A DNA stretch of 64,000 nucleotides from an uncultured Clostridium sp. (GCA_947653235.1 CANTGH010000004.1:2453-66452); one strand, 5' to 3'; shown: positions 1 through 64,000, counted from the stretch's first letter. Made by a program: numbers and translations. Notes: generated by a model from the sequence alone, not told the origin.

Positions 1-714
1 GTCTTTTCCTGGCTCATAACCTGCATGTTTAATCGCTTCTAAAATATACTTAAACGCTTCTTCTTCACTTTGCAAATCAGGTGCAAATCCTCCTTCGTCC
101 CCAACCGCTGTTGAATAGCCATTTACTTTCAAAATCTTCTTCAGTGCCTGATACACTTCCGCCCCCATTTGAATAGCTTGTTTGATATTTTGTGCACCAG
201 TTGGCATAATCATAAATTCCTGAATGTTGACATTGTTTCCTGCGTGCTTGCCACCATTTAAAATGTTCATCATCGGAATGGGTAGCATTTTAGCATTTAT
301 CCCACCAATATAATTGTACAATTGCAAGCCAAGCGATTCTGCGGCAGCCTTACAAACCGCCATCGAAACACCTAACGTGCTATTAGCGCCAAGTTTCGTT
401 TTGTTTTCTCCTGCCATGTTAATGAGTTCTTCATCAATTCGAATTTGATCATAGACATTCCTTCCTTCAATTTTTTTCGCGATTTTCTTATTGACATTAT
501 CTACTGCATTCAAAACACCTTTTCCATCAAAACGCTTTTCATCATTATCTCTTAACTCCAAAGCCTCAAAACTCCCTGTTGAAGCACCAGATGGAACAAT
601 TGCTTTTCCACAAAATCCACCTTCTGTCACCACTTCTACTTGGACCGTCGGATTTCCTCTCGAATCCAACACTTCCAAAGCCTTTACACTAACTATTTTT
701 AAACAATCTTTCAT
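1..714 (-). CDS. eno: Enolase, N-terminal ~238 aa; the gene runs off the window start.
   Basis: Minus-strand ATG at 712-714 with an AGGAGG RBS upstream. Translation reads [23 protein letters not shown]... and continues through ...[11 protein letters not shown], which is canonical enolase. Confidence 0.9.
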
Positions 715-813
715 ATTTACCTCCTAAAATCCTTTTGCCAAATAGTATTTCCAGAATTTAGAAACCTATGCAAAAAGCCTGCTATGTTTTACCACAACAG
801 ACTTTTTTCGTTC

Positions 814-1104
814 TTACCACCACAATTTTATCCAGATTACTCTGGCTTTGCGGTTAGCTGAAAGGTTTTCCACTTCATGTTCACCATTTCGACAAATGAT
901 GAACAAGTGCCGATTTTTGTTAAAATACACGTTCATTGAAAGCGTAAAATAAATCTCACAGTGTTTCATGCCATTTTTGTCATAATGTCCATGCTTTTCG
1001 ATTTTTGACCATGGATACAAAATTAAGCTTCCAAACTCCACTCTTCTCGTAGTTCGGTCGCAATTGCCCCGCTCCATGACCTGACTATTCAGACAATCCC
1101 TCAT
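814..1104 (-). CDS. Hypothetical small protein (96 aa).
   Basis: ORF with an AGGAGG RBS 7 nt upstream of the ATG. No recognisable family. Confidence 0.45.
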   Translation of the reverse strand: MRDCLNSQVMERGNCDRTTRRVEFGSLILYPWSKIEKHGHYDKNGMKHCEIYFTLSMNVYFNKNRHLFIICRNGEHEVENLSANRKARVIWIKLWW

Positions 1105-1207
1105 AGACTGGCCTCCTTTCTAAGTTTTGATAAATCCATTATACCATTTTTTATGTAAAATGTCAAATTTTCTCTTCTTTTCATATCCTATGAAAAAGGA
1201 GGTTTTT

Positions 1208-2245
1208 ATGAAAAAGATTTTTTGTTTGACACTTTTAGTCCTGACCCTTTTATCTCTTCCCCTTTCTTGTTTGGCTGCTAGCCATCCTGGAATGGATGTA
1301 AGCGATTGGCAGGGCTATATTGATTACACCCAAGTTAAAAATGCTGGCATTGAAATTGTCTATATTAAGGCAAGTCAAGGAAATTCTATTGTTGACAGCC
1401 ATTTTCGTACCAATTATGAAAATGCTAAAGCCAATGGGCTAAAAATTGGGTTATATCATTTTTTAACAGCCAGAAGCGTACCTGAAGCAGAACAACAAGC
1501 ACAATATTTTGCTTCCGTCATTTCTGGAACTTCGCCAGATTGCAAACTTGCGATGGATTTTGAAGTATTTGGAAATTTGACAGTGGAGGAAATTAACCAA
1601 ATCTCGCTTGCTTTTTTGCAAAAAGTGCAAGCTTTAACTGGCAAAGAAGTCATTGTTTACAGCGATGCTTCCAATGCCGCTAATACCTTTCAACGCCAAA
1701 TTGCCGATACGTATCCACTTTGGGTAGCCGAATATGGCGTTACTACACCCAAAACTGGTAATTGGGCTTCTTACGAAGGATTTCAATATAATGATCGAGG
1801 AACCGTACCAGGTATTCAAGGTTATGTGGATATGGATACCTTTACCGACAATATTTTTCTAACTTCTGGTGATACAATTGCAACACCTGAAAATACGACA
1901 AATAATGTCGAAACTTATACTGTGCAACCTGGAAATACCTTGAGCCAAATTGCCACTCAATATGGCACAACTGTTTCTGAAATTGCAGGTTTGAATGGTA
2001 TTTCAAACCCCAATTTGATTTACGTAGGTCAAGTATTGAAAATCGATACAACAAACGACATTTCTGTTGTAAACAGCGATAAATACGAAACCAACCATAT
2101 TGTTTACACCGTTCAAACTGGTGATACCTTAACTTCCATTTCACAAAAATACGATGTTCCGATTCGCTGTATTGTTCAATTGAACGACATTGCTAATCCG
2201 AATTTAATTTATGCAGGCGAGCGTTTACGCCTTGATTTAAACTAA
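1208..2245 (+). CDS. Secreted GH25 lysozyme/muramidase with two C-terminal LysM domains.
   Basis: RBS AAAAAGGAGG precedes ATG 1208. The N-terminus has a signal peptide. The core is GH25-like (DVSDWQG..., IVYIKASQG, GLYHF). Two LysM repeats are present (YTVQPGNTLSQIA... and YTVQTGDTLTSIS...). Confidence 0.85.
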   Translation: MKKIFCLTLLVLTLLSLPLSCLAASHPGMDVSDWQGYIDYTQVKNAGIEIVYIKASQGNSIVDSHFRTNYENAKANGLKIGLYHFLTARSVPEAEQQAQYFASVISGTSPDCKLAMDFEVFGNLTVEEINQISLAFLQKVQALTGKEVIVYSDASNAANTFQRQIADTYPLWVAEYGVTTPKTGNWASYEGFQYNDRGTVPGIQGYVDMDTFTDNIFLTSGDTIATPENTTNNVETYTVQPGNTLSQIATQYGTTVSEIAGLNGISNPNLIYVGQVLKIDTTNDISVVNSDKYETNHIVYTVQTGDTLTSISQKYDVPIRCIVQLNDIANPNLIYAGERLRLDLN

Positions 2246-2270
2246 ACTTTATAAGCAGGCAAATGCCTGC

Positions 2271-2774
2271 TTATATTTCTAATTTATTTCGAATAAAATC
2301 TCTAACATATTCCCAACGTTCTTCTATAAATTCTCCCTTTTCAACAAAAGTTTGCACTTCCTCATAAGTGACCCATTTTACATCACAAACTTCTTCTGGT
2401 TGCATAACGATGTCCTTTAAGTCTACTTCTTGTCTGACAAAATATTCATCTAGCCATACATTACCTGTTTTATAACACGTCATGAGTTGCAAATCTTGGA
2501 CATTTAGCGTAATCCCTAATTCTTCTTTTACTTCTCTTTCAATCGTTTGCAAACTGGTTTCTCCTTTTAGGTTGGAACCACCTGTCATAGCCCATACGTT
2601 TGGGGAATTTCTTTTGTTCCGCGAACGCTTTTGAATCAGAATTTCATTTTTCGCATTTACTATCCAAACATCCACCCCCAAATGATAATAGCCTTCTGGA
2701 AAAGGCGTTCCTCTTTCAAAGATTTTTCCTGTTTTATTTCCGTTTTCATCTAATAAATCCCATATTTCTCGCAT
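2271..2774 (-). CDS. NUDIX hydrolase.
   Basis: Nudix box GGSNLKGETSLQTIEREVKEELG. RBS AAAAGGAGG precedes the MREIWDLL start. Contains an in-frame CGG Arg codon at 2619-2621. Confidence 0.8.
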   Translation of the reverse strand: MREIWDLLDENGNKTGKIFERGTPFPEGYYHLGVDVWIVNAKNEILIQKRSRNKRNSPNVWAMTGGSNLKGETSLQTIEREVKEELGITLNVQDLQLMTCYKTGNVWLDEYFVRQEVDLKDIVMQPEEVCDVKWVTYEEVQTFVEKGEFIEERWEYVRDFIRNKLEI

Positions 2775-2876
2775 AATTTTTCCTCCTTTTATGTGAATTA
2801 TACTATAAAAAGTGGGATGGTGCAAGAAGCAAAAAATCTAAGCAAAAAGAACCTCTTACGAGGTTCTTTTTGCTTA

Positions 2877-3581
2877 TCAGAAGGCTCCTATAATAATAAT
2901 CTGTGAAGTATTTCGCAAAATGCAATCCATCATTTCATCACCATATTTCCAGAACGTCATCATAAATAATACTACTCTTTCATCATAAGAGAACGGTTCC
3001 ATGGTTTTAGTCGCTATCGTGGCAGCCTCTTGAATGGTCTTTTTGTATTTGCCATGCAAAAATTGAATCAGCTTTGCCCAATTGCAAACATATTCGACAA
3101 ATTCTGGATCACCCTGTTCTTCGACAATTTTTTCAAACTCCTGTCGAGATATTTCTGGTCTGAGCAAAAATTCCATTGAAGCAATAATGTCCTTCGCATT
3201 TTTGAGGTCATCCTCCAGTTGTTGCTGCTTTTTTCTTACCTCAAATCGATAGGCCTCTCTCCATTTTTCGCAGATTTCTTCAGAAGTGTCTTTTGTACTT
3301 ACCAAAACTTTCACTCCCTGAAGTTCGAACTCCACCGCTTTTACTTTTTCTCCTTCTTTCGGGAAAATAACTTCCAGCACTAGTGGAAAATTGGAACTCG
3401 GATGAAAACACCCTGCCAGCATACTGGCAAAATACTGCAAACAATTGGTTGTAGGTTCAATTTCCACAACACCTTCTTTAAAACCTTTTACAAACATTCT
3501 CTCAGTCAAGAAATTGTCTGTCCAGAAGATTTGCACTCCGTCTGATTTCCGTCTTTCTACCAATTTTACTTGTGTTATCAT
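2877..3581 (-). CDS. Hypothetical protein (234 aa).
   Basis: Long ORF with RBS AAAGGAGAAAAAAATATG. No family recognised. Confidence 0.55.
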   Translation of the reverse strand: MITQVKLVERRKSDGVQIFWTDNFLTERMFVKGFKEGVVEIEPTTNCLQYFASMLAGCFHPSSNFPLVLEVIFPKEGEKVKAVEFELQGVKVLVSTKDTSEEICEKWREAYRFEVRKKQQQLEDDLKNAKDIIASMEFLLRPEISRQEFEKIVEEQGDPEFVEYVCNWAKLIQFLHGKYKKTIQEAATIATKTMEPFSYDERVVLFMMTFWKYGDEMMDCILRNTSQIIIIGAF

Positions 3582-3682
3582 ATTTTTTTCTCCTTTGGTT
3601 TTTGCTAATTTTTTGGGATATTTTAATTGTATCATATTTTACATAAAATGTCAATCCTAATGTATAGAATTATGTATATCAT

Positions 3683-3714
3683 AAAACCCTCACAGAAAAT
3701 TTTGTGAGGGTTTT
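3683..3714. terminator. Bidirectional rho-independent terminator.
   Basis: Perfect inverted repeat AAAACCCTCACAG-aaaatt-TTGTGAGGGTTTT, flanked by T/A-rich sequence. Confidence 0.6.
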
Positions 3715-3858
3715 ATCATTCTTGATTATTTTTCATAATTTTACTAACGCAAATTTAACAAAACTAAGGCTTATAGCTCTTAATCTACTTTTATTATACC
3801 ATATTTTGCACAAAAAGTCAATATTTTATGTATGGTGCAGAAATTGACATTTTTAATA

Positions 3859-4608
3859 CTACTTCTTTTTCCAATTTAAAATTTGATTATTCGTCAATTC
3901 TCCATCTTCTTCTATTTCAATAATATCTTGCAACACTCTTTTTTTCCTAAAAATACGACTTTTTAATGTCTCTGTTGGTGTATCCTCTCTTTCAGACTGC
4001 GCTAATGCTTCTTCTACCGATAATGTTTTTTCAAAGTCGACAATGTTTCTTACTGGTTCAGAATACATCCCTTCTAAATAAGTATCTGTTTTGGGCAATT
4101 CATTTTGAGTTTCAAATTCTTGATAACGACGAATAATATTTCTATCTTTTCTTCCCAGTAGTCTCAAATTTGGTTTTAAATAAAGATAGCGCCAAATAAC
4201 ATGTCTTTCATAGGAATTAAATTGAGATTGGGTTAAATCCTCGTAATCATATTCGACTTTAAATTGAAAATTCTCAATGGAAATTGTCAAATTAGTCCAT
4301 TCTTTATGGTGTTTGCTTCTCCAAATTTGCCTTAATTTTTTTAAGATAGCATATAAATCAGCAATTAATTTGGCATATTCTTCTTCATCAATATTAAAGG
4401 CATTTGGTATTTCATAACAGTTCACTGGTTTTTTCTTAATAATTCCTTTGGGAAAATAGTAAAAATACATTTCTCCCATTGGTCTTTGGTTGGGCATATC
4501 TATCATAGAAGCATATAAATATACACTTTCCCATTTTTCTGGTATAATATAAAATAGTTTTTTTTGTATTTGTGCATAAATTTGTTTTTCTTCTGATAAG
4601 CTTACCAT
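3859..4608 (-). CDS. DUF600/YezG-like immunity-protein family N-domain with a C-terminal extension.
   Basis: Pattern IIPEKWESVYLYASMID...EMYFYY...EWTNLTISIENFQFKVEYDYEDL...YERHVIWRYLYL resembles DUF600 antitoxin/immunity proteins of LXG toxin systems. Confidence 0.55.
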   Translation of the reverse strand: MVSLSEEKQIYAQIQKKLFYIIPEKWESVYLYASMIDMPNQRPMGEMYFYYFPKGIIKKKPVNCYEIPNAFNIDEEEYAKLIADLYAILKKLRQIWRSKHHKEWTNLTISIENFQFKVEYDYEDLTQSQFNSYERHVIWRYLYLKPNLRLLGRKDRNIIRRYQEFETQNELPKTDTYLEGMYSEPVRNIVDFEKTLSVEEALAQSEREDTPTETLKSRIFRKKRVLQDIIEIEEDGELTNNQILNWKKK

Positions 4609-4628
4609 ATATTTCTCCTATGTTTATT

Positions 4629-6164
4629 TTACTTCTTCTCTAACAAACTTTCGCCAGTCATTTCTTCTGGTTTATCTAGTCCCATTAAATCAAGCATAGT
4701 TGGAGCTAGATCAGCTAATCTTCCTTCTTTGACTTTTCGATTTCCGATGCCAACAATCGCAAGTGGTACAGGATTGGTTGTGTGTGCTGTGTGAGGTTCA
4801 CCAGTTTTGTAATCAATCATTTGCTCTGCATTTCCATGATCAGCCGTAATCAGCAAGGTTCCATTTACACTTTCAACTGCTTCTACTACTTTACTAACAC
4901 ATTCATCAATGGTTTCTAAAGCTTTTGCCGCAGCTTCAATATTGCCAGTATGACCTACCATATCTGGATTTGCATAATTTAAAATAATGCAATCGTATTT
5001 TTTAGACTGGATGGCATCTACTACTTTTTCGGTTACCTCGTAAGCACTCATTTCTGGCTTTTTATCATAGGTTTCCACTTTTGGAGATGGCACTAAAATG
5101 CGGTCTTCTCCAGGATATTGTTTTTCTTCTCCACCATTAAAGAAAAAGGTCACATGGGCATATTTTTCTGTTTCTGCAATACGAAGTTGGGTCATGCCTT
5201 TTTGGCTGATATATTCTCCAAATGTATTGTGAATTTCATCTTTTCGAAAGGCAATTTCTACGTTTGGCATGGTTTCATCATAAGGTGTCATACACACAAA
5301 GAATGTGTTTATTTTTTCGCTTTTAAAACCATCAAAGTTTTGGTCAACAATGCTTCTGGTGATTTCTCTAGCACGATCTGGTCTAAAGTTGAAGAAAATG
5401 ATGGAATCGTTTTCTTCGATTTTAGCAATTGGTTCCCCACTTTTGTTGGTGATAACCGTTGGAAGTACAAATTCATCAAATACTTCTTTTTGATAAGATT
5501 CTTCAATGGCACTGGTTGCACTTGAGGCTTTTTCCCCTTCTCCACGCACCATAGCTTGATAAGCCTTTTCCACTCTTTCCCAACGTTTATCTCGATCCAT
5601 GGCATAAAATCTACCAGAAATTGTGGCAATTTCGCCAATGCCTTTTTCTTTCATTTTATTTTCTAATTCTGCAATATAGCCTTCTCCTGAAGCTGGTGGT
5701 GTATCACGACCATCTAAAAAGCAGTGTACATACACATTTTCAAAATCTTTTCGCTTTGCCATTTCAAGCAACCCAAATAAATGTCTGATATGACTATGAA
5801 CGCCACCATCTGACAACAATCCCATGATGTGTAATTTGGAATTATGTTTTTTGCAATTTTCAATGGCAGACACAAATTCTGGTTTGCTAAAAAAATCGCC
5901 ATCTTCAATGGATTTGGTGATTTTGGCCAAATCTTGATAAATAATTCTTCCTGCTCCAATATTGGTGTGACCCACTTCGGAATTTCCCATTTGTCCTTCT
6001 GGCAAACCAACATCGGCTCCACTTGTGTGAAGTACTGTGTTTGGGTTTTCGGTTAAGATTCGGTTTAGATTTGGAATATTGGCCATTTTGACAGCATTTC
6101 CTTCTTCTTTTTCATTCATTCCAAAACCATCTAATATCATTAGCATTGTTAATTTTTTGTCCAT
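4629..6164 (-). CDS. gpmI: 2,3-bisphosphoglycerate-independent phosphoglycerate mutase.
   Basis: Full-length iPGM (511 aa) with conserved blocks ([20 protein letters not shown]). Confidence 0.95.
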
Positions 6165-6200
6165 TTTTCTTACTCCTTTTTTTAACTTCCTTTTATTATC

Positions 6201-6950
6201 TTATTCAAAATTTACAATTTTTGCGAATTCCTCTGGTTTTAAACTTGCGCCTCCTACTAAGCCACCATCGATGTCTGACATAGAAAACAATTCTTTGGCA
6301 TTGGAAGATTTCACACTTCCGCCATATTGAATAATTACTTCGTCTGCAACTTCGGTTCCATAGTTTTGAGCAATTTCTTGACGAATTTGTTGTATGCTGG
6401 AATTAGCATCTTCGGATGTTGCCGTTTTTCCTGTGCCAATCGCCCAAATTGGCTCATAGGCTATGATTGTATTTTGGACTTGCTCTTTGGTTAATCCTGC
6501 TAACGCAAGTCGGGTTTGATTGGTAATGATTTCGGCTGTTTGACCAGCTTCTCTTTGTTCTAAAGTTTCACCAACACACACAATTGGTTTTAAATTATTT
6601 TCAAAAGCTGCTTTGATTTTTTGATTGACTGTTTGGTCAGTTTCTGCAAAATATTGTCTTCTTTCGGAATGTCCGATAATCACATATTGGACACCAATGG
6701 ATTGCAACATTTTCCCTGAAACTTCGCCTGTATAGGCTCCATTTTCTGCCCAATGCATATTTTGAGCACCAATTTTGATGTTGGTTCCTTGTGCACTATT
6801 TAGGCAATAGAATAAATCGGTGTAAGGCACACACAAAATCACTTCATGAGGCGTGTCTTTGACCAAATTTTCGAAAGTTTGAATGTATTCGATTGCTTCA
6901 TTAGGAAGCATATTCATTTTCCAGTTTCCTGCGATTACTTTTTTACGCAT
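6201..6950 (-). CDS. tpiA: Triosephosphate isomerase.
   Basis: MRKKVIAGNWKMN...IGHSERR...GGASLKPEEF. Confidence 0.95.
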   Translation of the reverse strand: MRKKVIAGNWKMNMLPNEAIEYIQTFENLVKDTPHEVILCVPYTDLFYCLNSAQGTNIKIGAQNMHWAENGAYTGEVSGKMLQSIGVQYVIIGHSERRQYFAETDQTVNQKIKAAFENNLKPIVCVGETLEQREAGQTAEIITNQTRLALAGLTKEQVQNTIIAYEPIWAIGTGKTATSEDANSSIQQIRQEIAQNYGTEVADEVIIQYGGSVKSSNAKELFSMSDIDGGLVGGASLKPEEFAKIVNFE

Positions 6951-7507
6951 TATTTTTCCTCCTTTTTTTTATTTTGTAATTCTTCAAGAATTTTATAAAA
7001 ATATTCTTGAAAAAAAATTTTTGTAAATTGTGTTTCGTATTTATCTTTATTTTTACATATTTCTTTCATTTCGTCAATTGTAAAATAACGAACTTCTGCA
7101 ACTTCGGTTTTTTGTAGAATAAATTCGTTCACTTCTAAATCCGTTTTCAATAAAAAGAGATTGTCAAACTTATGATTGATATGTTTTCCTCGACTTCGCA
7201 TTGTTTTTTCCACAGCAAGCAGTTTAAAATCCTCTTGGCTTAGATTTTTTATGCCCAATTCCTCTTCAGTTTCTCTTAATGCTGCTTGGCGTTCATTTTC
7301 TCCGCTAGTTACATGACCTGCTGTTAAACTCCACAAATTGGGAGCAACTTTTGTCATTCCTCTTTTTTGCAGTAACAACTGTCCTTTTGAATTTACTATA
7401 ATAACTGTAATTTCTCTATGCCATAATCCTTTTTGGTGCACTTCTTCTCTATCGCATATTTCACCTGTTAATTCGTTATTTTCATTAACAATATCGATTA
7501 ATTCCAT
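6950..7507 (-). CDS. NUDIX hydrolase.
   Basis: Nudix box GHVTSGENERQAALRETEEELG. RBS AAAGGGAGAAAAAATG. Its stop overlaps the tpiA start. Confidence 0.8.
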   Translation of the reverse strand: MELIDIVNENNELTGEICDREEVHQKGLWHREITVIIVNSKGQLLLQKRGMTKVAPNLWSLTAGHVTSGENERQAALRETEEELGIKNLSQEDFKLLAVEKTMRSRGKHINHKFDNLFLLKTDLEVNEFILQKTEVAEVRYFTIDEMKEICKNKDKYETQFTKIFFQEYFYKILEELQNKKKEEK

Positions 7508-7518
7508 TTTTTCTCCCT

Positions 7519-8016
7519 TTATTTTTCCAATATCTCTTTTACATCTGAAATCTTGCAAAGCTGTGCATTTTTATAGCGACTATCCCATGTTACTTCTTTT
7601 CCAAACCAATTGGGTGCCACAAACTGACTAGCCATTTCTTCGGTTGGAAATTCCACTTCCACATTCATAAATCCCTTTAGAAATCCGCCATATATATCTA
7701 GTTCAGCTACCAAACCGTTTTCAAGAGGAAGAAAATAGCGTTCTTTTTCAATCATTCTGCCATCAATTTTGGTTTTTAAATGTTGGTAGGCCTCTTCCGT
7801 TAATGGCAATTCCACCTCTTTGGAAATACTAGCCACATTTAATTTCGTTTTTTGTTTGAATTTATAACATAAAATATAGTCTTCTTCATATTTTCGAATG
7901 CGTAATGTTGGTGTTGCAACTGTGTTTAAATAGCCTTGCTCGATGCTTACTTTTTTGTAATTTTCTAAATTTTCTGGTAATTCTTTTATTAAAAATTTTT
8001 TTTCAATTTCGTTCAT
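7519..8016 (-). CDS. CYTH-domain (triphosphate tunnel metalloenzyme) protein.
   Basis: N-terminal EIEKKFLI motif and overall length are typical of CYTH/CyaB-ThTPase proteins. Confidence 0.75.
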   Translation of the reverse strand: MNEIEKKFLIKELPENLENYKKVSIEQGYLNTVATPTLRIRKYEEDYILCYKFKQKTKLNVASISKEVELPLTEEAYQHLKTKIDGRMIEKERYFLPLENGLVAELDIYGGFLKGFMNVEVEFPTEEMASQFVAPNWFGKEVTWDSRYKNAQLCKISDVKEILEK

Positions 8017-8569
8017 TTACATTCCCTTTATTTTGGACAATTTCCATTATTTTTTCATAAGATTTTCTTGTGTAATCATTGATTAAGAGTTGATCAAATT
8101 GTTTTTGTAAATCCAAATTTTGGTTGTATTCTTGAATGTGTTCTTTCATTTCTTGCCACCTTTTTTGGAAAATTTCTTCTGGTAAATTTCTTTTTTGCAA
8201 TTCTAATTTGGCTTGATTTATATCCTGTGGAAGAATATAAATGGAAAATAAGTTGGGAACCCATTTTTTGAGCTCATAAATGGTGGGATAATACACTTCT
8301 GTTACTTGATTTTCTAGTGCTTGTAAGTGTTCTGTTCGATAACCATAATGATTCCCCAAAAATTCAAAGTTCACTTGTGTAATGCCATCTTGTTTCATTT
8401 TTTCAAATTCTTTGTCGGTGACAAATTCTTTATCAATTCCAGCAATTTCTCCCTGCCTTTTTGGTCTTGTCGTCACAATTGGCAGGTTTTTGAAGCCTAA
8501 TTCCTGTACAATTCGATTTTTAAAAAACGATTTCCCAGCGCCAGTTACGCCGACTAATGCAATTAACAT
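8003..8569 (-). CDS. Guanylate-kinase-like P-loop kinase (paralog, not the housekeeping gmk).
   Basis: Walker A GVTGAGKS followed by a TTRPKRQGEIAGIDKEFV guanylate-kinase signature. Confidence 0.75.
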   Translation of the reverse strand: MLIALVGVTGAGKSFFKNRIVQELGFKNLPIVTTRPKRQGEIAGIDKEFVTDKEFEKMKQDGITQVNFEFLGNHYGYRTEHLQALENQVTEVYYPTIYELKKWVPNLFSIYILPQDINQAKLELQKRNLPEEIFQKRWQEMKEHIQEYNQNLDLQKQFDQLLINDYTRKSYEKIMEIVQNKGNVNERN

Positions 8570-9171
8570 TTTACTTTTTCTTCCTTTCTCTTTCTAGAAA
8601 ACATGTAATCTTTTAAATTTACAAATATGCTATCATATTGTGGTTTCAAAGCTTCTTCATATGGCATACGTGTCATACTATTTTGTATAAATCCTATCGT
8701 ATCGGTATAATCTAAAAAACCTTTGTTAATCGCTTCTTTATGATCTATTTTTATTTGCTCTATATCTCTTAGCATCAAAGCATACATGCTTACAATTGCT
8801 TTTAAAGGTTTTCGGTTTGTTTCATCTAAAAGAGTTGTGTAATCCACTTTAATTTTTCCTAAATAATGCAAGTTTCTTGAATCGTTTTCACCAATTGAAA
8901 CTTCTTCTCCTAATTCGCGTACCATCCCTTGAAGTGGAATTTCACCAGACCTTATATGACCAGAAACTAAATCCAATTTTCCTGGATCCAAAAAACGTTT
9001 TCCTCTTTTAGTAAATAAAATTTTCTTATTTTCACTATCTATTACGAAACACGAAGCACATTTTATCCATGGAATGTCTTTCTCTGCACATGTTAAATTA
9101 TAGTATTCTTTTTTGGATATTGTCCCTACTTTTTCTTCTTGTGCCGTAAATATATCTACCATTTCTACCAC
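8563..9171 (-). CDS. NUDIX hydrolase.
   Basis: Nudix box GHIRSGEIPLQGMVRELGEEV. Confidence 0.75.
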   Translation of the reverse strand: MVEMVDIFTAQEEKVGTISKKEYYNLTCAEKDIPWIKCASCFVIDSENKKILFTKRGKRFLDPGKLDLVSGHIRSGEIPLQGMVRELGEEVSIGENDSRNLHYLGKIKVDYTTLLDETNRKPLKAIVSMYALMLRDIEQIKIDHKEAINKGFLDYTDTIGFIQNSMTRMPYEEALKPQYDSIFVNLKDYMFSRKRKEEKVKC

Positions 9172-9269
9172 TTTTTATTCTCCCTTTCTGATTACCTTAA
9201 TATATTATCTTTGGTTTTCCCACTCTCTTTCGTAAACAATATTAAGAAAATAAAAATGAATTAACTTAA

Positions 9270-10454
9270 TTAAATATCTTGTAAAGCCTCAATCCCTGGT
9301 AATTTCTTTCCTTCTAGAAATTCTAGTGAAGCTCCTCCACCCGTTGAAATATGGGTGAATTTTTCAGCTAAACCAGCTTTTTCAACAGCTGCTGCAGAAT
9401 CTCCTCCACCAATGATTTTAACTGCATCTATCTCTGCCAATGTTTGTGCTATAGCATTGGTTCCAACTGCAAATTGCTCAAATTCAAACAAGCCAAGTGG
9501 TCCATTCCATACAACCGTTTTAGCATTTTTTAATTCTTGTGCATACATTTGAATGGTTTCTTCGCCAATATCAAATCCTTCCCAACCATCTGGTATTTCC
9601 GTGTATTTGACGGTTTTGCTCTCAGTATCTGCTGAAAATTCTTTTCCAATTTTGGTATCAACTGGTAGTAACAATTTTACCCCTTTGTCTTTGGCTTTTT
9701 GCATCAATTCTTGGGCTAAATCCAGTTTGTCTTCTTCGCAAATGGAAGTTCCTACATTGTACCCCATGGATTTGAAAAAAGTATATGCCATTGCTCCACC
9801 GATTAGCAAAGTGTCAACTTTTTCTAGCAAACTATTGATGACACCAATTTTATCAGAAACTTTTTTTCCACCTAAAATTGCAACAAATGGTCTTTCAGGA
9901 TTTTCTAAAGTAGTTCCTAAAAAGTTCAATTCTTTTTCAATTAGAAATCCAGATACAGCTGGCAAAAAGCTTGCAACACCTGTGGTTGAACTATGGGCTC
10001 TGTGTGCAGTCCCAAATGCATCGTTGACAAAAATTTCTGCTAAAGAAGCAAATTTTTTGGATAATTCTTCGTCGTTTTTCTCTTCACCTGGTTCAAAACG
10101 AACATTTTCAAGAAGCATGACTTCTCCTGCTTTTAACTCTTGCGCCAATTTTTGCGCATTCTCACCAACAACATCTTGGCTTAGTTTGACCTCTTGACCT
10201 AATAATTTAGAAAGTTCTTTGGCAACAATATCCATTGAAAATTCTGGCTTTACTTCTCCTTTTGGACGTCCTAAATGAGAACATAAAATCACTTTACAGC
10301 CTTTTTCGATTAAAGCTTGAATGGTTGGCAATGCAGCAACAATTCTTCGGTTGTCTGTGATGTTTCTGTTTTCGTCATATGGAACATTGAAATCACATCT
10401 GACTAATACTTTTTTGTTTTGGATATCAATGTCTTGGATTGTTTTTTTATTCAT
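9270..10454 (-). CDS. pgk: Phosphoglycerate kinase.
   Basis: Full-length PGK (394 aa) starting [25 protein letters not shown]. Confidence 0.95.
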
Positions 10455-10489
10455 ATTTCTTCTCCTTTATCTTAAAATGACATAAGGAC

Positions 10490-10511
10490 AGGGGTGGAAC
10501 CCTGCCCCTAC
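10490..10511. promoter_or_regulatory. GC-rich hairpin motif, copy A (AGGGGTGGAACCCTGCCCCTAC), in the gap-pgk intergenic region.
   Basis: A 22-nt motif with stem CAGGG/CCCTG, recurring at 36570-36591. It lies ~35 nt upstream of the pgk start codon. Confidence 0.4.
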
Positions 10512-10530
10512 ATGTTTTGTTTGGCACGTT

Positions 10531-20928: not shown

Positions 20929-21607
20929 CTATTTTATCAAATCTTTTACAACTTCACCTGCTAAAACTAAGCCTGCCACAGATGGCACAAAAGAAACACT
21001 TCCGCATCACTTGACTTTCTGTTCGGATAGGTTCTTCCTTTGAATACACAACCTTCAAATTCTTGATATTTCTCGCCTTCAACTCTTTTCGCATCACTTT
21101 CGCTAAAGGACATACACTGGTTTTATAAAGATCCGTCACTTCAAATTTGGTCGGATCCAATTTATTGCCTGTCCCCATACTTGAAATAATGGGAATGTGT
21201 AAAGCATTGGCTCGCATTACCAATTCAATTTTAGCTGTAACTGTATCCACACAATCTACCACATAATCAACCGTATCATCCAAAATTCCAACACTTTCTG
21301 GGCCAAAAAACTCTTGAAAAATCTCCACTTTCGCTGTTGGATTAATTTCTAAAATGCGTTTTTGAGCAACTTTCACTTTGGGCTGACCAATGGTTTCTTG
21401 GGTTGCAATCAATTGTCGATTCAAATTCGTGATTTCCACTTCATCTTTATCCACCAAAACAAAAGCCCCTATTCCTGCTCGGCACAAAGCCTCCAAAGCA
21501 TACGTTCCAACGCCTCCGATGCCAAATAGTGCTACTTTTGCTTTTTGCAATTTGACTACATTTTCTGCTCCGATTAACATTTCTGTTCTTGAAAATTGAT
21601 TTTGCAT
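20929..21607 (-). CDS. tcdA: tRNA threonylcarbamoyladenosine dehydratase TcdA (ThiF/MoeB-like), with an apparent frameshift at 21002-21004.
   Basis: GIGGVG Rossmann fold. The conserved C-terminus MGSVSFVPSVAGLVLAGEVVKDLIK is recovered only after removing the C of the in-frame CGG. Confidence 0.75.
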
Positions 21608-22020
21608 GGTTTTTCTCCTTTTATTTATTATACCATAAATTTCCTCTCCAAGTAAATCACAAAATAACTAACTTTCCATTTTTTTAACGAAAAATAGCAA
21701 CTTTTCCCTCAAAAAAAATAGATTTTTACATATTTGTATTTTGCTATCTCCTCCCTAACATGCCTAATCGCCATTTTAAGACATTTTACCCCTTCCGCAA
21801 TCATTTATGTCTACTCTTCAAAGAAAGTGCCCTCTATTGCCCTTAAAATGTTCTATCTAAAAACTCACTTTTTTGAATTTATACTTTTTTATGCATGTAG
21901 TACCCTCTAATAAGGTCTCTAAGCGTTTTCTGGAAATTTTTAATCATTTATGTATTCTTTTTCAAAAAAGCGGTTTAAAATCGGCTTTTTGTAAAAAACA
22001 TGTGAAATTTGAAATAAAAT

Positions 22021-22055
22021 AAGAAACAGTCTATTCTGTCTCTTATTTTACGTTT
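22021..22055. terminator. Terminator downstream of copA.
   Basis: Imperfect hairpin AAGAAACAG/CTGTCTCTT with flanking T/A runs. Confidence 0.4.
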
Positions 22056-23225
22056 CTATTTTGCTTCAAATCCAGCTTGCTCGATCGCTTCTTTTATTTT
22101 TTCATCGGCTATTTCCTTTGTCATTTCTAAAATGGCATTTTTATTTTCTAAATCAACTTCGACTTTCGTGACACCGTCAATTCCTCCTAATGCCTTTTCG
22201 ACAGTCATTTTGCAATGATTACATTGCATGCCTTCAATTTGGATTATTTTTTTCATGATTTTTTCCTCCTTTTTGGGTTGGTCAAAACCAACCTCTACGA
22301 TATTTTGTTTTTGAGGTAGTTGGCAGGATTGGAACTCTGCCTCTACGGATTGCTGAATGGGACATGTGGTATCATATGTTGGGAATTGAGGCTTGAATTT
22401 TCTTAATCGTAATGCATTGGTAACCACACATACGGAACTTAGACTCATGGTAGCTGCTCCAATCATAGGATTTAAAGTTAAAGCAAAACTTAGGTAAAAC
22501 ACGCCAGCTGCAATCGGTATACCAATGCAATTATAGAAAAATGCCCAAAATAAATTCGTTTTTATATTTCCTATGACTGCTTTGCTCAGATCAATAGCTG
22601 TTACAACATCTTGCAAATTATTTTTCATCAGTACAATATCGGCTGAATCAATTGCAATATCGGTTCCAGAACCGATTGCCAAGCCAATATCGGCTTGCAC
22701 CAAAGCGGGACTATCATTGATTCCATCTCCCACAAAAGCTACCTTTTTGCCTTGTTCTTGTAATTTCTCAACTTCTTTTGCTTTATCTTGTGGCAACACC
22801 TCTGAGACTACTTTATCAATCCCCAGTTTTTCCCCAATTGTACTTGCCACCACATGGTTGTCACCTGTTAGCATTACCACTTCAATCGCTTTTTCTTTTA
22901 ATTGTTGAATTGCCTCAAAACTGCTTTGCTTGATGGTATCTGCTACAGCAATCGCACCAATTATTGTTTCTTGATTCGCAAAATAAAGTACCGTTTTACC
23001 TTGTTCTAAAAATGCTTGTATTTTGCTTTCTAGTTGTGTCACAGAAATACCATTTTCTTTCATAAAAGCAATATTTCCACCAAAATAAGTCCTTCCTTCT
23101 ATTTTAGCTTTTACGCCTCTTCCAGAAATACTTTCAAATGCCTCTACTTTCAGCAACTCAATTTGATTTGCTTTTACCTTTTCCATAATTGCCTCTGCCA
23201 ACGGATGCTCCGAATTTTGTTCCAA
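22056..23225 (-). CDS. copA: Copper-translocating P-type ATPase, C-terminal fragment (nucleotide-binding domain, GDGINDSPAL hinge, extra C-terminal HMA domain).
   Basis: Continues copA after the frameshift at 23293-23295. Confidence 0.85.
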   Translation of the reverse strand: MEQNSEHPLAEAIMEKVKANQIELLKVEAFESISGRGVKAKIEGRTYFGGNIAFMKENGISVTQLESKIQAFLEQGKTVLYFANQETIIGAIAVADTIKQSSFEAIQQLKEKAIEVVMLTGDNHVVASTIGEKLGIDKVVSEVLPQDKAKEVEKLQEQGKKVAFVGDGINDSPALVQADIGLAIGSGTDIAIDSADIVLMKNNLQDVVTAIDLSKAVIGNIKTNLFWAFFYNCIGIPIAAGVFYLSFALTLNPMIGAATMSLSSVCVVTNALRLRKFKPQFPTYDTTCPIQQSVEAEFQSCQLPQKQNIVEVGFDQPKKEEKIMKKIIQIEGMQCNHCKMTVEKALGGIDGVTKVEVDLENKNAILEMTKEIADEKIKEAIEQAGFEAK

Positions 23226-23265
23226 ACTTCCTGCAATCTGCCATAACTTATTTTCTTCTATTTGG

Positions 23266-24672
23266 CTAACCGTATCTGTGACTTGTGGCTTTCCGTTTTG
23301 TAATTGTTCCTGTTTTGTCTAGAACAACCACATCTGACAAATGCAAATTTTCTAGACTTTGTGCAGATTTAATCAAAATTCCATTTTCGGCAGCCTTCCC
23401 TGTTCCAACCATAATGGCAACTGGTGTTGCTAGCCCTAACGCACAAGGACACGAAATCACCAAAACCGCAATTCCAATACGCATTGCAAATTCAAAACTC
23501 TGTCCTTGTAAAAGCCAAAAAACACAAGCCAAAAATGCAATAGCTATCACACACGGTACAAAAACACCGCTTACTTTATCTGCCAATCTTGCAATCGGTG
23601 CCTTTGAATTTCCTGCTTCTTCTACCAATTGGATGATTTGCGAAAGCGTCGTATCTTGCCCAATTTTCGTAGCACGCATTTTGAAGGAACCTCTTTGATT
23701 AATTGTCCCTGAAATAACGGTATCTCCAACTGTTTTTTCCACAGGCATACTTTCACCTGTTATGCTTGCTTGGTCAATCGCTGAAGCACCTTCTATTAAT
23801 ACCCCATCAACTGGAATAGCTCCACCTGGTTTCACTACGATAATATCATCTACTACAATTTCTTGAGTATCCACTTCTATTTCCTCATTGTTTCGCAAAA
23901 CGGTTGCTGTTTTGGGTGCTAAATTCATCAATTTGTAAATCGCATCTCCAGTTTTACCTTTCGATTTTTCCTCTAAATATTTGCCTACTGTAATCAAGGT
24001 CAAAATGGTCCCTGCCGATTCAAAATATAAATCCATTGAAAATTTCTCAACTAAATCTATCTTTCCATGTCCTAAACCATAACCAATTATAAATATTGCA
24101 TAAATTCCATAACCAATCGCGGCTAAGCTTCCAATCGCAATCAAAGAATCCATATTGGGTGCTCTTTTGATAAGTCTTTTCAAGCCAACGATAAAATAAT
24201 TTCGATTTACATACACAATTGGCAATACTAATAAAAACTGTGTAAAACCAAAGGCAATTGCATTTTCCACACCATGAAAAGCACTTTCTATAATAGCTGG
24301 AATTGGCAAACCAAACCATTCATAAAACATATGGTACATGGCAATATACATCAAAGGAACCCAAAATGCCATTGAAACAACAAGCTTTTTTTTCATTATT
24401 TTAAGTCTATCTTGCTTTTGGATTTGAGAATCTTTCAGACTTGTTTTCTTGGCTTGTATTCTCATAGCAGTAGCACCGTAGCCAGCTTCTATAACCGCTT
24501 TTATAATTTCATCTTCTGTTAATTTTCCTTCATTAAATTCGACAAACATACTATTAGACAACAAATTAACACTTACGTTTTGGATACCTTCTAATTTCTC
24601 AACTGCTTTTTCTACATGGGCTTGACAACTACTACATGTCATCCCCTGAATGGCAAATTTCACTTTTGGCAT
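23266..24672 (-). CDS. copA: Copper-translocating P-type ATPase, N-terminal fragment (HMA domain with GMTCSSC, TM region, CPC, DKTGT).
   Basis: Ends ...DKTGTITKRKATSHRYG*. Removing one C gives the canonical ...TGTITKGKPQVTDTVSQ..., which joins the downstream ORF. Confidence 0.85.
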   Translation of the reverse strand: MPKVKFAIQGMTCSSCQAHVEKAVEKLEGIQNVSVNLLSNSMFVEFNEGKLTEDEIIKAVIEAGYGATAMRIQAKKTSLKDSQIQKQDRLKIMKKKLVVSMAFWVPLMYIAMYHMFYEWFGLPIPAIIESAFHGVENAIAFGFTQFLLVLPIVYVNRNYFIVGLKRLIKRAPNMDSLIAIGSLAAIGYGIYAIFIIGYGLGHGKIDLVEKFSMDLYFESAGTILTLITVGKYLEEKSKGKTGDAIYKLMNLAPKTATVLRNNEEIEVDTQEIVVDDIIVVKPGGAIPVDGVLIEGASAIDQASITGESMPVEKTVGDTVISGTINQRGSFKMRATKIGQDTTLSQIIQLVEEAGNSKAPIARLADKVSGVFVPCVIAIAFLACVFWLLQGQSFEFAMRIGIAVLVISCPCALGLATPVAIMVGTGKAAENGILIKSAQSLENLHLSDVVVLDKTGTITKRKATSHRYG

Positions 24673-24687
24673 TATTTCCTCCTTAAT

Positions 24688-25191
24688 CTAAATCATTTTC
24701 ATTTCTTTTAACTTATCTTCTAATGTTTCATTTTGATTTAAAACAACTTTTTGAGTTTTTCTCTTTTGCAAACTAGCAATATTTTCTTCAAAATTTTGAT
24801 CCATTTTGTCAATCCATTTTTGATGTGTTCCTCGATTTTGATACCTCTTTATATAAATTTCCTTACTCTGAATGGTAGGATAGCACAAAAGATATTCTTG
24901 ATTGTTTTTATCCAAATAATCCATAATATCGCCATCCGATGGTATTAGCACAATATTATATTTTTCTAGATATTTTGGCAATTCTGCAAAATAATTTTCT
25001 GGCCAATTAGGCTCCTTCGTTCTTATCTGTGTTAAGCCTTTTAATTCCTCAAATGTTTTATTTTCAATTACTTCCTTGGGATAACTATATTTATAAAGCA
25101 AATGGTCAAAATCATATACATTATCATATTTTTTGGCACAACTTGTTTTTCCTGTTCCTGCAAATGCAACTACTAAAATTCCTTTTTCCAT
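24688..25191 (-). CDS. P-loop ATPase/kinase-like protein.
   Basis: Walker A AFAGTGKTS. RBS AAGGGGAAAAATG. Confidence 0.6.
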   Translation of the reverse strand: MEKGILVVAFAGTGKTSCAKKYDNVYDFDHLLYKYSYPKEVIENKTFEELKGLTQIRTKEPNWPENYFAELPKYLEKYNIVLIPSDGDIMDYLDKNNQEYLLCYPTIQSKEIYIKRYQNRGTHQKWIDKMDQNFEENIASLQKRKTQKVVLNQNETLEDKLKEMKMI

Positions 25192-25204
25192 TTTTCCCCT
25201 TCTT

Positions 25205-26251
25205 TTATTCCATAATTTTTCCGCCACCCAAAACAATATCTCCCACATAAAATACAGCCGATTGTCCTGACGTTATCGCTCTTTGTGGCTCCTCAAAAAT
25301 GACTTTTATTATATTTTCTTGTTGAGTAATCTTGGCTTTTGCCGTTTTGGAAGAATAGCGTGTTTTTACCTGCACTTCCATCTCCTCTTTTATTTTATCG
25401 ACTAACAATAAATTTATGCTTGATACCAAAATTTCTTTTTGGTACAGTTCTTTTTCTTCTCCCACAATTACTTCATTCTTCGCTTGGTCAAATCCCAAAA
25501 CAAACAATGGCACTGGATTTGCAATACCAAGTCCCTTTCGTTGTCCAATTGTATAATAATACAAGCCTTGGTGTTTTCCCAAAATCTCACCTTTTTGATT
25601 CACAATATTCCCTGGTTTTGGCTTAATCTCTGAGTGATTTTCTAAAAATTTCTTGTAATTTCCATCTGGGATAAAGCAAATATCTTCGCTATCTGGTTTG
25701 TCAGCTACTTTTAAATGATGTTCTCGTGCTATCTGACGGATTTCCTCTTTGGAGCTAAAACCAGCAAGTGGAAACAAAACATGTTCCATTAAATTTGAAG
25801 GCATATTCCACAAAACGTAAGCTTGATCTTTTTTGGCATTTTCTGACTTTTTCAAAACCCATCTTTGATAAGCTTCGCAATACTCCATTTTTGCATAATG
25901 CCCAGTTGCTATGTAAGCACAACCAAGTTCTTTGGCTTTTTCCCATAAAAAACCAAATTTCATATGTCGATTACATTCAATACAAGGATTCGGCGTTTTG
26001 CAATTGGCATAACAATTGATAAAATCATCAATCACATACTTTTTGAATTCTTGTTTTGCAGAATAGGTAAAATGCGGTATGCCAATTTGGGAACATACTT
26101 TTTTCGCTTCTGAATCTGTATGATAACTAGTATCCGCAAATAAATCTAACGTTACACCGATTACTTCATAACCTTGTTCTTTTAAAAGCAGAGCCGATAC
26201 AGAGCTATCTACACCGCCACTCATACCAAGTAAAACTTTTTTATTTTTCAT
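25205..26251 (-). CDS. mnmA: tRNA 2-thiouridine(34) synthase MnmA.
   Basis: GMSGGVDSSV PP-loop. Confidence 0.9.
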   Translation of the reverse strand: MKNKKVLLGMSGGVDSSVSALLLKEQGYEVIGVTLDLFADTSYHTDSEAKKVCSQIGIPHFTYSAKQEFKKYVIDDFINCYANCKTPNPCIECNRHMKFGFLWEKAKELGCAYIATGHYAKMEYCEAYQRWVLKKSENAKKDQAYVLWNMPSNLMEHVLFPLAGFSSKEEIRQIAREHHLKVADKPDSEDICFIPDGNYKKFLENHSEIKPKPGNIVNQKGEILGKHQGLYYYTIGQRKGLGIANPVPLFVLGFDQAKNEVIVGEEKELYQKEILVSSINLLLVDKIKEEMEVQVKTRYSSKTAKAKITQQENIIKVIFEEPQRAITSGQSAVFYVGDIVLGGGKIME

Positions 26252-26303
26252 TTTTTCATTTCCTTTTTATTTACATTTGCCAACTACTTTTCAATTTATT
26301 TCC

Positions 26304-26771
26304 TCAATCACAACAATCCATTGTCCCTTTTCCACCGTTTTCGTTTTTCGCTAAAATCTCTTCCATCGTGTGCCATGCCAAAAGTGCACATTTGACACGC
26401 GCTGGCATATTGGCCACATTGCGAAAAGCAATCGCATCTTCTAATTTTTTCAAATTTTCCTCATTCGTTTCTTCTCGTTTAATCATCTCTATAAAAATTT
26501 GAATGATTTCTTTGGCTTCGGCAACTGTTTTGCCTTTCAATGTGTCAATCATAATCGACGTCGACGCCTGCGAAATGGCGCATCCATGCCCAGAAAACGC
26601 CATGTCTTCAATCACATCTTCCTTCAATTTCAATTCCAACGAAATTTCATCTCCGCAATTTGGATTATGTCCCATTTCTTGGAAATCTGCCTTTTCTAAT
26701 TTTTTCTTGTTGTAGGAATTCATGCTGTGTTCCATGATTAAGTCATTATAAACTTGTTCTAAATCCTCCAT
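26304..26771 (-). CDS. sufU: Fe-S cluster scaffold SufU (NifU-like).
   Basis: GNPNCGDEI...GCAISQASTS...PARVKCALLAW, with no LPPVK motif. RBS AAAAGGGGGAAAAATG. Confidence 0.85.
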   Translation of the reverse strand: MEDLEQVYNDLIMEHSMNSYNKKKLEKADFQEMGHNPNCGDEISLELKLKEDVIEDMAFSGHGCAISQASTSIMIDTLKGKTVAEAKEIIQIFIEMIKREETNEENLKKLEDAIAFRNVANMPARVKCALLAWHTMEEILAKNENGGKGTMDCCD

Positions 26772-26783
26772 TTTTCCCCCTTT

Positions 26784-28002
26784 TTATTGCTTAATGTATT
26801 TTTCAAACATCCCATATGCCTTCTCCAAGCCTTCCACCAACCTGTCTACATCTTTTTTATCATTATAAACATAAAAACTAGCACGGCACGTCGAATCCAC
26901 TCCTAAAAATCGCATCAACGGCTGTGCACAATGATTTCCGTGAGCGCACACAAACCCCTTGACTGTCTAAAATGCTCGCCACATCATGTGGGTGAACACC
27001 TTTTATGTTAAATGAAATCACACCAGAATGTTTTTCCTCGTTCGGTGTTAAATACAAGGTCAAATAATCTAGTTTCGATAATTTCCCTCTAGCATATGAA
27101 ATCACTTCATTTTCTATTTGTGCTATTTTAGCATACCCCATTTTTTCCATATAATCAATCGCAGCTGACAGCCCAATCACACCTTCTACATTTTGTGTTC
27201 CTGCTTCGAATTTGTTAGGAAGCGGCGCAAACGTCGTCTCTTGCTCGTGCACATATTCAATCATGTCACCACCCAACAAAAATGGATTCATTTGATTGAA
27301 AAGCTCACGCTTTCCATATAAAACACCAATGCCAAGAGGCGCCATCATTTTATGTCCTGAAAATACTAGAAAGTCACAATCCAAATTTTGCACATCTATT
27401 TTTAGATGCGGAATACTTTGCGATGCGTCAACAATCACAATGGCTCCCTTTTTATGTGCCACTTGAATGATTTTTTCAATTGGATTTATCGTACCCAAAA
27501 CATTCGAAACATGCGTGATGCCCACAATTTTGGTTTGGTCTGTTATTTTGCTTTCGATTTCCTCGTCCGAAATCTCAAAATCACTGTTGGTATACAGATA
27601 ATTTAATTTTGCTCCCGTTACGTTTGCTACCTTTTGCCAAGGTACCAAATTCGAGTGATGTTCCATTATTGAAAGTACGATTTCGTCGCCCTTTTTTAAG
27701 TTTTCCATCCCATATGAATAGGCTAGCAAATTCAAGCCTTCGGTTGCGTTTTTGGTAAAAATAATTTCTTCGCGATGTTTAGCACCTATAAATTTCGCAA
27801 TTTTATCACGTGCCTGTTCATAAACTTCCGTTGCCTCCATGCTTAATGAATAAGCTCCGCGATGTGGGTTGGCATTGTATTTTTCGTAAAATTCTTGAAC
27901 CGCTTGAATTACCTGAATTGGTTTTTGAGTCGTTGCCCCACTATCTAAATACGTGATATTTCTATCTTGTAAAATCGGAAAATCCTTTTTCCATTCGTTC
28001 AT
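26784..28002 (-). CDS. sufS: Cysteine desulfurase SufS, with an apparent frameshift at 26938-26940.
   Basis: SGHKMMAPLGIG PLP-Lys region. The conserved C-terminus [29 protein letters not shown]...EKYIKQ is recovered after removing the C of the in-frame CGG. The true stop sits just upstream of the sufU RBS. Confidence 0.85.
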
Positions 28003-28014
28003 TTTTCCCCCTTT

Positions 28015-28045
28015 TTGAACTTTTCAGGAATCCTGAAGAGTTCGA
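28015..28045. repeat. Divergent copy (R0) of the intergenic palindrome family: TTGAACTTTTCAGG-AAT-CCTGAAGAGTTCGA.
   Basis: Shares the outer TTGAAC...GTTCRA arms and the central GAATCC core. Lies between the HAD gene stop and the sufS RBS. Confidence 0.5.
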
Positions 28046-28071
28046 TTTTACTTTTTTTATGTATTTCTTTT

Positions 28072-28662
28072 TCAAAAACGTTTCATTTTTTCTTCTATTT
28101 GTTTCCAAGTGGTCACTCTTTCTAGTTTTTGATTTTCGATCGTTTCATTCAATTTCGTCGTCATAAAAAAGGTCTTTATTCCATTTTCCTCGAGTACTTG
28201 ACAGGTTTCATAACTATCTTCAATAAAAATTTCAATTCCATTTTGTTGACAAAATTGCAATTTGTTTTTGGCATTCATAATCAATTTATCATACGGAATG
28301 TGGTTTTCGATTAACATCTTTTGTGTAATTTTTTCTGAATTGCAATTGGGAATATCTGTTAATCTTGCTGTAATAAAAAATATTTCATTTCCCCTCTTTT
28401 TCCAGCTTTGAATAACTTCTGCCACATGTTCGAAAGGCTTGCACTCTTCGAGGACAATTTTATAATATTGCTTGAAAAACTTTGTTTTTTCCTCCTCCGT
28501 CCAACCATACAAAGCCTCCAAATAGTAGCGATTGGGAATGGAACCAAATTTTCCATTACAACCACTTTTTCCTAAAACTTGTGTATCAAAAATGTCCGCA
28601 TATTTTAACATCACACCTGCTAAATCAACTGTTGTATCATCTATATCGATTCCTATTTTCAT
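28072..28662 (-). CDS. HAD-superfamily 5'(3')-deoxyribonucleotidase-like hydrolase.
   Basis: IGIDIDDT motif I and the overall NT5C-like layout. Confidence 0.7.
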   Translation of the reverse strand: MKIGIDIDDTTVDLAGVMLKYADIFDTQVLGKSGCNGKFGSIPNRYYLEALYGWTEEEKTKFFKQYYKIVLEECKPFEHVAEVIQSWKKRGNEIFFITARLTDIPNCNSEKITQKMLIENHIPYDKLIMNAKNKLQFCQQNGIEIFIEDSYETCQVLEENGIKTFFMTTKLNETIENQKLERVTTWKQIEEKMKRF

Positions 28663-28681
28663 ATTTTCTCCTTTTCTCCTT

Positions 28682-28710
28682 TTGAAAGATTAAGGTTTCT
28701 AATCGTTCGA
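28682..28710. repeat. Intergenic palindrome, copy R1 (TTGAAAGATTAAGGTTTCTAATCGTTCGA).
   Basis: Seen directly. Lies between the GNAT stop and the HAD start. Confidence 0.55.
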
Positions 28711-28717
28711 TTTCTTA

Positions 28718-29233
28718 TTAAATTTCTTTTAAATAATAATGCACTAAAACTTTTTCTGGCTTAATTCCTTCAACTACTGTAGGTTCTTCCTCGTATGCTT
28801 CTTTGATAAAGTGAACAAATCCTAAATGTTTATATATTTCTAAGTTTTGAGTTTCTTTCGGTTCAACTCCTAAAGTAAACCTTGTATATCCTCTACTTTT
28901 CAAATCCGCTTCCATGAATTGATACAATTTAGAAAAATACCCTTTACCTCTTTCTCCTTCATTTGTTCTAAACGCAAATAAATAAGCTGTACTTTCATCT
29001 ATTAAGCCTTCTGGATTTTGCGCAGCCTCCTTCGAAATTGCTGCTGTAGCTTCACATATTATCTTCCCATCTAATATTCCAATATAGCAAATCCTTTTTT
29101 GTTTTTCAAAAAAACTTCTTGTTTCTTCTTTCCAGAATTCCCAGCTTTTGTCACCTGGATGTATGGCAATTTCATAATCCATCTTTTGCATTATTTCTTC
29201 AAGACTTGCCACTTTACATTGATAAGTTTCCAT
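28718..29233 (-). CDS. GNAT family N-acetyltransferase.
   Basis: Acetyl-CoA binding motif RGKGYFSKLYQF. Confidence 0.75.
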   Translation of the reverse strand: METYQCKVASLEEIMQKMDYEIAIHPGDKSWEFWKEETRSFFEKQKRICYIGILDGKIICEATAAISKEAAQNPEGLIDESTAYLFAFRTNEGERGKGYFSKLYQFMEADLKSRGYTRFTLGVEPKETQNLEIYKHLGFVHFIKEAYEEEPTVVEGIKPEKVLVHYYLKEI

Positions 29234-29291
29234 TTTTATTTTCTTCCTTTTTCTTTAAAACAATCTAAAATTTCTAGTTTAACTTCTAAAA

Positions 29292-29772
29292 TCAAAAACC
29301 AGTTCTAAAAAATCCCAACCTAATCAGCAAAATCCCCAAAATTATTCCCAGTAGCAAAATGAAAAATTCCTTTTGATGGACTTCTCTTTTTTTCTTTTGT
29401 TCTATTTGATTGCTAATATATTTCTTTAAAACCTGTATTGACCACAGGCGAAAATCGGCAGCTCTCTTGGAATTGATACGATACCCGAACTGCAATAATA
29501 ACATCTAAATTATAGCTTAAAACTTCTCTTTTAATTTCTCTTTCGCCTTCTTTTTGAACCATTAAGGATTTCTTAATAGTTCGATTTTGTACCAACTGAT
29601 TTTCTTCATAAATATTTTTTATATGCATACTAATATTTGAAATCGTTGTTTCAAACAACTCAGCCATTGCCTTTTGGGTCAACCAGATATCTTCATCTTT
29701 CACAGCAACATCTATCGGAACCACTGCATTTTCTGGCTTATAAATTAACATTTTTTCTGCTTCTTTTTCCAT
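29292..29772 (-). pseudogene. RhuM-family (virulence protein RhuM-like) remnant, frameshifted at 29485-29487 and C-terminally truncated.
   Basis: ...YNLDVIIAV then GYRINSKRAADFRLW in the next frame; together they match the RhuM signature YNLDMIISVGYRVNS. Only ~160 aa of the ~330 expected are present. Confidence 0.6.
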
Positions 29773-29794
29773 AAACTTCTCCTTCGTTTTATAT

Positions 29795-29825
29795 TTCGAA
29801 CAATTATGGATGCTTAATCGTTCAA
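29795..29825. repeat. Intergenic palindrome, copy R2 (TTCGAACAATTATGGATGCTTAATCGTTCAA).
   Basis: The right arm contains the stop codon of the C26 gene. The annotated long ORF 29413..29862 reads through it, which is an over-extension. Confidence 0.55.
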
Positions 29826-30517
29826 TTTTTACATACTTCAATAAAAACCCTAAAAATCTCATTCATATTTTTATCTTTTTTATACAAATCTTCTGGGTGA
29901 AATCTCACACCTATATAAAAATCTTTATCTTTTGCTTCAATTACATCTGCATATCCATCTTCGCAAAAAGCAACTTTATCCAAACCTGGACATGTTTCTA
30001 TTGCATTTTGATGAATCGAATTCACCATCATTTCTTGCTTTTTTACAATCGTATAAAACTTCGAATTTTCATCTATCTTAATTCTATGTACGTAATCTCT
30101 TGATACATTATGTTTTTCTGGATTTGGAATTTTAAAAGTTGTACCACCAATTGCTCTTGCGATTGCGTTTTGTCCTGCACAAATTCCTAGTATTGGCACA
30201 TTATTATCATAACAATATTTTGCAATAATGTATTCATAATTATCCATTTCTCGTCCGCCTTGCAAAATAATGCCATCACACAATTTTATTTGATAAAACA
30301 AATCATTTCTCTCTTTTTCTGTCAAATTATCTTTCCACATGCTTTTATCACCACTAAAATTCACTTCATATTCTGTTGGCAAAATTCCGAGTACTATCGC
30401 TCCATTATCAAATATAGCCTGCTTCGTTGCATCTGTTATTAACGTTTTTTCACAGTCAACATTTTTGGGACTATGCTTTGCAACAATCCCAATTATAACC
30501 TTGCTTTTCTCTTTCAT
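29822..30517 (-). CDS. Class I glutamine amidotransferase-like, peptidase C26 / gamma-glutamyl hydrolase family.
   Basis: ILGICAGQN nucleophile elbow. GVRFHPE. Confidence 0.8.
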   Translation of the reverse strand: MKEKSKVIIGIVAKHSPKNVDCEKTLITDATKQAIFDNGAIVLGILPTEYEVNFSGDKSMWKDNLTEKERNDLFYQIKLCDGIILQGGREMDNYEYIIAKYCYDNNVPILGICAGQNAIARAIGGTTFKIPNPEKHNVSRDYVHRIKIDENSKFYTIVKKQEMMVNSIHQNAIETCPGLDKVAFCEDGYADVIEAKDKDFYIGVRFHPEDLYKKDKNMNEIFRVFIEVCKN

Positions 30518-30530
30518 AATTTTTCTCCTT

Positions 30531-30561
30531 TTGAACGATTAGGAATTCCTTAATCGTTCAA
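30531..30561. repeat. Intergenic palindrome, copy R3 (TTGAACGATTAGGAATTCCTTAATCGTTCAA).
   Basis: Near-perfect 13-bp arms. The dinD stop codon (ELND*) lies inside the right arm. Confidence 0.6.
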
Positions 30562-31344
30562 TTCTTTCAAACTTTTCTTCGGAGTTGGTAAATCCTCTGG
30601 CATGGTTCCACCAAGCTCTTTTATGGTTTTTCTTATTTTTGATCCGACTTCATAATGTGCTTCATTCGCCAATTTTTCAGTATGTATTTCATCTTTTTTT
30701 AATTTCTGTTCCGTTTGGGAAATTCGAAATAAATTGCTTGCTAGTTCATCACTTCCCATATTATCCAAAATATCTTCTCGGTATCGCAAACCTTTTCGTT
30801 TTGCAATATCATCTGCTGTTTCACCATTGTATAGACCTTTATAGCCAGAATTATGAAATTTATCAAAATTTTTGACACCTGCTTTTTTCGCTATTTGATT
30901 TAACGAATAATTTCCTTTTTTGGTTAAATTTCTTTGGTAAAACCTCTTTTCATCTTCGGTAAGCAAATGATAATCTTTCTCGCTTATTTCTTGCTTTCTA
31001 GTTTGAATCGCAAAATACGTCTGCGCAAGCGCCACAACTTTTTTCCTTGCATCTGCATTTTGAGCAATTAAATAACAGGCATAACGCGTTAATTTGTAAT
31101 CCTCAATACTTTTCTTTGCTCCTTTTGGCATTGCTATCGTTTTGTCGGCGCCGACAAAATGTTCAAGTACAGTATTACCACTGTTTTGACACGATTTTTT
31201 GGCTTTCTTAATTACATTTTCAAATTTTCGCCATTCTTTATAATCTAAAACTCCTTGCAATTCTCTTGCATACCAAAATTCAACCCCATTTTCATCCATA
31301 TGTTTAATGGATTCAAAATCTTTATTATTTTCAAAATTTTTCAT
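30550..31344 (-). CDS. dinD: DNA-damage-inducible protein D (DinD, BRO-N-like).
   Basis: Collinear with E. coli DinD (EFWYARELQ..., YACYLIAQNAD, QTYFAIQTR, GGTMPEDLPTP). Confidence 0.85.
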   Translation of the reverse strand: MKNFENNKDFESIKHMDENGVEFWYARELQGVLDYKEWRKFENVIKKAKKSCQNSGNTVLEHFVGADKTIAMPKGAKKSIEDYKLTRYACYLIAQNADARKKVVALAQTYFAIQTRKQEISEKDYHLLTEDEKRFYQRNLTKKGNYSLNQIAKKAGVKNFDKFHNSGYKGLYNGETADDIAKRKGLRYREDILDNMGSDELASNLFRISQTEQKLKKDEIHTEKLANEAHYEVGSKIRKTIKELGGTMPEDLPTPKKSLKELND

Positions 31345-31388
31345 AAAAAACCAACATCCTTTCTTTTTTCTATTCTATCCCCCCTTTT

Positions 31389-31417
31389 TCAACGATTAAG
31401 AAATCCTTAATCGTTCA
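31389..31417. repeat. Intergenic palindrome, copy R4 (TCAACGATTAAGAAATCCTTAATCGTTCA).
   Basis: Perfect 10-bp arms AACGATTAAG/CTTAATCGTT with a 5-nt spacer. Confidence 0.6.
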
Positions 31418-31514
31418 TTTCATCTCTAATTTCTATACCATTCTTTATATAATTTCCAAAATTTCTCTATTATTTCAAAATCCTCTGCCAACATTTTATT
31501 GGCAGTTTCAGTTT

Positions 31515-39681: not shown

Positions 39682-40935
39682 TCATTTTTCTAATTTTTTC
39701 CTTATCCCAATAGCTGCCTTTTTGCCAGCTGCTAATGCACGACATACTGTTGATTTACTTTCTGTTACATCACCACCAGCAAAAACATTTTCTAAATTTG
39801 TCATGCCATTTTCATCAATTTCAATCATTCCCCAGCTATTTAATTGGATGCCTTCGTGTTCTAAAAGTGTTTTTTCTGGTTTTAACCCAATCGCAAAAAC
39901 TACGGTATCAGCCTTTATCGTAAATTCTGTATGTGGTATATCAACCGCTTTTTTGTCTACAATTTGTGTCTTTATACAATTCACACTCACCATTTTTTCG
40001 TGTTCTACATTTGCCGAAATAACACGCGTAAGTGGCACAAATTCAACCCCATCTTGGATAGCTTCTTCTAATTCTATTTTTCTAGCAGGCATATGTTTTT
40101 CATCTCTACGATATAGAATTTTCACACTTTCTGCCCCCATTTTTAAGGCAACTCTTGAGGCATCCATTGCCACATTTCCGCCACCAATAACAACTACTTT
40201 TCCTAAATTAGGTAAGAATTTATTTTCATTATAAGCCTTTAGAAATCCATCCGATTGATAGACTTTGTCCAATGGTACATCTGCTAAAGGATACAGCATA
40301 GAAGTAGTAGCTCCAATTGCTAAAAAAACAGCATCAAAATCTTGTTTTAATTGAGTAATCGTAATATTTTTTCCTAATTCCTTTTTAGTTTGGATGATGG
40401 CACCACAATGTTTAACTTTCTCGATAATTGTCTGAACAATTTTTTTAGGTAATCTAAAATCAGGAATTCCATACCACAAAATTCCTCCTGGTATTTCGTC
40501 TTTTTCAAAGATTGTCACATCATATCCGTTTTTTAATAATTCAATGGCACATTCTATTCCAGCAGGGCCAGAACCAACAATTGCAATCTTTTTGCCGTTT
40601 TTATTTTTAGTGGCTAATTTATAGTCAATTTTGTTTTCATTTGCCCATTCATTAATAAATCTTTCGAGTTCACCAATTTTAGTAGGTTCTTGTTTGACTG
40701 CACGAACACAACTTCCTTCACATTGCTCTTCTTGAGGACAAACTAAACTACACACATGACTAAAAATGTTATTATCCATCAAAATTTTATAGGCTTCTTC
40801 ATATTCATCGCTTTTAATTTTTTCAATAAATTCTGGTATATCCGTTTTCATAGGACATCCCGTTTTGCTACAAGGTTTCATTTTACAATTCAAACACCAA
40901 GCTGCTTTTTCTTTCATTTCTTCGATATTTTTCAT
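39682..40935 (-). CDS. Glutamate synthase small-subunit-like / NfnB-type FAD-NADPH oxidoreductase with an N-terminal Cys cluster.
   Basis: RBS AGGAGG. Cys-rich N-terminus. Two Rossmann GxGxxG blocks (IAIVGSGPAG, VVVIGGGNVAMD). Confidence 0.8.
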   Translation of the reverse strand: MKNIEEMKEKAAWCLNCKMKPCSKTGCPMKTDIPEFIEKIKSDEYEEAYKILMDNNIFSHVCSLVCPQEEQCEGSCVRAVKQEPTKIGELERFINEWANENKIDYKLATKNKNGKKIAIVGSGPAGIECAIELLKNGYDVTIFEKDEIPGGILWYGIPDFRLPKKIVQTIIEKVKHCGAIIQTKKELGKNITITQLKQDFDAVFLAIGATTSMLYPLADVPLDKVYQSDGFLKAYNENKFLPNLGKVVVIGGGNVAMDASRVALKMGAESVKILYRRDEKHMPARKIELEEAIQDGVEFVPLTRVISANVEHEKMVSVNCIKTQIVDKKAVDIPHTEFTIKADTVVFAIGLKPEKTLLEHEGIQLNSWGMIEIDENGMTNLENVFAGGDVTESKSTVCRALAAGKKAAIGIRKKLEK

Positions 40936-40987
40936 ATAAAAACCTCCTATTGGTATATAATATACCAAAAAAGGACAAATAGCAAGC

Positions 40988-41122
40988 TTATTTTTTTGTT
41001 TTATCACTTATCTTCTCTAGACGTTCTACTACCTCCTTTTGCTCATCTAGACCAATCCAAGCATAATAACTTGGAATAAATTCACCATATTTTGTTTGAT
41101 TTTTTTTTCTTTTCTCTTCCAT
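40988..41122 (-). CDS. Possible small protein (44 aa).
   Basis: GGGAGG RBS 8 nt upstream of ATG. Short ORF only. Confidence 0.3.
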   Translation of the reverse strand: MEEKRKKNQTKYGEFIPSYYAWIGLDEQKEVVERLEKISDKTKK

Positions 41123-41230
41123 AAAAAATACCTCCCACTTTATTTTTTACAAAAAATATTTTATTATGAAATTTTCTTAAAAGTATTGACATGAACTAGG
41201 AAACTATGCTAAAATAAAAATAGTTTATAT

Positions 41231-41314
41231 GCGGATGTGGCGAAACTGGCAGACGCGCTGGTCTTAGGAACCAGTGTCTTTGACGTGGGGGTTCAAGTCC
41301 TCTCATCCGCACCA
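41231..41314 (+). tRNA. tRNA-Leu (anticodon UAG), CCA encoded.
   Basis: GCGGATGTGGCGAAACTGGCAGACGCGCTGGTCTTAGGAACCAG...GGGGGTTCAAGTCCTCTCATCCGCACCA. Confidence 0.85.
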
Positions 41315-41351
41315 ATAATGTATCTATTCCAATAAATTGAATTAATCTAGA

Positions 41352-41427
41352 AAGCATTCAGTAAATGGATGCTTTTTTTATTTACAAAAACAAACCAACA
41401 CAAAAACTTGTTGTTGGTTTGTTTTTT
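41352..41427 (+). terminator. Two tandem terminators after tRNA-Leu(UAG).
   Basis: AGCATTCA...TGGATGCTTTTTTT and AACCAACA...TTGTTGGTTTGTTTTTT. Confidence 0.55.
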
Positions 41428-41468
41428 CCTCACTAATAACCTTTAAATTTACAGATTCACTCTCAACC

Positions 41469-41663
41469 TTATTGATTCTCTGTCTCTTTACAACAATAAG
41501 TTGAGATAAAACCATCATCTAGTGGTTCCAGCAGTTCATCGATTTTCAAGACAGATCGATGTGCAGGAATATCGCTGTTATCCAAATCAGGATTTGATGT
41601 GGATGTTCTTGGTACGTTGTAATTGATGAGATTAGCATATTTTTCGTTAAATTTCCGAGTCAT
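41469..41663 (-). CDS. Hypothetical small protein (64 aa).
   Basis: AGGAGGG RBS 8 nt upstream of ATG. Immediately downstream of the 41684..42232 gene. Confidence 0.4.
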   Translation of the reverse strand: MTRKFNEKYANLINYNVPRTSTSNPDLDNSDIPAHRSVLKIDELLEPLDDGFISTYCCKETENQ

Positions 41664-41683
41664 TAAGACATCCCTCCTAATCA

Positions 41684-42232
41684 TTATTTACATTTCTTTA
41701 TACTGCTCTGTGAAGTCGGAGAAATATACCTCATAACAATATGAATTTTTCTATTTTCAGAGCCATCTTGAAAAGATCCTTCAAAACTCAGTGTTTTTTT
41801 GGATATAGCAACTGCGTTTTCACCTGAATAGGAAAAATCATACCAATCAGTTATAGGCTTTCCATTTTCTGCAATAATTTCAAACTCCTCGCGGTGCTCC
41901 CACAAGAAACTTAATTGATGAAGTATAACCACTTCTTCAAAAGGTTTTTGCCGGTATTCATAAATTTGAGCTAATCCCAAAGGAAGCCCTAAAAAATGAA
42001 CACATAATGCATCTTTAAAAGGATCCATTGTAGAAAAATCACAATATTTTCCCTCCTGAAAAACATACATAACTCCACTGTGCTTTTGAAATAATTCATA
42101 ATAGCTCAAATTTTCCCAACTATATGGCAAACACTTCCATTTTCCAACCTTATCAAGAAATTTCCGCCAGTTTTCATTTTCCCCATAGGAAACATTCCAA
42201 GCACTTTTAAGCAACTCATCTTTTACTTTCAT
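41684..42232 (-). CDS. Hypothetical protein, possibly SMI1/KNR4 (SUKH)-like immunity protein.
   Basis: ORF of 182 aa. The similarity is weak and unverified. Confidence 0.5.
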   Translation of the reverse strand: MKVKDELLKSAWNVSYGENENWRKFLDKVGKWKCLPYSWENLSYYELFQKHSGVMYVFQEGKYCDFSTMDPFKDALCVHFLGLPLGLAQIYEYRQKPFEEVVILHQLSFLWEHREEFEIIAENGKPITDWYDFSYSGENAVAISKKTLSFEGSFQDGSENRKIHIVMRYISPTSQSSIKKCK

Positions 42233-42447
42233 GTTCTTCCTCCTTTACTGTTCAAAGAGTTTTCTAGATTACAATAAAATAATAGTAGCACATTTGTACA
42301 AAAAAGTCAATATAATTTGACATAATGTTTGACTTTTAATCAAAAATATGATATATTTAACCTATTAATTTGCATGTGCAAAATTATAGAAGGTTATAAA
42401 ATACCAAATCGTAACATTGTTTAACTCATTAGAAAGAGAGGACTATT

Positions 42448-42828
42448 ATGACAGAGAAAACACGTAAGTTGGCTGCAAACTCGCTAAATCGGAGTATCAC
42501 CTCTTATCAGCGAAAACTTCTTTATTACTTGGAACTCCAAGCAGAAGCAAAACTAAAAAATGGCAATCTGGAAGTTTTGGATCACACTGATTGCGAAAAC
42601 ATTGAAACCACGATTCAAAAATATAAAACAATTTTAACAGATCTTGCCACTATTAAAAGAGCCATCCGCAACAATTCTTCAAAAGTAAGGGTTTTAGAAA
42701 CTTTAGAAGCCCAAAACTCTATCTATCCAGAAGTTTCTAAAGCCTTAAAAGCTGCAAACTTAAGCTTTAACCGTGATGGCTTCGGAAAATTATGGATTTA
42801 TTCCAAATCAGAAAGAGTTACTGTTTAA
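42448..42828 (+). CDS. Hypothetical protein (126 aa).
   Basis: RBS AGAAAGAGAGG. Terminator follows. Confidence 0.55.
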   Translation: MTEKTRKLAANSLNRSITSYQRKLLYYLELQAEAKLKNGNLEVLDHTDCENIETTIQKYKTILTDLATIKRAIRNNSSKVRVLETLEAQNSIYPEVSKALKAANLSFNRDGFGKLWIYSKSERVTV

Positions 42829-42833
42829 TCTGA

Positions 42834-42861
42834 AAAAACAAGCCTGTATGGCTTGTTTTTT
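42834..42861. terminator. Bidirectional terminator.
   Basis: AACAAGCC-tgtat-GGCTTGTT plus a T-run. Confidence 0.6.
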
Positions 42862-42877
42862 CAATAAAAACTTTATT

Positions 42878-43780
42878 TTAAAGAACTGCCCCCATCATTC
42901 CAGCATCATTTTTGAGCTCAGCAGTCACAATTTTAGGCAATTCTGCATTATTAAATGTAGCATTGGGACCTTTTAATTTTTCTATTAATTGTTCTAAAAC
43001 TCGATGCCCTTCATAATAAGCAAAACTTCCACCCAAGCATACAACTTCTGGTTCAAAAATATCAATCAAATTGGCAATTCCTGTTTTTAAATATTCTAAA
43101 AACACTTCAATATCCGCTTTTACCCTTTCATCTGGTTTGGATAATAATTCTTCTCTCAAATATTGACCTGAAATATCACTATCCATATCTAATGTTTCAC
43201 ACACTTTCATTTTTAAAGCTTTAATCGAACTATACGCCTCAAAACAGCCTTTCTTTCCACAACTACACAAACGTCCACCTTGGTTAATCACCATATGTCC
43301 AAACTCAAAACCAGAATAGCGTTTTGGTTCTAACATCTTTCCTCCCAGAAAAGCCGCTCCACCAATCCCTGTTCCAATATTAATAAACACACAATCATCA
43401 TATCCTTGCATCGCACCATATGCTTTTTCAGCAAGTGCTGCACATTTTCCATCGTTTCTAATTTGCAAAGGATTGGAATAGAATTTTCTCAAAGCAGAAA
43501 TGATGTCAAAATTCTGAATATTCAAATTTCCAGCTTTCACAATAACACCATTCGAAATCGTTCCAGGTGCTGCAAGTCCAATTTTTTCAATTTCCTCTAT
43601 TTTTAAATCATGTTCCTGCAATAATTCTGTTATCATTGTGTAAATGGAATGGAGTATCGCGTTTTCCATATCTTTTCTATCTTCACGATTGAAAATCTTT
43701 TCTTTGCTTGCTATCCTATTTGAGTTCTCTATTAATCCCATTCCAATATGACTACCACCAATATCAATCCCTATTCTCAT
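42878..43780 (-). CDS. ROK-family sugar kinase (glucokinase-like).
   Basis: MRIGIDIGGSHIGMGLI start. CSCGKKGCFE zinc motif. Confidence 0.8.
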   Translation of the reverse strand: MRIGIDIGGSHIGMGLIENSNRIASKEKIFNREDRKDMENAILHSIYTMITELLQEHDLKIEEIEKIGLAAPGTISNGVIVKAGNLNIQNFDIISALRKFYSNPLQIRNDGKCAALAEKAYGAMQGYDDCVFINIGTGIGGAAFLGGKMLEPKRYSGFEFGHMVINQGGRLCSCGKKGCFEAYSSIKALKMKVCETLDMDSDISGQYLREELLSKPDERVKADIEVFLEYLKTGIANLIDIFEPEVVCLGGSFAYYEGHRVLEQLIEKLKGPNATFNNAELPKIVTAELKNDAGMMGAVL

Positions 43781-44705
43781 CCACTTTCTCCTCTTTAAAC
43801 ATTTTATCGATTACCTTTTCATAAATCCTTTTTCCAATCTCATAACCTTCTGGCATTAATTCACAAAATTTATAGATGCACACATTTGAATTGGCCTCCA
43901 TAACATATGCCTTTTTCTCATCTGTCACACTTATATCAATGGATGCAAAACTTAGCCCCAAGACCTTCCCCGTTTTCAAAGCAATTTCTTTTACTTCTTC
44001 ATAATACACATCCTCTTCGTTTACAAGCACTGGAATAGCTCCATTACTCAAATTGTGTTTCCAACCAACCAAAACTTTTTCATCTTTTTTAGGAACTCTT
44101 TCTAGATCTAAGTTTGGAATTGGTTCTTGTAAATAGCTCAATTTTTCTTCTATTAACACATTTATCGTTTTTTTCCCATCTCCTATTACATAAGGTTTTT
44201 GTTTTTTATAAAGATAGATTATCTCCCCATCTAAAAAAATCGCACGATATTCATACTCAATCTCTCGATAATCGGTCACCACAACTGCTTCTATCTTACG
44301 TTCAAACATCTCCTTCACACATTGTAATTTTTCTTCTTCTTTTTCATACACATAAACTTCTTTTCCCTGTAAAGATTGATTCGCTTTTATCACTTGCTTT
44401 TTGTTATTTTTCAGACATTCATAATTGCGATTTATCCCTTCAACCTCTTTCATCATACCTTCATTAAAAATGACTTGATGTTCAAATATCGGAATTTGAT
44501 GATATTTTAATAATTCAAAAGTGGAATATTTATCTTTTGCCAATTCCACACTAATCCTTGAATTCAAATAAAAGTTTCCATTGCTTAGCTTCTTTTCCAC
44601 ATTTCCCTTTTTCAACAAAGCAATCCAACCATACGAAATATCTGTAATCGTAATTCCCTTTTCCTGACAAATCTCTTCAATCATTTTTCTTTTTACGCTA
44701 TTCAT
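43764..44705 (-). CDS. ATP-grasp domain protein.
   Basis: Length and spaced K/E/D pattern typical of ATP-grasp ligases. Substrate unknown. Confidence 0.6.
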   Translation of the reverse strand: MNSVKRKMIEEICQEKGITITDISYGWIALLKKGNVEKKLSNGNFYLNSRISVELAKDKYSTFELLKYHQIPIFEHQVIFNEGMMKEVEGINRNYECLKNNKKQVIKANQSLQGKEVYVYEKEEEKLQCVKEMFERKIEAVVVTDYREIEYEYRAIFLDGEIIYLYKKQKPYVIGDGKKTINVLIEEKLSYLQEPIPNLDLERVPKKDEKVLVGWKHNLSNGAIPVLVNEEDVYYEEVKEIALKTGKVLGLSFASIDISVTDEKKAYVMEANSNVCIYKFCELMPEGYEIGKRIYEKVIDKMFKEEKVDENRD

Positions 44706-44721
44706 TTTTTACTCCATACTT

Positions 44722-45853
44722 TTAATTCACAATTTCAAAATCCCATTCATCAAATGTCACATAATTTGCTTCTGGAATTAATCTATACTTTCCAGCTGGA
44801 AAAATATACTCCCCATACTTTATCGCATTATTTTGTTGTTGCAATGTATAATACACTTCATCATACTCTCCATTATTCTCCTTATAAAAAATAGCATTTT
44901 GTCCACTTTCTCCCTTATAATCGCTATAGCTATTGCTTGAAAATAAAATTTTTACATCTGCATATAAAGTAAAATCCAAATAATGCTCTAAACCTTCTGC
45001 CAATAAACAAGCTGAAAACGTTCCATACATAGTATAATCACCATCCATTAGATATTTACCATTTGCAAAAGTACCGCCAAGCCATCCCAGAATTTTGTTC
45101 ACCAACACAAACAGAACCTTCTGTTATTTGAATTACCTTTTCTTTCACTTCAACATTACAAATTGCTTTTATATTCTCCAATTCCTTAATTTCCGCTGTT
45201 ATTTGTGCACTTCCAGCTGCTTTTGCTGTTACCAATCCATTTTCATCTACACTTGCAATCTTAGGATTACTTGAATTCCACTCTACTTTATCATTTACAG
45301 GAACAATAGAAGAAACCGTTGGTACTAATTGATATGTCCTTGTACTTCTTTCAAATGTTGTCAATGTAATATTTTCTTTATCTAGACGAATTTCCATCTT
45401 ATCTGGTTCCTTTTTCACATAATGCTCCACTACTTTCGCTTGGGATTTTTCATTATTTATCTCAATTTTTATCTCATATTCATCTGTTGTACGAATTACT
45501 AAATTTGTACATTCTTCTGGATTTTCAACTCGATTTCCATTAGCATCTGTCATTAAAACATATTTTACCCATTGTTCGCTACCTACTTGACATTCTCTTT
45601 CTATCGCTTCTTTTATACTCTTTGCAAAAACTTCTATTTTTCCCTTTTCTACTCTATCGATTCTTTCTGCTGCTATTACCATTTCCAATTCTTCTCTTTG
45701 TTTCCCAAATTGATGCTTTATTGTTGCCGTTTCCGCTCTTGTCAAAATTCCATTTTCTCCTGCTATTAAATTTAAGCTAACCCCTGCTAAAATCAATAAC
45801 ACAATAATGGTAATCACCAGTGCAATTAATGTAATTCCCTTGTTCTTTTTCAT
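44722..45853 (-). CDS. Secreted pilin-like protein with a prepilin-type N-terminus and a Big_2 (Ig-like) domain, with an apparent frameshift at 45074-45076.
   Basis: N-terminus MKKNKGITLIALVITIIVLLILAGVSLNLIAGENGIL. The frame is restored by deleting the C of the in-frame CGG. Confidence 0.6.
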
Positions 45854-46015
45854 CTTTTGTGTTTCCTTTCCTCTTTTATAAATTTTAATAACAAATTTAT
45901 TATACCAAGTAATTCTCATTTTGACAACAATTTTCAAAAAATTGCCCTTAATTAAACACAAAAAAGCCCAAGGGCTGACAATTTCAGTCCTTTGAGCTTT
46001 TTATTTCATTTCCCT

Positions 46016-46690
46016 TTATCTTTCTTTTGCCAAAATCACCAATCGTGTATTAGGATCATGATCGGTACAAGTTGAAAGAGAGATTTCTCTTGCACCACCT
46101 GTATCCCTTACCATATAATCAGCATACGTGGTGTCGGCTTGAAATATATCATAAATTTCATAAGTAACTTTCGTGTTCGTCTGGTCTGTTATATCAATAA
46201 GGTCTCCTTTGGACAATTTTTTGTTATCTGAAAAAAACACACCTTTTCTTCTATAATTATGTCCCACAATCGTAATATTACCTGGCTGATTCAAAGGGCT
46301 TCTTTCTGGATACAAAATCGCAATCGAAGTTTCCAAGGATTTTTTCGTAACTTCTGATAAAATTGGATATTTGATACCTGTTTTTGGAATTTCAATTACG
46401 CCCATTACTTCATAGCCTTCCATATACGTTTTTTCTGGAGTCGTTTTGTCCGTTTCCAAGCTATTAATCTCATCCAAAGGGTTTTGCGCTGGGTCATTTT
46501 CCTTTTCTTTCCCTTCATCAAATTCCTTTCGAACTGAAAATTCATCTATCGCCTCTTGAGCCTTATTATTTTTAGCCTTCACTGCATACATATCATACAC
46601 AAAATAGCCTACAGTCCCCACAATTCCTATAATCACTATCACTAAAACAATGGTCAAAGCTTTACTATATTTACTATTAAACATCTTCAT
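46016..46690 (-). CDS. Sortase-family transpeptidase.
   Basis: N-terminal TM anchor. IVGHN His region. ISLSTC (TLxTC-type) catalytic Cys. Confidence 0.7.
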   Translation of the reverse strand: MKMFNSKYSKALTIVLVIVIIGIVGTVGYFVYDMYAVKAKNNKAQEAIDEFSVRKEFDEGKEKENDPAQNPLDEINSLETDKTTPEKTYMEGYEVMGVIEIPKTGIKYPILSEVTKKSLETSIAILYPERSPLNQPGNITIVGHNYRRKGVFFSDNKKLSKGDLIDITDQTNTKVTYEIYDIFQADTTYADYMVRDTGGAREISLSTCTDHDPNTRLVILAKER

Positions 46691-46763
46691 CCCTCTTTTC
46701 TGGTTTCGATATTTCTTTCTATCTTTATTATACCATATTTTTCGACTTTTGTCAAGTTTTATG

Positions 46764-48530
46764 TCAATTTTCGTTTTGCTCTAAAATCGCCTTAATTCTT
46801 CTGACACCACTCGAAGAAGCTTCTTCTTTTTTTATTTTGAAATGTCCCAATTTTCCAGTGTTGGTAACATGTGGTCCTCCACAAATTTCTTTGCTGAAAT
46901 CACCAATCGTATAAACCTTGACAATATCTGCATATTTATTTTCAAACAAACCAATTGCACCAGATTGTTTTGCCTCTTCTAAGTTCATCTCCTTGCATGT
47001 AACAACCAAATCTTTAGCAATTTGTTCATTAACAATCCTTTCTACCTGCTCTAATTCCTCTTTGGTCACTTTTTGTGGATGTGAAAAATCAAAACGTAAT
47101 CTTTCTTCTGTAATATTCGAACCTTTTTGATTTACATGGTCTCCTAACACAATTTTCAATGCTTGATGCAATAAATGAGTCGCCGTATGATACATAACCG
47201 ATTTTTCACTTTGGTCTGCCAAACCTCCCTTAAATTTTGCCTCACTTCCCATTCTTGATTTTTCTTGATGCGCTTTGAACAATTGATCAAAATCAGTCAT
47301 TTCAACTTCTAATTGGTTTTCAGAAGCCAATTCTACGGTCATTTCAGGCGGAAAACCGTATGTTTCGTATAAATTAAATACCGTTTGTGTATCAATTTTA
47401 GTTTGATGTTGATTTTTTAGTTTCGTTACAATTTTTTCAAATTCCTTTTCCCCTTTAGCAAGTGTTTTCATGAACTTGTCTTTTTCTTCTAAAATCACAT
47501 TTTGGATGATTTGTTTCTTCTCCAACAATTCTGGATACATTTCTTGCAAAGCTTGAATCGAAACTTCGATGATTTCTGGCAATTTACTCAAATCAATTTC
47601 GAGTTTATTCAAATGACGTGTCATACGACGAAGCAAACGACGCAAAATATAACCACGATCCACATTACTTGGACGTCCACCATCTTGAATAATCATGATA
47701 CTAGAACGTAGATGTTCTGCCACAATTCGTCTACTTTGGATAAAATCTTGGTTTTGCAACTCTTCTAATTTTGCCATAACTGGTGCAAAAAGCTCAATTT
47801 CAAATGGCGTTTTTTTACCTTGTAATAACATCGCCATTCTTTCTAAACCAAGACCTGTATCAACATTTTTTTGCTCTAATTTGGTATATTTTCCTGACTT
47901 GTCCTTGCAATATTCCATAAAAACATTGTTCCAAATTTCAACATATTTTCCACAATCGCAGGAAGGATTGCAGTTTGTAGAGCAAGCTGGTTTTCCTGTA
48001 TCGTAAAACATTTCAGTGTCTGGTCCACAAGGTCCTTCTTCTCCAGCAATCCACCAGTTATCGCCTTTTCCAAAAAAATAAATACGCTCGTCTGGAATAC
48101 CTGCTTTTTTCCAACATTCATAAGAAATTGTGTCACGTGGTGCATCTTCATCCCCTGCAAAACAAGTAACTGACAATTTCTCAGCTGGAATTTCCAATTC
48201 TTTGGTCAAAAATTCATAACTCATCGTAATGGATTCCTCTTTAAAATAATCCCCCAATGACCAATTTCCTAACATTTCAAAATAGGTTAAATGACGATTA
48301 TCGCCTACTTCATCAATATCAACTGTACGAAGGCATTTTTGATAGTCCGTAAGACGTGTTCCTGCTGGATGTTTTTCGCCCAAAAGATAGGGTACCAAAG
48401 GATGCATGCCTGCTGTAGTAAATAAAACCGATGGATCATTTTCTGGAATAACAGGCGCTGAAGGTATGACGCTATGACCATGTTTTTCAAAAAACTTTAA
48501 ATATTTATTTCGAATATCGATTGCTTTCAT
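46764..48530 (-). CDS. alaS: Alanine--tRNA ligase, short form (588 aa) lacking the C-terminal C-Ala domain.
   Basis: MKAIDIRNKYLKFFEKHGH... catalytic core. Editing-domain HxxxH (HTATHLLHQAL) and CGGPHV. GAGGAG RBS. Confidence 0.8.
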   Translation of the reverse strand: MKAIDIRNKYLKFFEKHGHSVIPSAPVIPENDPSVLFTTAGMHPLVPYLLGEKHPAGTRLTDYQKCLRTVDIDEVGDNRHLTYFEMLGNWSLGDYFKEESITMSYEFLTKELEIPAEKLSVTCFAGDEDAPRDTISYECWKKAGIPDERIYFFGKGDNWWIAGEEGPCGPDTEMFYDTGKPACSTNCNPSCDCGKYVEIWNNVFMEYCKDKSGKYTKLEQKNVDTGLGLERMAMLLQGKKTPFEIELFAPVMAKLEELQNQDFIQSRRIVAEHLRSSIMIIQDGGRPSNVDRGYILRRLLRRMTRHLNKLEIDLSKLPEIIEVSIQALQEMYPELLEKKQIIQNVILEEKDKFMKTLAKGEKEFEKIVTKLKNQHQTKIDTQTVFNLYETYGFPPEMTVELASENQLEVEMTDFDQLFKAHQEKSRMGSEAKFKGGLADQSEKSVMYHTATHLLHQALKIVLGDHVNQKGSNITEERLRFDFSHPQKVTKEELEQVERIVNEQIAKDLVVTCKEMNLEEAKQSGAIGLFENKYADIVKVYTIGDFSKEICGGPHVTNTGKLGHFKIKKEEASSSGVRRIKAILEQNEN

Positions 48531-48722
48531 AACTTTTCTCCTCAAATTTTTTGTTTTGATTATATTATAAATTCGCTGAAATGACAAGATTTTTCGGAAA
48601 AATATTAAAAAATCATGTATTTCAACAAAAAAAAGACCGCGTTTAATAAAAGTCGGTCTTTTCTTTATTTTAACATATTTACATAATTTTGTCAAGTCTT
48701 TTTCGTTGCCTGAAATGCTTAT

Positions 48723-64000: not shown

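Follow-up and report, generated by a model that had tools for sequence, protein, structure and literature searches.

What are four putative phosphoanhydride enzymes doing inside the glycolytic operon of a gut bacterium? We analysed a stretch of 64,000 nucleotides from an uncultured Clostridium sp. (hereafter the window), in which four minus-strand genes, overlapping or abutting, are inserted between pgk and tpiA: Nudix-A, GKL, CYTH and Nudix-B. The features of this region, in the direction of transcription and counted from the first letter of the window, are:

11611..11639, minus strand: candidate operon promoter upstream of gap (TTGAAA-17-TAAAAT; consensus match only)
10531..11547, minus strand: gap (GAPDH; Gp_dh_N, Gp_dh_C), the first gene of the operon
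9270..10454, minus strand: pgk (phosphoglycerate kinase; PF00162)
9172..9269, minus strand: pgk/Nudix-A spacer of 98 nt, with a GGGAG ribosome-binding site
8563..9171, minus strand: Nudix-A, Nudix hydrolase of the IDI/YfcD-like branch, 202 aa (Pfam NUDIX, 1.6e-9)
8003..8569, minus strand: GKL, P-loop kinase of the guanylate kinase fold, 188 aa (PF00625, 2.2e-14)
7519..8016, minus strand: CYTH, triphosphate-tunnel enzyme of the NeuTTM type by similarity, predicted inorganic triphosphatase, 165 aa
6950..7507, minus strand: Nudix-B, YfcD-like Nudix hydrolase, 185 aa (NUDIX, 2.3e-19)
6201..6950, minus strand: tpiA, whose start codon overlaps the Nudix-B stop
4629..6164, minus strand: gpmI (cofactor-independent phosphoglycerate mutase)
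3859..4608, minus strand: YezG-like gene after gpmI (PF04634, 1.4e-25)
3681..3716, no strand assigned: candidate terminator of the unit, a palindromic hairpin with a 16-bp stem (self-complementary; prediction listed on the plus strand)

Nudix-A and GKL overlap by 7 nt (ATGTTAA) and GKL and CYTH by 14 nt; an 11-nt gap separates CYTH from Nudix-B, and Nudix-B and tpiA have TAATG in common. These reading frames and junctions confirmed the first-pass annotation, which had described four co-oriented, tightly packed or overlapping genes at this site. The Nudix-B reading frame spans 6950-7558 with a possible TTG start at 7558; translation almost certainly begins instead at the ATG at 7507, because an AGGGAG ribosome-binding site precedes it and it agrees with the gene calls of other assemblies. 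We found no terminator-like sites on the coding strand within the four-gene block. The pgk/Nudix-A spacer contained no terminator and no Rfam match, and its RNA structure was not significant (z-score -0.22). Rfam elements, riboswitches included, were not found over positions 1-12500. Read from the sequence, the block is a genuine insertion, predicted to be co-transcribed with the glycolytic operon of this uncultured gut Clostridia lineage, and GKL is probably coupled translationally to Nudix.

The YezG-like gene lies directly 3' of gpmI throughout the clade and probably closes the transcription unit. The window's eno gene (positions 1-714), which had been annotated as following gpmI directly, is in fact separated from it by the YezG-like gene, a 252-aa gene, a third Nudix gene and a GH25 lysozyme gene, the last on the opposite strand. 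Extra genes seen after gpmI are YezG-like, GGGtGRT and the third Nudix. The window also encodes an adenylate kinase (16136-16798), and two further Nudix genes lie elsewhere in it.

We compared the pgk-tpiA junction across 57 species-level MAGs of uncultured gut Clostridia. The order gap-pgk-Nudix-GKL-tpiA-gpmI was present with intact reading frames in ~50 of the 57, and the window's species was recovered again in independent assemblies. On both grounds, the arrangement far exceeds chance, and the suggestion that the families co-occur non-randomly held. The four genes did not prove to be a single invariable module. GKL and a Nudix of the IDI/YfcD-like branch make up the old core; CYTH and Nudix-B are recent additions made by the window's clade at the same site. 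CYTH was gained once, in that clade, and its position differs between L009 and L008. Nudix-B was gained twice independently, in the window's clade and in L047. One sister clade, nested among GKL carriers, has Nudix without GKL, and three genomes have GKL without Nudix. The parts are thus separable, and none is obligatory for the others.

The GKL tree agreed with the Pgk+Tpi+GpmI tree, and the block was inherited vertically. Identity across the deep split was ~75% for Pgk, Tpi and GpmI, ~55% for GKL and ~31% for Nudix. The Nudix of the core is evolving very fast, and compared with the window it was replaced at the core position by other Nudix subtypes in L008, L009 and L023. Across independent events the pgk-tpiA slot was occupied only by Nudix, GKL or CYTH; unrelated genes, such as pilin-like ones, gather in the gap-pgk spacer instead.

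The family to which GKL belongs is wide (574 clusters at E<1e-10) and uncharacterised, and it recurs beside IDI/YfcD-like Nudix genes. The Nudix+GKL pair also stood outside any glycolytic operon in two loci (L052, L053), so it is not confined to this setting, as had been considered. In L074/L075, GKL, a methyltransferase and Nudix occur together. In L077, GKL lies in a Thoeris/TIR island, where it follows a radical-SAM-Nudix fusion and a sugar-type oxidoreductase and adjoins Thoeris ThsB (2.4e-83) and a TIR-FGE-sulfatase protein, in which TIR is fused to a formylglycine-generating-enzyme/sulfatase-modifying domain; this relative is only 35% identical, over part of its length. In a sister subfamily, an APH-type small-molecule kinase is fused to GKL or follows it, together with an HD hydrolase. 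Distant relatives occur with methyltransferases and an HhH-GPD base-excision protein, and others lie near integrase, IS and Fic genes. CYTH and GKL each have phage-family counterparts. We found no paper describing the arrangement, in line with the first impression that it is not a described system. Profile and PDB searches upheld all four of the original family assignments (two NUDIX proteins, a CYTH protein and a guanylate kinase paralog).

Both Nudix proteins have the Nudix box (PF00293, GX5EX7REUXEEXGU, taken together with the Nudix fold) and Pfam support, and Nudix-A is also supported by its structure model. The Nudix-B box, GHVTSGENERQAALRETEEELGI, is perfect, and that of Nudix-A, GHIRSGEIPLQGMVRELGEEVSI, is intact except that the final G is S. 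Invariant in the Nudix-A alignment were R56, D67, S70, H72, E77, R85, E86, E89 and E90. The Nudix-A model (pLDDT 86.5) had YfcD (2FKB), IPP isomerases and DR0079 as its best PDB neighbours. The branch formed by E. coli YfcD (2FKB), DR_0079 (2O5F) and IPP isomerase is nearest to Nudix-A by structure and to Nudix-B by sequence, and all have an N-terminal beta extension in common; YfcD, the nearest solved Nudix, is itself uncharacterised. Nudix-B scored 69.3 bits against the YfcD model (NF011922; 3.2e-19; cut-off 152) and 56.8 bits against IPP isomerase (IDI models NF002995 and TIGR02150; cut-off 127). Scores for both proteins were under the equivalog cut-offs, and we rejected YfcD and IPP isomerase as equivalogs. 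An isomerase reading also fails on the box itself: IPP isomerase carries RRAxEE, whereas Nudix-A and Nudix-B carry the hydrolase-type REx2EE (box definitions, PMC5389931). No alarmone-hydrolase family was returned among the Nudix matches in the profile libraries used.

GKL shares the fold of guanylate kinase (Gmk; PF00625, TIGR03263; yeast 1GKY, Listeria 3TAU). Its model had a pLDDT of 91.4 and a TM of 0.85 to closed Gmk-GMP-ADP structures, and PDB 4QRH was among its sequence matches. We observed the TTRPKRQGE motif and K13, R35, R38, E41, Y75, R127 and R137. K13, R35, R38, Y75, R127 and R137 were conserved in every aligned GKL and canonical Gmk sequence; they correspond to yeast K14, R38, R41, Y78, R135 and R146, which make up a P-loop lysine, a pair of lid arginines, and an acceptor-phosphate clamp of one tyrosine and two arginines. 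At five other columns, named Gmks invariably show S, Y, E, S/T and D; the window's GKL reads I31, K47, V66, Y77 and Y93 there, and the family I/A/T, K, hydrophobic, Y/F and H/Y/S. The yeast counterparts (S34, Y50, E69, S80, D100) are described as the GMP/guanine contacts of the yeast Gmk-GMP structure (1GKY). In GKL, hydrophobic or aromatic side chains and one lysine thus stand in place of all the guanine-recognition residues, and the ATP site, lid arginines and clamp are retained.

Against the Gmk equivalog model TIGR03263, GKL scored 74.7 bits (cut-off 160.45), and its relatives in L034 and L059 scored 78.6 and 69.1 bits. With half the cut-off score and the GMP-recognition positions replaced, GKL was rejected as a Gmk equivalog. 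PGAP names one GKL relative "hypothetical protein". The scores, the replaced residues, the PGAP name and a context unusual for gmk bear out the earlier view that the kinase with TTRPKRQGE is no standard housekeeping gmk. Unlike Gmk, GKL is coupled, as predicted from the overlap, to a Nudix gene within a glycolytic operon, and was lost in one clade. Searches of the 64-kb window and of ~1 Mb from related loci found no second gmk. PhnN (ribose 1,5-bisphosphate phosphokinase) is, to our knowledge, the sole characterised bacterial non-Gmk enzyme of the Gmk fold. It converts a phosphomonoester to a diphosphate, the type of chemistry proposed for GKL. The similarity is weak (TIGR02322, 3.5e-7, 30.1 bits, cut-off 156), and GKL departs from PhnN in carrying the TTRxKRxxE motif of Gmk type and in lying outside a phosphonate operon.

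The CYTH protein had no Pfam match even at E<=10, and its assignment therefore rests on PDB comparison. It matched NeuTTM of Nitrosomonas europaea (NE1496; PDB 2FBL/3TYP) at 1.1e-23 over residues 1-154, and phrog_6660 at 3.8e-28. The EIEKK, RIR, ERY, ELD and VEVEF motifs are retained. These match the ExExK motif and the arginine and acidic tunnel residues of NeuTTM, and Y29/K51 align with its catalytic Tyr/Lys dyad, Y28/K52 (PMC3440374). NeuTTM is a specific PPPase, proposed by its authors to be a metabolite-proofreading enzyme (PMC3440374), and its genomic setting differs from that of the block. A less specific, CthTTM-like NTPase activity may also fit the CYTH protein. Overall, the block enzymes look active, as judged from the Nudix boxes and the retained catalytic residues of GKL and CYTH.

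We tentatively favour a housekeeping reading, which we put somewhat short of an even chance: the block would be a constitutively co-expressed cassette for the clean-up or salvage of phosphoanhydrides (nucleotide by-products). Its enzymes would be free-standing, soluble proteins whose targets are phosphoanhydride bonds in small metabolites resembling nucleotides. Nudix would cut compounds with a di-, tri- or tetraphosphate linkage down to a 5'-type monophosphate, GKL would add a phosphate back to a monophosphate other than GMP, and CYTH would break down inorganic triphosphate or take off a terminal gamma-phosphate. In the favoured case, the cassette would recycle over-phosphorylated by-products of high glycolytic flux, for example nucleoside 5'-tetraphosphates (p4N), which PGK would make from 1,3-bisphosphoglycerate and NTP. 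PGK does form p4A from ATP with 1,3-BPG, and cleavage of p4A can yield AMP and PPPi (PMC7072326). Nudix would then cleave p4N to NMP + PPPi, CYTH would hydrolyse PPPi to PPi + Pi, and the kinase would raise the monophosphate to the diphosphate. The p4N scenario in this specific form is improbable. It gives GKL no necessary role, adenylate kinase is already encoded in the window, and the GKL pocket seems unsuited to a standard base. Several points also weigh against clean-up more broadly. A Nudix that makes monophosphates beside a kinase that consumes them could amount to a futile cycle. The Nudix-only and GKL-only genomes show that the coupling is not obligatory. The fast evolution and subtype replacement of the Nudix are more in keeping with a specificity that is relaxed or shifts than with a single set step of a pathway. 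Finally, the tie to pgk may have arisen by accident of history, since the Nudix+GKL pair also occurs away from glycolytic genes.

Other explanations have to be weighed against the clean-up cassette. There may be no functional unit at all, the pgk-tpiA junction being a permissive, well-expressed slot where unrelated house-cleaning genes (MutT-like sanitation, a spare kinase, a PPPase) piled up by chance. The mosaic of Nudix only, GKL only and mixed combinations would fit, as would the gathering of genes at other operon junctions (after gpmI, and pilin-like genes between gap and pgk) and the two additional Nudix genes elsewhere in the window. We think this unlikely, because the slot is held by just three phosphoanhydride enzyme families through several independent gains, Nudix and GKL are apparently coupled in translation, and their families adjoin in unrelated contexts. 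Doubtful, too, is a switch between the monophosphate and diphosphate forms of a non-nucleotide metabolite linked to central carbon flow: Nudix would remove the terminal phosphate and GKL restore it, so that the amount of a regulator or precursor would follow glycolysis. Candidate pairs are PRPP and ribose 1,5-bisphosphate (PhnN-like), and isopentenyl diphosphate and isopentenyl phosphate. Fisher et al. reportedly found in 2002 that some Nudix enzymes turn PRPP into ribose 1,5-bisphosphate, and plant Nudix/IPK pairs determine the IP/IPP ratio. Such a switch would suit a kinase that keeps only the phosphate clamp of Gmk around a hydrophobic base pocket, its weak but real PhnN similarity, and Nudix partners that are the nearest hydrolase relatives of IPP isomerase; the APH-type kinase and HD hydrolase of the sister subfamily suggest stepwise phosphorylation of a hydroxyl compound. 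Nevertheless, the PhnN score, 30 against a cut-off of 156, is below the Gmk score, CYTH is given no role, and the methyltransferase, HhH-GPD and radical-SAM-Nudix contexts of distant relatives point to nucleotides. It is also very unlikely that GKL merely serves the clade as its guanylate kinase, relocated to the glycolytic operon and drifted, with Nudix and CYTH as unrelated neighbours. Gmk is its best family and best structural match, GKL is the most conserved insert and was kept in the three genomes that lost Nudix, and the loci searched offer no other gmk. However, no member tested reached the trusted cut-off of 160 bits (scores 69-79), the five Gmk positions have become I, K, V, Y and H/Y, PGAP does not give it the guanylate kinase name, and accessory genes of the family are found in mobile and defence contexts. 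Moreover, a clade nested among GKL carriers lost GKL, a loss that a sole, essential gmk could not allow.

Two functions had been raised from the start, alarmone signalling and a conflict system, and nothing specific to either emerged. With alarmones as substrate, Nudix would trim (p)ppGpp/(p)ppApp to pGpp/pGp-type products (NahA-like), CYTH would strip pppGpp of its 5' gamma-phosphate, and GKL would return a phosphate to pGpp, linking stringent-type signalling to glycolytic flux. One substrate family would accommodate all four activities, and the extra K37 and K47 may make the acceptor site of GKL more basic and suit a more charged acceptor. Firmicute Gmk holds (p)ppGpp in its GMP site, and the Nudix NahA produces pGpp. 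We nonetheless consider this unlikely: GKL has lost all the Gmk residues for guanine recognition, which speaks against a guanine nucleotide, the Nudix proteins belong to the IDI/YfcD-like branch and did not specifically resemble any known alarmone hydrolase in the libraries used, and neither a ppGpp or PRPP (ykkC-type) riboswitch nor any other Rfam element lies nearby. In addition, no genes for a RelA/SpoT homologue (RSH) or a small alarmone synthetase (SAS) were recognised in a by-eye reading of the window's ORF translations, a minority of which were HMM-searched. Least probable is a constitutive conflict or immunity cassette, comparable to the orphan YezG-like immunity gene of the same operon, that would neutralise nucleotide-targeting toxins or phage-induced changes to nucleotides, or make a modified nucleotide. 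It draws on the L077 island, on the GKL relatives near integrase, IS and Fic genes, on the phage counterparts of CYTH and GKL, and on conservation of the YezG-like immunity-family gene in the glycolytic operon. The logic of an NTP/NDP pyrophosphatase with an NMP-type kinase is that of phage T4-type nucleotide re-routing, in which dCTPase, modification at the NMP level and a dNMP kinase act in turn, and of eukaryotic viperin-CMPK2; the L077 relative adds a radical-SAM domain to the Nudix. Unlike these, the window's block has no modifying enzyme and is chromosomal, vertical and set among glycolytic genes. Its strictly vertical inheritance in the most conserved housekeeping operon, with deep divergence and no mobile-element scars, argues against conflict, and the defence-island relative is distant and matches only in part. 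PADLOC 2.0 recognised no defence system among the block proteins; its matches were weak, generic or partial (PDC-S07 for both Nudix proteins; mad8, 4.9e-4, and Cas8f, 4.4e-3, for GKL), and CYTH had none. What stands of the first-pass annotation is the families, the packing, the atypical kinase and the co-occurrence; the fixed four-gene module needs revision, and an alarmone or conflict function found no specific support.

The clean-up and salvage cassette therefore remains the reading we prefer, with the reservations given above. Since each step would be useful alone, single genes of the block could be lost and the rest would still be of use. For these uncultured gut Clostridia, the position of the genes behind pgk would mean constitutive expression of the cassette in proportion to glycolytic flux.

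We observed that the glycolytic operon in the window carries four genes between pgk and tpiA, as the first-pass annotation had described. Its placement of eno directly beside gpmI did not hold: a YezG-like gene, a 252-aa gene, a third Nudix gene (2271-2825) and an opposite-strand GH25 lysozyme gene lie between them.

Genes of the glycolytic operon and further genes of the window discussed here
10531-11547, minus strand, gap
9270-10454, minus strand, pgk
8563-9171, minus strand, Nudix-A (Pfam NUDIX, 1.6e-9)
8003-8569, minus strand, GKL, the guanylate-kinase-fold P-loop kinase (Pfam Guanylate_kin, 2.2e-14)
7519-8016, minus strand, CYTH (PDB match to NeuTTM, 1e-23)
6950-7507, minus strand, Nudix-B (Pfam NUDIX, 2.3e-19)
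6201-6950, minus strand, tpiA
4629-6164, minus strand, gpmI
3859-4608, minus strand, YezG-like gene (PF04634)
2877-3635, minus strand, unknown 252-aa gene (faint Tad4-like match, 0.0028)
2271-2825, minus strand, third IDI/YfcD-like Nudix (IDI model, 3e-17, below cut-off)
1-714, eno
16136-16798, adenylate kinase
33858-34292, MutT-like Nudix

The four inserted genes were said to be co-oriented and tightly packed or overlapping, and this was borne out: all lie on the minus strand, with junctions ranging from a 14-nt overlap to an 11-nt gap. Nudix-A and GKL overlap by 7 nt, GKL and CYTH by 14 nt, CYTH and Nudix-B are separated by 11 nt, and Nudix-B meets tpiA in the sequence TAATG. The mechanical Nudix-B ORF extends to TTG 7558; ATG 7507, which gene calls in other assemblies use as the start, is preceded by an AGGGAG ribosome-binding site. 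No terminator-like site was found on the coding strand within the four-gene block. Upstream of gap there is a promoter-like site, and 3' of the YezG-like gene a strong palindromic hairpin. The 98-nt spacer after pgk showed no significant structure, folding no better than shuffled sequence, and an Rfam search of 1-12500 matched no family and no regulatory RNA.

Several other features of the window were recorded. Counting the third IDI/YfcD-like gene and the MutT-like gene, the 64-kb window encodes four Nudix hydrolases. A SufB-like gene (34315-35716, minus strand; overlapping ORFs 34784-35716 and 34315-34884) and a heavy-metal P-type ATPase gene (22056-24672, minus strand; 23266-24672 and 22056-23225) are seemingly split, which could reflect frameshifts, pseudogenes or assembly errors.

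The family calls of the first-pass annotation were confirmed for all four inserted genes. Pfam recognized the two NUDIX proteins and the Guanylate_kin protein. Pfam gave no match to the CYTH ORF even at E<=10, so this assignment rests on a full-length match (1e-23) to the solved inorganic triphosphatase NeuTTM (NE1496; PDB 2FBL/3TYP). CYTH retains the ExExK motif, the Tyr/Lys dyad and other tunnel residues of NeuTTM, whose authors proposed the dyad as catalytic (PMC3440374). NeuTTM-type enzymes are specific triphosphatases, for which their discoverers see a possible role in metabolite proofreading (PMC3440374). Both Nudix proteins have hydrolase-type Nudix boxes, and the box is invariant throughout the family. 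Nudix-B is nearest to E. coli YfcD (3e-19, under cut-off) and IPP isomerases, and the predicted model of Nudix-A (pLDDT 86.5) is closest to YfcD (2FKB), IPP isomerases and DR_0079. We know of no substrate for YfcD. DR_0079 prefers cytosine nucleoside di- and triphosphates, according to a reference in PMC5389931.

The predicted GKL model (pLDDT 91.4) superimposed on closed Gmk-GMP-ADP structures, Gmk being the canonical guanylate kinase, with a TM score of 0.85; the structure search returned Gmks only among its matches and gave no substrate clue. GKL scored 74.7 bits on the Gmk equivalog model, compared to a cut-off of 160.45, and its relatives scored 69-79 bits. We aligned the GKL family with proteins named guanylate kinase (NCBI, UniRef) and with Listeria Gmk. 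Residues K13, R35, R38, E41, Y75, R127 and R137, which make up the P-loop, acceptor-phosphate clamp and lid, were kept in all aligned sequences. At five columns every canonical Gmk has S, Y, E, S/T and D, where the window GKL has I31, K47, V66, Y77 and Y93 and the GKL family as a whole has I/A/T, K, hydrophobic, Y/F and H/Y/S. From the yeast Gmk-GMP structure, we take these columns to be guanine-reading residues, with the tyrosine helping to hold the phosphate; the column comparison of named Gmks with GKLs backs these roles. E69 of GKL was considered as the guanine-binding glutamate and ruled out, the aligned equivalent being V66. Judged by these residues, the kinase of the block is not a Gmk. 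Because the catalytic residues are kept and the five Gmk-invariant columns replaced, GKL appears to be an active kinase whose substrate is a phosphomonoester other than GMP. An exhaustive profile search of a 50%-identity library found 37 GKL clusters at E<1e-30 and 574 at E<1e-10, many sharing a G(I/V)DKxF signature; PGAP names one cluster member (MEI3392800.1) "hypothetical protein".

The identical four-gene block was found in independent assemblies of the window's species. We then scanned one genome per species and annotated the resulting 57 loci with the window's proteins. All 57 were from uncultured gut Clostridia MAGs, in samples from human, goat, rabbit and roe deer. The order gap-pgk-Nudix-GKL-tpiA-gpmI-YezG-like was present in ~50 of the 57, and because this co-occurrence is systematic, a random distribution of homologues that never occur together is false. 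Co-occurrence elsewhere held for Nudix and GKL; CYTH and Nudix-B are present in few loci, and in two species (L052, L053) the coupled pair lies apart from glycolytic genes. Within the survey, CYTH was limited to the window's clade (window, L064/65, L007, L008, L061), and in locus L009 it is placed between Nudix and GKL. Nudix-B was shared by the window and L007, and the distant L047 had it independently. GKL occurred without Nudix in three genomes (L035, L063, L055), and Nudix without GKL in a whole clade abundant in metagenomes (L067-L073; protein P0198 in 139 contigs, also P0199 and P0205). The Nudix-GKL neighbourhood is recurrent and its parts are separable.

Neighbour joining on concatenated Pgk+Tpi+GpmI placed the Nudix-only clade as the sister group of the window's clade. 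In the GKL tree, for which out-paralogues from L059 and L060 served as the root, GKLs of the window's clade are nested deep in the family and the topology mirrors the housekeeping tree. On the simplest account, Nudix+GKL was inserted in an ancestor, after which CYTH was gained once and Nudix-B twice, GKL was lost once and Nudix at least twice. Sequences on either side of the deepest split share ~75% identity for Pgk, Tpi and GpmI, ~55% for GKL, ~45% for the YezG-like protein and ~31% for Nudix, and at least three Nudix subtypes occupy the pgk-tpiA position. Horizontal transfer of the block was ruled out, with GC just slightly under that of the flanking genes and congruent gene trees. At the sequence level, the block has a co-transcription architecture, vertical conservation and intact catalytic motifs.

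Other features of the surrounding operon were also noted. The YezG-like gene, of a polymorphic-toxin immunity family, directly follows gpmI in essentially every clade locus (L001-L073); an immunity-type gene inside the glycolytic gene string, upstream of eno, is odd in a housekeeping operon. In otherwise syntenic operons, gap genes fall into two types, ~86-97% or ~51% identical to the window GAPDH (L004, L009, L034, L036, L047, L056 and L067 compared to the window, L007, L008 and L061). Pgk, Tpi and GpmI remain at 70-90%, which suggests that several lineages have exchanged gap for a divergent paralogue or xenologue. Large genes have invaded the gap-pgk spacer in several species (L025 3870-6080; L040 4531-6012; L035/L063, 4.2-6.7 kb; L072 1837-5628), and some of them have prepilin-like N-termini (GITLIALxITIIxLLILAG).

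More distant GKL relatives have other neighbours. In L059 (7035-10200) and L060 (3289-9415), a sister GKL subfamily precedes an APH-type phosphotransferase and an HDIG hydrolase; a MIP channel gene is immediately upstream in L059, and ~4 kb off in L060, with two large unrelated ORFs in between. Fusions of the kinase with an APH domain occur in other organisms (P0249 and P0261 type, 461-462 aa) and suggest a pathway that phosphorylates a hydroxyl compound in two steps. L074 (6576-8263) and L075 (3164-4851), near IS66, encode two conserved proteins (247-308 aa; 248 aa) between the kinase and a methyltransferase plus Nudix; these two had no match in Pfam, NCBIfam or PADLOC. L076 combines GKL, an HhH-GPD protein and a methyltransferase, with integrase and Fic genes nearby. 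L077 (1-6552, a contig of Logan SRR8949166) encodes, in one direction, a 1277-aa TIR + FGE-sulfatase protein, a GFO/IDH/MocA sugar-type oxidoreductase, a 459-aa radical-SAM-Nudix fusion and the kinase. Its neighbours are a ParA/CbiA-FtsZ fusion, more TIR proteins and Thoeris ThsB (2.4e-83), and the array looks like an undescribed nucleotide-modifying defence candidate.

We weighed several explanations of the block. A chance build-up of genes in a permissive slot is unlikely, as this slot is occupied exclusively by phosphoanhydride enzymes; the clade's glycolytic operon is broken at several junctions, but Nudix, GKL and CYTH genes gather only at pgk-tpiA. It is similarly doubtful that the block switches PRPP/ribose 1,5-bisphosphate, or IP/IPP, between monophosphate and diphosphate forms, the IP/IPP case recalling the IPP isomerase likeness of the Nudix proteins. 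Alarmone interconversion, a candidate of the first-pass annotation, is quite unlikely. That GKL is a true Gmk, relocated, is very unlikely. A GKL profile search found no second gmk in the window or in the ~1 Mb covered by related loci. Indirect evidence against GKL as the sole gmk of the genome comes from its residue pattern, its score below threshold, its loss from a nested clade and the accessory or mobile contexts of its relatives. A conflict or immunity function is highly improbable, with PADLOC matches that were weak, generic or partial and no system recognized. There is a slim chance that the IDI-like Nudix and remodelled kinase form a mobile unit of two enzymes, by which a non-canonical nucleotide is made or destroyed. 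Such a unit would serve a radical-SAM nucleotide-modifying system in defence islands. Domesticated with a triphosphatase into the gut-Clostridia glycolytic operon, it would either shield the nucleotide pool constitutively from nucleotides made by toxins or phages, or generate a new nucleotide signal that reports flux.

A general housekeeping role in clean-up or salvage is a serious possibility, if short of probable. Each of the four proteins would be a separate soluble enzyme; they would trim and re-charge small phosphorylated metabolites, most likely nucleotide-like, and would be expressed in proportion to glycolysis. A specific version of this role, drawing on the position behind pgk, concerns nucleoside 5'-tetraphosphates (p4N). 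PGK makes adenosine 5'-tetraphosphate (p4A) from 1,3-bisphosphoglycerate and ATP (PMC7072326, Table 1 and text), and p4A can be cleaved to AMP and triphosphate (PMC7072326). Nudix, CYTH and kinase, in that order, might clear and recycle such PGK by-products. However, AMP and GMP do not require GKL, and the window has an adenylate kinase (16136-16798); the Nudix subtype changes freely, and the Nudix-GKL pair is also present apart from glycolytic genes. We regard the p4N scenario as improbable.

We found no paper joining a guanylate-kinase-like gene, Nudix and operon, and none with a Nudix beside pgk/tpiA in a glycolytic operon. The arrangement is genuine, conserved and undescribed, and its components are known enzyme superfamilies. 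Of most interest is the uncharacterised guanylate-kinase-fold branch that travels with IDI-like Nudix hydrolases. The GKL family defines a large, unstudied branch of this fold, with intact catalytic machinery and a rebuilt substrate pocket, repeatedly partnered with one branch of Nudix hydrolases. Its place in the glycolytic operon makes expression of the pair probable in every cell of these widespread uncultured human and animal gut Clostridia. GKL genes should not be annotated as gmk in metabolic reconstructions of gut MAGs. The substrate, once found, would show what hundreds of genes labelled "hypothetical", or wrongly named "guanylate kinase", do, may reveal a physiological triphosphate source for NeuTTM-type triphosphatases, and would test whether bacteria repair phosphoglycerate kinase by-products.
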